Under the pieces are notes generated by a model. The model was given only the letters and a program-made list of their open reading frames with translations. It did no database searches and was not told the origin of the DNA. A program made the position numbers and the translations under genes. DNA of 64,000 nt from Candidatus Gastranaerophilales bacterium. Lineage in GTDB: Bacteria > Cyanobacteriota > Vampirovibrionia > Gastranaerophilales > Gastranaerophilaceae. The first letter of the stretch is position 1; every line of letters starts with the position of its first letter. The DNA is taken from contig CALUQN010000010.1 in the NCBI GenBank assembly GCA_944322945.1, positions 2,230-66,229 on the forward strand, written 5' to 3'. Positions 1-64,000 of this stretch are shown piece after piece.

Positions 1-39
1 ATGCGGGTTTTCTGATTAAAAAAACTTAATATTATATCT

Positions 40-1278
40 TTAAATGTGCCGGACTTTTTCTAAAATTTTTGTCAGAGCTATTTTTACGTGTGAATAATTC
101 AGTCCGCCTTGCATATATGCAACGTATGGAGGTCTCATCGGACCGTCTGCGGAAAGTTCGATAGTGGAGCCTTCAATGAATGTGCCGCCTGCCATTATTA
201 CTTTGTCTTCATAGCCAGGGATGTATTCCGGAATGGGTGTGACATACCCGTTGACCGGCGATAGCGATTGAATTGTTCTGCAAAATTGTTCAAGTTGTTC
301 AGGTGCGCCGAATGTGATGTTTTGGATTATATCTGTTCTTTTCTCGTAATATTTCGGATAAGAATCGTAGCCGATTTCATCAAATACTTTTGCGGCAAGA
401 ACAGCACCTTTTACGGCGTCAGCAACAACCGACGGCGCCATAAACAGCCCCTGAAAAATTAATCTGTGCTGATTGAACATCGCACCGCCCTCACAGCCTA
501 TACCAGGCGCAGTCAGTCGGTTTGCGGATTTGTCGACATATTTTGCTTTACCGGCAATATACCCGCCGGCTTCTACAATTCCTCCGCCCGGATTTTTGAT
601 GAGAGAACCCGCTATCAGGTCTGCGCCAACTTCCAGCGGCTCTTGTGTGTCTGTAAATTCGCCGTAGCAGTTGTCTACAAAGCAGATACAGTCAGGATTT
701 TTTGATTTTACTATTTTGCAAATTTTTTCTATTACGTCCATTGTTAAAGATTTTCTTGTTGAATATCCTTTGGAACGTTGGATTAAAACCATTTTTACTG
801 TATTATCAATTGCGGCTTCAAGTTTTTCAAAATCAATTTCTGTTTCATCTTTCAGCGGAATTTCATCATAAAGGACGCCGTGTGCAATCAGAGAATCCTC
901 TTTTGTTTCATCATCACCTGCGGTTCCGATTACTTCCTGCATTGTGTCATAAGGTGCGCCGGCAACGGAAATTAATTTGTCGCCGGGACGTAAGTTCCCA
1001 AACAGACAGCAGGCAAGTGTGTGGGTGCCGGATGCAAAATGTATTCTTACCAGCGCTTTTTCAGCCTTAAAGACATCTGCAAAAACTCTGTCAAGGACTT
1101 CTCTGCCCAGATCATCGTGTCCGTAACCCGATACAGTATAAAAATGTTCCGGCGCAACTTTATTTTCTATAAAGGCATTCAGGACTTTTTCCTGATTGTA
1201 ATCTCTTATTTCGTCAATTTGTTCAAATTCTTTTGCCAGTGATTTTTCGGCTTGTTTTATTAATTCTTTGCTATTCAT
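40..1278 (-). CDS. PLP-dependent Cys/Met-metabolism family enzyme (YnbB / aluminium-resistance-protein type)
   Basis: 412-aa ORF. The N-terminus (EQIDEIRDYNQEKVLNAF...SGYGHDDLGRE...SGTHTLA) resembles the YnbB subgroup of gamma-lyase-like PLP enzymes. Recognised by eye. Confidence 0.7.
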   Translation of the reverse strand: MNSKELIKQAEKSLAKEFEQIDEIRDYNQEKVLNAFIENKVAPEHFYTVSGYGHDDLGREVLDRVFADVFKAEKALVRIHFASGTHTLACCLFGNLRPGDKLISVAGAPYDTMQEVIGTAGDDETKEDSLIAHGVLYDEIPLKDETEIDFEKLEAAIDNTVKMVLIQRSKGYSTRKSLTMDVIEKICKIVKSKNPDCICFVDNCYGEFTDTQEPLEVGADLIAGSLIKNPGGGIVEAGGYIAGKAKYVDKSANRLTAPGIGCEGGAMFNQHRLIFQGLFMAPSVVADAVKGAVLAAKVFDEIGYDSYPKYYEKRTDIIQNITFGAPEQLEQFCRTIQSLSPVNGYVTPIPEYIPGYEDKVIMAGGTFIEGSTIELSADGPMRPPYVAYMQGGLNYSHVKIALTKILEKVRHI

Positions 1279-1330
1279 AATGTCTTTATTTTATTGCAAG
1301 CAAATTTTAGCGTCAATTACAATTTATTGA

Positions 1331-1471
1331 ACTTATATGGCAAATTCCGCAAAAACTTTCAAAACTCCGTCATACTGAGCGTTAGCGAAGTATCTAATTA
1401 AAAGGGATTCTTCGGGCTAAAGCCCTCAGAATGACGCACTTTTAATGATGTCTGAGAAATTTACTATATAT
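1331..1471. repeat. MITE-like ~140-bp palindromic element, full copy A
   Basis: Terminal inverted repeats ACTTATATGGCAAATT / AAATTTACTATATA. The internal arms GTCATACTGAGCGTTAGCGAAGTATC and GATTCTTCGGGCTAAAGCCCTCAGAATGAC are shared with the copies at 28661, 33603, 61187 and 62306. Confidence 0.6.
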
Positions 1472-1479
1472 GTCCCAAT

Positions 1480-3363
1480 TTATTTTCTTCTATTGTCAGG
1501 AAGAGTTCTGACCCATTCCATGTGTTTTGCGGCTTCTATGAAGCTTTCAGGAAAATATTCAAGTATTGTTAAGCCCCCGTCAGCCTGGCTGTCGCCTGTC
1601 ATTAACATTGCATAACTTTCAGCGATAAATTCAAGAGAAGTTTTTGTTGCATAAGGTTTGTCAATATTTTTCTCCTCAGCTATTTTTTCAAAATTCTCAA
1701 GTTCTTTTTCAAATGCCTGTTGAAATTTTTCATTTTTGTTTGATGAAAATCTGGCTATTTGCAGTGGTAATTTGTATTCCGAAATTGTAGCGTCAAGTGC
1801 GTGTCCTAACTCGTGCTCTAATGTGTTTTCAGTTACAAATATATCATTGGTAAATGCACTATAGGCACCGCCGATTCTGTGATTCTCTGAAAAAAGTTTA
1901 AATATTAAGTTTCTGGTATTTATATATAATGACTTGTTTGAGTGCTCAATATCGTCAACCTCTGCTGCAATATCAAACAGTACCTGTCCGTTAACACTTT
2001 TTAGCTTTTCTATGAATACTTTTTTTTCTTCATCCGAGCATTCTTTGAATAGTTTGTTTAAATCCAGTGATGTTGTTTTTCCGTCGGTTAAATTCTCTAC
2101 AGTTACTGTATCATCCGAAAATTTTGTTTGAAAATTTTTGCCGTTGAACTCTGAATGAATTATCCCGTTTTCGTCAGGTTCAGAGACACTTGATGTAAAT
2201 TTGTATGGTTTGCCGTCACGAAAGAGCGTAATTTCGGAAGAATTTTTATTTGTATTGACTTTTGAGGCTATTCTTCTTGAAAATTTTATATCTCCGTTTT
2301 CATTATAGAAAGTATCTATTCTTACACCACCGTCCTTGCCGGAATAGTAGTCTATTAATTTTGCCAGTTTGTTGTTTTCATAAAATTCGTTTATAGTTCG
2401 ACTAGGGGATGTGTATGTTGTATTTTTGCTTAATATTTCTCCTGATTTGGGATCATATTGGGTTGTCGAACGGAAAGATACAGGTTCATTTTGATCGACT
2501 TTAGTTTCAATGCATATATTGTTTTCATATTTTGAGACTTTTGTTCCGGATTCTGAATACTCATATTCTTCGTATTTGCCGGGTTCTTCCAAATATCTTT
2601 CAGTGCCTTTCGTAATTTTTTCATGTGTTTCCGGATCTGTAACGGTTCTTTCTGTAACCGCTGTCCAGTTTCCATTTTCGTATTTTACTGCTTTTATTGT
2701 GCCGTCAGGAAGTTGGAATGCTCGTTCAAAACCTCCGCCTATTTTATTAATCTGTAGATCTTTAGTGTACTCTGGCGGCGTGGACAAATATTTTTCGGCT
2801 TCAACCGGAAGTAAATTTTCAGCAAATAAATTATCAATTTCTCCTGTGTCGCATGTCCGCCAGGAACTTAAAGTTTTATTTGAAAGTTCGTTTAATTTCG
2901 TTAAATCAATTCTTCGCGGTGCATCTATGTCCTCAAGCTTTTTGTTAAGTTTTTCGCCAAGTGCTGCCAGCAATTGGGTACGGTCTTTTTTGCTTATGTT
3001 GAATTCGTTCGATATTGCAGACACTAAGGATTCGCCGTATTTTTTATTGTATAACTCAAATACATCTGCAATATTCTCCGGCGTTATTTTATCGAGATTT
3101 TCAGCAAATGTTGATGAAGTGCCAAGCCCTTTGACATCATTATAAATTGCATCAACGATGCTCATAGGTGTATCTGTTACAGCAGTACCCGTGTGTATTG
3201 TTCCATTCCACAGGCTGCCGGTCGGAACTTTGCCGCTATAGTTTTCCTGCATAATGGAAATTTGTGCTTCTTTGCTTAATGCATTGAATGCTTTTAGTTC
3301 AGCACTGCTAAGTGTTTTTTTATAGTCTTCAAGACTTTTATTTACATTTATACCTTTTACCAT
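1480..3363 (-). CDS. large hypothetical protein with MORN-variant-like repeats and a C-terminal HExxH zincin motif
   Basis: 627-aa ORF. Repeated YENG/FYENN/FYNENG segments occur mid-protein. TLEHELGHALD lies near the C-terminus. No signal peptide. Confidence 0.65.
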   Translation of the reverse strand: MVKGINVNKSLEDYKKTLSSAELKAFNALSKEAQISIMQENYSGKVPTGSLWNGTIHTGTAVTDTPMSIVDAIYNDVKGLGTSSTFAENLDKITPENIADVFELYNKKYGESLVSAISNEFNISKKDRTQLLAALGEKLNKKLEDIDAPRRIDLTKLNELSNKTLSSWRTCDTGEIDNLFAENLLPVEAEKYLSTPPEYTKDLQINKIGGGFERAFQLPDGTIKAVKYENGNWTAVTERTVTDPETHEKITKGTERYLEEPGKYEEYEYSESGTKVSKYENNICIETKVDQNEPVSFRSTTQYDPKSGEILSKNTTYTSPSRTINEFYENNKLAKLIDYYSGKDGGVRIDTFYNENGDIKFSRRIASKVNTNKNSSEITLFRDGKPYKFTSSVSEPDENGIIHSEFNGKNFQTKFSDDTVTVENLTDGKTTSLDLNKLFKECSDEEKKVFIEKLKSVNGQVLFDIAAEVDDIEHSNKSLYINTRNLIFKLFSENHRIGGAYSAFTNDIFVTENTLEHELGHALDATISEYKLPLQIARFSSNKNEKFQQAFEKELENFEKIAEEKNIDKPYATKTSLEFIAESYAMLMTGDSQADGGLTILEYFPESFIEAAKHMEWVRTLPDNRRK

Positions 3364-3496
3364 AATATTTTTATTATCGTCACAGGATTATAAAAACTTT
3401 AATTTTTTTAAGATATATTACAATATTTTTTATATTCACCACTTTTGTTTTTCTTATGGAGATAGTATTTTTTATTTTAAAATAAATAATTTTATT

Positions 3497-4219
3497 ATGA
3501 AAAAATTTATTTTACTTTTATTCTGTTTGATAGTCGGGTCATTTGTGCTAGCAGAAAATTATGGACTTTACAGACCGGAAAATTACAATTTTGAAAAGTA
3601 CGGAAATTCTGATGAAAAAATTCTTTTCATTATGGATTTTTCAAACAGTATGACTGATTATTTAAACGGGCAGAGAAAATTGGATTTGATGCTTGAAACT
3701 ATGGCGCAAATTTTGCCCCATATCGGGCGTGATGTTTCAATCGGTTTAAGAATTTACGGTCATAAAATGGGGTTTACTGCATTTGAAGCCTGCAGAGCTT
3801 CTACTCTTGCGGTTCCTATAGCTCCTGCAAATTCATTTAATGTACAGCGTTCTTTAAATGAGACTAAGCCGCGCGGAATGACGCCAATTACATATTCTCT
3901 AAAACAGGCTGTAAAATATGATTTTCTTGGTGTCAGCGGTAAAAAACGCATTATTCTCCTGACTGACGGCGGTGAAAATTGCGATGAAAGTCCGTGTACT
4001 TATGTTATGGAATTAATTAAAGTTCGAAAAGATATATCCATTGATGTTATTGCCTTCAACGTTAAAGATCAGGATGATTTGGAACAGCTGGAATGTACTG
4101 CGCTTGTGACCAGCGGCAAATTCTATACCGCTGACACTGCTGCCGAACTTGTTGACAGTTTGACGCAGAGTATCAGCGGCAAAAAAGAAGTTGAGGCAAA
4201 AATTATTTCCGGAAATTAG
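3497..4219 (+). CDS. secreted von Willebrand factor A (VWA) domain protein
   Basis: Signal peptide MKKFILLLFCLIVGSFVLA. MIDAS motif in ILFIMDFSNSMTD. LLTDGGEN motif present. Confidence 0.8.
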   Translation: MKKFILLLFCLIVGSFVLAENYGLYRPENYNFEKYGNSDEKILFIMDFSNSMTDYLNGQRKLDLMLETMAQILPHIGRDVSIGLRIYGHKMGFTAFEACRASTLAVPIAPANSFNVQRSLNETKPRGMTPITYSLKQAVKYDFLGVSGKKRIILLTDGGENCDESPCTYVMELIKVRKDISIDVIAFNVKDQDDLEQLECTALVTSGKFYTADTAAELVDSLTQSISGKKEVEAKIISGN

Positions 4220-4279
4220 GCAATTTATATAAAGAACATGTTTTTATTTAAATAAGACACGAAACACAGGTATAAGGTT

Positions 4280-5419
4280 ATGAAAGTATTGTTAAACAGT
4301 TTAGTCAGGCTGGCAAAGACTATGCCTCGCGGACGTTGTGTTCCTGCATCGCGGGAAGGAATTTTTTCTTTTGCAAAAAATCATCAGTTAACCAGAGCTG
4401 ACGGAGCATTAAATGAAAACGGTATGGTGCTGGTTCATTTGACAGATTATCTGCCGAGAAAAGGTTATATAGATACAGCCCGTTCTGCGGTTGGGGCTCC
4501 CCGTGACAGTGTGCATTTTTCTGTTAATCATGCAGTTGAATCTCATCTGCTTGGCGATTGGTCAGAAAAGAAATTAGCCTTTATTCTTCCGATGAAAGCC
4601 GCACGGGCTATTAAAGAAAATAACTTTACCGGCGGTATTGCTGCGGATTTTTATTCTCATGGCAGGGTTAAAATACCGGAAGGCTCTGTTATAGTTCGCC
4701 GTTCTTCAACGATGCAGCCTGGGCGCTACAGAATTTCCGATGCGTCAAAGGTTGATGAATTTAAAGATTTAAAAGGTGTAAAAGTTATTGAGACTGCCGC
4801 TGATGATATCTCTGAGACAACAAATGATGTGTTGAAAAAAATGGGTTATGAGGTAAGGTCTTCAGATACGTTTCACTGGGGAAGTACTTCTGATTTCGAT
4901 GGAATGTTAATGTTCAGTAATTTTTTACGGAAAAATGGTATGAAACCTGCATGGCACGGATATACCCCGAATGCTAAGATTGAAATGATCATGGAAGTGA
5001 TTAATCTATTGGCAAATAAAGCAAACAGATGGCAGTTCCAACATTTTGAATGGGGAAGGGGCGATGTTATTTGGGATGCAAAAGAACTAATGCTGAATGC
5101 TTTAAAATACGTTGACGGGTATGCAAAAAGTTCCAAGCTGCCTATAAATTTTGATATTAAAACTCTTGTAAATATTATTGAAACTTCTAAAAATCCTCAG
5201 GAAGCTGTAAAATTGCTTCAGTCTAGAATGGGTATTTCATCCTACATGATGTCTAAAGAGTATATAGCAGCTCTGACTGATGAGAATGTATTTTCAAGTG
5301 TCAAATTTAACTTTGAGGCTATTGCAGACAGTCCTATTCTTCGAAAAATAGACAAATATGTTGCTAATTTTCTAGAAAACCCATCGGAAAAAACTTTTGA
5401 AGTGTTTTCAAGTCTATAA
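4280..5419 (+). CDS. hypothetical protein
   Basis: 379-aa ORF, 60 nt after and co-oriented with the VWA gene. No recognisable family. Confidence 0.55.
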   Translation: MKVLLNSLVRLAKTMPRGRCVPASREGIFSFAKNHQLTRADGALNENGMVLVHLTDYLPRKGYIDTARSAVGAPRDSVHFSVNHAVESHLLGDWSEKKLAFILPMKAARAIKENNFTGGIAADFYSHGRVKIPEGSVIVRRSSTMQPGRYRISDASKVDEFKDLKGVKVIETAADDISETTNDVLKKMGYEVRSSDTFHWGSTSDFDGMLMFSNFLRKNGMKPAWHGYTPNAKIEMIMEVINLLANKANRWQFQHFEWGRGDVIWDAKELMLNALKYVDGYAKSSKLPINFDIKTLVNIIETSKNPQEAVKLLQSRMGISSYMMSKEYIAALTDENVFSSVKFNFEAIADSPILRKIDKYVANFLENPSEKTFEVFSSL

Positions 5420-5454
5420 CGAATAGAATTTGGTCTATTGGCAATCTAATTTAA

Positions 5455-7239
5455 TTAATTGCAGCCATCGTCGAGGTTATCAATTTTACCGTCGTGGTCA
5501 TTGTCTACCCCGTCAGAGCACGAGCCTATTGAATCGGGGCTTTCTGCGCGGATATCAGTTTTGAGATATTTGTCAGGAATTTTTACCCAGATATAATTAA
5601 AATAGTCTTTGTAAAATTCAGCGAATTTTTTGTCTTCTATCAAGACTATATTTTCGTCATTTCTGTTTTCTCCGCTGTTTGAAAAATTCATTGAGCCGAG
5701 AATTGTGTATTTGTCGTCAATGATTATGGTTTTCATGTGCATTTTGCCGGCGTAATTTTCAGCTTTTACAGGCACTCCGGCAGCGCGCAGTACGTGATGT
5801 TTTGTGTGCAATTGGGTTGAACTTGTTCCGTCCAGTATGATTTTGACATCAACGCCGCGCTTTTTTGCGTTAATCAGAGCATCTGTCAGGCTCTGATGCG
5901 TGAGTACAAATGTCGGTATATAAATATATCTTTCCGCTTTATTTATAAGCGGCAGGATTTCCCTGCTGATAGCCTTGTCCTGCGGAGAGAAAAAGACTGA
6001 CACGGTGGATGTCCCCAGTCTGATGTTTTTGTTATATTTGCTCGGCATCTTGTTGGTGTGGAATTTGCCAGAGAGCATCTGCTCAAATTCTTTTTTGAAA
6101 AGCTCTGCAACGTGCAAAGAATTTATAACAACTATGCTGTTTGCGTTAAATCCGGAAAGCCCTGTTCTGCTGAAATTCATTGAACCTGTCAAAACTTTTT
6201 TCCCGTCAAATATCATAAACTTATTGTGCATAAGATAATTTGTGAGCATTTTGCTCTGTGCATTAAAATCTGTGTTATATTCGTCAGCTAGTGAAATAAT
6301 TTTTTCGCTGTCAGGGTAATGTTTATCCTGCGGGATTTTTGTGTCGGTGACGAGTCGTATTTTTACTCCTCTTTCCTTTGCTTTAGATAACGCATTTTCT
6401 ACAGCGGGAACACTTTCCCAGCCATATACAGCCATATCAATTGTTTGAGTTGTATTGTTTATATCGTTTACTATTGCCTGACAAATGTTACTTATACAGT
6501 TTGTGTCAGGTTTTAGTCTTGTGGTAAAGTCTGTGAGGTAAATTTTTATATCTCCGGCCGCAGTGATTGTCGGAACCGGTTTTAAAATTTCATCTCCTTT
6601 TACGCTTGTGTTTGCCCCGAGACAAACCTTGCACGGTATTGCGTTTGCGGAAAGCTGTCTGCGCGGAATTGTTACTGTGTCACGTGCTGCTTTTGCATAT
6701 TTGCAGTCAGGTGAGTGGTATTTATTGTTTCTGTGGTTTAAAATAACTAGGTCGAGTTTTCTTGCTTTTTCAAGTTGTGTTTTGTAGATTTCCTGATTTT
6801 GAGCAATCCCATTCTTTATCGCAAATCCGTTTTGGTATAAAAGCTGCCCGTAATCGTTACCGTTTACTGTTATATTGGCATAGCGGCATAAGGGTGTGCT
6901 TTCGGCTGTAAATTTTACTTTTATTTCTTTATCCAGCAGTGTTTTTGCTGCAAAATCTTCTGCCAGATAGCCAAGTCCGACAATCTCTTTTGCTGTCAGT
7001 TTGTTTTTAAATGCAATGTCAGCAGTGTCGGCTTTTATATCAGAGGTATAGCTGGTATATTCCGGCAGACAGATTGTTTCATTATCATCAACACGTCTGT
7101 TCCCGTTCAAGTCAACTTGTATCATTGAAGGATTTAGTATTTTTAAGACAACATTTGTATTTTGTCTGAAGTGTTCTTCCAGAGTGAATAACCCGAATAA
7201 TATGATTATAAATATGAAAGTTGTGAGTTTTTTATTCAT
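5455..7239 (-). CDS. secreted multidomain phospholipase D-family protein (SNase-like + Ada-type Zn motif + 2x HKD)
   Basis: Signal peptide present. Thermonuclease-like GLGYLAEDFAAKTL...NGNDYGQLLYQNGFA. YHSPDCKYAK...CKVC Cys motif. Two HKD motifs (HNKFMIFDGKKVLTGSMNFS, HMKTIIIDDKYTILGSMNFSNSG). C-terminal CSDGVDNDHDGKIDNLDDGC. Confidence 0.8.
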   Translation of the reverse strand: MNKKLTTFIFIIILFGLFTLEEHFRQNTNVVLKILNPSMIQVDLNGNRRVDDNETICLPEYTSYTSDIKADTADIAFKNKLTAKEIVGLGYLAEDFAAKTLLDKEIKVKFTAESTPLCRYANITVNGNDYGQLLYQNGFAIKNGIAQNQEIYKTQLEKARKLDLVILNHRNNKYHSPDCKYAKAARDTVTIPRRQLSANAIPCKVCLGANTSVKGDEILKPVPTITAAGDIKIYLTDFTTRLKPDTNCISNICQAIVNDINNTTQTIDMAVYGWESVPAVENALSKAKERGVKIRLVTDTKIPQDKHYPDSEKIISLADEYNTDFNAQSKMLTNYLMHNKFMIFDGKKVLTGSMNFSRTGLSGFNANSIVVINSLHVAELFKKEFEQMLSGKFHTNKMPSKYNKNIRLGTSTVSVFFSPQDKAISREILPLINKAERYIYIPTFVLTHQSLTDALINAKKRGVDVKIILDGTSSTQLHTKHHVLRAAGVPVKAENYAGKMHMKTIIIDDKYTILGSMNFSNSGENRNDENIVLIEDKKFAEFYKDYFNYIWVKIPDKYLKTDIRAESPDSIGSCSDGVDNDHDGKIDNLDDGCN

Positions 7240-8060
7240 TTTAACTTGTTGTAGTTCGTAAGATCAAAACCTGCGCGGAAAATTTTATCAGCCAGAAGTT
7301 TGTTTTTGCATAATTCGTATTCAGCCGGACGCTTTTGTTTATCAGGTATTGCAAAACACTCAATAACACAGTTTGCCGGAGTATCTTGCAGATATTCTTC
7401 AATAATTTCAGCATCCATGCAGCCGCGGTATAGTGTCCCTATTGTGTAATCAGTTGTTTTTATGCCGTATTTTTCTGCTGCTCGACGGTTTTCCCCTGCA
7501 AACGAGTTTAGCAGCAGTGTTTTAATTAAATTTACTGTAAATCCGGCTTTTGAAATTTTACCGAGATTTTTGCTCAACAGTATTTCTTCGTGCTGTAGTC
7601 TTATATACGGGATATTGTAGTCAGCTGCAAGCTTGCATGTCAGTTTGAATATTGCCGGTATGCAGTGGATATTTCCGCGGGAATTTATACAGTCAATATT
7701 TTTGTATTCAGTGATTTTTTCAATTTGTACTCTAAACTCTTTTTCTATGGCGTTTAATCCTTTAGGATTTGCAGCCATACTGCATAATGTCAGAAAAGTA
7801 TTGTTCAGGCGGTTTCTGTTATCGGTGATAAAACTGCTGCCAGAAAGTGCTCTGCCGTAAGAAATATTCAAATGGGCATTGATTTTGAGCCCCGGACAGT
7901 CCGGCAGAATTTCGTTTACTGCGGCATTAAACTCACTGCCATTTGCGCATAGGCTTGCCGAGGTAATAACTCCGGCGTTGTATCCGTCTAAAACTCCCCT
8001 GTTAATGGTGTTGTTAATTCCAAAATCGTCAGCGCTGAATATAAACTTTTTGTTACCCAT
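7236..8060 (-). CDS. ChbG/YdjC-family carbohydrate deacetylase
   Basis: FIFSADDFGINNTINRGVLDGYNAGVITSASL N-terminal signature. ATG at 8060 preferred over upstream TTG codons. 4-nt overlap with the downstream PLD gene. Confidence 0.75.
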   Translation of the reverse strand: MGNKKFIFSADDFGINNTINRGVLDGYNAGVITSASLCANGSEFNAAVNEILPDCPGLKINAHLNISYGRALSGSSFITDNRNRLNNTFLTLCSMAANPKGLNAIEKEFRVQIEKITEYKNIDCINSRGNIHCIPAIFKLTCKLAADYNIPYIRLQHEEILLSKNLGKISKAGFTVNLIKTLLLNSFAGENRRAAEKYGIKTTDYTIGTLYRGCMDAEIIEEYLQDTPANCVIECFAIPDKQKRPAEYELCKNKLLADKIFRAGFDLTNYNKLK

Positions 8061-8084
8061 CAACAATTCCCATCTTAATAAAAA

Positions 8085-8341
8085 GACCGTGCCACTGTCT
8101 ATCGAATTTACCGACTATAACTTCGGAACAAATTTCCTCTTTTTAATTGTATAACACCCGCAAGGATTGCCTTAGTGCTGCTATGTTTCCATCCTGACAC
8201 GGTTCGGCAGCTTACGCCGCTACACTCTTAAACGTCAACGAAAATTTATCCGTCCGCTATAACCGTTAAACCCTCACAACAGGCTCTGCACCCCGCATTG
8301 GCTTCGGGTCGAGAGATTGCAATTCCCCGTGGAGCACGGTC
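8085..8341 (-). ncRNA. ffs: signal recognition particle RNA, long (Bacillus-type, Alu-domain-containing) form
   Basis: On the minus strand, GUGUCAGGAUGGAAACAUAGCAGCACUAAGGCA matches the domain IV core GUCAGGUCCGGAAGGAAGCAGC..AAGGCA. The 3' end CGAUAGACAGUGGCACGGUC resembles the B. subtilis scRNA end GACAGAAGGUGCACGGU. The termini GACCGUGC/GCACGGUC pair. The region is GC-rich in an AT-rich genome, has no credible ORF, carries a TGCTATAAT extended -10 just upstream, and is followed by a T-run. Confidence 0.75.
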
Positions 8342-8348
8342 ATTTTTT

Positions 8349-8357
8349 ATTATAGCA
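8349..8357 (-). promoter_or_regulatory. extended -10 (TGCTATAAT) for the SRP RNA
   Basis: Minus-strand TGCTATAAT ends about 7 nt before the predicted RNA 5' end. Confidence 0.45.
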
Positions 8358-8367
8358 CAAAATTTTT

Positions 8368-9141
8368 CTAGTCTGCAAGTTTTGTGATTAATATTGGTGC
8401 ATTGGTGTAAAAGTACGGCAGGGAATTCCCTGCATCGGTGTATCCTACCCAGATTACTCCTGGATAGCTTTGTTTGTTTATCTGTCGTAATTTTTCTTCT
8501 ACATTTGTAAATTTTGTTTTTGAAATTTTTAGGTTCGCAAGATTACTGATGTCACCGATATTTATTATCGTATAGTCTCCGTTTGTTATTCTGTGGTAAT
8601 TTGTTGCTTCTTCAATCGCTTTGTACACCCATTTTATCCTTCCGTTTCGTTTAAGGTTCGCCGGAATTTCCATTGTGTAAATTCCTATTTCTTTTGCGTG
8701 TTCTACAAGCGCATTGATTACTTTTTTGCCCTCATTTTTGTTATCTACTGTCAGGATTAGTCCAGATTTTAGCTTGTCTCCGTAAATGTATTTTTCATCG
8801 CCTTCCATGGCTGCTCTTATCGGGTAAAGTACTTTTTTCTTTAAAAACTTTGCAGTGTTTGGATATTTAAGCTTATTCAGCCCGGCATTTTTGTCGGCAA
8901 GTTCTATAAGGCTTTCAGGAATAATGTTTTTCATCCTCAGATTAAGAAGCATTCCGGCAACTGCTGCCACCGCAAGCAGACTTACAGTGATTCCGAGCGA
9001 ATTATTGTTCATTTCTTTCATTTTTTTTGTCGGATCTGTTTGAAACAAAAAAGGATTGCTAATCTCGACTTTTTTTTCACCTGTCTGAGAATTGCAGAAA
9101 CTTGTTGTGTATGTTTTGTAGGATACCGGACTAACTTGCAT
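8368..9141 (-). CDS. membrane-anchored hypothetical protein, possible degenerate AAA+ core
   Basis: 257 aa. TM helix LGITVSLLAVAAVAGMLLNL. KSGLILTVDNKNEGKKVINALVEHAKEIG and DYTIINIGDISNL align loosely to FtsH-type Walker A/B regions, with key residues replaced. Confidence 0.55.
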   Translation of the reverse strand: MQVSPVSYKTYTTSFCNSQTGEKKVEISNPFLFQTDPTKKMKEMNNNSLGITVSLLAVAAVAGMLLNLRMKNIIPESLIELADKNAGLNKLKYPNTAKFLKKKVLYPIRAAMEGDEKYIYGDKLKSGLILTVDNKNEGKKVINALVEHAKEIGIYTMEIPANLKRNGRIKWVYKAIEEATNYHRITNGDYTIINIGDISNLANLKISKTKFTNVEEKLRQINKQSYPGVIWVGYTDAGNSLPYFYTNAPILITKLAD

Positions 9142-9180
9142 GATATGGTATTAAACCGTAAAATAATATATTTTTGCTAA

Positions 9181-9198
9181 ATTGTAAACTTTTGTATA
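9181..9198 (-). promoter_or_regulatory. HLR1-like direct repeat (1 mismatch)
   Basis: Minus strand reads TATACAAA-AG-TTTACAAT against the consensus (G/T)TTACA(T/A)(T/A)-N2-(G/T)TTACA(T/A)(T/A). Located between the divergent genes 8368..9141 and dfx. Confidence 0.4.
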
Positions 9199-9281
9199 GA
9201 AATATTCCACCCTGATGTTCGTCCGCAGGGTAATGTTTTTTCTGAATAAAGGGAATATTTTGTTTATGAAAGGAGTGAAAA

Positions 9282-9677
9282 ATGACGAAAAAATTAGAAT
9301 TATACCGATGTAATATATGCGGCAATCTTGCAGAAGTAATCATTCCGGGCGCGGGAGAACTCGTCTGCTGCGGTGAGTCGATGGAACTTTTAGAGGCGAA
9401 AAATAATGATGCTGAAGCAAACGAAAAACACGTACCTGTTTTTATGAAAGATGAACAGGGAAAAAATGAAGTCAGAGTGGGTAGTACTCTGCATCCTATG
9501 GAAGAAAACCATTATATTATGTTTATAGAAACAATTACTCCTGATTACAACAGAGCCGAATTGCAGTATTTGCATCCCGGAGAGGAAGCTAAAATGCTAA
9601 TCGGCGAAAAGCTCGGCAAGGAACTTGCCAGAGAGTTTTGTAGTATTCACGGGTTATGGGAGGGCAAAAGTGATTAG
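9282..9677 (+). CDS. dfx: desulfoferrodoxin (2Fe superoxide reductase)
   Basis: N-terminal desulforedoxin CxxC...CC (YRCNICGN...ELVCCGESM). EKHVPV and the SOR domain. RBS AAAGGAG. Confidence 0.9.
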   Translation: MTKKLELYRCNICGNLAEVIIPGAGELVCCGESMELLEAKNNDAEANEKHVPVFMKDEQGKNEVRVGSTLHPMEENHYIMFIETITPDYNRAELQYLHPGEEAKMLIGEKLGKELAREFCSIHGLWEGKSD

Positions 9678-10179
9678 TGATAAAGTCAGAAATATCCTTA
9701 ACGAACAGATTAACAAAGAATTTTATTCCGCTTATTTGTATCTTGCTATGTCTGCTTATTTTGACGAAATTGGTCTTTACGGTTTTTCTAACTGGACTAA
9801 AGTGCAGGCTCGGGAAGAAGTTGACCACGGGATGATTCTTTTTGATTATTTGATTGACAGGAATACGAAAGTCGAACTTATGAGTATAGACACGCCGGAT
9901 TCAGAATTTACAAGCCCTATGCAGGTTTTTGAGAAAATACTTTCTCATGAAATTTCTGTTACTGAAAGTATAAACAGAGTTGCCGCGCTTTCTGACGATG
10001 AATGTGATTTGGCGACAAGAAATTTCATAAACTGGTATATAGCAGAACAAGTCGAGGAGGAAGCTGCGGTTAGGGATGTTATCACAAAATTAGGTATGTT
10101 TGGAGACGAAAAAGCTTCATTATACCTGTTAGACAGAGAGTTTAAAGAACGTGATTACCGCGCTCATTCTTATAAGTAA
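9670..10179 (+). CDS. ferritin (non-haem)
   Basis: ISDKVRNILNEQINKEFYSAYLYLAMSAYF...REEVDHG ferroxidase-centre pattern. A GTG start at 9670 overlapping the dfx stop by 8 nt gives a canonical N-terminus. Confidence 0.85.
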   Translation: MISDKVRNILNEQINKEFYSAYLYLAMSAYFDEIGLYGFSNWTKVQAREEVDHGMILFDYLIDRNTKVELMSIDTPDSEFTSPMQVFEKILSHEISVTESINRVAALSDDECDLATRNFINWYIAEQVEEEAAVRDVITKLGMFGDEKASLYLLDREFKERDYRAHSYK

Positions 10180-10207
10180 ATTCAATTTTTAACTGCATAG
10201 TTTTTTC

Positions 10208-10234
10208 AAGACGTCTTTTGACGTCTTTTTTTTT
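10208..10234 (+). terminator. rho-independent terminator after the ferritin gene
   Basis: AAGACGTC-TTTT-GACGTCTT stem-loop followed by a T-run. Confidence 0.75.
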
Positions 10235-10306
10235 ATTCAAAAATAGCTAATATTGCGATTTTGTAATCAATTTGTCCGTTTTTTCAAAATATTTTATTAT
10301 ATAAGT

Positions 10307-11917
10307 ATGCAAAAAGGGAAAATAGTCGTAGTTGATGATGAAAAAATGGTTACCTCAGCTTTCAAAACACTTTTAAAAGTAGAGGGCTTTACTGACGCTG
10401 CGTTTTTTAATAACCCTAAAGATGCTGTTGAATATTTAAAATCTGAAAATCCCGATTTGATAATATCTGATTTTATGATGCCGGAAATGAACGGTCTTGA
10501 ATTTTTGACTGAAGCCAAAAAACTTCATCCGGAAACAAGCATGATACTATTGACAGGCTATGCCGATAAAGAAAATGCAATCCGTGCTATAAATGAGGTC
10601 GGACTTTACAAATACATAGAAAAACCATGGGATAACGACGACTTGTTGATGAATATCAAAAACGGTATTGAACGCAGCCATCTGTTATCTGATTTGCGAA
10701 ATACTATTGCGGAACTTGAAGATGCTAAGAACAAGCTTCAGGCTTATTCTGAAAATCTTGAAGCTCTTGTTGCCGAGCGTACAAAAGAATTAACCGAAGC
10801 AAACGCAAAATTGAGCGGAATTGTCAACTACTGCGCAGACGGAATTATTATTATTGATAAGACAGGCGGCATTATACAGGTCAATCCGGCTTGCGAAAAC
10901 CTTATCGGTATGTCGCAAAAATCCCTTGCAAAAATGAAGTTTCAGGAGATAGCATATTCTCACAAACCAGAGATGAATTCTTCCGCTAATAACCAAAACG
11001 GCGGAATATTCGGGCTTAACGCAGATAAAAGTGAAGTTATACTTAGAGATTATTTTATTGTGAATAAGCTGAGCAAAGAACATGTACCGGTAGAAATTAG
11101 TTTTGCTGCTATATCTGCTGAAAACTCACTGCCTGAAAGATATGTCGGCGTTATACGTGATGTTAGCGTACAAAAAGAGACTGAAAAACTTCGAGATGAT
11201 TTTATAGCTACATTGACACATGACTTGCGCACACCTCTTCTTGCAGCTATCCAGACTTTGAAATTTTTCCTGGAAGGCGCACTGGGCGAACTATCAGAAA
11301 AACAAACAGTTTTACTGACGACAATGCTTGGCAGTAATGAAGATTTGCTCGGGCTTGTGAATGCTCTGCTTGAGGTTTACAGGTTTGACAGCGGAAAGTT
11401 AGAGCTGTGCAAAACGTCTTTTAATTTTAAAAATCTCGTCGAACAGTGTTATGAAGAAATAAAGCCGCTTGCACAGAAAAAGGATATAGATTTTATCCTT
11501 AATTGTGAAATTCCTGATAATAGTGAAATTTACGCGGACAAAGCTGAACTCAAACGAGTTATCATCAATCTTTGCGGCAATGCCGTAAATTACACAAATA
11601 AAGGCGGAAAAATTGAAATTCTTACAAAAATTCAATCCGGTGATCTGATTTTTTCAGTAACAGACAATGGCAACGGAATTCCAAAAGAGGATTTGCCGCT
11701 GTTATTCAAAAGATTTTCACAGGGGACAAGCCGCAAACGTTCGACAGGTACAGGATTGGGACTTTATCTTTCCCGTCAGATTATAGAAGCTCACGGCGGT
11801 AAAATCTGGGCAGAAAGCAAACTGGATAAGGGCAGTGAATTTTCTTTCCTCTTAACCGGGGTTGAAGATATAAAAAATGGCAGAAATTTAACAGAAAGGC
11901 AGAAAGTAAATGGTTAG
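10307..11917 (+). CDS. hybrid sensor: receiver + coiled coil + PAS + HisKA/HATPase histidine kinase
   Basis: REC (VVVDDE...IISDFMMPEMNG). PAS-like region. H-box FIATLTHDLRTPL. G-boxes DNGNGI and GTGLGL. ATG at 10307 chosen. Confidence 0.85.
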   Translation: MQKGKIVVVDDEKMVTSAFKTLLKVEGFTDAAFFNNPKDAVEYLKSENPDLIISDFMMPEMNGLEFLTEAKKLHPETSMILLTGYADKENAIRAINEVGLYKYIEKPWDNDDLLMNIKNGIERSHLLSDLRNTIAELEDAKNKLQAYSENLEALVAERTKELTEANAKLSGIVNYCADGIIIIDKTGGIIQVNPACENLIGMSQKSLAKMKFQEIAYSHKPEMNSSANNQNGGIFGLNADKSEVILRDYFIVNKLSKEHVPVEISFAAISAENSLPERYVGVIRDVSVQKETEKLRDDFIATLTHDLRTPLLAAIQTLKFFLEGALGELSEKQTVLLTTMLGSNEDLLGLVNALLEVYRFDSGKLELCKTSFNFKNLVEQCYEEIKPLAQKKDIDFILNCEIPDNSEIYADKAELKRVIINLCGNAVNYTNKGGKIEILTKIQSGDLIFSVTDNGNGIPKEDLPLLFKRFSQGTSRKRSTGTGLGLYLSRQIIEAHGGKIWAESKLDKGSEFSFLLTGVEDIKNGRNLTERQKVNG

Positions 11918-12575
11918 GGTGTTAATTGTTGAAGATCACGATATGGCAAGAATGGGGCTTTCCGTGATACTCGGAAGTAACGCTAATATAGAAATTGCAG
12001 ATATGTCATCTGACGGTCAGGACGGTGTAAACAAGGCACTGGAGCTGGAACCTGATGTTGTTATTATGGATATCGGGCTTCCGACTATAGACGGTATTGA
12101 GGCAACCCGAAAAATCAAGTCTGCAAACCCTAAAATAAAAGTTTTGATGTATACATCAAGAGAATCCGAAGATGATATATTTGATTCTTTTCAAGCAGGT
12201 GCTGACGGATATATTACAAAAGGTGCAACTGCAGAACAAACTGTTTCGGCTGTGCTTGCTGTGGGCGAGGGGGTAGCTTGGCTTGATCCTGCTATTGCAA
12301 AGGTTGTTTTAACAAATATTCGCCGTTCAACTGAAACTCAAACACGCCGCGGTGAGATAAATTATGCACTTGGCAAAAACCTTTACGGTTTAACAGAACG
12401 CGAGATGGAAGTTTTGGCTCTTATTGTTGACGGTCTTTCAAACCCGCAGATCGCGGATAAGCTCGTCATCACGCTTTCTACTACCAAAACACATGTCCAT
12501 AGTATTTTACAAAAATTATATGTGGAAAGTCGCTCAAAAGCTGTTGCCATGGCGATGAAAGAGGGGTTAGTTTAA
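11910..12575 (+). CDS. NarL/LuxR-family response regulator
   Basis: REC (LIVEDHD...VIMDIGLPTIDG) plus a LuxR HTH (LTEREMEVLALIVDGLSNPQIADKL). 8-nt overlap with the kinase gene. Confidence 0.9.
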   Translation: MVRVLIVEDHDMARMGLSVILGSNANIEIADMSSDGQDGVNKALELEPDVVIMDIGLPTIDGIEATRKIKSANPKIKVLMYTSRESEDDIFDSFQAGADGYITKGATAEQTVSAVLAVGEGVAWLDPAIAKVVLTNIRRSTETQTRRGEINYALGKNLYGLTEREMEVLALIVDGLSNPQIADKLVITLSTTKTHVHSILQKLYVESRSKAVAMAMKEGLV

Positions 12576-12588
12576 GGATTTGATTCTT

Positions 12589-14133
12589 ATGCAGTACAAA
12601 AAATCAACTTTAATTTTATTATCAGCATCTTTGCTTTTGTCTGCATTTAATGTTGTTTGTGCTGCAGTTCCGGATTATGAAGATATAAAGTTCAATGTAA
12701 GAACGGGTATTGATGACTTTAAGGACAATGTTGACGACGTAAAAGATAAAGTAGATGATTTTAAAGATGAGGTCGGAGATTTTAAAGAAGGCATTCACAT
12801 CAATATTCCAAACCCTCTTGAGCCTGACATGCGTAAGAAAGAAGCAAAACATAAACATCAGGTAGAAAAACAGGAGGCAAAGGAAGAATATGAGCGCAAA
12901 CGTCAGGAGATAAATCCTTCAGGTTTTATGACTGTGGAGGAGTATGAACAGCGTTCAAAGGCAGTTGATCATACGCAGGATGAAATTGAAATTCCCAAGC
13001 CGGAAAAAGAATCTGATATGAAATATGTTCCGCAGTATACCTATAAAATAGTTAAGTATAACAATCCGCCTGGAACTCCTGAACTTTCAATAAAAAAGAA
13101 ATTTTACACAATGAAGCACATGAATATGCAGGGAATTGCTTCTCCGGATTTTACTAAGCTTGTTTATCCCGTTGTGTATTACTACGCAAATGGGGCGTCT
13201 GTCGCGTGTGAGCTTTTTGTAATTCCGCTGGATGAAAGCGAAACCAATCTTAACAAGCTCATGAAAGCTAATGTAAAGAAAAGGCTTCCTGATCCGATTT
13301 TGTCTACAGACAGAACAATTGATAATGCCTTAACTTTTAGAACTCTTACACCTATTGATTTTTCTGTTGACGGTAATCTTCTTCTCGCAAAGGAAAAAAT
13401 CGGCAGCAGTGCAGACGGCATCTGGCAGACTAATGCTATTGTTTATCACTTTGACACAAAAATGTCTTATGATCTGGTAGAGGTGCGCGATGCTATTGTT
13501 TATTACTGGAAAGAGAATAAAAGCCTAAATCTTGAAGATAAGCGCTGGGATATTTATCCAATCGGGTTTGATATAAATAATCCGGATAGAGTCATTGTTC
13601 AGGCTTATGGATTTACCGGAGACACGCCCGTATTTTTGGGGACTTGGAGTATTGACAGCAAGGGCGAACAGTCTCGGCTTGAAACTTTTGTTAATGCGGA
13701 AAACAGAGTCAGTATGAACGGTTTTAAGCTAGTTCAGGACGGAGTTATAAAACCCAGTGTTTCTGCGGCTGAAGAAAAACAGCTCCAGCGTTTTGAAAGA
13801 GAAAAAGCAAAAGCAAAACGTGATGAAGATAAGGCTAAGCGTGATGCTTTGAAAGAAGAGTACAAAGCTAAAATTAAGGCTATGGACGAAAAGTATTACG
13901 AAGAGCAGCATAACTTTAACCTGCAGCAGCGTGTTAAGGGCTCGACTTCCGGCAATGACGCGGTTGAAATGTATGAACAGTTAAAAGCTGAAGAAATTAA
14001 AAAATACCTTGAAAAGCAGGAAAAATTAAATGCTAAAGAACAGCAGCGCATAGAAAAATTGCTCAATGAAGCTCAGAAATATCAGGATGCGGCTGATGCG
14101 GTTGAAGTTCCGGAGCCGAAGCTGAGTGAATAA
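12589..14133 (+). CDS. secreted hypothetical protein with acidic DDFKD repeats and a K/E-rich coiled-coil tail
   Basis: Signal peptide. GIDDFKDNVDDVKDKVDDFKDEVGDFKEG repeats. C-terminal EKAKAKRDEDKAKRDALKEEYKAK. Lies directly after the two-component genes. Confidence 0.65.
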   Translation: MQYKKSTLILLSASLLLSAFNVVCAAVPDYEDIKFNVRTGIDDFKDNVDDVKDKVDDFKDEVGDFKEGIHINIPNPLEPDMRKKEAKHKHQVEKQEAKEEYERKRQEINPSGFMTVEEYEQRSKAVDHTQDEIEIPKPEKESDMKYVPQYTYKIVKYNNPPGTPELSIKKKFYTMKHMNMQGIASPDFTKLVYPVVYYYANGASVACELFVIPLDESETNLNKLMKANVKKRLPDPILSTDRTIDNALTFRTLTPIDFSVDGNLLLAKEKIGSSADGIWQTNAIVYHFDTKMSYDLVEVRDAIVYYWKENKSLNLEDKRWDIYPIGFDINNPDRVIVQAYGFTGDTPVFLGTWSIDSKGEQSRLETFVNAENRVSMNGFKLVQDGVIKPSVSAAEEKQLQRFEREKAKAKRDEDKAKRDALKEEYKAKIKAMDEKYYEEQHNFNLQQRVKGSTSGNDAVEMYEQLKAEEIKKYLEKQEKLNAKEQQRIEKLLNEAQKYQDAADAVEVPEPKLSE

Positions 14134-14368
14134 GCTCCAGCTTTTTGGCGCGCGGCAGCTTTTTAATCCGGCATTCTTCTTTCATTGCATCAGATTTTGT
14201 CTGAAATTCTTTTGAGTAGACTATTTTGTTTGGTTTATGCACTCTTGTATATTTTGCGCCCTGTCCGCAGGCATGCGCGGCAAACCGTTTTTCAATATCA
14301 TCCGTGTAGCCGCAGTAGAGCTTGTCGTCTTCAGTCAAAAGTATGTAGACATAATAGTTTTTATCCAT
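14063..14368 (-). CDS. GIY-YIG nuclease-family protein (YhbQ-like)
   Basis: YYVYILLTEDDKLYCGYTDDIEKRFAAH...GAKYT signature. The 3' tail overlaps the convergent gene by 71 nt. Confidence 0.8.
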   Translation of the reverse strand: MDKNYYVYILLTEDDKLYCGYTDDIEKRFAAHACGQGAKYTRVHKPNKIVYSKEFQTKSDAMKEECRIKKLPRAKKLELIHSASAPELQPHQPHPDISELH

Positions 14369-14383
14369 ATTTTTATTCTAATC

Positions 14384-14410
14384 AAAAAGGACGGTTTAAA
14401 AACCGCCCTT
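14384..14410 (-). terminator. rho-independent terminator of the Cys-rich protein gene
   Basis: Minus strand: GGGCGGT-loop-ACCGTCC followed by TTTTT. Confidence 0.55.
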
Positions 14411-14455
14411 TAATGTATCTTTTCTTTATTTCTCTCAAATTACATCTGTTTTGTA

Positions 14456-14797
14456 TTAGCAGAAGGAAGAAAACCCGCCTGAAGAACCGCAGGAACCGCC
14501 AGTGCTGCATCCTGCCGATACTGCGCATCCGCCGGCGCTGATTGTTGCTACTGCTGATGAAAAATTGCTTAAAAATCCGCCTGCTGTTGAACTGCCGTCT
14601 GTGCAGTTTGCATAGCTTGCATAATCTATTGAAACCGGATTGCTTGTCGTAAATGTGTCGTAAGAATTCATTGCCAGATAATCAGATTTTTGACCCATAG
14701 GCATTAAAGCAAGTGATCCTGCTGTTTCTACCGTTTCTACAGGTTTATTAGCGTTGTTAACTCTTTCAGCTTGTGTTTGTCTTGTTGCTACGTTCAT
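14456..14797 (-). CDS. 113-aa protein with a Cys/Gly/Ser-rich C-terminus
   Basis: ATG at 14797 has AAGGAG 7 nt upstream. The C-terminus is ISAGGCAVSAGCSTGGSCGSSGGFSSFC. The gene has its own terminator. Confidence 0.6.
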   Translation of the reverse strand: MNVATRQTQAERVNNANKPVETVETAGSLALMPMGQKSDYLAMNSYDTFTTSNPVSIDYASYANCTDGSSTAGGFLSNFSSAVATISAGGCAVSAGCSTGGSCGSSGGFSSFC

Positions 14798-14883
14798 TAA
14801 CTGCTCCTTAATTGCTCTCGTGTTATTACTTACATATATATAAACTAATTTTCTTTTTCCCAATTTCAGCATGTATGTTTTTT

Positions 14884-14901
14884 GTTACATTTGTTTACAA
14901 A
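14884..14901 (+). promoter_or_regulatory. perfect HLR1 (RpaB-type) direct repeat
   Basis: GTTACATT-TG-TTTACAAA matches the consensus with no mismatch. Located in a divergent intergenic region. Confidence 0.6.
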
Positions 14902-14976
14902 TAGTTTGTACCTGTCAAAAATCTTTATTCAGGGACTTATAATATAGAAACACATAAGTAAAGAAAGAGGTATAAC

Positions 14977-15261
14977 ATGCGCATTAATCCTGTTATGAAT
15001 ACACAAGTTCATTTTCAAAGAAATAATAATGACAAGCAGCCGCAGCAGGCTTCCGCAATGAAGAATATTGCAAAGGCAGTAGTTGTGGTTCCGTTAATCA
15101 TGCCGGTTGTTGTTTCCTGTGACCATGACCCAATTGATATTGATATAGACAGAACACACGATATACATGTTAAAGATTCTGTTACTCATGACTCAAATCA
15201 TGACCATTATGAAACCAGAGCAATCAATTTTAACGATGCTTCTCTCGATATAGTCGGGTAA
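14977..15261 (+). CDS. small His/Asp-rich protein, possible lipoprotein
   Basis: RBS GAAAGAGG. Hydrophobic segment ending in the lipobox-like VVSC. The putative mature part CDHDPIDIDIDRTHDIHVKDSVTHDSNHDHYE is rich in His and Asp. Confidence 0.55.
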   Translation: MRINPVMNTQVHFQRNNNDKQPQQASAMKNIAKAVVVVPLIMPVVVSCDHDPIDIDIDRTHDIHVKDSVTHDSNHDHYETRAINFNDASLDIVG

Positions 15262-15346
15262 TATAAATCATTAGGTTGATTAAGTTCCATCAGAGGATGG
15301 ATGAACTCTACCCTTTAAAACTTTATCATTGTAATGTGAAAAAAGT

Positions 15347-16018
15347 TTGATTAGGGGAGAGCTTTTGAAAAGGATAATATTTTTAATTGAATTTGTTTTT
15401 ATATTTGCATTGAGCACAATCGGTGTTTCAGCTGCTGATAATGTATTGAGTGCAGTAATACTTGAAGGGGTGGATAACGGATACAATATAACCCTCAAAA
15501 CAGATACTACTGCAAAAGTGAAAAAGGTGGTACAGGCTCCCGATAAAGTTACTCTGGTATTAAACGGGGTTAGTTCGGCACCGGAGGTGAATGTGTTTTA
15601 TAAAAATACACCGGATGCAAGCAGTCTCATTGTGGAAAACAGCAGCAGAAATGATGTGAAAGTTCATATAAAGGCTGATAATATTGCAAATTCAAATATA
15701 ATATTTGATTTGCCGGCATCTGCTCCTGTTTTCGTTACTGATTCCGCACAAAATGAAAATGTTGCATTTAACGTTTTTGCGGCAGGGTTAGTGATTGCTT
15801 TAATTGTGCTTATAAAGTCGGTTGCGACAGAAAAGCAGACAGACAAAACCATTGCTGAACGAGGTTTGAAAGATCGTGAACTTGAATTATACAGGAATTA
15901 TTCAAGAAATCTTAACAGTCCTGTAAGCATAAGTACCGCCGGTACAAAAGATTACGCGTCAAATGTTATGGATAGACGCAGAACAATACGCAGCATGCAG
16001 TCATTTGCGCGCAAATAG
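15347..16018 (+). CDS. hypothetical exported/membrane protein (AMIN-like beta domain?)
   Basis: Signal-like N-terminus (the true start may be TTG 15365, after GGGGAG). One C-proximal TM helix. The AMIN resemblance is weak. Confidence 0.55.
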   Translation: MIRGELLKRIIFLIEFVFIFALSTIGVSAADNVLSAVILEGVDNGYNITLKTDTTAKVKKVVQAPDKVTLVLNGVSSAPEVNVFYKNTPDASSLIVENSSRNDVKVHIKADNIANSNIIFDLPASAPVFVTDSAQNENVAFNVFAAGLVIALIVLIKSVATEKQTDKTIAERGLKDRELELYRNYSRNLNSPVSISTAGTKDYASNVMDRRRTIRSMQSFARK

Positions 16019-16027
16019 GAATTAATT

Positions 16028-16219
16028 ATGGCTATTAGAGTTTTGTTAATACTTATATCGTTATTTTTACTGGTAAACATTGTAATAATTGCAGTTAGTG
16101 CCATTACAGGTGTTAATCTTTATCAAAAGCATGGCTCTGTAATATGGAAGGGGTACTTGATATTCATACTCTTCATAGTAGGATTATATACACTTCTGGC
16201 ACTTTTGGGGTTGGAATAG
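16028..16219 (+). CDS. small two-helix membrane protein
   Basis: 63 aa, two hydrophobic helices. Lies 9 nt upstream of the SPFH gene, the position typical of an NfeD-like partner. Confidence 0.5.
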   Translation: MAIRVLLILISLFLLVNIVIIAVSAITGVNLYQKHGSVIWKGYLIFILFIVGLYTLLALLGLE

Positions 16220-16228
16220 GGAGGAATT

Positions 16229-17011
16229 ATGGATAAAAAATCATTAGCAACACCGATGTTAGTAGTGATACTTCTTGTATTGTTTGTTATATTGTGTAAT
16301 CCGATAGCAATGGTCGGTGTCGGTGAGCGTGGTGTTAAGGTTACACTGGGTATGGTGTCGCCTACAAGTTATACGGAAGGTATTCACCTGATTACGCCGT
16401 TTATCTCAAAAATAAAGACAATGGATGTTAAAACACAAAAGGTTTACATTCAGACTCCGGTTTATACAAAAGACATCCAGCAGGCTAATATTTCTTATGT
16501 AATCAATTTTAATTTGCAGCCTGAAAATGTTCACAAAATGTACAGAGAAGTCGGTATGGCTTACAAAGATACAGTTTTGATGCCGGTTGTCGAGGGTACA
16601 ATAAAAGATGTCATTGGTAAATGGAATGCACAGGACTTGGTTGCAAACCGTGAAATTGCTACCCGTGAAATTTTAGATAAACTGGTAAAACAACTTGCTC
16701 CTAGATATATCAATGTAACAGGGTTCCAGATGACGGAAATTAAATACTCAGATGTATTTGAACGAGCAATTGAAAGTAAAGTTACTGCTGAGCAGGAAGC
16801 TTTAAAAGCTAAAAACAAAACTGTTCAAATACAGGAAGAAGCAAGACAAAAAGTTATATCTGCAGAGGCTGAAGCACGTTCTATGGCTATCAGAGCAAAT
16901 GCCCTTACTCAAAACAAAGCACTTGTACAATACGAAGCCGTGCAAAAATGGGACGGTAAAATGCCTCAATATATGCTTGGCGGTTCAATGCCGTTCATTA
17001 ATATCAAATAA
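16229..17011 (+). CDS. SPFH/band-7 (prohibitin-like) protein
   Basis: N-terminal TM helix, GERGVKVTLG...IHLITPF, and a coiled-coil tail. RBS GGGAGG. Confidence 0.85.
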   Translation: MDKKSLATPMLVVILLVLFVILCNPIAMVGVGERGVKVTLGMVSPTSYTEGIHLITPFISKIKTMDVKTQKVYIQTPVYTKDIQQANISYVINFNLQPENVHKMYREVGMAYKDTVLMPVVEGTIKDVIGKWNAQDLVANREIATREILDKLVKQLAPRYINVTGFQMTEIKYSDVFERAIESKVTAEQEALKAKNKTVQIQEEARQKVISAEAEARSMAIRANALTQNKALVQYEAVQKWDGKMPQYMLGGSMPFINIK

Positions 17012-17045
17012 TTACTTGACTCAAACATTAATATAGCGATTGAAT

Positions 17046-17072
17046 ATCCGCTCAATTATTGGGCGGATTTTA
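17046..17072 (+). terminator. terminator hairpin between convergent genes
   Basis: ATCCGC-loop-GCGGAT followed by TTTTA. Confidence 0.5.
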
Positions 17073-17089
17073 TTATTTTAAACTGAATA

Positions 17090-18208
17090 TTAAATTTCAT
17101 TGGCAATGATATCAATAATTTTTTTTGCAGCAGTACCGTCGCCATAAGGATTCTGTGCTTTTAATCTGGTTTCAGCTTTTGTATTATCAAGAATTGCTTC
17201 AGATTCGGATATGATTTTTTCATAATCCGCGCCTACAAGTTTTGAAACGCCTGCATCAATCCCTTCCTGACGCTCTGTTTCATATCTCATAACCAGCGTA
17301 GGGCACCCGAAAGATGGTGCTTCTTCCTGTATGCCGCCTGAATCTGTCAGAATAAGTTTTGCATTTTTCATGAGATAGACTAAGTTCGGATAATCCAGCG
17401 GTTTGAATAATTTTATATTAGTATATTTTTCAAGCCTGAAATGAATTTTATCCTTTACATTCGGATTTGGGTGAACCGGTATTATAAACGTATGGTCTGC
17501 GTATTTATTTGCAAGGTATTCTATTGCATCAATGATGCGGTCAATTCTTTCTCCGTGGTTTTCTCGTCTGTGTGCTGTTATCAAAACAAGTTTGTCATCA
17601 ATTTTGACTCCGTTTTTCTCAAAAAACGCTGCAGCACCGGCATGAGCAGTCTCTGATAAACAGAAAAGCGCGTCGATAACCGTATTGCCGACAACGTGAA
17701 TTGATTTATCCGGAATATTTTCCTTCAAAAGCGCCTGTCTGTTTTTTTCTGTCGGAGCAAAGTTTAAAGCTGTTACACGGGATGCCATCTGCCGCATAAT
17801 TTCTTCCGGAAACGGTTCATATATGTCATAAGAGCGCAAGCCGGCTTCCACATGGCAGACAGGAATTTTATGGTAAAAACTTGTTAATGCACCGCAAAGT
17901 ACTGTCATTGTATCACCCTGAACAATTGAGGCATCTATTTTGTTATGCTTAAAAACATCGTCCAGTGCACTTAGAATTCTTACCTGTACTTCAGCAAGCG
18001 ATTGGTTCGGGCGCATACAGTCAAGATTTATATCAGCTTTCAGCCCGAAGTACTCAAGAGTTTGATTAGAAAGCTCTTTTTGCTGTTCGGTGTTGCAGAT
18101 AATTACGTTAAATTTATCAGGGTGTTTTTGCGCCTCCAAAATAACCGGAGCAAGCTTTATAACCTCCGGTCGTGTTCCAAAAATAACTAACAAATTCTTC
18201 CTGTCCAT
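17090..18208 (-). CDS. wecB: UDP-N-acetylglucosamine 2-epimerase
   Basis: LLVIFGTRPEVIKLAPV and the family-wide pattern. The internal Met at 18208 gives a canonical N-terminus (the ORF extends to 18244). Confidence 0.9.
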   Translation of the reverse strand: MDRKNLLVIFGTRPEVIKLAPVILEAQKHPDKFNVIICNTEQQKELSNQTLEYFGLKADINLDCMRPNQSLAEVQVRILSALDDVFKHNKIDASIVQGDTMTVLCGALTSFYHKIPVCHVEAGLRSYDIYEPFPEEIMRQMASRVTALNFAPTEKNRQALLKENIPDKSIHVVGNTVIDALFCLSETAHAGAAAFFEKNGVKIDDKLVLITAHRRENHGERIDRIIDAIEYLANKYADHTFIIPVHPNPNVKDKIHFRLEKYTNIKLFKPLDYPNLVYLMKNAKLILTDSGGIQEEAPSFGCPTLVMRYETERQEGIDAGVSKLVGADYEKIISESEAILDNTKAETRLKAQNPYGDGTAAKKIIDIIANEI

Positions 18209-18320
18209 AGTTCTTAGTCTATTATAAAAAACATCCTCATGCAATAAATATTAAATATTGTCTGTTTCGGTAATTAAATTATCCTGTGCACGGTTATAAT
18301 GAAAATATGGAGGAAAAATT

Positions 18321-18554
18321 ATGCTTGAATTATACATTTCTGAAACCTGTCCCTACAGCAGAAAAGTGCTGGATTATTTTGATGACAACCATATTGCGTA
18401 CTTAAAACACGATATTTCCGAACCTCAAAATTTGAAGGTTTTGCTTGAAAAAGGCGGCAAAGCCCAGGTTCCTTTTATGGTTGATGATGAGCACGATTTG
18501 AGTTTGTATGAATCGGATGACATTATTGATTATGCAAAACGACTTTATAGGTAG
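18321..18554 (+). CDS. glutaredoxin-like thioredoxin-fold protein (single-Cys CPYS motif)
   Basis: 77 aa, ETCPYSRKV...VPFMVDD pattern. Confidence 0.7.
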   Translation: MLELYISETCPYSRKVLDYFDDNHIAYLKHDISEPQNLKVLLEKGGKAQVPFMVDDEHDLSLYESDDIIDYAKRLYR

Positions 18555-18561
18555 GTAAATT

Positions 18562-20163
18562 ATGTATTACAATTACTATAAACCGTCAGAAAACGAATTT
18601 AATGACTGTACATCAAAGGGCGTGTGTTCAGTTCCGCCCTCTGTTTCAGCGTTCAGAGAAGTTATTGTTATGCTGCTGCGCCAGCTTGCTTATTATATCG
18701 TAAAGCTCAATATTGCCGGCGTCGAATGTGACGAACTTAAACTTGAGCTTGTGCGTTCGCTTGCAAGTATTTTTACCTCGGCAGACTATAGTGATGATGA
18801 AGTCTATACTTGTATTTTAACAAATTATAATAACCTTATTCAGACAAAAGAGTTTTATATACAGATTTGCAAAGACAAAGGGATTACTCCGCGTGAATTG
18901 AAAAGTGAGGTTAGAATCTCGTCTGATATGAATCTTTCAAAATTGATGTCGCTTGGTGAAAAAATTTTCAAAGCACGTAATAAGAAAATTAATCCTCAGC
19001 ACAGGCAGCTTTTTGAAATTATGCTGCTTGTTACGCAGAGTCTTGCTGGAAATTTAATTTCTCTTGCAGATTACACCGATGTAGATATGAAATTTGCAGA
19101 TAAAGCTGTTGGTGCTCTCGATATGCTTAATTATCCTCGTTCATCGGTAATCAAAATAAAAAATTACATTTCAGACATCGTTTCATTGAATTTTGAACTT
19201 GTTTCAACTCTCGGAGATGAGATATATGCTCAATTCGGTGCTATCAGAGAAAAATCGGTTCCGCTATCGTCAAGACCGGGCAAGGCAATACTTGTTTCCG
19301 GCTCTAATCTCAAGGATTTATCAAATCTTTTGGAAAGTCTTGAATGTGTAGATATTGATGTTTATACTCACTCGGATTTATTGATTGCGCATGCGCTTGA
19401 AAAATTTGGAGAATACAAGAATTTATGCGGGCATTATGGCAGCAATTCAGATAATTTCATGCTCGATTTTGCAACATTCCCCGGTGCAATTTTACTCACG
19501 CGCGGGGCAGCAAAAAATATTGAATACCTCTACAGGGGACGACTTTTCAGTACGGATAAGGCTGTTCCTGTCGGCGTTACTCCAATCAGGGATAAGGATT
19601 TTTCCGTGCTTATACAGACGGCTGAAAAGGCAAGAGGTTTTAAAACAGGCAAGGAAAAAGGCTTTATAAAAGTCGGCTATAATGCTGATGAGTTAGAAAA
19701 TATTCTGCAAAATGCTGCAAATTCTTTTAATAGCGGCTCAATACAGAAGGTTTTCGTTATCGGTTTGACGAGTATGTCTTCACGTAATAATGATTTTTAT
19801 AATGAGCTTTTGGCAAAAGTTCACGATGATACTTTTATTATCAGTTTCGGTGCAGAAAGGGAGGATAAAAATATTCTGCCGTTGAATCTTTCAAACAACG
19901 TGCCGCTTTTGTACAGATTGATGAACAAATTTTTGGCGCTCGTAAAATCAGATTATGAGAGATTTTCATTTTTTATTTCAAAGTGTGACTCAAATTCAAT
20001 AAGTACAATGATTGCTCTGAAAGAACACGGATTCAACAATATCTATCTGAACAACTGTCCGCCTAATGCGGTTAATCCTCTCACTATCAATGCTTTTGCC
20101 AAACTTTACGGTATAAAAATGATTACTAATCCTAAAGAAGATATAAAAGAAATAATTCAGTAA
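18562..20163 (+). CDS. hybrid-cluster-protein (prismane) family homologue, cluster ligands apparently lost
   Basis: GKAILVSGSNLKDLSNLLESLECVDIDVYTHSDLLIAH...NLCGHYGS parallels HCP [38 protein letters not shown]...LVGNYGS. The N-terminal Cys cluster is reduced to DCTSKGVC. Confidence 0.65.
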   Translation: MYYNYYKPSENEFNDCTSKGVCSVPPSVSAFREVIVMLLRQLAYYIVKLNIAGVECDELKLELVRSLASIFTSADYSDDEVYTCILTNYNNLIQTKEFYIQICKDKGITPRELKSEVRISSDMNLSKLMSLGEKIFKARNKKINPQHRQLFEIMLLVTQSLAGNLISLADYTDVDMKFADKAVGALDMLNYPRSSVIKIKNYISDIVSLNFELVSTLGDEIYAQFGAIREKSVPLSSRPGKAILVSGSNLKDLSNLLESLECVDIDVYTHSDLLIAHALEKFGEYKNLCGHYGSNSDNFMLDFATFPGAILLTRGAAKNIEYLYRGRLFSTDKAVPVGVTPIRDKDFSVLIQTAEKARGFKTGKEKGFIKVGYNADELENILQNAANSFNSGSIQKVFVIGLTSMSSRNNDFYNELLAKVHDDTFIISFGAEREDKNILPLNLSNNVPLLYRLMNKFLALVKSDYERFSFFISKCDSNSISTMIALKEHGFNNIYLNNCPPNAVNPLTINAFAKLYGIKMITNPKEDIKEIIQ

Positions 20164-20166
20164 TAC

Positions 20167-20205
20167 AAAAAGGAACTCTCTTGTATAAGACAGTTCCTTT
20201 TTTTT
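20167..20205. terminator. bidirectional terminator
   Basis: AAAAAGGAACT...AGTTCCTTTTT, flanked by an A-run and a T-run, between convergent genes. Confidence 0.7.
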
Positions 20206-20224
20206 GATATGAATATTAATAAAA

Positions 20225-20695
20225 TTAATATCTGTAGTGAGCAAAAGCTTTGTTAGCTTCAGCCATTTTGTGGGTATCTTCACGTTTTTTACAAGCTGCA
20301 CCCTGACCGTTAGAGGCATCAATCATTTCGTTTGTTAATTTTTCGATGAATGATTTGCCGTGTCTTTTCTTGGCAGCTTCTATAAGCCATGAAGAAGCAA
20401 GTGCAAATCCTCTGTCAGCTTTAACTTCTATCGGTACCTGATAAGTAGAACCGCCGATACGTCTAGCTTTAACTTCCAGTAACGGTGTTGCATTTGTTAA
20501 TGCTTTTTGGAAGATTTCAAGAGCTTTTTCGTTAGTTCTTTCTTCAATTTTAGCTAAAGTAGCGTAGAAGATTTTTTCAGCAACAGATTTTTTGCCGCGT
20601 CTCATAATTCTGTTAATAAATTTAGAAATATCAACCGAATTATAAACCGGATCTGCTAACGGAATTCTTTTTGCTGGTTTAGAACGTCTTGACAT
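20225..20695 (-). CDS. rpsG: 30S ribosomal protein S7
   Basis: Full-length canonical S7 sequence. Confidence 0.97.
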   Translation of the reverse strand: MSRRSKPAKRIPLADPVYNSVDISKFINRIMRRGKKSVAEKIFYATLAKIEERTNEKALEIFQKALTNATPLLEVKARRIGGSTYQVPIEVKADRGFALASSWLIEAAKKRHGKSFIEKLTNEMIDASNGQGAACKKREDTHKMAEANKAFAHYRY

Positions 20696-21081
20696 TACTT
20701 CTTACCTCCTTTAGCATTTTTCTTAGCACCGTATTTTGATCTGCTTTGTGCTCTGTTAGCAACACCAGCAGTATCAAGGGTACCTCTTACGATGTGGTAA
20801 CGAACACCCGGAAGGTCTTTAACCCTGCCGCCTCTAATCAGAACAACACTGTGTTCCTGAAGGTTGTGACCGATACCCGGAATATATGAAGTAACTTCAA
20901 ATCCGTTGGTTAATCTTACACGGGCAACTTTTCTCAAAGCTGAGTTTGGTTTTTTAGGGGTTGTAGTGTAAACCCTTGTGCATACTCCGCGTCTTTGAGG
21001 GCAATCCATCAAAGCTGGAGATTTTGTTTTGTCTGTAAGCTTTTTACGCTCACTGCGTACAAGCTGATTAATTGTAGGCAT
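20695..21081 (-). CDS. rpsL: 30S ribosomal protein S12
   Basis: MPTINQLVR...KPNSALRK canonical S12 sequence. Confidence 0.97.
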
Positions 21082-21309
21082 TGTTTTCTCCTTTTATTAG
21101 TAACATCATTGGCAAGATCATAAACCTGAAACCCTTACGCATTCCGGTTATGACTGGACTACGGGGCGGAATTGGTGTTTTGGTAAACATTTTATCCCTA
21201 TTGCCGGATCCTTTACGTCCTGTCTTGCCTGCTTTGCCGTTATATCCAGCACGAAATTACACGGCTCAGCGTATGCTTTTATTTAATATCAAGCAAGGTT
21301 CAATGTCAA
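21082..21309 (-). promoter_or_regulatory. candidate promoter (TTGACA, 21304..21309) plus ~190-nt GC-rich structured 5' leader of rpsL
   Basis: Minus-strand TTGACA-N15/17-TATTAA/TTAAAT. The leader is clearly more GC-rich than its surroundings, with complementary segments (ATTCCG/CGGAAT, GGCAAGA/TCTTGCC). Confidence 0.35.
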
Positions 21310-21318
21310 GCAAAATGC

Positions 21319-22323
21319 TTATATTTTGTAATATTTCAGTGTCTGATTAATTTCTTTCGGCGGTACCGTTGAGACTACACGTGCCACTGTACGAGCTTTG
21401 CCTGAGTCAAGATAATTGAAGCCGTATGGTGTTGTTACTTTTGCACGAAGTGCATATTTTACCGCATCATTTACAGGCAGCGTTTCGTTTAACTCCGTAA
21501 TTAGTCTATACATTGGCTGCGAGTAAACTTTATTGCCTATGCTGTTTTTAAAAACTGACGCCTTCAATATTTTTGCCGCTTCTTCTGCTGATACTTTTCT
21601 TGTCTCCATGCTGATGAAACCATCATTAAACATTGCTTCACTCAGCTTGTCGTTTCCTTGCCAATCCGTTAATATTGATGCGTTTTTGATTGTTTTTACT
21701 GTGTCGATATCGTATCCGTCATAAAGTTTGTTTACAATGAGTTTTCTTGCAAGAGGAGAAAATACATTTTTCCCGTAATATTTTAATTCAGAGGCTTGTC
21801 TGATCTCTTCTTCCGGAATATCTATTTCTGTTCTTCTTAGTTCCGGATATTTTTCGTCAATGTCAACATCCGGTGCGTAATTTATATCAACAAGCGGAGA
21901 ATCCAAATCTCTCGGCGCTATATCTGTATCAGGCATAAACCATTTGTTTTCGGAAAAAGTGTACCCTTTTGCTCTGTAAAATTTTCTGTCAACGGGATTG
22001 TAAAATTGTGTAACAATTGGTTCTAAGTCATCTTCATCGTAGCTGTCATATCCGCTCAAATCGTGTTCAAGAGAAATGTCAAAAAGTTCGTCGTCGCGGA
22101 AAATAGCTCTGCGGGCAGCGACGTCTTCCGGTGTTTCCTGCCTGAAATACGGCTTTTTCTTCTCGATGTATAATACGTCTTTTAACACAAACGGTATCGG
22201 ACAATTTTCATAATTCTGTTCATAGACATCCCTGTTTGCTGTTGTTTGTGTTTTAGGCTTTTTCGTTGAAGTGAAATAAGCTCTTTGGACAGGGCTGGTA
22301 TTTGTTATACGTTGAATTTGCAT
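21319..22323 (-). CDS. hypothetical protein
   Basis: 334-aa ORF. N-terminus MQIQRITNTSPVQRAYF. No recognised domain. Confidence 0.6.
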   Translation of the reverse strand: MQIQRITNTSPVQRAYFTSTKKPKTQTTANRDVYEQNYENCPIPFVLKDVLYIEKKKPYFRQETPEDVAARRAIFRDDELFDISLEHDLSGYDSYDEDDLEPIVTQFYNPVDRKFYRAKGYTFSENKWFMPDTDIAPRDLDSPLVDINYAPDVDIDEKYPELRRTEIDIPEEEIRQASELKYYGKNVFSPLARKLIVNKLYDGYDIDTVKTIKNASILTDWQGNDKLSEAMFNDGFISMETRKVSAEEAAKILKASVFKNSIGNKVYSQPMYRLITELNETLPVNDAVKYALRAKVTTPYGFNYLDSGKARTVARVVSTVPPKEINQTLKYYKI

Positions 22324-22397
22324 TTGGAATTTACCTCAATTAACTGTACCAATTGTTGTCTATATAAAATGTGAAAATAAAATATTTTGCTAGTATT

Positions 22398-22892
22398 TTA
22401 AGATAATTTGAAATCGCCGTATTTTTTAATATGTTCAACCAGTCCGCCGTCATTCAACAGTTTAATCATAACCGGCGGCAGGGGTTCAATCGGGATAATT
22501 GCGCCGTTTGTAAGGTCTTTAAGAATGCCTTTTTCAATATCAAGGTCTAGTTCGTCACCTGCATCAATTGCGTCAGTATCTGCTTCAATTGCAAGAAGGC
22601 CGATATTTATTGCGTTACGGTAGAAAATTCTTGCAAAGGATTTTGCGATAACAGCACCAACACCTGCAATTTTAATAATCTGCGGTGCGTGCTCACGGGA
22701 TGAGCCAAGCCCGAAATTTGAGCCTGCTACTACAAAATCGCCTTTTTGCATTTTTGAGGCAAATTCAGGATCAGCATCCTCCAGTACGTGTTTTGCAAAC
22801 TCCGGCAGATTTGAACGCAGGTGGAACAGGCGCCCGGGTGCAATATGGTCAGTTGATATGTTGTCTCCGAATTTGAATGCTTTGCCTCTCAT
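22398..22892 (-). CDS. leuD: 3-isopropylmalate/(homo)aconitate dehydratase small subunit (LeuD type)
   Basis: FGDNISTDHIAPGR...GSNFGLGSSREHAP. ATG 22892 with AAGGAG upstream. Confidence 0.85.
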   Translation of the reverse strand: MRGKAFKFGDNISTDHIAPGRLFHLRSNLPEFAKHVLEDADPEFASKMQKGDFVVAGSNFGLGSSREHAPQIIKIAGVGAVIAKSFARIFYRNAINIGLLAIEADTDAIDAGDELDLDIEKGILKDLTNGAIIPIEPLPPVMIKLLNDGGLVEHIKKYGDFKLS

Positions 22893-22967
22893 GATAAAAT
22901 CTCCTTTTTTCTTATGATACAACAAAAAAGGAATTGTGTGATATAATTATTGAAAAAGAGGTGGATT

Positions 22968-23591
22968 ATGTATTTTGATAGAAAATGTAAAATTACTTAT
23001 ATATGTAATGGCGGCACAATTTTTTCAGAGGATAACAGATTAACTGATTCTGAAAATTATCCGCCGTTGAGTGAGGCCGGAGTTGAGGAAGTCGAAAGAA
23101 TTTGTGATTATTTAAAAAAACGCGGAATTAAAAATAACAAAATTTATTCATCTCCGGCAACGCGTGCAATGCAGACTGCACAGATGGTTGCTAAGATTTA
23201 TAAGCAGGATTTTGAAATTATTGAGGACTTGCATCCGAGAAAATGCGGTGGTTTCAACAATATGACCTTTGAGCAGCTTGAAGAAAAATGCCCTGAGGAT
23301 TTGAAACGATTGATTACACAGCCGGAAATCAGAACCCCGGATGATGCTGAAAGTGTTTCTGAATTTATTGACCGTGTAAAGATTGTTATTGATAAAATTG
23401 TTGCGGAAAATCAAGGCTCAAGGATTATTGTTGTGACTCACAAGGACGTTATAAAAGCTGCTATATGCCTTGCGCTTAATATTCCGGCAAGTTCTCTTCA
23501 AAGAATTTACATAAAAACAGGCTCTGCCACACAAATTAGCTATTATGACGAATGGGCAAGCTTAATGTATTCTGATTACACTCCTGTTTAG
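22968..23591 (+). CDS. histidine-phosphatase (phosphoglycerate mutase-like) superfamily protein with a non-canonical active site
   Basis: SSPATRAMQTA and VVTHKDVIKA motifs are retained. The expected N-terminal RHGE(T) reads NGGT. ATG 22968 with AAGAGG upstream. Confidence 0.7.
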   Translation: MYFDRKCKITYICNGGTIFSEDNRLTDSENYPPLSEAGVEEVERICDYLKKRGIKNNKIYSSPATRAMQTAQMVAKIYKQDFEIIEDLHPRKCGGFNNMTFEQLEEKCPEDLKRLITQPEIRTPDDAESVSEFIDRVKIVIDKIVAENQGSRIIVVTHKDVIKAAICLALNIPASSLQRIYIKTGSATQISYYDEWASLMYSDYTPV

Positions 23592-25204
23592 ATGTTGTCT
23601 CCCATCCAGGAAAGTAAAGAATTTATATTTACGCATTTGTCTTGCGAAATGGTGCTGCTATCAAGATACATATCCTGTGAAAAATTTTTCAGGATGTGAC
23701 TAAGCGTCTCTTCTTCAGGCAGCATTTCTTTTACCTCTTCAACAGGTGGTTCGCCTTCTTTTTTGTGGACAACGCGTGTTAATTTTGCTGATTCAATTTG
23801 AGGATTTTCCAGGTCTCCTTTAAACTTAATATTTAATCTGATAGTATCTCTCGGATTAAACAGTGTGAGGTCATTAAGTGATTCACCTTCAACAAGTTTA
23901 AATCCCCCATTTTCTGATATCAATTTTGTATATTTAGGTCTTGCGTCAGTGATTTTGGGCGGCGTGTAGCGCTCAATTGATTTAAAGTCATCATTGTAAC
24001 TGATAAAAGATTTGTCAGGATTATATGTATAATGTCCTCCAAAGTCAGCTTTATCAGACCCGAATTTTGCATTGTATACGTGGGTGCAGTCCGTCATTTT
24101 AGGTGTTAATTCAAACCCGTCAACAACGTGGCTTCTGATTTGCCCTTGTGCAACTGTTCCTCTGTCGGCAAATATTTTCAGTAAATCCGCATAATCTGTG
24201 ATGGGATTTTCTATGTCAGGTCGGAGTCCAAAATCTTTGTACAGGGTTTCGCAAACTTCGTTATAGCCGTCATCTATTATATCTTGTTGATTTTTCAGAG
24301 TTTCACGGAATTTTTGCGAGTGTATAATTTTGTAGACTTCTTCTTTTGATTTACCGGTTTGGTTTGCAATATCATCAATTGTAGAGTCAATATCAAGTTT
24401 ATGGCGCCACCTGCTTAATAGTTTTTCACTTTTTGCCGAGGGCATGAGATTGTCAATTATCGGCTTGCCGTCTCCTATTTCATAACAATCCAATATTGCA
24501 TCTAAATCAAATTGCCTTACAATTTTTTGAGCAACTGATTGGTTTATGTCAGTAACGATGACCTCACCTGATGCCGCATCGAAACGGATTGGGCGGAAAG
24601 CGTCTATGTACAACTTATTGGTAAGCACACCATGCTTATTAACAATCGGTGTTAAGTTGTTGTTACCTATAAATAATTCGCTAATCTGCGTAAACTCACC
24701 GTCAGACGGTCGGTGGATATTCATTACAACATCGCCGTTAGTTACCTGCATAAAACTCATATCGTCATTAAATTTGAGTGTTCTGCGTGCATCTGCATCT
24801 GCTTTAATAATTTTTGTAAGCAAACTCTCCTGATTATTTACAACAATTCTTTCAGGTGTCTCAAGTGTTTCCGGCTTAAATTTTGAGAAGATGCTTTCGC
24901 CGAAATTGAAATCAAATTTTTTGTTTATAATATTTTTGAAGGGGTCAAAATTTGCGATCTCTTCAGCAATGGAACTTAGCTCTGATGAGCCCTTTCCTCT
25001 TCTGAGATAATATATTCCGCCTGTGACTGTCGCTATTAAAGCTGCAGCAGCCGCAGCCGACCAGTAAATTTTAGATTTTGCTGAATGTTTGTCTTTAGCC
25101 TCCGCATCAGGATTTGTCTGCGTAGAAGTCTTTTGCTGTACTCCGGCAGCACGATTAAGCAGAAAATCATTCTGGAGACCTAAGTTCACTTTACTTTCTA
25201 ACAT
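23588..25204 (-). CDS. membrane-anchored hypothetical protein
   Basis: 538-aa ORF. A single TM helix (IYWSAAAAAALIATVTGGIYYL) follows a polar N-terminus. Confidence 0.6.
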   Translation of the reverse strand: MLESKVNLGLQNDFLLNRAAGVQQKTSTQTNPDAEAKDKHSAKSKIYWSAAAAAALIATVTGGIYYLRRGKGSSELSSIAEEIANFDPFKNIINKKFDFNFGESIFSKFKPETLETPERIVVNNQESLLTKIIKADADARRTLKFNDDMSFMQVTNGDVVMNIHRPSDGEFTQISELFIGNNNLTPIVNKHGVLTNKLYIDAFRPIRFDAASGEVIVTDINQSVAQKIVRQFDLDAILDCYEIGDGKPIIDNLMPSAKSEKLLSRWRHKLDIDSTIDDIANQTGKSKEEVYKIIHSQKFRETLKNQQDIIDDGYNEVCETLYKDFGLRPDIENPITDYADLLKIFADRGTVAQGQIRSHVVDGFELTPKMTDCTHVYNAKFGSDKADFGGHYTYNPDKSFISYNDDFKSIERYTPPKITDARPKYTKLISENGGFKLVEGESLNDLTLFNPRDTIRLNIKFKGDLENPQIESAKLTRVVHKKEGEPPVEEVKEMLPEEETLSHILKNFSQDMYLDSSTISQDKCVNINSLLSWMGDNI

Positions 25205-25237
25205 ATATTTATAAACAACTGTAAGAAATCTTTTTTG

Positions 25238-26785
25238 CTATAATGTAACTTTTTGTAACGACAAGAGCCGCTTGTTTTCCTCAATTAAAAACTCTTTGCC
25301 GGGTTTTATTTCAATAAAATCCCATGGGAGCGCTGCGTCAAATTCATAGTTGCTTAAAGCAAAAAAGTCTGCGTCTATGGTGTCCTTGGCACAAGATTTG
25401 AACGCCCCGATTTTGCCGCCTTTTTGGTAAACATCAATCAAAAAATCCGTGAGACTCTCGTCTCCGCGGGAGAGTACTGCCTGCCAATAATCCCATTTAA
25501 TGCTTGAAAAGTGTGCAGTAATACCAAGTTTGTGAAATTCTTTTTTCAGAAAGTTAACTTTATTTTCCAGACTTTTTGTTTGCTCTCTTCCGCACCACTG
25601 AAACGGGGTGTTTGCTTTTGGTACAAAACTGGAAAATCCAAATGATATATCAAACCCTTTATTCTCTTCCTTTAGTCGTTTGGCAAGCCGTAAAAGTTCT
25701 TCCAAGTCTTCATCGCATTCTGTCGGCAGCCCCAGCATACCATAGAATTTGACTCCTTTCAGCCCGTTTTCTCTACAAATTTTAACAGCTTCAAAAATTT
25801 GTTCTTCTGTTACATTTTTGTTTATAACCTTGCGCAGACGTTCACTGCCTGCTTCTATTGCAAGAGTTGTATTTTTTTGTCCTGCTGTTACAAGTGTTTT
25901 TATTATATCCGGCTTTACCGCGTCAATTCTAAGGGAAGAGAGGCTCATCTCAATTTTTTCACCGTTTTGTATTTTTTTGTAAATATATTCGCATATATCT
26001 CCAAAGTGAGGATGCGCACTGATTTGAGCGCCTAAAAGTGCTATTTTATTTGTTTTTGACAGTCCCAGTTCTATTACCTTAATAAGTTCGTCATAGGGCA
26101 TAAATCTGAGCGGCAGGTTTAAATAAGAAGCAAGGCAGAAACCGCAGCGGTTTGCGCAGCCTCTTGCAACTTCCACTATAAATGTGTTCTTGAAAAATGC
26201 GTCTTCGCTCAATATCGGAGTATATATACATTCTGTGAGCTTTTTTGTAAGTTTTTTTACTGACTTTTGCGGCTTGGAAGGTACATATATCCCGTCGACT
26301 TTTGAGAGCATTTCAAGAATTTCATTACGTGATTTATCTTTATTATCCTTACAAATTCTTGCTGCTTCAAGGTTTACGTCTTCTCCGTCCCCAATAACGA
26401 TAAAGTCAAAAAAGTTTTTGTACGGTTCAGGGTTTGCGCTCACTACAGGACCTCCGGCAAATATCAGCGGGCAATCCTCTTCTCTTTCGGTTGATTTCAG
26501 CGGAATTTTATATTTGTCAAGCATTGAAAATATCGTCAGAAAATCCATATCAAACGAAAAAGAAAATCCGATTACATCAACATCTTTGAATGAGTGCATT
26601 GTGTTTTTGGTGTCTGAAAATATCATTTCCGCATTGATATCACACATTTCATCAATTCCTTTGAATACCCACAAGAAACCGAGTGATGAAAGTGCAAAAG
26701 ATTTCGGACCCGGAAATGCCATCCACAAGGTGAAGTCAGCATTTTTGTCAGTTATTGGATTGTATAGATAGATATCTTTAGTCAT
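25238..26785 (-). CDS. B12-binding-domain radical SAM protein
   Basis: CANRCGFCLASY CxxxCxxC motif. N-terminal Rossmann-like B12-binding-type region (VIGFSFSF...FAGGP...VIGDGE). Confidence 0.85.
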   Translation of the reverse strand: MTKDIYLYNPITDKNADFTLWMAFPGPKSFALSSLGFLWVFKGIDEMCDINAEMIFSDTKNTMHSFKDVDVIGFSFSFDMDFLTIFSMLDKYKIPLKSTEREEDCPLIFAGGPVVSANPEPYKNFFDFIVIGDGEDVNLEAARICKDNKDKSRNEILEMLSKVDGIYVPSKPQKSVKKLTKKLTECIYTPILSEDAFFKNTFIVEVARGCANRCGFCLASYLNLPLRFMPYDELIKVIELGLSKTNKIALLGAQISAHPHFGDICEYIYKKIQNGEKIEMSLSSLRIDAVKPDIIKTLVTAGQKNTTLAIEAGSERLRKVINKNVTEEQIFEAVKICRENGLKGVKFYGMLGLPTECDEDLEELLRLAKRLKEENKGFDISFGFSSFVPKANTPFQWCGREQTKSLENKVNFLKKEFHKLGITAHFSSIKWDYWQAVLSRGDESLTDFLIDVYQKGGKIGAFKSCAKDTIDADFFALSNYEFDAALPWDFIEIKPGKEFLIEENKRLLSLQKVTL

Positions 26786-26789
26786 ATAA

Positions 26790-27818
26790 TTACTCGTTAT
26801 TGCTGTTTATTGGCAGAATGTACAGTTCATCAATCAGCACGCAGACAGTTGCAGCAAGCGCCGGAGCTAATATTACCCCCCACAATCCAAGAAACTGCTG
26901 CCCGACAAACAGAGCAAAAAACATCGTCAGCGGATGAAGTTTCATAAATTTGCCAAACAAAAACGGTCTTACTATATAGTTTGACAGCTGCTGCACAACA
27001 AGGAACAAAATAACTGCAATGATTACTTTTGTCATTCCAAGTTGATATGCAACAAGAACAATTACCGCAAGCGCGATTGCAGGTCCTAAAATTGGGATTA
27101 TATCAAGTATTCCGGAAATCAATCCTAAGAGTATTGCATAATCTATCCGCATCAGCCACAAATATATTGTAACCATTATGCCTATTGCAAGCATTGATAT
27201 AATCTGTGCTCTGATGTAGCTGCCGACTTTCAAGCTTATAGATTTTAATATTGTAAGTGCTTTTGCTTTTAACTCCTGCGGAAAAAGTTCTACAAACTTA
27301 TCCTTGAGGTAATTTTTGTCTACCAGCAGATAAAATACTATCATTGTAATTGCTAATGCCAGTACAAAAAATTCCCCCAGAGCCATTGTGAAATTCCACG
27401 ACTGGTTAAATATATTCTGCGCGATATCCGTTGTTTTGTTGAGCTGTAATCCTTTATCAAAGATATCCTGTATGCTCAGTCCGAAAATATCAAGATTAAT
27501 CAAGTAATTTGTAAGCAACTCTATTTTTGCCGGGAGCATTTTTGTGAAGGTTTTTATTTCTTTAAAGGCAATTAAAAATATAGGCAAAAATACAGCAATA
27601 ACGCCGGCACAGCTGGCTGTAAGCACAAGTGATGAGGCAACTGCTCTGTTCATTTTTCTTTTTTGCAGCTTTTCAACATACGGATTTAATGCGCATGCAA
27701 TTACGTATGATGCAAAAAATAACAATAATATCCCTGCAATTTTCGGGATTATAAACAGTAGTGCAATTATCGAAACTAAAAATAAAATATTTTTTACTGT
27801 GAAAAATGACTTGAACAT
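26790..27818 (-). CDS. AI-2E family (PerM/UPF0118) transporter
   Basis: Polytopic membrane protein with ILDIIPILGPAIA. ATG 27818 with GGGAG upstream. Confidence 0.85.
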   Translation of the reverse strand: MFKSFFTVKNILFLVSIIALLFIIPKIAGILLLFFASYVIACALNPYVEKLQKRKMNRAVASSLVLTASCAGVIAVFLPIFLIAFKEIKTFTKMLPAKIELLTNYLINLDIFGLSIQDIFDKGLQLNKTTDIAQNIFNQSWNFTMALGEFFVLALAITMIVFYLLVDKNYLKDKFVELFPQELKAKALTILKSISLKVGSYIRAQIISMLAIGIMVTIYLWLMRIDYAILLGLISGILDIIPILGPAIALAVIVLVAYQLGMTKVIIAVILFLVVQQLSNYIVRPFLFGKFMKLHPLTMFFALFVGQQFLGLWGVILAPALAATVCVLIDELYILPINSNNE

Positions 27819-27923
27819 ACTGATATCTCCCTCAGGTATTATTACTAAATTAGTATATATCAAAAAAAATTCATGAGCAATTGTATAATTGGCTACCAGC
27901 TGGCTGCTGTCTGCTTTAAGCTA

Positions 27924-27941
27924 ATTGTAACAAATTGTAAA
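27924..27941 (-). promoter_or_regulatory. perfect HLR1 (RpaB-type) direct repeat
   Basis: Minus strand reads TTTACAAT-TT-GTTACAAT. The site ends 8 nt before a plus-strand TATAAT (27950..27955). Confidence 0.6.
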
Positions 27942-28017
27942 CAATTCATTATAATATAGCAATTTATTTATTGATATATACTTTATATATTTACGAGGAC
28001 AATTATAAGGACACATC

Positions 28018-28602
28018 ATGGGTTTCTTCACAGGCGCATACCTTAAAATAATGACCGGAAAGATGAAGCGGCAGCTTCAGAACCGACTCGTGCAAGTGAC
28101 TATGCAGATGAACCGTGTTACCAGACAGATAGGTGACATGGAAAAACAGCTGCAACAACAAGAAAACTCCATGAAAAACGCAGTCAGATACAATACCAGC
28201 ATATTCATGGTTCAACAAATGAATAAAATGGGTATGGGCTCCGGATTAGAAGCAATATTCGGTTCTGCTGTAGGTCAGGCTGACGCAGACGCAGCCGCAA
28301 AAATGAAGTCAATGAGCGATGCAGAACGTATGCAATATCAACAGATGGCATACCAGCAAGCTCAATCAATGGCGCAACAGCAATCAGCAATGAACCAGGA
28401 ATACATAACACAGATGATGGATATGTACAGAGAGGCTCAACTCGAACCGTTGAAGAATATGGAAGACAGTTTGGCAACAGAAAAGGCAACGTTGGAAACA
28501 AGAATTCAAACACTCACCGACCAGGAAAAAGCCGCACAAGAAATGGAAAAACAAGGTGCGAAAGATATGGCACCGGATTACACCGGACAGGGCCAAGGCT
28601 AG
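28018..28602 (+). CDS. Met/Gln-rich coiled-coil protein
   Basis: 194 aa with about 23 Met and more than 30 Gln by my count. No TM helix or signal peptide. Strong terminator downstream. Confidence 0.6.
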   Translation: MGFFTGAYLKIMTGKMKRQLQNRLVQVTMQMNRVTRQIGDMEKQLQQQENSMKNAVRYNTSIFMVQQMNKMGMGSGLEAIFGSAVGQADADAAAKMKSMSDAERMQYQQMAYQQAQSMAQQQSAMNQEYITQMMDMYREAQLEPLKNMEDSLATEKATLETRIQTLTDQEKAAQEMEKQGAKDMAPDYTGQGQG

Positions 28603-28626
28603 TTATAAAAGATTATATAAACAAGG

Positions 28627-28658
28627 AAAACCGCTCACCACCGAGCGGTTTTCTTTTT
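28627..28658 (+). terminator. rho-independent terminator
   Basis: AAAACCGCTC-ACCACC-GAGCGGTTTT followed by CTTTTT. Confidence 0.8.
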
Positions 28659-28660
28659 AA

Positions 28661-28752
28661 ACTTATGTAGCAAATTCCAAAGATGCTGTAAAAAGTCCGT
28701 CATTCTGAGGGCATTAGCCCGAAGAAGCTTTCGTTATTTAGATACTTTGTTT
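28661..28752. repeat. MITE-like element, partial copy B
   Basis: ACTTATGTAGCAAATTCC...CCGTCATTCTGAGGGCATTAGCCCGAAGAAGC...TTATTTAGATACTT matches the left half of the copies at 61187 and 62306. Confidence 0.5.
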
Positions 28753-28754
28753 CA

Positions 28755-29726
28755 TTATTTAGAATAAATGGTTAATTTAAGCGAATTTATTGTTTCAATA
28801 ATGCGGTCGTAATTCTCTTCCAGTACAAGAATCCCGCGGATTTTTGCGGCATTTTTTACACCTGCTATGTAATACGGGTAAAATTTTCTGACAAATTTAA
28901 TCCCGAGACTTTCGCCGCGAAGTTTTATTTCCATATCAAGGTGTTCTTTTAGTATATCCAATTTTTCTTCCAGTGTGGGTGCAGGCAGTTTTTCGCCGGT
29001 TTGCAGATAATGTTCTATTCTGTGTATCAGTGTCGGGTCGCCGATTATCCCTCTGCCTACTGCTACACCGTCTGCTCCTGATTGTTCAAGTGCTTCTATC
29101 GCAGTATCTACTGACACTATATCACCGTTTGCAAAAACAGGAATATCAACATTTTCTTTTAGTTGACGAATTTTAGCCCAATCAGCTTTGCCGGAATACA
29201 TTTGAGAACGTGTTCTGGCGTGGATAGTGATAAAATCAGCGCCTGCTGCCTGCATTTGTTCTCCGAATTCCACGTAATTCATCTCATCAGATGTAAATCC
29301 AAGTCTGAATTTGACACTAACAGGTTTATCTATACCGTCTTTTATTGCTTTTACCAAATCGGCTGCGAGTTTTGGGGTTCTCATTAACGAACAGCCGTCT
29401 TGTCCGCCGACAACCTTTTTAACCGGACAGCCCATGTTTATATCTATCATATCTGCTTTTGTGCTCAAATAAACTGCAGCTTTTTGCATTAAGTCAGGTT
29501 TATGTCCGCTCAGCTGGTAGGAAATCGGGTGCTGTGTATTGTCTGTCATTGTTATATCTGTTTCACGTGATTGGTTAAGAGCTTCCGAGCTTATCATTTC
29601 GGTTGTCAGCAGGGCAGTTTTGGAATATTTTCTGACAAGCCCCCGCAGAACATAATCGGTTATGCCTGCCATTGGCGCAAGCGAAACCCTGCTTTGTATA
29701 AGTGGTGAAACTTTATTATTTTGCAT
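28755..29726 (-). CDS. tRNA-dihydrouridine synthase
   Basis: LAPMAGITDYVLR...MGCPVKKV...HARTR Dus family motifs. Confidence 0.9.
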   Translation of the reverse strand: MQNNKVSPLIQSRVSLAPMAGITDYVLRGLVRKYSKTALLTTEMISSEALNQSRETDITMTDNTQHPISYQLSGHKPDLMQKAAVYLSTKADMIDINMGCPVKKVVGGQDGCSLMRTPKLAADLVKAIKDGIDKPVSVKFRLGFTSDEMNYVEFGEQMQAAGADFITIHARTRSQMYSGKADWAKIRQLKENVDIPVFANGDIVSVDTAIEALEQSGADGVAVGRGIIGDPTLIHRIEHYLQTGEKLPAPTLEEKLDILKEHLDMEIKLRGESLGIKFVRKFYPYYIAGVKNAAKIRGILVLEENYDRIIETINSLKLTIYSK

Positions 29727-31827
29727 AATCCTTTAATTCTTCGGCTCTATTCTTTGCGTATGTCTTGTATTCATCTTCCGCCGCGTCTGATGATGCGTAT
29801 GCCAGATAATACTGATAGGCATATTTGTACTGTTCCATTGTATCATAGTCAACAGCTATCATGTAATTTACTATCTGCATGGTGGAATCCGCCGAGATTG
29901 CTTTTTTGTAATAGTTTATGGCAGTGTTTTTGTCATTTTCAGCATCGCAAATCATACCAAGATAATAGTATGCGTAAGCATTTTTAGGCTCTTTTTTTAC
30001 AAGTTCCGTTAATATATTTTTACTTTCAGAATATTTGCCGCTGTCATAGAGGGATATTGCGTTATTAAGCATCGCGGAATTTTCCTGAGTTTCTATGTTT
30101 GCAAGTAATTCAGAGGCTTTTGTATTATCTTTATTTGATGCAAGCGATTTGTTCAGATAAGATTTTGCATTGTTAATTTCGCCTTTTTCAGCGTAGAGTG
30201 CACCTATATAGTATGCGATATCCGAATCAGCAGGTTTCAGGTCAAGTGCTTTTCTGTAATACAAAATGGCATTGTCCGTGTCATTCAGGTTTTGGTAAGC
30301 TGAAGCTGCACCCAGCATGGAATCAACTGTCGGAGGCTGGATTGCAAGATATTCAGTGATTGCGTTTTTGTAATCCTTGTTGTTGAAGTAATCTGCAGCC
30401 TTTGCAAGTTTTGCGTCAGATGACTGGAGGTTTATTGATGCTACAGCTTTTTTGACCTCATTGTTATCAGGAAATTTTTGCTGAGCTATTTTTAATGTAG
30501 AAAGTGCATTGTCAAATTTGTTTTGTTGACCTTGCGCAATTGCAAGGTTTACGTAAACTTCCGGATTGGATGCGTTCAATTTCAGCACTTCTTTGTAAAG
30601 TGCTATTGAATCGTCAAGCTTGTTTTGTTTGTGCAAATCAAGAGCATAGCTGTATATTATATCTGACGGGTTTGATTTTGACATGTTCTTTTTGACATAA
30701 TCGACAAACTGTTCTGTTGTCATTGCTGTTTTCATAACGTCAAACATTTGGTTTTGTGCATAGGTGTTTGCAGGGTCAAGCGCGAGAACCTTTTTGTATG
30801 AGGCAAGTGCTGCTTTGTCTTCACCGATTGCAGCCTGGCATTGGGCTTTATACAAATTTGCGTTCACATTATCAGGATAAAGAATCAAAATTGAATCATA
30901 CGCAGTGATTGCTGTTCTGTAATCGCCTTTTTGCTGGTAAAGAGTTCCGACATTCAATCTGGTATTGATATTTGATGGGTTTATATATTCGGCTTTCCTG
31001 TAATATGAAAGTGCTTCATCCATTTTGCCCTGTTTTTGCATGATTGCGCCAAGGTTTGAAGTTATGTCCGCGTCGTTCGGATTTTCTTCAAGTTTTTTCT
31101 TGTAAATCCTTTCAAGCGAGTAAAGAACCTCTTTGTTGTCAGTGTTTTTAGAGAGAATATAATTGTATTCTTCAACAGCCGCGTTGTTATCACCGAGTTT
31201 GTCAAGAATTTTGGCATAATTCAGCCGCAGCGCAATATTTGTCGGGTCTACCGTAACCGCTTTTTTATAAAATTCAGCGGCTTTCGGGTCGTTTCCGAGA
31301 AGCTTCATAATATCGCCGGTTTGTTCAAACGCGTCTTTGATATAGCTTTTATCACTCAATGTCTGGTTAAATTCGTAGCCCGCAGCCGCAAAATTCCCTT
31401 CTGCACGCAGCTGCTTGGCTTTTTCAAATCTGGATTTAGGACTCAGGTCAAATCCGGATTTAGAGAGACAGATGTTGAGGTTTTTAGTTGTCTGCGGTAC
31501 GTATGCCGCGGATTTTTGTGCATTGTCGTTTGACGGGTAATAAACCATGTAAAACAATGCGGCACGCAGGTCATCTGCTGCTTTTTCCCAGTCTTTTTCC
31601 TTGTTTGCGTAGTGCGTACTTCTTGCAAGATATGAATTTATAAGCCCTATTCTTGCGGAATTATCAAGGTAATTTATCCTGAGTGCACTTTTAAATTCCG
31701 TAATAGCGCCGGAGTACTGATAATTTGTCAGGTATTGCTGACCAAGGTCATAGTGTTCTTTAAAGCCTGCAAATGCCGGCTGTGATAGGATTGCTGCCAA
31801 GGCTAATATTGTTGCTGCTTTCTTCAT
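29716..31827 (-). CDS. exported tetratricopeptide-repeat protein
   Basis: Signal peptide MKKAATILALAAILSQPAFA followed by many TPR units (A..YY.KAL.L.P). Confidence 0.85.
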   Translation of the reverse strand: MKKAATILALAAILSQPAFAGFKEHYDLGQQYLTNYQYSGAITEFKSALRINYLDNSARIGLINSYLARSTHYANKEKDWEKAADDLRAALFYMVYYPSNDNAQKSAAYVPQTTKNLNICLSKSGFDLSPKSRFEKAKQLRAEGNFAAAGYEFNQTLSDKSYIKDAFEQTGDIMKLLGNDPKAAEFYKKAVTVDPTNIALRLNYAKILDKLGDNNAAVEEYNYILSKNTDNKEVLYSLERIYKKKLEENPNDADITSNLGAIMQKQGKMDEALSYYRKAEYINPSNINTRLNVGTLYQQKGDYRTAITAYDSILILYPDNVNANLYKAQCQAAIGEDKAALASYKKVLALDPANTYAQNQMFDVMKTAMTTEQFVDYVKKNMSKSNPSDIIYSYALDLHKQNKLDDSIALYKEVLKLNASNPEVYVNLAIAQGQQNKFDNALSTLKIAQQKFPDNNEVKKAVASINLQSSDAKLAKAADYFNNKDYKNAITEYLAIQPPTVDSMLGAASAYQNLNDTDNAILYYRKALDLKPADSDIAYYIGALYAEKGEINNAKSYLNKSLASNKDNTKASELLANIETQENSAMLNNAISLYDSGKYSESKNILTELVKKEPKNAYAYYYLGMICDAENDKNTAINYYKKAISADSTMQIVNYMIAVDYDTMEQYKYAYQYYLAYASSDAAEDEYKTYAKNRAEELKDYAK

Positions 31828-31933
31828 ATCCTGTCCCTCTGCTTTTTTCTCTTCTTATTTTAGATTGTTTTGCATGAATTGTACTCCTACATTTTACTAT
31901 ATTTATTATTAATTTAACAGTCCATGTTAAGTT

Positions 31934-31966
31934 TAAAAAAAGATGCCGCTTAAAAAGCGGCATCTT
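31934..31966 (-). terminator. rho-independent terminator
   Basis: AGATGCCGCT-loop-AGCGGCATCT with a T-run on the minus strand. Confidence 0.6.
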
Positions 31967-31998
31967 GTGCAGTGTAAAATCTTACCGGGGGTGTTGAA

Positions 31999-32157
31999 CT
32001 ATTCCAGCTCAACTTTTGAGATAAATGTCATAAAGTCATCAAATAGTGCTTGGATTGGAATTTCCATGTCAACCAGTTGTCCTTCCGGTTTAAAGCTTTC
32101 TTCCAGTAGTGAACTCATCTCTGTCCCAAACAAATTTGATTTTGTTTCTGTCATCAT
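31999..32157 (-). CDS. candidate 52-aa acidic small protein (below the ORF-track cutoff)
   Basis: MMTETKSNLFGTEMSSLLEESFKPEGQLVDMEIPIQALFDDFMTFISKVELE. GGAG lies 8 nt upstream and a terminator lies downstream. Confidence 0.35.
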   Translation of the reverse strand: MMTETKSNLFGTEMSSLLEESFKPEGQLVDMEIPIQALFDDFMTFISKVELE

Positions 32158-32303
32158 TCTTGATACTCCTATTATTTAATTATTCCGTGAGATTATTAAC
32201 AATGTATATATCGTCATATATTTAGAAAAACTTTAATCATGTGTTTTGCCGATTTTCCCGAAATCCCGCTTGGTTCTTTGAATACAAGGAAAAATAATTT
32301 AAG

Positions 32304-32321
32304 TTTACATATTGTTACAAA
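32304..32321 (+). promoter_or_regulatory. perfect HLR1 (RpaB-type) direct repeat
   Basis: TTTACATA-TT-GTTACAAA, 20 nt upstream of a candidate -35. Confidence 0.6.
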
Positions 32322-32341
32322 AAATTATTTTGCTCAATGCT

Positions 32342-32369
32342 TTGTAAAAAAGCTTGTTTGTGCTATGAT
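32342..32369 (+). promoter_or_regulatory. candidate infC promoter
   Basis: TTGTAA-N16-TATGAT with an extended -10 TG (TGCTATGAT). Confidence 0.4.
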
Positions 32370-32455
32370 TTTCACGACAACTAACGTACAAAACTATATA
32401 AGGAGATATTACCATAGCTAACGATAATAACAGATCAGGCAAAGATCAGGCAATA

Positions 32456-32953
32456 ATGAATGAGCGTATTCGCGCTAAAGAAGTAAGATTAATTGATGAA
32501 AACGGTGAAAATAAAGGTGTCATTGAAACCTCTAAAGCATTAAAAATGGCTTACGATGTTGATTTGGACCTGGTTTTAATCAGTCCTAATCAGGAACCGC
32601 CTGTTGCTAAAATCTTAAACTATGGCAAATATAAGTACGAACAAGAGAAAAAAGCTAAAGAAGCCAAGAAAAAACAACATACTGTCGAAGTTAAAGAAGT
32701 TAAAATCAGATACAAAATAGACACGCATGATTATCAGGTAAGGATTAAAAATATCCAAAAATTCATTGCTCAGGGCAATAAAGTGAAAATCATAATCATG
32801 CTTCGCGGTCGTGAAATGCAGCATTCCAATCTTGCTTTTGACCTTGCAGCAAGGTTCATGGAAGATTTGAAAGATGCTCCTCTCATGTTTGAGAAAAAAC
32901 CTCAGCTTGAAGGCCGCAACGTCACATTGTACCTGGCTCCGCAAGGTAATTAA
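32456..32953 (+). CDS. infC: translation initiation factor IF-3
   Basis: NERIRAKEVRLIDENG...VAKILNYGKYKYE canonical IF-3. The true start may be ATT 32408 or ATA 32414, after AGGAG at 32401. Confidence 0.9.
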   Translation: MNERIRAKEVRLIDENGENKGVIETSKALKMAYDVDLDLVLISPNQEPPVAKILNYGKYKYEQEKKAKEAKKKQHTVEVKEVKIRYKIDTHDYQVRIKNIQKFIAQGNKVKIIIMLRGREMQHSNLAFDLAARFMEDLKDAPLMFEKKPQLEGRNVTLYLAPQGN

Positions 32954-32962
32954 TAAAAGTTC

Positions 32963-32990
32963 TTGACTGTGAAATTTTAGCAAATATAAT
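32963..32990 (+). promoter_or_regulatory. strong sigma70-type promoter reading into the tRNA-Phe repeat array
   Basis: TTGACT-N16-TATAAT. Confidence 0.55.
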
Positions 32991-33052
32991 TATATATGTG
33001 GCTTAAATCTGGTCACAGAGTGAAAATTCAATATTTATAAGCTAATAAATTT

Positions 33053-33235
33053 GCCGCAATAGCTCCCAGTGGAGTGAAACGGAACGGAGTTTAAATTATG
33101 TAGAGCTTGCTCTACCAACTCCGGAAACAAGTTAATAAAATATGCCGCAATAGCTCCCCAGTGGAGTGAAACGGAACGGAGTTCAAATTATGTAGAGCTT
33201 GCTCTACCAACTCCGCTGACAAGTTAATAAAATAT
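33053..33235 (+). repeat. two tandem ~91-bp units carrying tRNA-Phe 5' fragments
   Basis: Each unit starts with GCCGCAATAGCTC (tRNA-Phe nt 1-13). Each contains GCTCTACCAACT (reverse complement of the D-arm) and ends with AAGTTAATAAAATAT, in register with the intact tRNA. Confidence 0.8.
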
Positions 33236-33308
33236 GCCGCAATAGCTCAGTTGGTAGAGCAAGGGACTGAAAATCCCTGTGTCCTTGGTTCAATTCCGAG
33301 TTGCGGCA
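33236..33308 (+). tRNA. tRNA-Phe (GAA)
   Basis: 73-nt cloverleaf. Acceptor GCCGCAA/TTGCGGC, anticodon loop CTGAAAA, T-loop TTCAATT. CCA not encoded. Confidence 0.95.
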
Positions 33309-33376
33309 TATTTTTTTATAAAGTTGCTAGGCAGAGTGGCATATTTTTTAAAATCAAAATTCTTACGAATTTTGAA

Positions 33377-33457
33377 GTCCTTGGTTCACTCTCGCAAAAA
33401 ACAGACATTAAGTCAGTTTTTTGCTCGGCAGAGTGAGTTGCGGCATATTTTTTTATA
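33377..33457 (+). repeat. tRNA-Phe 3'-half fragment copy split by a hairpin
   Basis: GTCCTTGGTTCA (T-arm), then an AAAAAACAGAC...GTCAGTTTTTT hairpin, then GAGTTGCGGCATATTTTTTTATA, identical to the tRNA 3' end plus trailer. A shorter copy lies at 33324..33350. Confidence 0.6.
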
Positions 33458-33466
33458 TTTTATATT

Positions 33467-33491
33467 GTCATCCTGAACTTGTTTCAGGATC
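33467..33491. repeat. short palindromic repeat GTCATCCTGAACTTGTTTCAGGATC
   Basis: Perfect CCTGAA...TTCAGG hairpin in a noncoding tract. Confidence 0.4.
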
Positions 33492-33602
33492 TTACAGCCG
33501 TAAAGTCCGGCGTTGGTTTTCAACATTGCAAAATCCTGAACAGCTTGCAAATCTCATTTTTCAAAAAAAACGGATTAGCTACGCTTTCAATATGTGTGCA
33601 AA

Positions 33603-33688
33603 CGTTAGTCATTCTGAGCGTCAGCGAAGAATATCACTAAAAAATATTCTTCATCCATAAATGGTTATCGGGTTCAGAATGACGGTGA
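33603..33688. repeat. core of the GTCATTCTGAG palindromic element (copy E)
   Basis: GTCATTCTGAGCGTCAGCGAAGAATATC...GGGTTCAGAATGAC. Confidence 0.5.
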
Positions 33689-33789
33689 CAAAAAGACGTT
33701 AAGCCGCTAAGCGAGAAGGTTCAGCTGTATGAAGTGTACCCTAACATCCAGACTACAGTATTATTATTGAAATTTATTTTATCCTGCAG

Positions 33790-34407
33790 TTATGCAGAAA
33801 GTATGCGCAGCGCTTCTTTTAAAATTTCTTCTGCTGAAGCATTTTCTTTGACTTTTGGTAATGCTTTTGACAATGCGTCTTTTATCTCTTCACGCTCATA
33901 ACCGAATGATACCAGCACAGTCTGCGCGTCATCTATTGCCTGCGGCTGCTGGGCTGTTGATGTCTGTACTCTGATAGGTTCTGTCGTTTGGTACTTCATC
34001 ATTTTGTCTTTTAACTCCAAAATTATCTTTTGCGCCAGTTTGGGTCCAACTCCTTTTGCCCGCGTGAGTTCTTTGTAGTTGCCGTCTATTACAAAACCGA
34101 TAAGTTCAGCAGATTGGAATTCATCCAGCAATGTCAGCGCCATTTTGCTCCCTACTCCGGAGACTGATGTCATTATGTTGAATATATCTCTGTCTTCCTT
34201 ATGCAGAAAACCGCATAACGCCATTTTGTCTTCCCTGTGTAAAAGAACAGTATAAACTTTACACTCCGAATTTATCTCTTCAAGTTGGGTGTAATCCCTC
34301 ATTGTAATTTCTATCAAATAACCTATCCCGCCCGTTTCTACTGTCAGAAAATTGCCTCTGGTATTTGAGATTTTGTTTGTGAAAATTCCCTTTATGTAAT
34401 CGTACAT
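33790..34407 (-). CDS. ruvA: Holliday junction branch-migration protein RuvA
   Basis: MYDYIKGIF...GGIGYLIEI...VSGVGSKMAL...KGVGPKLAQKI. Confidence 0.9.
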   Translation of the reverse strand: MYDYIKGIFTNKISNTRGNFLTVETGGIGYLIEITMRDYTQLEEINSECKVYTVLLHREDKMALCGFLHKEDRDIFNIMTSVSGVGSKMALTLLDEFQSAELIGFVIDGNYKELTRAKGVGPKLAQKIILELKDKMMKYQTTEPIRVQTSTAQQPQAIDDAQTVLVSFGYEREEIKDALSKALPKVKENASAEEILKEALRILSA

Positions 34408-34410
34408 ATT

Positions 34411-35805
34411 TTAATTCCTTAAACTGTTTTTGATATCGTTTACAGCTCGCTCTATATCCTTATTAATTTTTATCTCATCCTTAATTTTTTCGTATGAGTA
34501 AAGCATTGTAGGATGTTTTTTTCTAAGAAATTCAGCAATTGCTTCAAAGCTTTTTTCAGTAAGTTCCCTCGCAAGGTAAACAGCTACGTGTCTGGCATTG
34601 GAAACCTTCTGGCTTCTGGATGAACTTATAAAGTCCGCTACCGGCACCCCGTAATATTCACTAACTGCATTTACGACCGTTTCTATTGAGAGTTCTTTTT
34701 TTTCTGCTTCACAGTTCAGTACCTGTTTTACAAGTTCCAGAGTAAGCGGTTTCTTTTCAATGTCAGCGTATGCGCTAACTTTGTTAAAAGCACCTTCAAG
34801 TTCGCGGACATTGTTCATATAGTTATTTGCGATGTATTCGAGAGCTTCAAACGGAGCTTCAAGACATCTGAGTTCAGCAAGGTTTTTTAAAATCGCAACT
34901 CTTGTTTCAAAGTCAGGAGGCGTAATGTCAACTATAATCCCCATTTCAAATCGGGTGCGCAGTCTGTCAGGCAGTGTCGGAATATCTTTGGGCAGCCTAT
35001 CTGATGTTATTACTATCTGTTTGTTGTTGTTATATAGACTGTCAAAGGTATGGAATATTTCTTCCATTGTGTAAGTTTTGCTCTCCAAAAACTGGATGTC
35101 ATCAATCAAAAGTACATCTATGTTTCTGTATTTCTGGCGGAATTTGTCCATTCTAGCGTTGCGTTCTCCGCCGTATTGAAGATTTTTTATAAGCTCATTT
35201 ACATATTCTTCTGTTTTAATGTATTTAACTTTTAATTTTGGTTTGTTGAAAATAATATAGTGTCCAATAGCTTGCATCAGGTGCGTTTTGCCAAGACCGG
35301 ATGCACCGTAAATAAACAACGGGTTATATTTTTTAGCCGGGTTTTGTGCAACAGCAAAGGCTACCGCGTGTGCAAAACGGCTGTTTTCACCAACTACAAA
35401 ATTCTCAAATTTGTACTTCAAATTAAGGTTGGAAAAAGACTGCATCTGCGCAAGATTATCCATAGTTTTGGAAGCCTCGGCATCATCTTTCTTCAGGCTT
35501 TTGGGACGCATGCTTTCTTTTTTCTTGTCTTTTTTATATTTTTCCGCAAGTGCAGCATCGTAGTCAATTGAAAAATTAACCTTTTTGCCTAAAACTTTTT
35601 CAAAAGCACTGCTAATTTGTGAGTAATATGAGTGTCTGACAATCTGCGGTGCCATCATGTGAACTGACAAAAGCGAAAAGTTGTTATCATCAAACCCTGC
35701 GGGTTCAAGGGCATCCACCCAAGAATAGAAAGCATGAGCAGGAATTGTCTCCCTGAGTTCACTTTTTACCTCACTCCATAGTTTTTTGACTTCCAAAATA
35801 TCCAT
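34411..35805 (-). CDS. dnaA: chromosomal replication initiator DnaA
   Basis: NPLFIYGASGLGKTHLMQAIGH, LLIDDIQFL, and a domain IV HTH. The signature reads KKHPTML instead of the usual RDHTTV. Confidence 0.93.
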   Translation of the reverse strand: MDILEVKKLWSEVKSELRETIPAHAFYSWVDALEPAGFDDNNFSLLSVHMMAPQIVRHSYYSQISSAFEKVLGKKVNFSIDYDAALAEKYKKDKKKESMRPKSLKKDDAEASKTMDNLAQMQSFSNLNLKYKFENFVVGENSRFAHAVAFAVAQNPAKKYNPLFIYGASGLGKTHLMQAIGHYIIFNKPKLKVKYIKTEEYVNELIKNLQYGGERNARMDKFRQKYRNIDVLLIDDIQFLESKTYTMEEIFHTFDSLYNNNKQIVITSDRLPKDIPTLPDRLRTRFEMGIIVDITPPDFETRVAILKNLAELRCLEAPFEALEYIANNYMNNVRELEGAFNKVSAYADIEKKPLTLELVKQVLNCEAEKKELSIETVVNAVSEYYGVPVADFISSSRSQKVSNARHVAVYLARELTEKSFEAIAEFLRKKHPTMLYSYEKIKDEIKINKDIERAVNDIKNSLRN

Positions 35806-35812
35806 AAAAAAA

Positions 35813-36565
35813 TTATACTATAAACATTTGATACAAAACAACAGCGCATGCAGCACTCAGATTTAAAGATTCAACATCTGAAGTCATCTCAATTTTTACT
35901 TTATCAGTTGCAAAATTAGTAAGTTCATCACTCAACCCGTCAGCCTCTGATCCAAACATTAACAGAACTTTTTCTTTCCGTTTAAAATTTTTCAGGTAGT
36001 TTTCCCCTCGCGGCAATGTTGCAACACGCTGAAAATCAGCAAATAATTTTTTCAGTTCATCAAGTTCATTAAGATGAATTGCCGGAAGTTTCCACAAATT
36101 CCCGACCGCAGCTCTGACACACTTTGGGTTATACAAGTCAACCGTGTCCCCGTATAATACAACAGCGTCAGCGCCAAACGCTGCAGAGGTCCGCAAAATT
36201 GTTCCCAAGTTGCCTGTGTCTTTAATATTTTCAAGCAATACAACCTTCTGCGCTTCTTTTAGGCTCGCAGTTGAAAATGTCTTTTTAACACCAACTGCAA
36301 TAACATCCGGCGGGGTATCTGTAGTCGATATTTTTTTCAGGACTGCTTCCGTTGTGGGTATTAATTTTTCACCTAAAAATTCGTAAACCGCGCTTTTTTC
36401 TTTTTCAACAAAAGCGTACTTAATTTCAATACCGCCGGAATAAGCTTCCCTGACAGGCTTGTCCCCTTCCAGTAAAAATAATCCGCTTTCGTCTCTGTAT
36501 TTTTTTTGATGAAGTTTTGCGGTGTTTTTTACCAGCTCATTATTCAAACTTGTTATTTCATTCAT
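35813..36565 (-). CDS. TrmH/SpoU-family RNA 2'-O-methyltransferase
   Basis: LLENIKDTGNLGTILRTSAAFGADAVVL and C-terminal SLNLSAACAVVLY. Confidence 0.85.
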   Translation of the reverse strand: MNEITSLNNELVKNTAKLHQKKYRDESGLFLLEGDKPVREAYSGGIEIKYAFVEKEKSAVYEFLGEKLIPTTEAVLKKISTTDTPPDVIAVGVKKTFSTASLKEAQKVVLLENIKDTGNLGTILRTSAAFGADAVVLYGDTVDLYNPKCVRAAVGNLWKLPAIHLNELDELKKLFADFQRVATLPRGENYLKNFKRKEKVLLMFGSEADGLSDELTNFATDKVKIEMTSDVESLNLSAACAVVLYQMFIV

Positions 36566-38172
36566 TACAAAACCTCAAATTCCTTTAGCCATTCTTTCTC
36601 TTGTTCGGAGAGTAATGTGTAATCAATTAATTTATTTTCATAATTCATTTTTACAAAAGATTTTATTTTGCCATCTTTAAGATAGCACGAATTTTCAAGC
36701 CTAACACCGAAATGTTCCGGGTTGTACAGCCCCGGTTCTATGGTAAAACACATATTTTCTTTAATTGGTGTCTTTGCAATTTCATTTTTGCTTAAATTAG
36801 GAGGAGCTTCGTGTACGCTAACCCCTATGCCGTGCCCTAGCCCGTGATTAAATACAAAGCCGTCAATCGGGTTTGTGTCGTAAATTTTCCGTGCCAAGCT
36901 ATCAACATCATACCCGCAAAAATTGTCAGCACTGTAGTTATATGCGTTCAAAAACATCTTGAGAACAGTAGTATAAACTTTTTTTTGCAGCTCGGACGGC
37001 TCGCCTTTTACAAAAACTCTTGTAATATCAGTTGCAATACCGCCTTCGTAATAAGCACCGCAGTCAATCAATACAAGTGAACCATCTTTTAATACTTCAT
37101 CCTTTGCAGATTTTGAATAGTGTGCAAGTGCGGCGTTTTTGTCTTTTGCAACAATTGGTCTGAAGCTTAAATTTTTTGCGCCAAATCTGTAAAATTCTTT
37201 TTCCAGCTGTTCTGCTATGTCAAATTCTGAAATTTCGTTGTTATTATTGATGTAGTCGCGTATCGCGTGTAATGTTTTGTCAGTTGCTTCGAATGCTGTT
37301 TTATAATGATTAATTTCAGCATCAGTTTTTATAGATTTCATGAGTTTGACTGGATTTTCATTAACAAATTCCGCTTTATCGCCTAGCACAAAATAGTCGT
37401 GGGCATTGATGGAAGATTTATCTACAAGGACTTTACCTTCAAATCCGGAGATATAGTTATCAAAATCGGAGTATTTTTTTATGACAAAATCATCAAAGCC
37501 GCAAATATTTTCATCTGTAAACAGAATCGCATTATCCTTTAATACAAGCAGTTTACCGTAAATCTGCGAGGCGTACTGCACAGAAAAACATCTCAAATTG
37601 CATAAATATGATACTTCTTCTAAATTTGTAATTAAAAACGCTTGATTTTGCCCTAACATGCCAGATATGTATTGGCGTTTTTGAGACGGACTTTTTCCTG
37701 CAAATTCAAGCGGAACAGAGTCTATTTTTCTGTGAGTTGTCGTGTAATTTTCATCCAACGGATCAGTGTCTAATATTCTTACCCGGACATTTTTTGCGTT
37801 CAAAGCCTTACGCAAAGAATCAATTCTTTGCATTGAATTTTTCTCTGCGCAAACGCCTAGGAGTGAATTATCAGGGATTTTTTCAACAATTTTTTCAAGA
37901 AAAGTTTCTCCTGTCTGTAATTTTACGACATCAGTTATGCTGTGGTCGACTTCCAGATCCGCCTGAATGTGATATCTGCCGTCTACAAACAAAAAGCACT
38001 TGTCAGAACTTACGAGAGCATCTCCGGTAGAGCCGGAGAAGCCTGTAAGTTTATATCTTGAATTTGCATCCAAAGTATTGTATTCAACCAAAAATTTATT
38101 GGTTGAATTAACGAGCAGGTAATCAATCTGCTCATACTTTATAAAATCTCTGACTAAATCAATGCTTTTCAT
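36565..38172 (-). CDS. pepP: M24B Xaa-Pro aminopeptidase
   Basis: HGLGHGIGVSVHEAPP, DCGAYYEGGIATDITR, and creatinase-like N-terminal domains. Confidence 0.85.
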   Translation of the reverse strand: MKSIDLVRDFIKYEQIDYLLVNSTNKFLVEYNTLDANSRYKLTGFSGSTGDALVSSDKCFLFVDGRYHIQADLEVDHSITDVVKLQTGETFLEKIVEKIPDNSLLGVCAEKNSMQRIDSLRKALNAKNVRVRILDTDPLDENYTTTHRKIDSVPLEFAGKSPSQKRQYISGMLGQNQAFLITNLEEVSYLCNLRCFSVQYASQIYGKLLVLKDNAILFTDENICGFDDFVIKKYSDFDNYISGFEGKVLVDKSSINAHDYFVLGDKAEFVNENPVKLMKSIKTDAEINHYKTAFEATDKTLHAIRDYINNNNEISEFDIAEQLEKEFYRFGAKNLSFRPIVAKDKNAALAHYSKSAKDEVLKDGSLVLIDCGAYYEGGIATDITRVFVKGEPSELQKKVYTTVLKMFLNAYNYSADNFCGYDVDSLARKIYDTNPIDGFVFNHGLGHGIGVSVHEAPPNLSKNEIAKTPIKENMCFTIEPGLYNPEHFGVRLENSCYLKDGKIKSFVKMNYENKLIDYTLLSEQEKEWLKEFEVL

Positions 38173-38179
38173 AATTAAA

Positions 38180-38461
38180 TTACTTTTTATCAGTTAAATA
38201 GATTAAATGCCAGCCGAATTGAGTTTGAACCGGCTTTGAAACTTCTCCTATTTCCATGTCAAAAGCGGCATCTTCAAACGGTTTTACCATCATGCCTCTG
38301 CCAAAATAGCCTAAATCGCCTCCTGCAGCACCTGACGGGCACAAAGAAACTTCAGCCGCAGCATCTGCAAATGCCTTGCCGTTCATGATTTCATCATACA
38401 AATCTTTTGCCTCTTGTTCTGTCTTAACAAGTATGTGGCTTGCTCTAACTTCTGTTGTCAT
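38180..38461 (-). CDS. parvulin-type peptidyl-prolyl isomerase
   Basis: VRASHILV...GGDLGYFGRGMMVKPFEDAAF. Confidence 0.85.
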   Translation of the reverse strand: MTTEVRASHILVKTEQEAKDLYDEIMNGKAFADAAAEVSLCPSGAAGGDLGYFGRGMMVKPFEDAAFDMEIGEVSKPVQTQFGWHLIYLTDKK

Positions 38462-38603
38462 AAGTATAACTCCTTATTTCTGATATTACAGTATAATTAT
38501 ATCAGAAAAATTGCAAAGAAAAAGCCTGTAAGGAGAATCTCACAAGCCTGATATCAAACGGTTAAATGTTTAATTTATAAAATAGTACATAGTATTCTTT
38601 TAG

Positions 38604-38691
38604 ATATAAGCTCACAAGTTTTCAACCAAACCTGCAAAAGAAAACTCTTATCGCAACCCCGAAAAAGTGTCTGGACTATGTGAGCTTATAT
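38604..38691. other. 88-nt hairpin with a 13-bp perfect stem in a 400-bp noncoding tract
   Basis: ATATAAGCTCACA (38604..38616) pairs with TGTGAGCTTATAT (38679..38691). There is an inner AGTTTTC/GAAAACT stem. No ORF. Confidence 0.4.
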
Positions 38692-38862
38692 TAATATTAT
38701 AACCTATTTTTTTAAAGAAAACACCCTCCCGGAGAATAAATTTTTAAACTCCGGTCCTACAAATTTGTACTAATACTTTAGGATTAGCTTGGCGTATAAT
38801 AAAAAAAACTTGCAAAAAAACTATTTTTATTATAGAGTTAAATACATAACAAGTCAATACAT

Positions 38863-38935
38863 GCGGAAGTAACTCAATTGGCAGAGTCCCTGCCTTCCAA
38901 GCAGGTTGTTGCGAGTTCGAACCTCGTCTTCCGCT
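38863..38935 (+). tRNA. tRNA-Gly (UCC)
   Basis: 73-nt cloverleaf. Acceptor GCGGAAG/CTTCCGC, anticodon loop CTTCCAA, T-loop TTCGAAC. Confidence 0.95.
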
Positions 38936-38976
38936 TTTTTATTACAATCTAAACGTTTTTTGATATAGGGATAATT

Positions 38977-39828
38977 ATGATAAATGAAGTTATAGAATAT
39001 GCGGAACAAATTAATAAGATACTAAAATCCATGCATTTTGACTTGTTTATTGAGGCAATCATTAATATTTTAGTCATTATGCTTTTGTTCAAGATGGTGA
39101 ATATCTTTGAAGCCAGAACAAAAGCAAAACTCATTGAAAAACACAAGGAATCGCCGCTAATTCAATTTTTGCCGATACTTACCAGAACTTTAAAATTCGT
39201 AATTGTATTTTTGATAATAGCAGCATTTTTACAAAGCAACGGCTACTCGGTTGCATCACTGATTACAGGTTTCGGTATTACAGGTTTGGCAGTTGGCTTT
39301 GCAGCTAATGCGACCATTGCAAACGTTTTCGGTACTTTTGCAATTTTGTCCGATAGGGTTTATAAAATCGGTGATTATATTAAAATTGGAGATGTAGAAG
39401 GTACCGTTGAGGATATAAACCTTCGCTCCACAAAATTGAGAACACTTGATAATTTCTTATGCGTAATCCCGAACAGCTCTGTTTCAGGCGCTAATATTTA
39501 TAATATTTCAATGGCTCATAAACGTTTGATTGACGAGACTTTTGGCATAACTTACGATACAAGTGCGGAAAAAATCCAAAGAGCCAGAGAAATTCTTGAA
39601 GAAATTGCCGAAAAACACAGTGACATTTATAATGATTCTTATGTTGTCATTGATAAACTTGCGGACAGCTCAATCAACTTGCGTCTTATTGCTTATGTCA
39701 AAACAAATAATCTTACAAAATTCAGAAAAGTAAAAGAACAGATTTTGTTTGAAGCAATCAAAAAATTCAGAGCAGAAGGGATTGAATTTGCTTTCCCGTC
39801 AAGAAGTTTGTATATTACGAAACAATAA
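38977..39828 (+). CDS. small-conductance mechanosensitive channel (MscS family)
   Basis: GFGITGLAVGFAANATIANVFG...IGDYIKIGDVEGTVEDINLRSTKLRT. Confidence 0.85.
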   Translation: MINEVIEYAEQINKILKSMHFDLFIEAIINILVIMLLFKMVNIFEARTKAKLIEKHKESPLIQFLPILTRTLKFVIVFLIIAAFLQSNGYSVASLITGFGITGLAVGFAANATIANVFGTFAILSDRVYKIGDYIKIGDVEGTVEDINLRSTKLRTLDNFLCVIPNSSVSGANIYNISMAHKRLIDETFGITYDTSAEKIQRAREILEEIAEKHSDIYNDSYVVIDKLADSSINLRLIAYVKTNNLTKFRKVKEQILFEAIKKFRAEGIEFAFPSRSLYITKQ

Positions 39829-40298
39829 TGAAAATTAAAATTATTGCTCTTGGAAAAATAAAAGAAAATTTTTTAAAAGATGGAATTGCAGAGTTCTTAA
39901 AGCGTCTTACTCCTTATTCGTCGGTTGATATTGTTGAACTTTCTCCGATAGAAATCAGGGATGAAAATCTTACGGAAAAAGTTTTGGAGCAAGAGGCTGA
40001 AAAAATTCTGCTGCATATAAAACCGCAATCTTACGTTATTACTCTTGAAATAGCAGGAAAACAATTGACGTCAGAAGAATTTGCGGCAAAAATTGAAGAT
40101 TTGACAAATACAGGCATAAGTGAAATTGTTTTCGTAATAGGTTCCTCCTGCGGACTCGGAAAATCTGTTTCTGCACGTGCTGATTTTAAAATGAGTCTTT
40201 CAAAAATGACTTTTCTGCACCAGTTTGCAAGACTTATACTTGTAGAACAAATTTATCGCGCATTTAAGATAATCAAAGGTGAAACTTACCATAAGTAA
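39828..40298 (+). CDS. rlmH: 23S rRNA (pseudouridine1915-N3)-methyltransferase
   Basis: MKIKIIALGKIKE... SPOUT family, C-terminal GETYHK. Confidence 0.9.
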   Translation: MKIKIIALGKIKENFLKDGIAEFLKRLTPYSSVDIVELSPIEIRDENLTEKVLEQEAEKILLHIKPQSYVITLEIAGKQLTSEEFAAKIEDLTNTGISEIVFVIGSSCGLGKSVSARADFKMSLSKMTFLHQFARLILVEQIYRAFKIIKGETYHK

Positions 40299-40304
40299 CG
40301 TACC

Positions 40305-40332
40305 TTGTCATTCCTGCAAAAACTGATATAAT
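40305..40332 (+). promoter_or_regulatory. candidate promoter
   Basis: TTGTCA-N16-TATAAT, 22 nt before the ATG at 40355. Confidence 0.5.
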
Positions 40333-40354
40333 TGAAGTGTTAAGGAGAAACTGC

Positions 40355-42238
40355 ATGGAAATTAATAAAATTACAGCTAACAAAATTGCTAAGAAGCAAT
40401 ATAACAGTTGTAAATCAGAAAAAAATACATCAGAAATTCAGTATGAAAACAGTGATAAATTAATGAGGGAGCTTGATAAAATGGCAAATATAAACAATAT
40501 AACATTCAAAGGCGACAACGCGCTTAACCTGACAACAGAAGAACTACAAAAGCGTACAAATAAAGATTACCTTATTACAAAAAAAATGTTGAAGGCAGAT
40601 GCTCCGGAGTATCTTGAACTCGAAGAAGGCGACAAAAAGGCTCTAAAACACCTTGTTAAAGCCGCGTATATCCTCGAAAAAATAAATATGCAGCTTGATA
40701 ATCCGCACAATCTGGAATTTCAGGAGTATCTTGAAAATGAGATAAAAAAAGGCAGCAAGGATGCTGAAATGACAAAAATCCTGTTTGACGCACAAAAAGG
40801 TATAAATGCGCTCGATACAATGTCAAACAAGATAAATCTTGCTAAGGGGCATAAAGATTTGCCAGGCAAGGGATTTTATCCTGAGGACCTGTCAAAAAAA
40901 GAATTTCATCAAATATTAATCAAGATGTTAAATGAAGGCAAAGACGATGAGGTTAAAAAGATTTTGACACAACGCACCGTTGTGGAGCGTAACGGAGATG
41001 AGCTTGTCGGTATCGACTACGTTGATAAATTCAAAGAGGATTTTGCTCAAATGGCTGATGAAATTGACAAAGCCGCAAACTATTCAACGAATAAAGAGTT
41101 TACAAAATATCTCGTCCTTCAGTCACAGGCTCTCAGAATGGCAAATCCGATGCTGGATGCTTATGCGGATAAGCAGTGGGCAACTTTGCAGGATACCCCG
41201 CTTGAATTCACCATAACAAGAGAAAATTATGAAGATGAGATGACCGGAACAATTGTTGAAAACAAAGAATTAAGCAAAATGCTTGAAGAACGTAATATTT
41301 CTCCTATCCCGAAAGATATGCTTGGATGCAGGGTTGGTATTGTAAATAAAAAGGGAACAGATGCTTTAATGGCTATAAAAAAATACCTCCCTATCCTTGC
41401 GCAGAATATGCCTTATAAGGATGAATACGAGCAAAATATTTCAACAACAGGCGACGCAAAACAAACTATGGTTGATGTTGATTTGGTTGCGGTTACCGGT
41501 GATGTCGGAGCTTACAGAGGAGGAATTACACTTGCTGAAAACCTTCCTAATGACGACAAATTATCCCTCACAATAGGCGGCGGCAGACGTAATGTTTACC
41601 ATAGACAAATCCGCTTTATCAGTGATATGAACAAATTGCAGGAACGCCTTGATGCAATTCTAGACAAAGACCAGCACAAGTACTACCTTGACGAAGCAGA
41701 TCACTGGTTTACAATTGGTCACGAAAACGCACACTCACTTGGCCCGAACAAAGGTAATGAAAAACTCGGCAAATACCGTAATATTATTGAAGAAAACAAA
41801 GCAGATATGGGTTCTCTGGCGTTTGTAGATTTGCTGACAGAGCTTGGAATGTACACGGACGAACAGCGGAAGCAGATTATTGTGACGACTATTGCTGATA
41901 ATTTCTTAAAATCAAAACCTGAAATGAGTCAGGCTCACCGTGTCAGAACTGTTATGCAGAATAAGTACTTTGCAGAACGCGGCGCTTATGAGATTACTCC
42001 GGAGGGTAAAATCCACGTAAATATTGACAAAGTCGTCCCTATAGCTAAAGAGATGTTATCTGAAATTGTCAGAATACAAATTGACGGTGACTTTGACAAA
42101 GCTGAAAAATACGTAAAAGATAATTTTGTTTGGACTGACAATATGGAACTCATCGCTCAAAAACTCCAAAAAGTAAACAAAACGTTAAACGGAAGAACAG
42201 AATCTGAATTAGCTGAAAAATTGCTCAAGGAGGAATAA
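40355..42238 (+). CDS. M49 (dipeptidyl-peptidase III)-like zinc hydrolase family protein
   Basis: HENAHSLGP (HExxH) followed by IIEENKADMGSL, which resembles the second EExxAE/D motif of DPP III-like proteins. ATG 40355 with AAGGAG upstream. Confidence 0.6.
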   Translation: MEINKITANKIAKKQYNSCKSEKNTSEIQYENSDKLMRELDKMANINNITFKGDNALNLTTEELQKRTNKDYLITKKMLKADAPEYLELEEGDKKALKHLVKAAYILEKINMQLDNPHNLEFQEYLENEIKKGSKDAEMTKILFDAQKGINALDTMSNKINLAKGHKDLPGKGFYPEDLSKKEFHQILIKMLNEGKDDEVKKILTQRTVVERNGDELVGIDYVDKFKEDFAQMADEIDKAANYSTNKEFTKYLVLQSQALRMANPMLDAYADKQWATLQDTPLEFTITRENYEDEMTGTIVENKELSKMLEERNISPIPKDMLGCRVGIVNKKGTDALMAIKKYLPILAQNMPYKDEYEQNISTTGDAKQTMVDVDLVAVTGDVGAYRGGITLAENLPNDDKLSLTIGGGRRNVYHRQIRFISDMNKLQERLDAILDKDQHKYYLDEADHWFTIGHENAHSLGPNKGNEKLGKYRNIIEENKADMGSLAFVDLLTELGMYTDEQRKQIIVTTIADNFLKSKPEMSQAHRVRTVMQNKYFAERGAYEITPEGKIHVNIDKVVPIAKEMLSEIVRIQIDGDFDKAEKYVKDNFVWTDNMELIAQKLQKVNKTLNGRTESELAEKLLKEE

Positions 42239-42759
42239 TGGCAGATAAAATCATTATTTTTTCGGGAAAGCAGTATTCAGGTAAAGATACAGTTGCAAAA
42301 ATAATGCTTGCGGAAATGCCTGACTATCATCGCTGCGCTATGGGTGATATAATCAAATTAACTTACGGAGCACAAAAAGGTCTGTCTTATGACGAAATAG
42401 AAAAAAATAAGCCGCTTTACAGACAGGATTTGATTGATTTAGGCAACTGGGGTCGTGCGCAGGATGCTGATTACTGGCTGAAAAAAATCATTGAACAAGA
42501 CGGGAATATTATGGTAACTGATGTCAGGGTACCTCACGAATATGAAGTGTTCAAGTCAGCAGGCGCCATCTCAATCCGTGTTGAAGCTACACGTGAAACA
42601 CGCGCAAGCCGTGGTCAATTAATCGGTGAAACTGATATCACTGAAACAGGTCTGGATGATATTACTGACTGGGATTATGTTATTGAAAATAATTCCGACT
42701 ATGACACGCTGAAAACAAAAGTCCTTGCAATTGTTAAAGAGTTAAAAAATAAAAATTAA
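42238..42759 (+). CDS. P-loop kinase-like protein (dNMP kinase / animal-type phosphomevalonate kinase-like)
   Basis: IIIFSGKQYSGKDTVAK Walker A. The start overlaps the upstream stop (TAATG). Confidence 0.5.
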   Translation: MADKIIIFSGKQYSGKDTVAKIMLAEMPDYHRCAMGDIIKLTYGAQKGLSYDEIEKNKPLYRQDLIDLGNWGRAQDADYWLKKIIEQDGNIMVTDVRVPHEYEVFKSAGAISIRVEATRETRASRGQLIGETDITETGLDDITDWDYVIENNSDYDTLKTKVLAIVKELKNKN

Positions 42760-42775
42760 ATCTTCTATGTTAATG

Positions 42776-42813
42776 AAAAAAAGGGTACAGACATAATGTT
42801 TGTACCCCTTTTT
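42776..42813. terminator. bidirectional terminator
   Basis: AAAAAGGGTACA...TGTACCCCTTTTT between convergent genes. Confidence 0.7.
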
Positions 42814-42831
42814 CGTTCTAAATAATTAAAA

Positions 42832-43527
42832 TTAAACGTGCAGTATAAAACCGCCTTTATCAGCATTTTGCAAGTTGTCGCCGTCAATTTTTGCGCGGAG
42901 ATTTTTGATGTATTTGTAAACGTAATCTCTAGGCAAGTCTAAAAGTGCGGCAAGGTCTTTTGCATAAACAATTTTGCCGCTGTTCTGCGCAAAATGGTCA
43001 AAGACCTTTTGTTCTCTGTCTGTGAGAGCTTTTTTGAATACAATTCTTACTTCATCACGGAGAGTATCGTTTTCAACAGTTTCCTGTTTTGGTTGAACTT
43101 TTTCTTTAACTACAGGCTTTTTAGCTGTGTTTTTCTTGACGGCTTTTTTAGTTTCTGCAGAATGTATTTCATCTTTAACTTTTGCAGCTTTTTTAGCAGT
43201 TTTTTTAGGAGTTTTTGCAGCATCTTCTTTCAGAGCTTTCAAATCTTCGGATTTTAAATGTCCGAGGGTAAAAGGTGACGGAGCAATCTCTCTTTCTCTT
43301 TCAAATGAGCGTTCTGCTATTGAATTAATTCTTTCGCCTTTTGTCTGCATCCAGTCATCTGATGTTGATACGATAGGTTTACCTTTCAACACAATATCAA
43401 CGAGATCATTTGTGTGTTTTTCTTCTTCTAATTTTTTCCCCAGTCTGGCAGCGAATTCTTCTAATGTAATCTTTTCCAATGAGCTTCTCCATTGTTTAAT
43501 CTCTTCCTTGCTCAAGTATTCAGACAT
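42832..43527 (-). CDS. DNA-binding protein: Lys/Ala-rich histone-H1-like linker plus C-terminal HTH
   Basis: AKTPKKTAKKAAKVKDE...KKAVKKNTAKKPVVKEK, then LTDREQKVFDHF...AKDLAALLDLPRDYVYKYIKNLRAKI. Confidence 0.6.
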   Translation of the reverse strand: MSEYLSKEEIKQWRSSLEKITLEEFAARLGKKLEEEKHTNDLVDIVLKGKPIVSTSDDWMQTKGERINSIAERSFEREREIAPSPFTLGHLKSEDLKALKEDAAKTPKKTAKKAAKVKDEIHSAETKKAVKKNTAKKPVVKEKVQPKQETVENDTLRDEVRIVFKKALTDREQKVFDHFAQNSGKIVYAKDLAALLDLPRDYVYKYIKNLRAKIDGDNLQNADKGGFILHV

Positions 43528-43641
43528 TCATAATCTCCTTACTAAAAATAATCTCATTTACTTTTTATAATGTAGCATAAAACATTCAGAAAAAATCAAA
43601 ATGTTTCATAACGTAAATTTTTATTTTACTTTTTAACAATT

Positions 43642-44373
43642 CTAAATATAGAATACAAGGTTAATCAAAAAGTCAGCAATCATAACATATATTGTTGATA
43701 GAATAGCGGATTTTGTGGTTGATAGTCCGACTTCTTTGGCACCGCCTTTTGTTTCATACCCCTGAGTTGCACAGACTAATGCAATCAGAGCACCGAAAAT
43801 TGCTGCTTTCAAAAGGCTTATATAGATATCTTTAGTCGCCATCCACGCCCAGACTGAGTGCATATATCTTGCAGGGTGAAGATCAATAGTTGCTGATGAG
43901 ACAATCATACCGCCTGCAATTCCGACAAATTCTGCAAGCAAGACTACCATCGGGACAGTCACCGCTGCTGCAAGAATTCTCGGAGTAAAATAGTAGCCGA
44001 CAGGGTCAACTTTTAGAATTTTCATTGCATCAACCTGTGACGTTACCTGCATATTAGCGATTTCTGCACAAATTGCAGTACCTGCCCTTGCCCCTATTGC
44101 AAGTGCGGCAAAGCCTGGCGCAATTTCTCTAATCATAACGATTGCAATTGTTCCGCCTATATATGTGTCAGCTCCTGACATAAGGAATTGTTTTGACACC
44201 TGTATTGCAATGGTTGCAGCTGCAATAAATGCTATAATTAGTGAAATAGAAAGTGAATCATAGCTGATAGAAGCCGCCTGAGAAATTACCGCTGATAATC
44301 TTACCTGCCTTGAAAACAGATATTTGAAACATCGTATTAGATTTTGAACACACAGTCCTAAAAAATTTATCAT
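43642..44373 (-). CDS. mlaE: MlaE/TGD1-type ABC transporter permease
   Basis: IVMIREIAPGFAALAIGARAGTAICAEIANMQVTSQVDAM. Confidence 0.85.
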   Translation of the reverse strand: MINFLGLCVQNLIRCFKYLFSRQVRLSAVISQAASISYDSLSISLIIAFIAAATIAIQVSKQFLMSGADTYIGGTIAIVMIREIAPGFAALAIGARAGTAICAEIANMQVTSQVDAMKILKVDPVGYYFTPRILAAAVTVPMVVLLAEFVGIAGGMIVSSATIDLHPARYMHSVWAWMATKDIYISLLKAAIFGALIALVCATQGYETKGGAKEVGLSTTKSAILSTIYVMIADFLINLVFYI

Positions 44374-44391
44374 TATTTTTCTTTCAATTTA

Positions 44392-45306
44392 TTAATAAAT
44401 TGGCATACACCATTTTTTATATTTGGCAATTTTACCTCTAACAACATCAAAATACAGCCTTTGAAGTTCTTTTGCTACCTCGCCAACATCACCGGAACCG
44501 AGTTTTCTGCCGTCAATTTCCGTAATCGGGCTGACCTGGGCTCCGGTGCCGCAATAGAAGGCTTCATCAGAAATATAAAGTTCGCTCCGGTCTATTGTCC
44601 GTTCTTCAACTTCAAGCCCTAGGACGTTTTTAGCAAGTTCGATAATTGTATTTCTTGTAATACCTATTAAAATATTATCAGTCTGGGAAGAAGTCACAAG
44701 TCTGCCTTTTTGCACAAGGAAAAGGTTCATAGCAGAGCCTTCCGTAACATTTCCGGTTTCATCCAGAACAATAGCGTCGTCAAATCCTGCGTTATGAGCG
44801 TCTGTCTTAATCAGTGCAGCATTAGCGTAGGAACCGGTAATTTTTGCTCTTGGAGGAATAGCATTGTCGCTGTTTCTTCTCCAGCTTGAAACACATACCC
44901 GCAAACCTTTTGAAAGGTCAATGTAGTCCCCCATTTTGTTTGTGATTATCAAAAAAGAATCTTCATTATCATACAACCCCGGGCCGACATTTCTACCGGA
45001 TTTGTAAATAACAGGGCGTATATAGCAGTTTTCTTTGTAATTATTTTTCTTTAAGAGTTTTTTAGTAATATCGCAGTATTCTTCAACAGAATGAGGATTT
45101 TTCATCATCATAATTTTACTGCTGTTTATAAGTCTTTCAAAATGTTCAGGAGCACGAAAAGCATATAATTGTTTTTCATCTTCATTGTAATATGCTCTAA
45201 TTCCTTCAAATACGGCAGTGCCGTATAAAAAAGCATGAGTGTGAACGTGAATACACGCTTTTGAAGCGTCAACAAAGCTGCCGTTCATATAATAATACTC
45301 TGCCAT
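44392..45306 (-). CDS. ilvE: branched-chain amino acid aminotransferase
   Basis: YGTAVFEGIRAY...GSYANAALIKT...EGSAMNLF...GITR. Confidence 0.9.
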   Translation of the reverse strand: MAEYYYMNGSFVDASKACIHVHTHAFLYGTAVFEGIRAYYNEDEKQLYAFRAPEHFERLINSSKIMMMKNPHSVEEYCDITKKLLKKNNYKENCYIRPVIYKSGRNVGPGLYDNEDSFLIITNKMGDYIDLSKGLRVCVSSWRRNSDNAIPPRAKITGSYANAALIKTDAHNAGFDDAIVLDETGNVTEGSAMNLFLVQKGRLVTSSQTDNILIGITRNTIIELAKNVLGLEVEERTIDRSELYISDEAFYCGTGAQVSPITEIDGRKLGSGDVGEVAKELQRLYFDVVRGKIAKYKKWCMPIY

Positions 45307-45380
45307 ATTCCCTCCTTAAAGCGAATTATGACATTATATTATCATAAAAGTATGCGCTTTGGTTTTATATTTACAATAAT

Positions 45381-46043
45381 TTATTTTTTATCAACTGCGG
45401 CGATGAATTTTTTAGCGTCATTAATAGGGATAGCAAAGCCAATACCAATATTGGAAATATTATTATCCGGATTAAAAATAGACTGGCTGATACCGATAAC
45501 TTCACCAGACGAATTTACAATAGGACCGCCTGAACAGCCAGGATTTATGGCTGCATCTGTTTGAATTTTATTTTTAGCATAATCAATTCTTGAGACAATT
45601 CCCTGTGTCAGAGTGCCGGAAAATCCAAATGGATTCCCTATAGCAAGCACTTTTTGTCCGACTTTAACTTTTTCAGAATCTCCGAATTCAACAGTTTGCA
45701 GTTTCTTTTTGGCATCAATTTTTAAAAGAGCAAGATCATTATTTTTCCCCATAATAGAAACTACTTTGCCCTTATATGTTTGTCCGTTATAGGTAGTAAT
45801 ATCAATATCGTTGCTGTCTTCAACAACATGGGAGCCAGTCAGGATAAGTCCGTCAGAGCGCACGATACACCCGGTTCCGGCGGAAAATCCGTCAGGGAGA
45901 TTTGCCTCTATTGAGACAATTGCAGGATTTATTTTTTCATAAACCGAAATATTTATCATCTCATCAGGTTCGTAGTTTGCGGCGCTTGCTCCGGTTATAG
46001 TAATCACAAATGCTGTCAGAAAATACAGTATTCTTTTTATCAT
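45381..46043 (-). CDS. secreted trypsin-like (S1C) serine protease without a PDZ domain
   Basis: Signal peptide. TGSHVV, NNDLALLKI, TDAAINPGCSGGPIV. Confidence 0.8.
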   Translation of the reverse strand: MIKRILYFLTAFVITITGASAANYEPDEMINISVYEKINPAIVSIEANLPDGFSAGTGCIVRSDGLILTGSHVVEDSNDIDITTYNGQTYKGKVVSIMGKNNDLALLKIDAKKKLQTVEFGDSEKVKVGQKVLAIGNPFGFSGTLTQGIVSRIDYAKNKIQTDAAINPGCSGGPIVNSSGEVIGISQSIFNPDNNISNIGIGFAIPINDAKKFIAAVDKK

Positions 46044-46200
46044 ATTTCCCCCTTATTTTATTATGATTATGCGATAACTCTATAAATATTCACTTACTCT
46101 TTGCAAGTTTTTTTGTGTAGTTATTGTAATTATTAAAATTTTAATGTATAATTCAGGCAAGACTTAAATCAAAAGTTTATTTAAAAAGGAGAATTAAAAA

Positions 46201-46959
46201 ATGAGCAGAATTGAATTATTCAGACAACATTTGAGAGAAAAAAGAGCAGTAAAAGTTATAGCTGGTATCGACAATTTTGATATTGAAAATATTAAAAAAG
46301 TTGTTACATCTGCAACGGAATCAGGCGCAAGCGCTATTGATATTTGTGCAGACGCCGATATTATCAGAGAAGTTCGCTCAATGACTGAACTTCCTTTGTT
46401 TGTATCTTCTGTAAAACCGGAAGAACTTGTTCGTGCTGTTGAACTCGGTGCTGATGCAATTGAACTCGGCAACTTTGATGCTTTATACAAAAAAGGCGCT
46501 TCTTTCACCGCAGAAGATGTTCTCAATCTTGTTCACCAAACTATTGATATGCTCGGTGACAACAGAGTGTTCTTCTCAGTTACAATTCCGGGCGACCTTG
46601 ATGTAACTTCTCAAATTGAACTTGCAAGAAAACTCGAAACTATGGGTATTGATTTAATCCAGACAGAAGGTTACTTCTCAGCTTCTTCTCAGGCTGACGG
46701 TGTAAGAGGCTTGATGGAAAGAGCACAATTGACTCTTGCTAACACTGTAGAACTTTCAAGAAACATTGACTTGCCTATCATGACAGCTTCTGGCATCAAC
46801 CCGACAACTGCACCTTTCGCATTCGCTGCAGGCGCAAGTGCTATCGGCGTTGGTTCATGCATTAACAAAATGGATTCAACACTTTCTATGATGGCTACTA
46901 TAAGAAACCTCGTTGAAATTGCTGAAAAAAATACACAACATGTTCTTGAACTTGTGTAG
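46201..46959 (+). CDS. Ycf23/DUF561-like TIM-barrel protein
   Basis: KVIAGIDNFDIENIKKVV...GASAIDICAD pattern, as in cyanobacterial and plastid Ycf23. Confidence 0.65.
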   Translation: MSRIELFRQHLREKRAVKVIAGIDNFDIENIKKVVTSATESGASAIDICADADIIREVRSMTELPLFVSSVKPEELVRAVELGADAIELGNFDALYKKGASFTAEDVLNLVHQTIDMLGDNRVFFSVTIPGDLDVTSQIELARKLETMGIDLIQTEGYFSASSQADGVRGLMERAQLTLANTVELSRNIDLPIMTASGINPTTAPFAFAAGASAIGVGSCINKMDSTLSMMATIRNLVEIAEKNTQHVLELV

Positions 46960-46979
46960 AGTTTAATTTACTAAGTATA

Positions 46980-47032
46980 AAAAAGGTTCCCGGATTGTTC
47001 TTCTCAGTTGAAACTGTCGGGAACCTTTTTTT
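46980..47032 (+). terminator. terminator hairpin
   Basis: AAAAAGGTTCCCG...CGGGAACCTTTTTTT. Confidence 0.65.
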
Positions 47033-47107
47033 ATACACAATTATTTACATATAATGGCATTTTTTTTAGATTTCGGCTAAAATTATACTGTTGAAAGAGG
47101 GATAACC

Positions 47108-48685
47108 ATGGAATTTATTTTTAATTTACTTTACATTTATGTAGCGTTATATTCACTTTATTTTCTGGCATTGGCGCTGAGAAACCTGAATGACAGACCA
47201 TTCCTGATTGAAAAAAGATATGTTCAATTTGAAGACAAAGACAATATTGCGGTTGTAATATACGCACATAACAACGCGGATTCCCTCTATAATATTGTAA
47301 ATGAACTAAAGCAGCAGGATTATCCGATAAACAGTTTTAGAGTATTTGCGCTGCTTGATAATTGTAGTGACGGCTCGGAAGAATTATTTGCAGGCGAGCC
47401 CTTTGTCAATGTAGTCAATATAAAAGATGTAGGTACAGTCGGAAAAGATCAGGCGGTTTCCATATTGCTTGAGGAACTTCGCAATGACGACTGGATTGAT
47501 TCATTTCTGTTTATAGATGCAAACAGAAGTATTGCGCCGGACTTTCTTTCTACAGTAAACGCCGCACTGACAAATAATTATGTATTGAGCGGTGAAACTA
47601 TCATTGATGCAGAAAAACTCGGCCCGGTTGCAAAGATTAAAGCAGCATACCAGAAATATCACATGAATTTTATGCGCAAGGCTCGTTCACTCTTCGGGCT
47701 TGCATCGAGAGCTGATTCAGGTGTATTTATTATCAAAAAAGATATAGTGGATCAGATAGGCTCAGTCGATTTTAAAGACATAAATTCGGAATTAAAATAC
47801 AGCTTGCTGTTGTCAAACATAAAATTCAAGTGCACTTACAATCCGAACATACAGACTGTTGCGGAAGCTGAAAGTTATGTTTTTGAAAAACCGCGGCTTT
47901 CTGTGAGACTGAATTTATTCCAAAATTGCATCACCAAAATTTGGAGTAAAAATTTCGTGTTTGCTGAACATACATTATCACTGCTTTACCCTAACATCTG
48001 GTTTATGCTGATTGCATACGCGTTTATATTAAAACATTCTTATGAATATTACTTTTTTGTAGATTTCAAAATTGTTTTATTCTCATTTATGCTGTACGCG
48101 GCTGGTTTTGGCATAAGTTTAATAAATTCAAAGTTGTCGGTCAAGGAAATGGGACTTCTCTCACTCTATCCGGCATATTCATTCTGCCATATTTTGAACA
48201 ATCTTCCTCCGGTCAGAAAAATCAGAAACAAAATAAAAAATATAGAAGAATTGCCTAAAAATACAGAAAAAATGTCAGTGGATGTTATTGTTTCAACGAA
48301 CAAAACTGATTTACCCTGCAAGCTGGAATTTATATCTGAAAACGGACTTGCCAAAGTCAAATTCATTTACAAGAATAAAAAGTTCACAACGTCAAGTCAT
48401 TTGCGTGTGATTGATGCTTTGCAGGAGTTAAAATTTAAACTGGATGAGCACGGATTTATCCTAAAAATTTGCAATTGCTGTTCTCATTACACGGCGTGCA
48501 ATGACGGTTCAAGAAACATGATAAAGGGTTTCTGCAACAGTGATTACCCAAGCCCGTCTATAAAAGAGCCTAAGCCTACATTTATCTGGAACACTTGTCC
48601 TGAATTTACGCCGGCAAAATTGAACAATATTATCCAGGAAATGGTAGAACAAAGTACTACCACGACTCCGGCTGCTAAGGTCTAA
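47108..48685 (+). CDS. membrane family-2 glycosyltransferase with a C-terminal Cys-rich domain
   Basis: IAVVIYAHNNADSL...LLDNCSDGS...FIDAN GT-A motifs. Several TM helices. C-terminal CNCCSHYTAC...GFC...WNTCPEF. Confidence 0.7.
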   Translation: MEFIFNLLYIYVALYSLYFLALALRNLNDRPFLIEKRYVQFEDKDNIAVVIYAHNNADSLYNIVNELKQQDYPINSFRVFALLDNCSDGSEELFAGEPFVNVVNIKDVGTVGKDQAVSILLEELRNDDWIDSFLFIDANRSIAPDFLSTVNAALTNNYVLSGETIIDAEKLGPVAKIKAAYQKYHMNFMRKARSLFGLASRADSGVFIIKKDIVDQIGSVDFKDINSELKYSLLLSNIKFKCTYNPNIQTVAEAESYVFEKPRLSVRLNLFQNCITKIWSKNFVFAEHTLSLLYPNIWFMLIAYAFILKHSYEYYFFVDFKIVLFSFMLYAAGFGISLINSKLSVKEMGLLSLYPAYSFCHILNNLPPVRKIRNKIKNIEELPKNTEKMSVDVIVSTNKTDLPCKLEFISENGLAKVKFIYKNKKFTTSSHLRVIDALQELKFKLDEHGFILKICNCCSHYTACNDGSRNMIKGFCNSDYPSPSIKEPKPTFIWNTCPEFTPAKLNNIIQEMVEQSTTTTPAAKV

Positions 48686-48746
48686 AGCTGTGTTTTGCGT
48701 GCAAAGAGTGCCGCGGATTTTTTTGAAATGATATTGCTCGGCAAAT

Positions 48747-48832
48747 TACAAACAAAGAGCAATGTTATTTGAGGACGATAGCGCGAACGAAGTGAGTCGC
48801 GTGTTCCGAAAATAATATTGCTTTTGTTTGTA
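48747..48832. repeat. long imperfect inverted repeat
   Basis: TACAAACAAAGAGCAATGTTATTT pairs with AAATAATATTGCTTTTGTTTGTA, flanking a GCGCGA...TCGCG core. Confidence 0.45.
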
Positions 48833-48851
48833 TAAACCTATCAATCTCAAA

Positions 48852-50003
48852 TTATTTTTTCAAAACTTCCGCAAGCATATAAAATGAGCCGCAGACAATT
48901 GTCATCGTATTTTCAGCAGGCGGAAGCTCTTTCAATGACTTAAATTCCTTTGCTGTATACGGGCAGGCTGACTGGAGCTCTTCAAATGTACAGGAGTTTT
49001 TATTGTTGAAGTGATAAAAATATATTTCATCGCCTTTTTGGAAAAGTATTTCCATCATTTTTTTGTAGTCTTTATTTTTCAAACAGCCGAACACAAACCT
49101 GCGGAATTTATCCGGATAATAAAAATCAAGACTTTCCCTTAGTCCTGCAATTCCATTTGGATTGTGCGCCCCGTCTATGATTAAATTTTCATCTTCTATA
49201 ACCTGGAACCTGCAAGGGTGCTGTACTTTTTTCAACCCCTCATCAACAACTGACTGCGGAATTTCAGGGTAAACAAGTTTAAGTGCAGCAAGCGCCAGCG
49301 CCAGATTTTCCTGCTGGTAAATACCTTTTAATGACAAATTGGTAGTATCTGCAAATGGTGCCGTAAATAGCAGAAGGGAATTTTTTTCATCCGCAGCATC
49401 TTTTATTGCCTCGTAGCCTTCAGATGTAACAACAGGACAATTTTCCTTAATAATACCGGCTTTTTCAAAAGCTATTTTATCTTTTGTGCTTCCAAGACGC
49501 TCAGTGTGATCCAGATCTATGTGAGTAATTATTGCGCAAAGATTCTTTTTTATAACGTTAGTTGCGTCAAATCTGCCTCCCAGTCCTGTTTCCAAGATAA
49601 CTACATCAACTTTTTTATCAGCAAAATATTTAAACGCTGTCGCCGTCAAAATTTCGAATTCAGTCAGATGTATATTATTTTTATCCGCAAGAGAACAAAT
49701 TTCCGTTACATATCCGGCGAAGTCATCTTTGCTTATGTCTTGACCGTTAATTTTGATACGCTCGGTATATTCAAAAATATGCGGGCTTGTATAAAGTCCG
49801 ACAGTCAGTCCATATTCTTTTAAAACAGCAGCTAAAATAGCGCATACAGAGCCTTTACCATTTGTCCCCGCAATGTGGAAGCATTTCAGTGAGTCTTGAG
49901 GATTGCCTAACAGCTCCAAGATAGCTGAAATTCGCTCAAGTCCGAGATTTATGTAGAATTTGCCCTGTGAGGTTAATGTTTTTATAGCTTTTTTATAATC
50001 CAT
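48852..50003 (-). CDS. folC: folylpolyglutamate synthase / dihydrofolate synthase
   Basis: HIAGTNGKGSVCAILAAVL...YTSPHIFEYTERI. Confidence 0.85.
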   Translation of the reverse strand: MDYKKAIKTLTSQGKFYINLGLERISAILELLGNPQDSLKCFHIAGTNGKGSVCAILAAVLKEYGLTVGLYTSPHIFEYTERIKINGQDISKDDFAGYVTEICSLADKNNIHLTEFEILTATAFKYFADKKVDVVILETGLGGRFDATNVIKKNLCAIITHIDLDHTERLGSTKDKIAFEKAGIIKENCPVVTSEGYEAIKDAADEKNSLLLFTAPFADTTNLSLKGIYQQENLALALAALKLVYPEIPQSVVDEGLKKVQHPCRFQVIEDENLIIDGAHNPNGIAGLRESLDFYYPDKFRRFVFGCLKNKDYKKMMEILFQKGDEIYFYHFNNKNSCTFEELQSACPYTAKEFKSLKELPPAENTMTIVCGSFYMLAEVLKK

Positions 50004-50009
50004 AATTTT

Positions 50010-51128
50010 TTAACCTAAATTTTGAAGTTCTCGCGCAATTATTTCGGTTGCATCCGGCTTTGCCATAAATCTTGCATTTTTTTGTAAATTTTCAAGCAAA
50101 TCCGGATTTTTTATTAATTCAGTAATTTTTTCAAGCAGCATTGTGGGGCTGGTCTCCGAATCTTCAAGATAGAGCGCCGCGTTCTGATTTACCATAAACT
50201 GAGCGTTTTTGCGCTGATGGTCAGCTGCCGCAAACGGATAAGGAATTAATATTGAAGCAATGGAGCTTGCGCAAAGTTCGGATATACTCAATGACCCCGC
50301 CCTTGATACTGCTATATCAGAAGCCTTCAATACAGTCACCATATCATCAAAATAAGGTTTTATAGTAAGGTTTCTGTCATCTGCAAAAGTCGGATATACT
50401 TCTTTCAAACGGGCGATTGTGTTATCGTAATTTTTTCTGCCTGTCTGAAAAATAATTTGCATATTATAATCTCTGGACAAGGTTTTTAAAATTTCAACAG
50501 CTGCGTAGTTTATCGTTTTGGCCCCCTGAGAACCGCCCATTATGCAGAGTGTAGTTTTGTTGTCAAGTCCGAGATAATTTCTTGCTTCAGCCTTTGTGAG
50601 GGTCTTAAAAGCCTCTCTTATCGGGTTGCCGTTGATATGGCAATTGTCATTTTTGATATATTTTTTTGCGCATTCAAAAGACAATGAAACAGCCTTTGCG
50701 CCGGGGGCTAATTTTCTGGTTACAAGTCCAGGCTGGGCGTCACAATCATGCATCATGTAAGGTGCTTTTTTAGAATATTTTGCTGCCAAAAGCATCGGCG
50801 CAGATACATAGCCTCCGGTACCGAAAATTGCATCCGGGGTGTATTTTTTTAGATAAATCAAAGATTTACAGCATGCAACAGTTAAATCCCAGAGCCATTT
50901 AATCATCCCGATAGAAAATTTGCGCGGCATACCGTGTACATTGACAGGCAAAAATTCATACCCTTTTTGCTCTGCAATTCGGTATTCCAGATTTTCCGGA
51001 TTACCGATATAATAAATTTTGGCGTCTCTTTCGTGCTCTCTGATGTAGTCAGCAACCGCAATTGCCGGATAAATATGCCCGCCTGTTCCGCCGCCTGTTA
51101 TAAAATAAATTCTTGGTTTATTATACAT
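50010..51128 (-). CDS. murG: undecaprenyl-PP-MurNAc-pentapeptide GlcNAc transferase
   Basis: ITGGGTGGHIYPAIAVA...GGSQGA. Confidence 0.93.
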   Translation of the reverse strand: MYNKPRIYFITGGGTGGHIYPAIAVADYIREHERDAKIYYIGNPENLEYRIAEQKGYEFLPVNVHGMPRKFSIGMIKWLWDLTVACCKSLIYLKKYTPDAIFGTGGYVSAPMLLAAKYSKKAPYMMHDCDAQPGLVTRKLAPGAKAVSLSFECAKKYIKNDNCHINGNPIREAFKTLTKAEARNYLGLDNKTTLCIMGGSQGAKTINYAAVEILKTLSRDYNMQIIFQTGRKNYDNTIARLKEVYPTFADDRNLTIKPYFDDMVTVLKASDIAVSRAGSLSISELCASSIASILIPYPFAAADHQRKNAQFMVNQNAALYLEDSETSPTMLLEKITELIKNPDLLENLQKNARFMAKPDATEIIARELQNLG

Positions 51129-52305
51129 TTTGATTCCTTATTTTTTTAATTTTTTTCTTAGATATATTGAGCAAAATTCCTACCATCCACAAAGATACAA
51201 TGAGTGAAGAACCGCCATAGCTAATGAATGGGAGCGGCACACCGGTTGTAGGGAAGAATGAACTTGCTACACTCATATTCAAAAAAGCCTGAAAACCTAT
51301 CGAAAAAGTCAACCCGACAGCAAGCAGCTTGCCGTACATATCAGGACAGCGGGAAGCAATGATAAAGCCTCTGTGTATAAACGTCCAGAATAATCCTATT
51401 ACAAGGAGGCATCCAACCCATCCGAGCTCTTCTGCGATTATCGCAAAAATAAAGTCAGTATGGCATTCAGGGAGATAGGAAAGTTTCTGTATAGAGCCGC
51501 CGTATCCGACCCCTGTCAGACCGCCCGATGCAAATGCAATCAAAGATTGAATAATGTTATATCCTGCGCCCTGCGGGTCAAGTTCCGGATGCCGCCATGT
51601 CCTCAGTCGTGTTAACTGGTATGGCTTTATAATAGTTGTAAGACCGACAATAATTGTTGTAATTCCTGCTATCATGCAGCTGAAAAAGAGTTTCAATGAG
51701 CCGCCGGCACACAAAAACATAACAACAGAGACTGACAAAAGCAGTATAACCATACTAAGGTTCGGCTGAATGAATATAAAAAATATCATACCGATTATCG
51801 GCAAAAACGCCAGCATCCATTTGTTTTTGTCAAACAAATTTGCGTCATACCTGAAAGCACTTGCAAGCAGAAGCACAACCGCGGGTTTTGCAAACTCTGA
51901 AGGCTGCAACTGAAACCCTGCGATATTAATCCAGCGTTTTGCACCGTTTACCATAACGCCAAGCGGTGTAAAATCAACAAGAAACAATAATATTAGTATT
52001 GATACAAATACAACATTATTCCATTGCGCAAGCTTTTTATAGTCATAATTAGTGAAAAATTTCAGACCTAAAAATCCGACAACAAAACTTATCAATTGTT
52101 TGATAAGAAATTGAGCGGGATTTCCGCCGTCATCAAGGCATTTTGGCGCAGAAGCAGAAAATATCGCCATAAACCCGATTATAACAAGAAAAGTCACTAC
52201 TATAAGAAGTGTTTTGTCAGGTGCTGACTCGATAATACTCTGTATAGGCTGATCTTTATACCGCGGATTTTCTCTACCGCGGTTATCCGAGTTTCGATAA
52301 GACAT
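51121..52305 (-). CDS. ftsW: SEDS-family peptidoglycan polymerase FtsW/RodA
   Basis: Ten-TM SEDS pattern (PSEFAK, ECHTDFIFA, PLPFISYGGSS). Start at Met 52305 preferred (the ORF extends to 52353). Confidence 0.88.
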   Translation of the reverse strand: MSYRNSDNRGRENPRYKDQPIQSIIESAPDKTLLIVVTFLVIIGFMAIFSASAPKCLDDGGNPAQFLIKQLISFVVGFLGLKFFTNYDYKKLAQWNNVVFVSILILLFLVDFTPLGVMVNGAKRWINIAGFQLQPSEFAKPAVVLLLASAFRYDANLFDKNKWMLAFLPIIGMIFFIFIQPNLSMVILLLSVSVVMFLCAGGSLKLFFSCMIAGITTIIVGLTTIIKPYQLTRLRTWRHPELDPQGAGYNIIQSLIAFASGGLTGVGYGGSIQKLSYLPECHTDFIFAIIAEELGWVGCLLVIGLFWTFIHRGFIIASRCPDMYGKLLAVGLTFSIGFQAFLNMSVASSFFPTTGVPLPFISYGGSSLIVSLWMVGILLNISKKKIKKIRNQNV

Positions 52306-53635
52306 ATTCCTTGAACACCTCTCCTCTTTCTTCGTAACTTCTGAACATATCAAAGCTTGCGCAAGCCGGCGACAACAAAACTATATCAGGATTTAATTCA
52401 ATGGATTTGTCGATTGCGCTCTGCATTGAATTTTCTCTGATAATATTGTCAAACCCGTCTGCTTTCAGATTTTCCTCAAATCTCTGTGCGGCTTCTCCAA
52501 TCAATACAACGGTTTTAATATGATTTTTTACCTCGTCGCAAAATTCTTTCAGGTCAGTATTCTTGTCACGCCCGCCTGCTATCAATACAACATTCGGCTC
52601 GTTGAAAGATTTTATCGCAACAATAGAAGCCTCCGGATTTGTACCTTTGGAATCATTATAGAAAGTTGTACCGTTAATTGTTGCGACCTTTTCCAATCTA
52701 TGTTCAGGCGCTTTAAAAGACATAATGGCTGATTTTATATTTTCATTTGAAACACCAATCAGCTTTGCGCAAATAACCGCGCACATTATATTCTGATAAT
52801 TATGTTCGCCCACAAGCGGACAATCGGCAAGTTTTATGATTTCTTCTTCCTTGCCGTTTCTTTTATAGAAAATCGAGTCATCCTTTTCATAACAGCAATT
52901 TGTGTCAGTTTCTTTAGCAAACAGGAACACTTCTCCGGCTGCTTGCGGTGCAAATTCCAGCAGTTTTGGGTCTTTGCCGTTTAAAACAGAAAAAGCAGGA
53001 TTTTGCGGGAATTTAAAAATTCTTGCCTTTGCCTCAAAATAATTCTCTAATCCCTGGTGCCAGTCGATGTGGTCAGGTGTAAAATTTGTCCAAATACTAA
53101 TCAGAGGCTGCAAAGACGGGCTCATTGCCAGTTGAAACGAACTCAGTTCACAAACCAGATAATCATTGTCATCATCTATCAAATCACACGGTGGTTTACC
53201 TATATTACCGCAAGCCGGTGCTTTAAATTCAGTTGAAAGTATATGCGAGGTCAGAGCTGTTGTTGTAGTTTTGCCATTGGTACCGGTTATTGCAACAAAA
53301 GGCGTCGATGTCTGCGTATAAGCTAATTCAATTTCAGAAATAACATGAACTTTTGCCTCTTCAAGTCTCTTCATAATTTCGCTGTGAGGCGGAATGCCCG
53401 GGCTTGTAATCGCAAGGTATGCGTCTTTTATAAATTCATCGCTGTGTCCGCCGGTTTCAATCTTTATCCCGAGTGCTTCCAGTTCTTTTATCTTTTCAAT
53501 ATCCTGTTCAGTAGGCATGCGGCTCTCGGTCAGGTAAACATCAGCACCCTTTTTATTCAAATATTTTGCCGCGGAAATTCCGCTTTTTGACAAACCCAAT
53601 ATTAATACTTTTTTTTCAAACCAATTTAATCTCAT
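52283..53635 (-). CDS. murD: UDP-N-acetylmuramoylalanine--D-glutamate ligase
   Basis: LGLSKSGISAAKYL, VAITGTNGKTTTT. Confidence 0.93.
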   Translation of the reverse strand: MRLNWFEKKVLILGLSKSGISAAKYLNKKGADVYLTESRMPTEQDIEKIKELEALGIKIETGGHSDEFIKDAYLAITSPGIPPHSEIMKRLEEAKVHVISEIELAYTQTSTPFVAITGTNGKTTTTALTSHILSTEFKAPACGNIGKPPCDLIDDDNDYLVCELSSFQLAMSPSLQPLISIWTNFTPDHIDWHQGLENYFEAKARIFKFPQNPAFSVLNGKDPKLLEFAPQAAGEVFLFAKETDTNCCYEKDDSIFYKRNGKEEEIIKLADCPLVGEHNYQNIMCAVICAKLIGVSNENIKSAIMSFKAPEHRLEKVATINGTTFYNDSKGTNPEASIVAIKSFNEPNVVLIAGGRDKNTDLKEFCDEVKNHIKTVVLIGEAAQRFEENLKADGFDNIIRENSMQSAIDKSIELNPDIVLLSPACASFDMFRSYEERGEVFKEYVLSKLG

Positions 53636-53636
53636 T

Positions 53637-54617
53637 TTAGATAAATCCTTTCATTGTCAAATAAAAGATGGTCGCCGCAATCAAAGAACACAAAAGCGAA
53701 AATATTGAAAACACAACAACAATCTTTTTTTCGCTCCAATTGCAAAGCTCAAAATGGTGATGTATGGGAGACATTTTAAAAACGCGCTTGCCTGTCAACT
53801 TATAGCTCGTGACCTGAATAATGACAGAAAGTGTTTCAATAACAAACACAGCACCGAGAAATATCAGCAGGATTTCAAATTTACCCATCACCGCAAGAGT
53901 ACCAAGCAGACCGCCAATCGCAAGCGAGCCTGTGTCGCCCATGAACACCTGTGCCTTTGGCTTGTTGTACCTTAAAAATCCTACAAGTGCACCGGCAACT
54001 GCCGCAGATATAATAGCAACTTCAGGATATCCGGAAAACAGCGCAATAATTGAACATATCGCAAAAGGAAACATCCCTGTTGCTGCAGCTAATCCGTCAA
54101 GCCCGTCTGTCAGGTTATAAGCGTTTGAGGCGCCGGTTATTACAAATACTGCAAAGAACGGATAAAGCCACTTTAAATCAAGTTCATAGTGTCCGAAATT
54201 AACGATACTGCCGTTTGTGTAATTCATCATTACATACATTGCAGGCAAAAGTGCAATTGCAATTTGTCTTAATAGCTTGCCGCGCGGAGACAAGCCGTCG
54301 TTGCCTTTGCCTTTGAGCTTAATATAATCATCCTGAAATCCAGCAAGTGTATAAAACAGAAAAGTAATTAGTATGATAAAAGCGCTTGTTGTGAGCCTTT
54401 GCGCCAGCAATAAAACAACAATTGACGCAAGGATTGCCGCAGTAATAATAAACACTCCCCCGGTTGTTGGGGTACCTTGCTTCTTTGCGTGTGCTTCAGG
54501 TGCAACATCTTTTATATACTGTCCAATCATGTGCTTTTTTAGCCAGTCAATATACGGAACCCCGAATAACAGGCACAAAATTAAACCCAGTAAAAATGCC
54601 ACTGCTGCCATTATCAT
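53637..54617 (-). CDS. mraY: phospho-N-acetylmuramoyl-pentapeptide transferase
   Basis: GTPTTGG, NAYNLTDGLDGLA, MSPIHHHFE. Confidence 0.95.
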   Translation of the reverse strand: MIMAAVAFLLGLILCLLFGVPYIDWLKKHMIGQYIKDVAPEAHAKKQGTPTTGGVFIITAAILASIVVLLLAQRLTTSAFIILITFLFYTLAGFQDDYIKLKGKGNDGLSPRGKLLRQIAIALLPAMYVMMNYTNGSIVNFGHYELDLKWLYPFFAVFVITGASNAYNLTDGLDGLAAATGMFPFAICSIIALFSGYPEVAIISAAVAGALVGFLRYNKPKAQVFMGDTGSLAIGGLLGTLAVMGKFEILLIFLGAVFVIETLSVIIQVTSYKLTGKRVFKMSPIHHHFELCNWSEKKIVVVFSIFSLLCSLIAATIFYLTMKGFI

Positions 54618-55942
54618 AAGTTATTTTCTCCCTTTACCATATTTATTATTTCCTCAAACTTCATTGCTCTGGAAGCTTTCAAGAATATCGTAGTACCGAC
54701 ATTTACATTTTCAAGTATGTAACGGGCAGCTTCACAATTTGAGTTGAAATTTTTAACGTCAAATCCGTCTTTTTTAAGCTCTTCGCCTGTTTCTTCCGCC
54801 AGCGTCCCTACCGTGAGAAAGCTGGTTGTATGCGGCTTTGATGCTAAAAATTTGCCGACTTCCCTGTGCAGAGCAGTCTCCTGCTCACCGAGCTCGCCCA
54901 TATCCCCGAGAATAACAACGGAATCCGGATATAACTCCATAAACGTTGAAACAGAAGCCTTCATAGAATCAGGATTTGCATTGTAACTGTCGTTTATAAA
55001 TTTATACCCGTTAATCTCCTGTACTTCCCAGCGTTTTTCAATCGGATGATACTTCTTCAACCCTTCCGCAATCTCGTTGTGAGTCATACCCAGCTTGATA
55101 CCGGTTTCAATTGCAGCCAGAGAATTTTCCACATTATATTCACCCTCAACGTTTAGCTCATAAGCTTTGTCTTTATATGTAAATTTGGTATACCCGGGCT
55201 TTTGTGCAAGTATTTCAACATCAGAGAGAGTATAGTAAGTTGTGTCCCCCTTGTACTCATTAAATTTCTTTATTCTGTCTTGATTTAGTGTAATGAACGC
55301 GCCTTCGGGCTTTATATATTTTGTAAGTTCACATTTAGCTTTTGCAATATTATCAAGTGAGCCCAAAAGTCCGACATGAGCAGAACCGGCATTTGTGATA
55401 ATGCCAATATCAGGTTTTGCGTATTGTGCAATTTGCTCAATCTGTCCGGGACCTCTCATTCCCATTTCAACAATTAAAATCTCAGTGTCAGGCGGCATAG
55501 TGTTTACAGTTTCACAAAAACCGATTTCGTTATTGTGATTTGAGAAAGTTTTATGGGTTCTGAATTTTTCCGAAAGAACCGAATACAGCATCTCCTTGGT
55601 AGTTGTTTTGCCTGAACTGCCAGTGATACCTACAGTTACAACATTCTGCTTTTCAAGATAAAAGCCGCAGATGTCAAGATAAGCTTTCAGAGTATCTGCA
55701 ACCTTTATAATAATTGGAGAGTGTGCGTCTGATTTTGTTGTTAGGCATCCTGATGCACCAGCTTGGACAGCTTTATCAATAAAATTTTCACCGTCAAATT
55801 TGGCGCCTTTTAGCGGAATATAAATATCACCGTATTTTATATTTCTGGTATCGGTAGAAAACGTAAACTCTTTCTCTCCGGTTACGTTTTTTATTAATTC
55901 TCCCTTACAAGCCTCTAAAATTTCTTCTATGCTCAATTTCAT
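54614..55942 (-). CDS. murF: UDP-MurNAc-tripeptide--D-Ala-D-Ala ligase
   Basis: GITGSSGKTTTKEML, INDSYNANP. Confidence 0.9.
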   Translation of the reverse strand: MKLSIEEILEACKGELIKNVTGEKEFTFSTDTRNIKYGDIYIPLKGAKFDGENFIDKAVQAGASGCLTTKSDAHSPIIIKVADTLKAYLDICGFYLEKQNVVTVGITGSSGKTTTKEMLYSVLSEKFRTHKTFSNHNNEIGFCETVNTMPPDTEILIVEMGMRGPGQIEQIAQYAKPDIGIITNAGSAHVGLLGSLDNIAKAKCELTKYIKPEGAFITLNQDRIKKFNEYKGDTTYYTLSDVEILAQKPGYTKFTYKDKAYELNVEGEYNVENSLAAIETGIKLGMTHNEIAEGLKKYHPIEKRWEVQEINGYKFINDSYNANPDSMKASVSTFMELYPDSVVILGDMGELGEQETALHREVGKFLASKPHTTSFLTVGTLAEETGEELKKDGFDVKNFNSNCEAARYILENVNVGTTIFLKASRAMKFEEIINMVKGENNL

Positions 55943-56006
55943 AACACATTCTATGATACTCCAAAAAAATATTAGAATACATAAAGTTAATAAATATTAA
56001 TACTAC

Positions 56007-56035
56007 TTGACAGTTGATTTTGACTGGGTGATAAT
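56007..56035 (+). promoter_or_regulatory. rplU-rpmA promoter
   Basis: TTGACA-N17-GATAAT, about 90 nt upstream of rplU, leaving room for an L21-type leader. Confidence 0.55.
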
Positions 56036-56127
56036 GATTTTACGTGTATAGTAAAGGTAAATCGTTGATAAATACCCCGAGATGCCGAATTGACGGGTTA
56101 CGAGACCTAAAATGAAAGGAAATTAAG

Positions 56128-56478
56128 ATGTACGCAATTGTAGAAACTGGCGGAAAACAGTATCAAGTTGAAGAAGGACGTTATGTTGACGTCGAATTGT
56201 TAGACGGTGAACAAGATTCAAAAGTTATTTTTGATAAAGTCGTTATGATTGTTAACGGTAAAAAATCAAAAGTTGGACAACCTTATGTAGACGGCGCTTG
56301 CGCTGAAGGTTCTATCGTTAAACATGACAAAGCTAAAAAAGTTATCGTTTACAAACAAAGACCTAAAAAAGGTTACAGAAAAAAACAAGGTCACAGACAG
56401 GGCTTTACAAGAGTTATGATTTCTAAAATCAGAACTTCTGCCCAAAAGAAAGCTGCTGCTGATTCTGCAGAAGCATAA
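56128..56478 (+). CDS. rplU: 50S ribosomal protein L21
   Basis: [17 protein letters not shown] canonical L21, with a short Ala/Lys C-terminal extension. Confidence 0.95.
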
Positions 56479-56516
56479 GTATTAGTGATAGCAAATAATT
56501 ACAAGGAGATATAAAA

Positions 56517-56771
56517 ATGGCACATAAGAAAGGTATGGGATCTACCCGTAACGGTCGTGACTCCGAAGCGAAGCGCTTAGGCGTTAAGAAATTCGGCGGC
56601 GAAATGGTTACCTGCGGTAACATTCTTGTTCGTCAAAGAGGCACTAAAATTCACCCGGGCAACAATGTTGGCATCGGCAGTGATGACACTCTTTACGCTC
56701 TTATTGACGGTCAGGTTAAATTTGAATCTCACAGACGTGACAGAAAACAGGTTAGTGTTTACGCTGTGTAG
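56517..56771 (+). CDS. rpmA: 50S ribosomal protein L27
   Basis: [24 protein letters not shown] canonical L27. Confidence 0.97.
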
Positions 56772-56796
56772 TTAATTTAAAGTAAATAGTAATGAG

Positions 56797-56827
56797 AAAG
56801 ACCGGTGGGTTTACTGCCGGTCTTTTT
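56797..56827 (+). terminator. rho-independent terminator
   Basis: AAAGACCGG-loop-CCGGTCTTTTT. Confidence 0.7.
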
Positions 56828-56931
56828 GCATGTTAATTTTTGTAACTAAAAGTATATACGATTTTAAAGTTTTTGCTCCTCCGTGACGATAAATAATATG
56901 TAATCAGAAACTTATAAAGGAGAATTTATAT

Positions 56932-57087
56932 ATGCTTAAAAAGATTGTAACACCTTCGTGTAATGTATGCGACAGTGTGGAATTTATATTAAGAGGAGCG
57001 AGAAAACGCCGCTCTATGGCGATGGCTAACGCAAATATGATTAATGCGGATGCCGGTATTCAGGCGAGATTGGTAGCAGTTAAGTAA
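56932..57087 (+). CDS. candidate 51-aa basic small protein (below the ORF-track cutoff)
   Basis: MLKKIVTPSCNVCDSVEFILRGARKRRSMAMANANMINADAGIQARLVAVK. AAGGAG lies 9 nt upstream and a terminator follows. Confidence 0.4.
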   Translation: MLKKIVTPSCNVCDSVEFILRGARKRRSMAMANANMINADAGIQARLVAVK

Positions 57088-57130
57088 GTGGCTGTTATCT
57101 CGTGATTAAATAAGATAGTTGAGAGTAAGA

Positions 57131-57161
57131 AAAGACCGTCAGGATAATCCGGCGGTCTTTT
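57131..57161 (+). terminator. terminator hairpin
   Basis: AAGACCGTC-loop-GGCGGTCTTTT. Confidence 0.55.
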
Positions 57162-57249
57162 AATATTGCGATAATTATTTTTTGTTGTATAATAGCTTTG
57201 TGGATAATTTTATTATCAATTAAGATTTGTTAGTAGGGATGTTTTAAAT

Positions 57250-58116
57250 ATGACTATTCAAGATTGGTTTGAAAAACGTAAAGAGGCTCAAATTCAAAGA
57301 AGAGCTCTTGAAGCAAAAGTTGAAGTCGAGGGAAATCCTGACCTGTGGACAAAATGTGTTCACTGTGATTCACAGCTTCTTAAAAAAGATTTGGAAGATA
57401 ATGACATGGTTTGTCCAGTCTGTGATTATCATTTCAGGATAAATGCAACAAAAAGAATCAAGCAGCTCTTTGATGAAGGCTCTTTTGAAGAATTATTCAA
57501 GGATATCAAACCGACTGACCCGCTTGATTTTGTTGATACAGAGCCGTACAAAGAAAGATTGGAAAAAGCTCATGCTAAAACTAATCTTGATGAAGCCGTA
57601 ATCACCGGACTTGCATCAATTGAGGGTCATCGAATGGCTGCTGCTGTAATGGATTTTGACTATATGGGCGGTTCTATGGGCAGTGTAGTCGGAGAAAAAG
57701 TTACAAGATTGATTGAAAAAGCTATTGAATTAAAGCTCCCTGTACTTGCAATAACCTCCTCAGGCGGAGCAAGAATGCAGGAAAGCGCATTGAGCCTTAT
57801 GCAAATGGCAAAAACATCCTGCGCATGTTCAAGACTAGATGAAGCCGGGCTTTTGTATGTAAACTTGCTTACAGAACCTACTTTTGGCGGAGTTACAGCG
57901 AGCTTCGGAACCCTGGGCGACATTATTGTTGCGGAACAGGGTGCAAGAATAGGGTTTGCTGGCCGCAGAGTTATTGAACAAACTATCAGACAAAAACTTC
58001 CGTCTGATTTCCAGACAGCAGAATATTTGCTTAAATACGGTCAGGTAGATGTTGTTTCTTCCAGAAAAGACTTGAGAAAAACTCTCGCAAATATATTTGC
58101 TATGCATAATAATTAA
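57250..58116 (+). CDS. accD: acetyl-CoA carboxylase carboxyltransferase beta subunit
   Basis: Zn ribbon CVHCDS...CPVCDYH. MGGSMGSVVGEK. Confidence 0.93.
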   Translation: MTIQDWFEKRKEAQIQRRALEAKVEVEGNPDLWTKCVHCDSQLLKKDLEDNDMVCPVCDYHFRINATKRIKQLFDEGSFEELFKDIKPTDPLDFVDTEPYKERLEKAHAKTNLDEAVITGLASIEGHRMAAAVMDFDYMGGSMGSVVGEKVTRLIEKAIELKLPVLAITSSGGARMQESALSLMQMAKTSCACSRLDEAGLLYVNLLTEPTFGGVTASFGTLGDIIVAEQGARIGFAGRRVIEQTIRQKLPSDFQTAEYLLKYGQVDVVSSRKDLRKTLANIFAMHNN

Positions 58117-58126
58117 GAGGTACTAT

Positions 58127-59077
58127 ATGACAGTTTTGGATTTTGAAAAACCTATTATGGAAATTCAGGAAAAAATTGAAGAACTAAAGAAAATAAGTGC
58201 GGAGTCCGGTATGGATTTAAATAAAGAAATAGAAACATTTGAGCAGCAGGCTGACGATTACAAAAAAGAACTTTACGCAAATTTGAAACCGTCACAAAAG
58301 TTGCAGATAGCAAGACACCCTGAAAGACCAAACTTTTTGGACTATGTAAACCTCATGTGTACCGATTTTGTTGAACTTCACGGTGACCGTGAAGGTATGG
58401 ACGATAGAGCAATAATAGGCGGACTGGCAAAACTTGACGGACGTCCGGTCATGATTATCGGAACTATGAAAGGCAAGTCAACAAAAGAAAACCTTGAATA
58501 TAACTTTGGTATGCCTCAGCCTCAAGGGTACAGAAAAGCTTTAAGACTTTTTAAACACGCAAGCAAGTTCAAATTGCCAATCATCACAATTATTGACACA
58601 CCTGGCGCATACCCTGGTATTAGCGCAGAAGAAACGGGTCAAGGTGTTGCAATTGCAACAAACCTCAGAGATATGGCAAAATTGGAAGTGCCTGTAATTG
58701 CGATTATCTCAGGGGAAGGCTGCTCCGGAGGGGCACTAGGACTCGCTGTTGCAAACAGAGTTTATCTGCTTGAGCATGCTTATTACACGGTAATTTCGCC
58801 GGAAGGATGTGCCTCCATTCTGTTCCGTGATGCTTCAAAAGCCGCAGTTGCCGCAGATGCACTTAAAATTACAGCTCAGGATTTGCTGAAATTCAATATT
58901 ATTGACGGTGAAATCAAAGAACCTGTCGGCGGTGCACATAATGATTATGATCTGATGGCTCATAATATGAAGGAAACAATTTTATCTGCCCTTTCTGAAC
59001 TTGACAAAATGAGCCCGCAAGAACTTAAAAATGACAGATACGATAAATTCAGACACATGGGTGCATATCTGGAGTAG
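58127..59077 (+). CDS. accA: acetyl-CoA carboxylase carboxyltransferase alpha subunit
   Basis: LDFEKPI...IARHPERP...IDTPGAYPG...GEGCSGGA. Confidence 0.93.
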   Translation: MTVLDFEKPIMEIQEKIEELKKISAESGMDLNKEIETFEQQADDYKKELYANLKPSQKLQIARHPERPNFLDYVNLMCTDFVELHGDREGMDDRAIIGGLAKLDGRPVMIIGTMKGKSTKENLEYNFGMPQPQGYRKALRLFKHASKFKLPIITIIDTPGAYPGISAEETGQGVAIATNLRDMAKLEVPVIAIISGEGCSGGALGLAVANRVYLLEHAYYTVISPEGCASILFRDASKAAVAADALKITAQDLLKFNIIDGEIKEPVGGAHNDYDLMAHNMKETILSALSELDKMSPQELKNDRYDKFRHMGAYLE

Positions 59078-59082
59078 GTTTT

Positions 59083-60012
59083 ATGAACTCTTACTATGAA
59101 CTGCAAATCAAGATTAATCCTGCAATAGAGGATATTGTTTCTGATATTTGTTTTGAAAATCTTCCCTGTGAAGGGATTGTCCTTGCAGAGGAAGCTTACA
59201 AAGACCTGGAAATGATTTCAACAACAGAAGGCACATTAAGAGTTTTTCTCTCATCCGACGAAAATGATGCTGAACCTGTTACAGAAGATTGTGTAAAAAA
59301 ATTACTTTTTGAACAGAGAGAACTCCTCAAATCACGCGGTTTAAGCGATGAAGAGCTCGGCAGTTGGGAATTTTCTTTTGTTGAAAAAGAAAATGAGGAT
59401 TGGTCAAAAAAATGGAAAGAAAAATGGGATATCACCAGAGTATCTGATAAAATTGTAGTAGTGCCTGACTGGCTTGAATATACCCCGAACGATGGTGAAA
59501 TTGTAATACGCCTTGAGCCGGGGTGTGCATTCGGCACCGGAACTCATCAGACTACACAGTTATGCATGAAAGCTATTGAAAAATATATGCACTCAGATGC
59601 AAAAATGGCTGATATTGGTACAGGCAGCGGTATTTTAGCAATTTGTGCTGCAAAATTCGGCGCCTCATACGTTTACGGCTGTGATAACGATGAATCTGTT
59701 ATCGATGTTGCCCGTGAAAATGCTGTTAAAAATAATGTTCAATGTATTTTTGAATTGAATACTGCAGATAAAGTTAATGATACATTTGATTTTATTTGTG
59801 CAAATATTTTACACAATGTGCTCGCTGAAATTATGGGCGATTTAAAAAATCTTATGAATGCTGATGCTAAAATGGTACTGTCTGGTATTCTTGATGAAAA
59901 AAAACAGGTTGTACTGGATGCAATTAATAAAAATGGCTTAACTCTTATTGAAGAAATGCATCAAGACCAATGGGTTGCGCTGATTGTTAAAAATGAGGAG
60001 GCGTTTTATTGA
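59083..60012 (+). CDS. prmA: ribosomal protein L11 methyltransferase
   Basis: EPGCAFGTGTHQTT...ADIGTGSGILAI. Confidence 0.9.
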   Translation: MNSYYELQIKINPAIEDIVSDICFENLPCEGIVLAEEAYKDLEMISTTEGTLRVFLSSDENDAEPVTEDCVKKLLFEQRELLKSRGLSDEELGSWEFSFVEKENEDWSKKWKEKWDITRVSDKIVVVPDWLEYTPNDGEIVIRLEPGCAFGTGTHQTTQLCMKAIEKYMHSDAKMADIGTGSGILAICAAKFGASYVYGCDNDESVIDVARENAVKNNVQCIFELNTADKVNDTFDFICANILHNVLAEIMGDLKNLMNADAKMVLSGILDEKKQVVLDAINKNGLTLIEEMHQDQWVALIVKNEEAFY

Positions 60013-60434
60013 TATACGGCAAAGAATTTGAAATAGTTTTTTTACTAGTTTTTGCAGTCTTGTTTGGTTTAATAGCTTATTTGGTGTTCAACATATTAAA
60101 AGGTTCATTTAACGAAATATTTGATTGTGATTATTACGATGAAATTAAATCAAATTCAACTGCTGAACCTCTGAAAATATTTACAACTCGTATTTCCAGC
60201 ATAAACTGGCTCATTTATAGAGGTTTTTATGCTGATGTTGAAATTTATTCTGATTTTATAGTTTTTAAGATTTTTAACAGAGCTTTAGTTGTTAATGATT
60301 TTTCAAAATTAAAGTTAACCGGCAAATTTACCTCAACTTTAATTGTTAATTCTGGTAAAAATAAAATAAAACTTCCGTTAGGTATGGAAGAATATGAATA
60401 TATAAAGAAATTTTTGGAGGAACACAATGTCTAA
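60009..60434 (+). CDS. hypothetical membrane protein
   Basis: TTG start 7 nt after GAGGAGG. One N-terminal TM helix. Overlaps both neighbouring genes. Confidence 0.55.
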   Translation: MIYGKEFEIVFLLVFAVLFGLIAYLVFNILKGSFNEIFDCDYYDEIKSNSTAEPLKIFTTRISSINWLIYRGFYADVEIYSDFIVFKIFNRALVVNDFSKLKLTGKFTSTLIVNSGKNKIKLPLGMEEYEYIKKFLEEHNV

Positions 60435-61161
60435 AACAGCAATAATAATTCCGGCACGCTACGGCTCAAGCCGTTTGGAGGGCAAACCGCTTATAGAAGT
60501 CCTTGGAAAGCCGATAATACAATGGGTTTATGAAAAAGCGCAACAGTCTAAGCTTGCAGATATTATTATTGTCGCGACGGATGATGAAAGAATTTTTAAT
60601 ACCGTAACTTCTTTCGGAGGAAATGTCGAAATGACCTCAACTTCACATAAATGCGGCAGTGACAGAATCAGAGAAGTTGTTGACCGTCATCCTGAGATAT
60701 CTTATATTGTTAATTTACAGGGGGATGAACCTCTGATTACACCGGAAAGTATTGATGAAGTTATTAAAAACGTAAAAGATGATGCTGCCGCTGATATTTC
60801 AACTCTTGTTAGACCGTTGAACGACGAAAATGATATTAATAATCCTAATTTAGTCAAGTGCGTAAGAGATTTAAGCGGATTTGCGCTATTTTTTTCGCGC
60901 TCAAAAATTCCGTATGAAAGAAACTGCGGGATAGCTGAGTTCTGGGGGCACCTTGGAATTTACGGATACAAGCGTAATGCGCTTTTAAAAATGACGTCCC
61001 TTCCACAGTCTCCGCTTGAAAGGACTGAAAGCCTGGAACAACTTAGAGCGCTGGAAAACGGTATGAGAATAAAAACTTCGGTTGTTGACTTTGTTCCTGT
61101 CGGTATTGACACTGCTGATGATCTTGAAAAATTTAAAAGCATTGTTGCATCAAAACTGTGA
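60427..61161 (+). CDS. kdsB: 3-deoxy-manno-octulosonate cytidylyltransferase (CMP-KDO synthetase)
   Basis: AIIIPARYGSSRLEGKPL...VNLQGDEPL. Confidence 0.92.
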   Translation: MSKTAIIIPARYGSSRLEGKPLIEVLGKPIIQWVYEKAQQSKLADIIIVATDDERIFNTVTSFGGNVEMTSTSHKCGSDRIREVVDRHPEISYIVNLQGDEPLITPESIDEVIKNVKDDAAADISTLVRPLNDENDINNPNLVKCVRDLSGFALFFSRSKIPYERNCGIAEFWGHLGIYGYKRNALLKMTSLPQSPLERTESLEQLRALENGMRIKTSVVDFVPVGIDTADDLEKFKSIVASKL

Positions 61162-61186
61162 GTTTTAACATGTTTTTTTTGAGGGA

Positions 61187-61322
61187 CTTATATAGCAAAT
61201 GCCGCAGCTGCTATAAAAACTCTTCATTCTGAGTGCTGTAGGCGTAGGAATCTCTTTTATTTAGATGTTTAGTTAACGCTCAGTATGCAGACGCTTTGTT
61301 TTTTGACGGATTTTACTATATA
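61187..61322. repeat. MITE-like element, full copy C
   Basis: ACTTATATAGCAAATGCCGC...TTCATTCTGAG...AACGCTCAGTATGCAGACG...GACGGATTTTACTATATAA. Confidence 0.6.
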
Positions 61323-61492
61323 AATCTCTTTTCTGATAAATATATAGAATTTATCAGAAAAATGCTTGCAATTTTTGTTAAATTATATTAATATATCGTT
61401 ATAAATATTTAAGAAAATTAAGAAAAAGCAATATTTATTAATAAAAAATATTAGTGTTTGAATGTGATTAATTAAAATGTAAGGAAAAGACT

Positions 61493-62245
61493 ATGACAGA
61501 AAATGCAGAAATGACTACTACTGAAAATGAAGATCGTCAAAGAATTCTTTTAGCCGATGATGAAGCTTCAATCAGACGTATTCTAGAGACCAGATTAAAA
61601 ATGGCCGGTTATGATGTGTACACAGCTGCTGACGGTGAAGAAGCCGTTAATGCATTTAATAAATATAATCCTGATTTGGTTGTTTTGGATGTTATGATGC
61701 CAAAGATGGACGGTTATGGTGTAACAAGAGAAATCAGACGTACTGCTGATGTTCCGATTATTATCCTGACTGCATTGGGTGATGTTTCTGAAAGAATTAC
61801 AGGACTTGAGCTTGGTGCTGACGATTATGTAATTAAACCATTTTCTCCGAAAGAATTAGAAGCTCGTGTCAAGGCTGTATTAAGAAGAACAAATAACAGA
61901 GAAACGATTACACCGAGCGGCAAAGTTACCAAAAATGTAATAACAACAGGTAATATCAAAATTGATACAGCAAGACGTCAGGTATACAGAAAAAATGACA
62001 GAATTCGTTTAACCGGTATGGAATTTAGTCTTTTGGAACTGCTGGTTAATAATTCAGGGCAGGCATTTTCAAGAAACGAAATTCTCCAGCATGTTTGGGC
62101 TTATCCGCCTGATCACAGAATTGATACGCGTGTTGTTGACGTTCACATTTCAAGATTACGTTCAAAATTGGAATCAGACCCGGCAAATCCTGAATTAATC
62201 TTGACAGCTCGCGGTATTGGATATATGTTCCAGAGAATAAACTAA
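61493..62245 (+). CDS. rpaB: OmpR-family response regulator, RpaB/Ycf27 orthologue
   Basis: DDEASIRRILETRL...TAADGEEA...DLVVLDVMMPKMDGYGV...VPIIILTALGDVSERITGLELGADDYVIKPFSPKELEARV is nearly collinear with cyanobacterial RpaB as I recall it. Confidence 0.8.
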   Translation: MTENAEMTTTENEDRQRILLADDEASIRRILETRLKMAGYDVYTAADGEEAVNAFNKYNPDLVVLDVMMPKMDGYGVTREIRRTADVPIIILTALGDVSERITGLELGADDYVIKPFSPKELEARVKAVLRRTNNRETITPSGKVTKNVITTGNIKIDTARRQVYRKNDRIRLTGMEFSLLELLVNNSGQAFSRNEILQHVWAYPPDHRIDTRVVDVHISRLRSKLESDPANPELILTARGIGYMFQRIN

Positions 62246-62260
62246 ATCTCTAATAAAACA

Positions 62261-62305
62261 AAAAAATACTCCGTAATGGTGATATCACCTGCGGAGTATT
62301 TTTTT
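62261..62305 (+). terminator. rho-independent terminator
   Basis: AATACTCCG...CGGAGTATT followed by a T-run. Confidence 0.7.
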
Positions 62306-62449
62306 ACTTGTAAAATTGCAAATTTTAAATATACTACACAAAGGCTGTCATTTTGATGGCTTTAGCCCGAAGAATCTTTTTTATTTAGATACTTCGCTAA
62401 CGCTCAGTATGACGCTGTTTTGAAAATTTTAGCGGACTTTCTATGTAGT
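62306..62449. repeat. MITE-like element, copy D
   Basis: ACTTGTAAAATTGCAAAT...GTCATTTTGATGGCTTTAGCCCGAAGAATC...GATACTTCGCTAACGCTCAGTATGAC...GCGGACTTTCTATGTAGT. Its arms are exact or near reverse complements of the arms of copy A. Confidence 0.55.
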
Positions 62450-62505
62450 TTTAAAATAAATCTCTGGACAAAAAAAAATTATATGATAATATAGATTGTG
62501 TTGAT

Positions 62506-62582
62506 GGCGTCTGTCGTCAAGCGGTTAAGACCTCGGATTGTGGTTCCGATATGCATGGGTTCGAATCCCATCAGACGCCCCA
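62506..62582 (+). tRNA. tRNA-His (GUG) with encoded G-1 and CCA
   Basis: An extra 5' G, then acceptor GCGTCTG/CAGACGC. Anticodon loop TTGTGGT. T-loop TTCGAAT. 3' CCCA. Confidence 0.93.
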
Positions 62583-62585
62583 TTT

Positions 62586-62616
62586 AAAAAAGCTCGCAGT
62601 AAAGCGAGTTTTTTTG
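62586..62616 (+). terminator. rho-independent terminator after tRNA-His
   Basis: AAAAAAGCTCGC-loop-GCGAGTTTTTTT. Confidence 0.75.
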
Positions 62617-62670
62617 TGTCTGATGAGGGTGAATGTATTTTAATGGCCAGTTCGTTGTCTATAGAATAAA

Positions 62671-62904
62671 TTGTCGGTTGGGCATACTTGCCCAACAACT
62701 CTAAACATTAGCCGTCGGAAGTTCTGTGATGCATTGTTTTTGAACTGGACTGAACAGGACTTTATTAGGACTTGGATTTACAAATGATACTTTTAAATTA
62801 GCCTGATGCTTACTCAAATTTAAGAATTTTTACAGTCCAATTAATGTCCAATTTTATCGTTGGGCAGGTATGCCCAACCGACAGAACCCAACCGACAGAA
62901 CCCG
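62671..62904. repeat. inverted pair of GTTGGGCA..TGCCCAAC hairpins plus a 14-nt tandem duplication
   Basis: TTGTCGGTTGGGCATACTTGCCCAAC (62671..62697) versus GTTGGGCAGGTATGCCCAACCGACAG (62858..). CCCAACCGACAGAA occurs twice in tandem (62873..62900). Confidence 0.55.
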
Positions 62905-62989
62905 TTTAACGCCGCCGAACAAGACAATCCCATCCTCTCTGTTTTTTTGCAAAATAATTATAAACAGTTTTGATTTTCATAGAAAATTT

Positions 62990-63991
62990 CTATTGAGCTG
63001 CCGAGAGCCTTCCACAAATCTGGACATTTTTAAAATCTTCAGCAGACAGTGGAGAGCTTTTGATATAAGCAATTCCCCCAATAGTTGCAAGGTTCCCTAA
63101 ATCTTTAACCTGTGAAAACATAAAATCAGCATGTCCGCCGATGTTTTCGAGGTTTCCTAAATCTGTAATCTGTGAATACGTAAAATAAGCATTTCTGCCG
63201 ATATTGTAGAGGTTTCCTAAATCTGTAACCTGTGATTGCATAAAATAAGCATTTCTGCCGATATTGTAGAGATTTCCTAAATCTGTAACCTGTGAATTCC
63301 TGAAATCCGCATTCCCGCCAATAACTTCAAGATTTTTTAAATCTGTAACCTCTGAATCAGAGAAATCAGCATCCCATTTGATTGTTTTGACTTTTTCAAT
63401 CAGTTTGTTTTCATCTATTCCTAAATCTTTAAATGTGTAGTCTTTAGATGGCTGCTTATATTCTGAAATTGTTAAATATCCATTTTTACCTTCTTTTACA
63501 TCTATTCCAAAATATTTATAGATTGTTTTAACGTCATTATTTTCTATTGCCTCTTTTAAATCTTTTTTTATTTTTTTGATTTCAATGTGTGTTCTTTCTA
63601 CAGATTTTATTTCATCTTTTGCATTATATGTAAGTTTCAGATTATTTTCATTTATGTGTTTTTGCATAACATCAAAGTATGCAATCGGGATTTTTCTGTC
63701 GTTTTTCTCACCCTGAATTTCCACTATTTCATCCCCTGCAAACCTCACTCCGAGTTTCGGCTTTCCGTTTTCAAGATAAATATGAAAATCCCCTTCCGTA
63801 AGGTATGGTTCTGCGTTATTACTTTTTGTACACCACGTTTTATATGATAGTGTTTTCAGTTTTTCAACGTTTGCTTCAAAATTTTTAGGGTCGTGTTTTT
63901 TAGATGGAATAATAATCCATTTTGTATCGGTTTCACCGGTATCTGTTTCTTTATCCCCAAGATAAAAAGCTCGCAGTTTATTTTGATACAT
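62990..63991 (-). CDS. protein with six 20-aa leucine-rich-repeat-like units at the C-terminus
   Basis: Repeats of the type F.QSQVTDLGNLYNIGRNAY. N-terminal domain unassigned. Confidence 0.7.
   Translation of the reverse strand: MYQNKLRAFYLGDKETDTGETDTKWIIIPSKKHDPKNFEANVEKLKTLSYKTWCTKSNNAEPYLTEGDFHIYLENGKPKLGVRFAGDEIVEIQGEKNDRKIPIAYFDVMQKHINENNLKLTYNAKDEIKSVERTHIEIKKIKKDLKEAIENNDVKTIYKYFGIDVKEGKNGYLTISEYKQPSKDYTFKDLGIDENKLIEKVKTIKWDADFSDSEVTDLKNLEVIGGNADFRNSQVTDLGNLYNIGRNAYFMQSQVTDLGNLYNIGRNAYFTYSQITDLGNLENIGGHADFMFSQVKDLGNLATIGGIAYIKSSPLSAEDFKNVQICGRLSAAQ
63061..63420 (-). repeat. 60-bp coding tandem repeats (about 6 units, two nearly identical)
   Basis: Units 63181..63240 and 63241..63300 differ at only a few positions. 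The periodicity is visible directly in the 60-column sequence layout. Confidence 0.8.
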
Positions 63992-64000
63992 TTTGTTTAA

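Follow-up and report, generated by a model that had tools for sequence, protein, structure and literature searches.

Repeats of 178 bp at the tyrT gene of Escherichia coli were reportedly described by Egan and Landy in 1978, and Elhai et al. are said to have described, in 2008, the 'small dispersed repeats' of heterocystous cyanobacteria. The scars left by integrases duplicate the 3' end of a tRNA gene and not its 5' end. In E. coli, 22 tRNA-linked repeats (TLRs) are known at ten loci. These non-coding units lie in the operons of tRNA or rRNA genes, a locus having 1-5 of them, and the last 18-19 nt of each match the 3' end of the adjoining tRNA or rRNA (PMC8144298). They are found behind terminators or between them, and a part in processing has been suggested for the repeated end; three of them (RrA/RrB/RrF) are small RNAs that undergo processing and bind Hfq and CsrA, while most are without a known function (PMC8144298).

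The locus compared with these systems here surrounds the tRNA-Phe(GAA) gene in a window of 64,000 nt (the whole stretch of DNA that was analysed) from Candidatus Gastranaerophilales bacterium, whose genome is 2.1 Mb in size with 38 % G+C. The gene lies on the + strand at 33236-33308 (ARAGORN and Rfam RF00005, 70.9 bits; ends by ARAGORN/Rfam at 33235/33236 to 33308/33309) and has no encoded CCA. An earlier note on this DNA had placed two units of ~91 bp directly upstream of the gene, at 33053-33143 and 33144-33235, each opening with nt 1-13 of the tRNA, and this was borne out by Tandem Repeats Finder (33039-33248, period 92 nt, 2.3 copies, 93 % matches) and by pairwise comparison of the two units, which are 95-96 % identical and differ at several positions. 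Downstream of the gene lie the remnant of one unit (33321-33353) and a second unit (33354-33457). The units at 33321-33457 resemble the E. coli TLRs in build, in that they sit downstream of a tRNA gene, are arranged in tandem and end in the 3' end of the gene. The number of copies, two upstream and ~2 downstream, also lies within the 1-5 found per locus in E. coli, and in relatives there are 0-6 upstream and 0-3 downstream. However, the two large units here are located 5' of the tRNA and open with its first 13 nt, an arrangement that has not been described for E. coli, and they carry an antisense copy of the D-arm. On the 3' side, the copied end is a 23-nt exact repeat comprising 11 nt of the tRNA and 12 nt of the trailer, in contrast to 18-19 nt of mature RNA, and a 12-nt copy of the T-arm is split by a dispersed hairpin module. 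No description of repeats at the tRNA genes of Melainabacteria or Gastranaerophilales was found in the literature, and none of a 5'-side mirror form; the unit family is apparently undescribed.

A sigma-70-type promoter, TTGACT-N16-TATAAT (32963-32990, + strand), which matches the consensus at 11 of 12 positions, precedes the units, as the earlier note had recognized, and is predicted to drive the tRNA-Phe transcription unit. The TTCTTGAC..TATAAT box is kept 3' of infC in relatives with units and without units alike. The promoter-proximal part of the leader (32997-33052, + strand) consists of a hairpin (GGCTTA...TAAGCT) followed by the original AU-rich copy of the tRNA leader; in the minimum free energy (MFE) fold of 33000-33322, positions 33000-33005 pair with 33038-33043, and a hairpin that begins with GTGGC is conserved at this position in relatives. 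On the other side of the gene, the trailer TATTTTTTTATA (33309-33320, + strand) is complementary to the leader over 18 nt (94 %), and together they lengthen the acceptor stem to ~18 bp. The trailer may be the U-tract of a terminator; a sequence scan called no terminator. A motif close to TTGAAAATTGAATAT, here at 33216-33235, is found ~5-25 nt 5' of many tRNA genes in the order, whether or not they have units, and pairs with a U-rich trailer to form an acceptor stem of ~18 bp.

Each upstream unit is made up of a copy of tRNA nt 1-13 (GCCGCAATAGCTC in both), a conserved head, a long hairpin (P3/P4) and an AU-rich linker that is a copy of the tRNA's own leader. Both are on the + strand, and the covariance model R1, described below, scores unit 1 (91 nt) at 96.4 bits (E 1.3e-21) and unit 2 (92 nt) at 100.2 bits (E 1.3e-22). 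In unit 2, the 5' piece occupies 33144-33156 and the head, CCCAGTGGAGTGAAACGGAAC, 33157-33177, P3 is formed by 33178-33183 with 33209-33214 and P4 (GTAGAGC/GCTCTAC) by 33192-33198 with 33201-33207, the antisense of tRNA nt 14-27 lies at 33199-33212, and the linker at 33216-33235. That the reverse complement of the D-arm lies within a GTAGAGC-TT-GCTCTAC hairpin had also been noted earlier and proved correct. GTAGAGC-TT-GCTCTACCAACT is present in both units, and TTGCTCTACCAACT matches the reverse complement of tRNA nt 14-27 exactly, within an inverted repeat of 15 nt that is 100 % complementary to the tRNA; the longest complementarity between unit and tRNA extends over 20 nt at 90 %. A genome-wide search found the unit at this single locus and nowhere else in the host genome. 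An assembly artefact, which the earlier note had named among the findings that would overturn its observation, is ruled out because the two copies differ and because the same unit is present in OZ006972.1 (a single-contig HiFi assembly), in CP017245.1 (a complete genome) and in >100 other assemblies.

Comparison of the locus across relatives, for which the earlier note had called, revealed the unit 5' of tRNA-Phe in many genera, with 0-3 copies per locus in a DNA search of 40 relatives. The covariance model R1, built from 66 distinct units, matched 117 of 401 sampled genomes of the order Gastranaerophilales, and 116 of these belong to the same family as the window. The matches extend over 28 of 64 genera, and between 1 and 6 copies stand in tandem. 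Among named assemblies of Gastranaerophilales or Melainabacteria, obtained from gut and rumen, 65 contain the exact 21-nt pattern GTAGAGCNTGCTCTACCAACT. Those R1 matches whose neighbouring tRNA was checked are immediately 5' of tRNA-Phe or tRNA-Thr(CGT), and where tRNA-Phe was within the retrieved stretch the end of the last unit is 43-48 nt from it in most loci (79 at most). Six second loci were retrieved, of which four precede tRNA-Thr(CGT), one is ended by a contig edge and one precedes tRNA-Phe in a genome that also has a five-copy array 5' of tRNA-Thr(CGT). Two loci from the first DNA search (G020 and G007) likewise precede tRNA-Thr(CGT), which has the same D-arm sequence as tRNA-Phe, and there the 5' piece of the unit equals nt 1-13 of that tRNA. 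The longest run of units seen 5' of tRNA-Thr(CGT), at G106:C2:10528-10988, contains five in tandem. In two other families of the order (L016 and L022), units of the same plan, namely 5' piece, hairpin and D-arm sense/antisense hairpin, are found at tRNA-Phe with a different middle part. Conservation of the antisense segment extends across the order and includes these units with a divergent middle. Many close relatives lack the leader unit, as does most of the order, and it is, thus, dispensable.

Four helices were read from the alignment of the 66 sequences. P1 joins the copy of the D-stem strand to GGAG, P2 is a hairpin of 2-3 bp with loops that are mostly GAA, GCA, GUGA, GUAA, GAGA or GAAA, P3 pairs GGAGUU with AACUCC, and P4 pairs GUAGAGC with GCUCUAC. 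Paired cells make up 91.6 %, versus 27-46 % when the partners are slid, a control that ignores the relatedness of the sequences. Covariation is strong in P2, where pair 31:38 is CG in 29, UA in 29 and AU in 2 sequences, and pair 30:39 is GC in 60 and AU in 2. The basal pair of P3 is GC in 43, AU in 7 and GU in 5, the P3 variants include GGAG/CUCC, GAAG/CUUC, AGAG/CUCU and GGAU/AUCC, and shifts in register keep the pairing. P4 is invariant, in part because of the way in which the sequences were collected. P1 shows no two-sided base change in the alignment, and P1 and P2 contend for two bases. When P3/P4 is read on the tRNA sense strand, G-U pairs are more frequent than A-C, and this together with the types of P2 loop favours an RNA of the tRNA sense strand. 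RNAalifold alone, run on a MAFFT alignment, recovered only P4 and detected no covariation; the weak alternative that it offered, acceptor nt 3-5 with GUG of the head, was not confirmed in the units of Thr or Met. For a single unit, the fold has z = -2.9. In the MFE structure of the precursor, the cloverleaf and the local P1 hairpins are kept and the tRNA stays apart from the units, the leader and trailer extend the acceptor stem to 18 bp, and the P3/P4 arms of unit 1 and unit 2 pair with each other. In Rfam searches at permissive and gathering thresholds, the tRNA alone passed and all other matches fell far below their gathering scores. With compensatory changes in P2 and at the P3 base, and with conservation that exceeds that of the flanking DNA, the leader unit has the properties expected of a structured RNA, as judged from comparative sequence analysis.

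Several more specific identities were considered and rejected. The GAAA that might recall a hammerhead or other self-cleaving ribozyme belongs to the loop of a hairpin that covaries, a CUGAUGA core is missing, and no Rfam match was obtained. A box C/D-like guide was suggested by the CUGA that follows the antisense segment here, but this is not conserved in relatives. A CsrA sponge was dismissed as, of the three GGA in each unit, two are in stems, and a related Met unit has none; in over a dozen aligned units, the single-stranded GGA reads GAA. The length of the unit is about that of leader plus tRNA, but a diverged copy of the whole tRNA would include a T-arm and an acceptor 3' strand, neither of which is present. 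Inspection by eye of a TTGAnAA box in the linker as an internal promoter revealed no -10 box at a workable distance.

The 45 nt of head before P4 are not derived from the tRNA and have a mean identity of 0.76 between species, compared with 0.53 for flanking DNA of equal length, 0.56 for the promoter-proximal leader and 0.52 for shuffled sequence. Identity of the head correlates with that of IF3, which is encoded by the adjacent gene infC (Spearman 0.58), no two distant hosts among the pairs compared have near-identical heads, and the Phe unit was not found in viral contigs. Taken together, these findings point to a unit that is inherited vertically and kept by purifying selection, not one that has spread recently. 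The 5' piece matches nt 1-13 of the local tRNA at 13/13 positions in 42 of 58 tRNA-proximal units and at 12/13 in eight more, following the tRNA through four acceptor variants (GCCGCAA, GCCGCGT, GCCACGT and GCCACCT). Decay is evident in some distal units, indicating that not every copy is under selection, and the tRNA-proximal copies are intact more often. Copy number also varies, with 0, 1, 2 and 3 copies in 20, 31, 20 and 4 loci, respectively, and in one genus, represented by 12 species, three sites are filled and nine are clean empty sites with a single leader.

On balance, we think it probable that the upstream units constitute a selected, structured and vertically inherited leader element that undergoes tandem turnover. 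Transcription from the conserved promoter near 32990 would produce a ~236-nt leader consisting of the 5' hairpin and two 92-nt modules, followed by the tRNA. In each module, the copied D-stem strand (nt 10-14) would close a small D-arm-like hairpin (P1), which would be followed by the tiny P2 hairpin with its GAA or GNRA-type loop, a conserved single-stranded CGGAAC, and the long P3/P4 hairpin in which the copied D-stem 3' strand GUAGAGC would pair with the antisense of tRNA nt 14-27. The copy of the acceptor strand (nt 1-7) has no robust local partner. As the D-arm-derived pieces (nt 10-14 and GUAGAGC) would be locked in local helices, the modules should leave the cloverleaf undisturbed. Because the linker is a copy of the tRNA's own leader, cleavage by RNase P at +1, probably together with RNase E-type cuts in the linker, would release RNAs of ~90 nt. 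Growth and shrinkage of the array, which has 0-6 copies depending on the species, would occur via unequal recombination or slippage at the ~30-nt 'leader plus nt 1-13' repeats; we infer that such events explain the changes in copy number, the losses and the tracking of the tRNA, since turnover would also maintain identity between the 5' piece and the resident tRNA.

The earlier note had offered a functional tRNA-fragment leader as one of its two options, and the location between a conserved promoter and the tRNA and the clear signs of selection uphold the leader part of that proposal; the processing decoy or regulatory RNA that it named would be possible roles. A released or leader-borne RNA could act as a small RNA, as a processing aid or as a folding aid, and a dispensable cis or small-RNA role appears most likely. 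E. coli offers a parallel in 3'ETS-leuZ, a small RNA from a tRNA spacer that is freed from a pre-tRNA by processing, as we propose might occur here, but the element at this locus differs in being repeated and matched to its tRNA.

The downstream units appear to be the 3'-side counterpart, combining a partial T-arm, a dispersed hairpin module and the 3' end and trailer of the tRNA. The second (33354-33457, + strand), recognized by repeat comparison and a search for the module, comprises a small hairpin (33355-33374), the 5' fragment of the T-arm GTCCTTGGTTCA (33377-33388), a copy of the module (33387-33435) and, at 33435-33457, the 3'-terminal 11 nt of the tRNA with 12 nt of trailer. The sequence GAGTTGCGGCATATTTTTTTATA, from the tRNA 3' end and its trailer, is thus repeated exactly at 33435-33457 and in a 70 % copy at 33331-33353, and a 47-nt hairpin separates the GTCCTTGGTTCA copy from the 3'-end copy, so that the earlier description of a repeated 3' end with trailer, a T-arm fragment at 33377-33388 and a shorter, nearer copy agrees with our repeat comparison. 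That nearer copy belongs to the remnant of the first downstream unit (33321-33353, + strand; repeats of 70 % and 93 %), in which the 3' end of the module, GGCAGAGTG, is followed by GCA and a copy of the trailer, and of which a full version is present in the sister genome G002 (L010). The second downstream unit is also found in G001, G002, G003, G016 (three in tandem) and G006 (two), and the number per locus in relatives ranges from 0 to 3, compared with ~2 here. At other tRNA genes, downstream units contain the terminator of the gene or sit past clear terminators, and those at tRNA-Phe lie past a likely terminator, a placement that a co-transcribed RNA would explain less well than duplication at the DNA level.

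In the 47-nt module, constant flanks (CCTCTC and YTCGGCAGAGTG) enclose a variable hairpin of 10-12 bp, the stem of which shows compensatory changes. About 30 copies are dispersed in the host genome, the one at 33387-33435 among them, and many are inside tRNA-linked units; in upstream copies the module is in minus orientation and replaces part of the D-loop region, and in downstream copies it is in plus orientation and replaces part of the T-loop region. It resembles the REP/BIME/REPIN elements and the dispersed repeats of cyanobacteria in being a dispersed, imperfect palindrome that is nested in other repeats and found in loop positions. However, it is conserved in its flanks and not in its stem, and the Phe leader unit is not dispersed. 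A REP/RAYT system was considered for the module and rejected, since neither of the two PF01797 genes of the host genome, which are intact and encode IS200/RAYT-like Y1 transposases (G000:C20:4420-4791 and C6:12642-12983, one of 178 aa), is flanked by it, and no copy was found within 5 kb of either. The genome's best tyrosine-recombinase match, probably Xer-type (G000:C14:43837-44583), ends ~150 bp from a copy of the module, which may be coincidence. A module match in a viral contig was rejected as a viral element because it is in host DNA beside tRNA-Leu at the end of the contig. This contig, L141 (IMGVR_UViG_3300045988_115344), is called viral, and its positions 60-311 contain a promoter, one module-bearing 5' unit and tRNA-Leu(UAG), the 3' side of which is probably abutted by a prophage.

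Across the host genome, units accompany 11 of the 42 tRNA genes, with 5' copies upstream in seven and 3' copies downstream in six, counted as copies of the first 11 nt of the tRNA and of its 3' end, respectively; the reverse controls gave 1 and 0. The ten other unit-bearing genes are at G000 C1:123623, C2:52300, C3:114706, C6:161/262/81085, C11:30938, C12:177, C17:48941 and C1:164112. Besides Phe, upstream units are found at Met, Leu-GAG, Leu-UAA, Thr-GGU, Ala-GGC and Pro-CGG, and downstream units at Met, Ser-GGA, Tyr, Leu-CAA and Ala-UGC, and at least three different inserted modules are represented among these genes. Different modules hold the same position at different tRNAs, and the tRNA-Pro and tRNA-Thr(GGU) units lack the antisense piece. 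Three points go beyond the earlier note, namely that about a quarter of the tRNA genes follow this pattern, that the leader unit is also used at tRNA-Thr(CGT) in relatives, and that the hairpin downstream of tRNA-Phe belongs to a dispersed module.

This genome-wide pattern and the dispersed module hint at a process at the DNA level, and the alternative that fares best is that the units are mobile or cassette DNA, i.e. small non-autonomous elements composed of a hairpin module and a rebuilt gene end that are inserted into tRNA genes by an enzyme encoded elsewhere. Insertion would be on the D-loop side (nt 11-13) or on the T-loop side, and the gene would stay intact because the element brings its own substitute for the leader and nt 1-13, or for the 3' end and trailer. 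The strictness of the rule at 11 tRNA genes, the constant flanks and variable stem of a module that is so often inside units, the interchange of modules at one position, the filled and empty sites among close relatives and the more frequent integrity of tRNA-proximal copies would all be accommodated, and the two Y1 transposase homologues and six tyrosine recombinases of the genome are potential sources of the enzyme. However, the Phe unit is confined to a single locus, its divergence follows a host gene with no sign of recent spread, and it is missing from viral contigs. Neither is an enzyme gene linked to the units, the Y1 genes being without a module nearby; repeats of 23-45 bp are unlike ordinary target-site duplications, and a circle of 92 bp is implausibly small for double-stranded recombination. 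We therefore regard insertion of cassettes as rather unlikely.

Less probable still, and rather doubtful in our view, is that the units are neutral by-products in which slippage or template switching duplicates the ends of highly transcribed tRNA genes and local complements keep the copies harmless, with no positive function. The pairing of the D-arm-derived pieces with a local complement, the dispensability of the elements, the decay of some distal copies, the diversity of modules and the likeness of the GTAGAGC-TT-GCTCTAC-type sense/antisense junctions to the products of fold-back copying would be in keeping with this origin. However, it would not explain why a head that is not derived from the tRNA is conserved well above flanking DNA (0.76 vs 0.53), why P2 covaries though it masks nothing, or why the element has been kept in >100 species when the direct repeats make its loss easy. 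A riboregulator, in which the D-arm antisense, masked in P3/P4, is freed conditionally and clamps nt 9-28 of the nascent tRNA, thereby controlling the folding or processing of tRNA-Phe, is very unlikely. The 15-20 nt of complementarity (20 nt at 90 %, 15 nt at 100 %) and the conservation of the antisense across the order despite the differing middle (L016 and L022) are in its favour, and the conserved head could act as a sensor, but the MFE structure of the full precursor holds the tRNA fold apart from the units, the antisense is required simply to pair with the sense copy, many relatives do without the element, and the units of tRNA-Pro and tRNA-Thr(GGU) have no antisense piece.

Scars of repeated integration and excision of phages or islands at tRNA-Phe, the other option of the earlier note, have next to nothing to recommend them even though tRNA genes are classical attachment sites, the 3' end plus trailer is directly repeated downstream and one relative's tRNA-Leu unit is at the end of a viral contig beside an inferred prophage, as integrase scars do not copy the 5' end, neither an integrase nor cargo is present, the 114 nt between the downstream repeats are the dispersed hairpin module, and the units are structured and selected across genera. 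Duplicated attachment sites and CIMEs do share with this locus a direct repeat of a tRNA-gene end that brackets inserted DNA and leaves the gene intact. However, the inserts here are of 58-114 nt, the 5'-end copies mirror the usual case, and the units are conserved and structured. A 3' repeat bracketing an integrase-bearing element was not found at tRNA-Phe; the neighbouring genes are dus, a TPR protein gene, infC, ruvA and dnaA, and none of the genome's six tyrosine-recombinase matches is on the window's contig, in line with the earlier statement that there is no integrase nearby. For the upstream units, conserved over genera under purifying selection, with compensatory changes and co-inheritance with infC, the scar reading is largely refuted.

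More speculatively, and against our own expectation, the gut Melainabacteria might have a general, undescribed system that adds small structured cassettes to both ends of tRNA genes. This would be either a new class of pre-tRNA leader and trailer RNA, with a constant scaffold and tRNA-matched sense and antisense parts, that acts on tRNA maturation or on tRNA-binding factors, or a new miniature mobile DNA that targets tRNA genes and rebuilds the gene end that it interrupts. Returning to the favoured reading of the upstream units as a selected leader element, if they are transcribed and processed, they would represent a new family of bacterial non-coding RNA that derives from the leaders of pre-tRNAs and has portions matching the tRNA that follows, and a 5'-side counterpart to the E. 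coli TLRs. The data from >100 species, which include covariation, changes in copy number, and filled and empty sites, are much richer than those available for the E. coli repeats, and this comparative set could help to explain how copies of tRNA-gene ends build up beside tRNA genes. In gut metagenome-assembled genomes, the units could be mistaken in annotation for pseudo-tRNAs, attachment sites or assembly errors.

The hairpin module is also nested in larger, unrelated intergenic repeats, one copy of which is without it (GTCGTCC-GTAC-GCAAATCCGC). Further dispersed short repeats, of the TGTCATCCTGAAC...TTCAGGATC and GTCATTCTGAGCG types, follow the downstream units at 33476-33560 and 33600-33690, and the intergenic regions of the host genome are mosaics of many such short modules.

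Follow-up and report, generated by a model that had tools for sequence, protein, structure and literature searches.

What does a master regulator of light and redox responses control in a bacterium that does not photosynthesize? The question is raised by a gene near one end of the window analysed here (the whole stretch of DNA under study, 64,000 nucleotides long), whose product resembles RpaB of cyanobacteria, or Ycf27 of red-algal plastids. The window belongs to a Gastranaerophilaceae (Melainabacteria/Vampirovibrionia) MAG of 2.12 Mb in 35 contigs, which is 98.6% complete and has a G+C content of about 38%; the MAG represents a non-photosynthetic gut member of the sister class of the oxygenic cyanobacteria. 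The role of RpaB in such a host is relevant to the recruitment of this regulator to its master position in the light and redox responses of cyanobacteria and red-algal plastids.

The absence of photosynthesis genes, which the earlier note had described for the window, was borne out and extends to the entire genome, since no match to Photo_RC (PF00124) was obtained across the whole 98.6%-complete assembly. The same family is absent from 17 other non-photosynthetic genomes in the phylum and present in six photosynthetic ones. As reaction-centre genes were not found genome-wide, the control of photosystems, phycobilisomes and high-light genes that characterizes RpaB is not found in this host, and, unlike its cyanobacterial counterpart, the regulator is without photosynthesis, phycobilisome or hli genes as possible targets. 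Taxonomy accounts for this combination, because the genome is one of the Gastranaerophilales. The presence of rpaB in a non-photosynthetic lineage is itself already known: Di Rienzi et al. (2013, eLife, PMC3787301) reported that non-photosynthetic Melainabacteria encode homologues of RpaA, RpaB and NblS that "may have another function", Soo et al. (2014, GBE, PMC4040986) extended the presence of RpaA, RpaB and NblS to three orders, and Utami et al. (2018, PMC5877343) repeated the observation for a termite-gut genome. The papers on RpaB in Melainabacteria that we searched deal with gene presence or NblS phylogeny, and we found no regulon, operator, promoter geometry or cysteine loss described in them. 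What is added here are genome-wide counts of the HLR1 operator, the promoter classes that follow it, a link to sigma-28, the loss of a cysteine and a negative result on the conservation of sites; a regulon established from sites bound by the purified protein would be the first for RpaB in any organism other than an oxygenic phototroph. Taken as a whole, we consider it quite likely that the gene encodes an RpaB orthologue that is phosphorylated by a kinase, binds HLR1 and mainly activates lineage-specific genes in non-photosynthetic Gastranaerophilaceae.

The rpaB locus and its orthology

The gene occupies positions 61493..62245 of the plus strand, stop codon included, and these boundaries are exactly those given in the earlier note. 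Its identification combines the open reading frame with the family score and the maximum-likelihood (ML) tree presented below. The product, 250 aa long from an ATG start, is an OmpR-type response regulator, and its translation contains all three of the peptides previously quoted as close to cyanobacterial RpaB (DDEASIRRILETRL, VLDVMMPKMDGYG and LTALGDVSERITGLELGADDYVIKPFSPKELEARV). It comprises a receiver domain (residues 18-127, 61544..61873, plus strand; Pfam PF00072, Response_reg, E 9.8e-32) and a winged-helix domain (residues 170-246, 62000..62230, plus strand; PF00486, Trans_reg_C, E 1.1e-26) that carries the recognition helix DTRVVDVHISRLRSKLE. All phospho-acceptor residues are present in the receiver, namely the acidic pair D22/D23, the Asp in VVLDVMMP, the Thr in ILTA and the Lys in IKPF.

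Both the monocistronic organization proposed for rpaB and the lack of a neighbouring kinase held up. A gap of 331 nt separates rpaB from the preceding gene of its strand (60427..61161), which we take to encode a KdsB-like cytidylyltransferase, and the stop codon is followed by an intrinsic terminator on the plus strand (62260..62305), in which a hairpin with perfect 14-nt arms precedes a U-run; its predicted folding energy is -24.4 kcal/mol (z -7.96), and none of 200 shuffled sequences was equally stable. None of the 12 HisKA kinases in the genome adjoins the gene, all being encoded elsewhere. A ribosome-binding site, AAGGA, can be read 7 nt 5' of the ATG (61481..61485, plus strand), and the 135 nt 5' of rpaB are conserved between genera and contain a candidate sigma-70-type promoter, inferred from the hexamers TTGCAA and TAATAT with a 17-nt spacer (61366..61394, plus strand). 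This candidate scores under the threshold of our consensus scan, and its hexamers are invariant in G003, a genome from another genus. In G003 the kdsB-like gene, rpaB and tRNA-His also occur in identical order, which makes the tRNA-His(GTG) gene found by ARAGORN at 62507..62582 (plus strand) a conserved downstream neighbour.

The locus had further been described as flanked on both sides by MITE-like repeats. These are real: members of one dispersed family lie upstream (61187..61322) and downstream (62306..62449) of rpaB, and the two copies are 76% identical over the 75 nt that align (61224-61298 versus 62348-62422). The family has 58 loci genome-wide, 56 of them intergenic, with a median match length of 112 nt. 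A meaning for this arrangement was considered and rejected, because the family is dispersed, genes flanked on both sides are about as frequent as chance predicts (3 in the genome versus about 2) and the syntenic spacer between rpaB and tRNA-His in G003 lacks the downstream copy; the repeats around rpaB are mobile and incidental to the regulator.

The NCBIfam equivalog model for RpaB (NF045944) gives the product 361.3 bits, above its cut-off of 330, and among the four full OmpR-type regulators encoded in the genome it is the sole one to exceed that cut-off. The runner-up model is MtrA, at 242.8 bits and under its cut-off of 300, while YycF reaches 226 bits and stays under its cut-off of 340. 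MtrA and YycF are the next-best family matches as well as the next-best PDB matches, and WalR-WalK (YycFG) and MtrA-MtrB are by sequence the closest non-cyanobacterial systems, with essential-type OmpR regulators that recognise direct repeats. One could therefore propose that the window encodes a WalR/MtrA-type essential envelope regulator that merely resembles RpaB, and that the excess of HLR1 sites described below stems from duplicated promoters of expanded gene families. We regard this as very unlikely: the protein falls short of both cut-offs, the genes for WalR and MtrA adjoin their own kinase genes whereas the host rpaB is an orphan, and phylogeny places the product in the RpaB clade.

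The tree was inferred by ML with IQ-TREE from 87 sequences of OmpR-type regulators, drawn from 18 genomes of the phylum (6 with and 12 without Photo_RC), together with the four regulators of the host and three PDB sequences, namely S. elongatus RpaA (9dvt) and MtrA and RegX3 of M. tuberculosis. The S. elongatus genome in the sample was recognised by its RpaA, a near-exact match to 9dvt. A comparison of this kind with RpaA and other OmpR regulators had been suggested for the locus, and it puts the window protein inside the RpaB clade (support 95/92 and 98/87) and apart from RpaA. This clade contains one sequence per photosynthetic genome (two of these genomes contribute an SrrA-like paralogue as well) and a sequence from every sampled non-photosynthetic genome except G022. 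Within it, the window protein groups with those of its own family and class, and this group is sister (84/96) to RpaB of the six photosynthetic genomes, in agreement with what the species tree predicts. RpaA sequences form a clade of their own (100/95), to which both 9dvt and the product of another host gene, C4:86211-86906, belong. An identification of the window protein as RpaA was rejected on this ground and because it is only 39% identical to RpaA, as against 70.5% to S. elongatus RpaB. The gene is therefore almost certainly a true RpaB orthologue, as the earlier note had proposed. As a side observation, three genomes of the sister family in the same class (G126, G148 and G160), whose RpaB has an unchanged recognition helix and in which perfect HLR1 copies number just 0-1, encode in addition a divergent RpaB-like protein (L072/L073, about 269 bits) that is found at the base of the clade.

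The closest homologues of the window protein are 84-94% identical to it and span many genera; their sources include "Candidatus Gastranaerophilales", "Avigastranaerophilus" and "Cyanobacteria bacterium SIG30", and some have already been named RpaB by JGI/NCBI. Across the phylum, the RpaB model matches 301 of the 301 genomes sampled, 289 of them above the cut-off. These data bear on the notion that RpaB is a decaying relic without a regulon, in a lineage that lost or never had photosynthesis, a notion that has the absence of photosynthesis genes in its favour and nothing more. The intact frame, the high identity across genera, the phylum-wide occurrence, the promoter hexamers conserved across genera and a recognition helix that is unchanged in 117 of 120 close homologues all speak against it, so that it is effectively refuted by the conservation data and scarcely credible.

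HLR1 sites and promoter geometry

A retained gene of this kind raises the issue of what its product binds. DNA specificity, another point singled out for checking by the earlier note, is predicted to agree with that of cyanobacterial RpaB: the recognition helix DTRVVDVHISRLRSKLE differs from that of S. elongatus RpaB, DTRVVDVHISRLRAKLE, by a single Ala-to-Ser change, the wing is conserved, and the corresponding operator is strongly over-represented in the genome. In its domains, clade, helix and wing the protein is thus like RpaB of Synechocystis PCC 6803 (Rre26/Slr0947) and S. elongatus PCC 7942, and like plastid Ycf27.

The RpaB operator, HLR1, has been defined experimentally as two copies of (G/T)TTACA(T/A)(T/A) that are 2 nt apart (PMC6525291). 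We counted 38 perfect and 62 one-mismatch copies in the host genome. Genomes simulated with Markov models of order 1, 3 and 5, in which the half-site frequency was reproduced, contained 0-3 perfect copies, so that about one is expected and the excess is about 40-fold; a control with the reversed pattern gave two copies in the real genome. About 32 of the 38 perfect copies are intergenic, in a genome with a coding fraction of 89%. Several HLR1 sites precede paralogous genes, which is what duplication of promoters in the wake of a WalR/MtrA-type regulator would lead one to expect, but collapsing the copies by their flanks still leaves 32 independent clusters of perfect sites versus about one expected. 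We consider it quite probable, from these counts, that the HLR1 sites are real operators. Like that of cyanobacteria, the host rpaB is an orphan gene in a genome enriched for HLR1, and the site statistics suggest it as a putative master regulator, the position that the earlier note had assigned to it as a candidate.

Related genomes give a mixed picture. Four other genomes of the family contain 11-14 perfect HLR1 copies each, and photosynthetic genomes contain 0-10, with the maximum in G023 (3.7 Mb), where 2 of the 10 copies adjoin reaction-centre (Photo_RC) genes. Two sister-family genomes of the same class, with an identical RpaB recognition helix, have just 0-1 perfect copies, and this counts against our main reading. 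It can instead be taken to favour a scheme in which the HLR1-like repeats are bound by the RpaA orthologue (C4:86211-86906) or by a further regulator on contig C17, leaving RpaB in control of a different, smaller set of genes. The recognition helix of the host RpaA orthologue closely resembles that of S. elongatus RpaA, and RpaA and RpaB reportedly have some promoters in common in S. elongatus. Against this scheme, the enrichment is seen with the exact RpaB consensus, the RpaB helix is invariant, the RpaA helix differs from it at many DNA-facing positions, and HLR1 was defined by experiment as an RpaB site (PMC6525291). On balance, binding of these sites by RpaA or the C17 regulator appears unlikely, and RpaB rather than a paralogue is, to judge from the helix and the consensus, the likely binder of HLR1. 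The C4:86211-86906 gene (plus strand) is in its own right an RpaA orthologue, sister to photosynthetic RpaA.

A pattern scan of the window located a perfect HLR1, a putative RpaB operator, at 14884..14901 (plus strand), a second at 27924..27941 (minus strand), which lies 77 nt 5' of the gene 28018..28602 and is followed 37 nt on by TACTTTATATA, and an intergenic third at 32304..32321 (plus strand). A fourth perfect match (25242..25259, minus strand) falls within a coding region and is of doubtful function. A one-mismatch copy at 9181..9198 (minus strand) lies 84 nt 5' of a desulfoferrodoxin gene (9282..9677). Autoregulation of rpaB through HLR1 was rejected, as the sequence 5' of the gene contains only matches with three mismatches.

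The sites are strongly biased in both orientation and distance, reading WWTGTAAM-NN-WWTGTAAM on the strand of the gene and ending 72-100 nt before the start codon. Three classes of promoter follow them, and transcription starts were inferred from these promoter-like motifs. Behind 17 HLR1 sites we found TAAAG-N15/16-(G/T)CCGATA, presumably the sigma-28 consensus, with a spacing of 16-18 nt in 11 cases. At nine sites, TACTTTATATA comes 36-37 nt further on, with GCAATT or GAAATT at the -35 position, and in front of a set of genes for large paralogous proteins CTTGAAA-N17-TATAAT begins 16 nt past HLR1. In all three classes HLR1 ends 16-17 nt 5' of the -35 element, which places the centre of the site near -60 relative to the inferred starts. 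The constancy of this offset across three promoter types is a further argument against an origin of the sites in duplicated promoters under a WalR/MtrA-type regulator. A FliA/WhiG sigma factor, which scores 234.8 bits against a cut-off of 189.6, is encoded at C2:26967-27818 and adjoins flagellar rod genes.

Work on Synechocystis has shown activation from RpaB sites whose centres lie about 50 nt 5' of the transcription start and repression from sites that overlap it (PMC6525291). The positions found here resemble the activating ones, so RpaB would mainly activate, and by this analogy a net activator role for RpaB is slightly favoured over other modes of action. Many sites thus occupy an upstream, activator-type position as in cyanobacteria, although the predicted centres lie at about -60 in the host versus about -51 for cyanobacterial RpaB. 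In the reading that we prefer, an RpaB dimer, phosphorylated on the Asp of VVLDVMMP, would bind HLR1 sites centred near -60; from this upstream position it would mainly activate transcription, in the manner of class I activators, from sigma-70-type as well as sigma-28-type promoters.

Candidate target genes

The genes under such control would be unrelated to photosynthesis and mostly of lineage-specific surface, secreted or motility type. Outside the window, genes were called with a simple ORF caller. Apart from one LysM domain, no Pfam family is found among the top 10 HLR1 targets. Further targets include a protein with Chlamydia-PMP repeats, a pilin-like protein, rubrerythrin, the desulfoferrodoxin mentioned above and a GH57 branching enzyme, and one more is, from a reading of its sequence, presumably EF-G. 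The putative targets thus appear to be mostly lineage-specific surface, secreted or motility-type proteins, and they differ from those of cyanobacterial RpaB in that most have no known family and many lie behind sigma-28-type promoters.

The presence of rubrerythrin and desulfoferrodoxin among these genes made an ancestral oxidative-stress regulon an attractive candidate, which the conservation of the sites does not support. Across 20 other genera, HLR1 sites with up to two mismatches precede the superoxide reductase (desulfoferrodoxin) gene in 1 of 20 cases and the rubrerythrin gene in 7 of 20, with a background of 14%; this poor conservation warns against a simple "ancestral redox-stress regulon".

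Several sites precede members of a 14-member paralogous family of 330-865 aa, in which the N-terminus (MG[ML]AASQAR.L..T.R) and a C-terminal helix are conserved and the middle is variable. Members are encoded at C19:25656-27440, C1:16499-18256, C2:166665-167900, C3:109401-111380, C4:69536-71143 and nine more loci, and about 2 kb to the left of the window there is a truncated copy (C10:1-200). In at least six members, the 100 nt or so before the gene contain an HLR1 with no more than one mismatch, and behind five of these sites lies a sigma-28-type promoter. Searches of Pfam, of PDB profiles and of folds returned no match to the family, and its AlphaFold model is confident solely at the long terminal helices. 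It has more than 1,600 homologues, of which the few with names from their source are "hypothetical" or "uncharacterized", one of them from Melainabacteria MEL.A1. The genome has no match to Flagellin_N at E <= 1, though FliA and flagellar rod genes are present. Given this presence of FliA and rod genes without a recognisable flagellin, the 14-member family may represent divergent filament or axial proteins.

A separate set of loci has tandem HLR1 sites 97 nt apart (C2:6212/6309, C26:29871/29968 and C35:86/183), and related sites lie at contig ends (C29:47 and C34:47). The tandem sites precede a strong TTGAAA-N17-TATAAT promoter and then the members of a multi-copy gene family whose products are very large, the one from C15 having Chlamydia PMP repeats. 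The assembly apparently breaks off at contig ends because this promoter is repeated. An assignment of the pairs to rRNA operons was discarded, as no 16S or 23S primer sites are found in the assembly and the loci correspond to the large-protein paralogues.

Signal input and candidate partner kinase

In Synechocystis, C59, the lone cysteine of the RpaB receiver, located in helix alpha-3, is a thioredoxin target and has been described as fully conserved (PMC4361706, PMC9321951). The equivalent residue of the host protein is a Thr, within DGYGVTREIR (window 61700-61730), and the protein is without any cysteine. The same is true of 116 of 120 close homologues, and the cysteine is retained in 15 of the 17 other orthologues sampled, including those of other non-photosynthetic lineages. 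Since the thioredoxin-target cysteine is gone, the thiol-redox input of RpaB has probably been lost in the gut clade, and signalling through RpaB would proceed without it.

These features permit a bolder proposal, that the pairing of RpaB with HLR1 predates, or is independent of, the control of photosynthesis and that in gut Gastranaerophilaceae it became a cysteine-free, phosphorylation-only global activator, positioned some 60 nt before sigma-70-type and sigma-28-type promoters, of a large and lineage-specific surface and motility programme, in which the 14-member family with its long terminal helices might supply the flagellar filament. We put this forward tentatively, as a rather doubtful extension of the main reading. 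The genome nonetheless offers a testable prediction: about 100 good copies of the operator with a constant, activator-type spacing, a candidate kinase and a natural variant of RpaB free of the redox cysteine.

That kinase emerged when a Hik33/NblS-like partner was sought elsewhere in the genome, as the earlier note had advised. The candidate, C19:32580-34409, encodes 609 aa with a TM segment, a periplasmic segment, a second TM segment and HAMP, PAS, HisKA and HATPase domains, and, like rpaB, it is an orphan, no regulator gene being found beside it. Among NCBIfam models it fits NblS best, scoring 341 bits where the cut-off is 1000, and it is the sole match to that model in the genome at E <= 1e-60; each of four other genomes of the class that were searched likewise has a single equivalent match. 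Queries with S. elongatus NblS and a Hik33-like kinase both returned the C19 kinase as the best full-length match, at 259 and 256 bits, and the next matches scored 127 to 136. Orphan status and the HAMP, PAS, HisKA and HATPase domains are shared with the NblS/Hik33-RpaB pathway, but identity to NblS/Hik33 is low (29-34%), and in Gastranaerophilaceae the NblS model leaves the periplasmic part unaligned. The second-best model is WalK, a point in favour of the WalR/MtrA-type alternative that we judged very unlikely above. According to a 2025 preprint, Melainabacteria kinases lie at the root of the NblS clade. Because of the score and the low identity, orthology to NblS is weak and not secure; the C19 kinase is the best candidate and, on its domains and matches, a plausible partner of RpaB. 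In the scheme favoured here, it would phosphorylate RpaB on the conserved Asp of the receiver.

Directly downstream of the kinase gene, and apparently in the same operon, are two small genes on the minus strand (C19:31048-32570) for predicted membrane or secreted proteins of 276 and 230 aa. In Firmicutes, walK is trailed by accessory genes, which this pair recalls.
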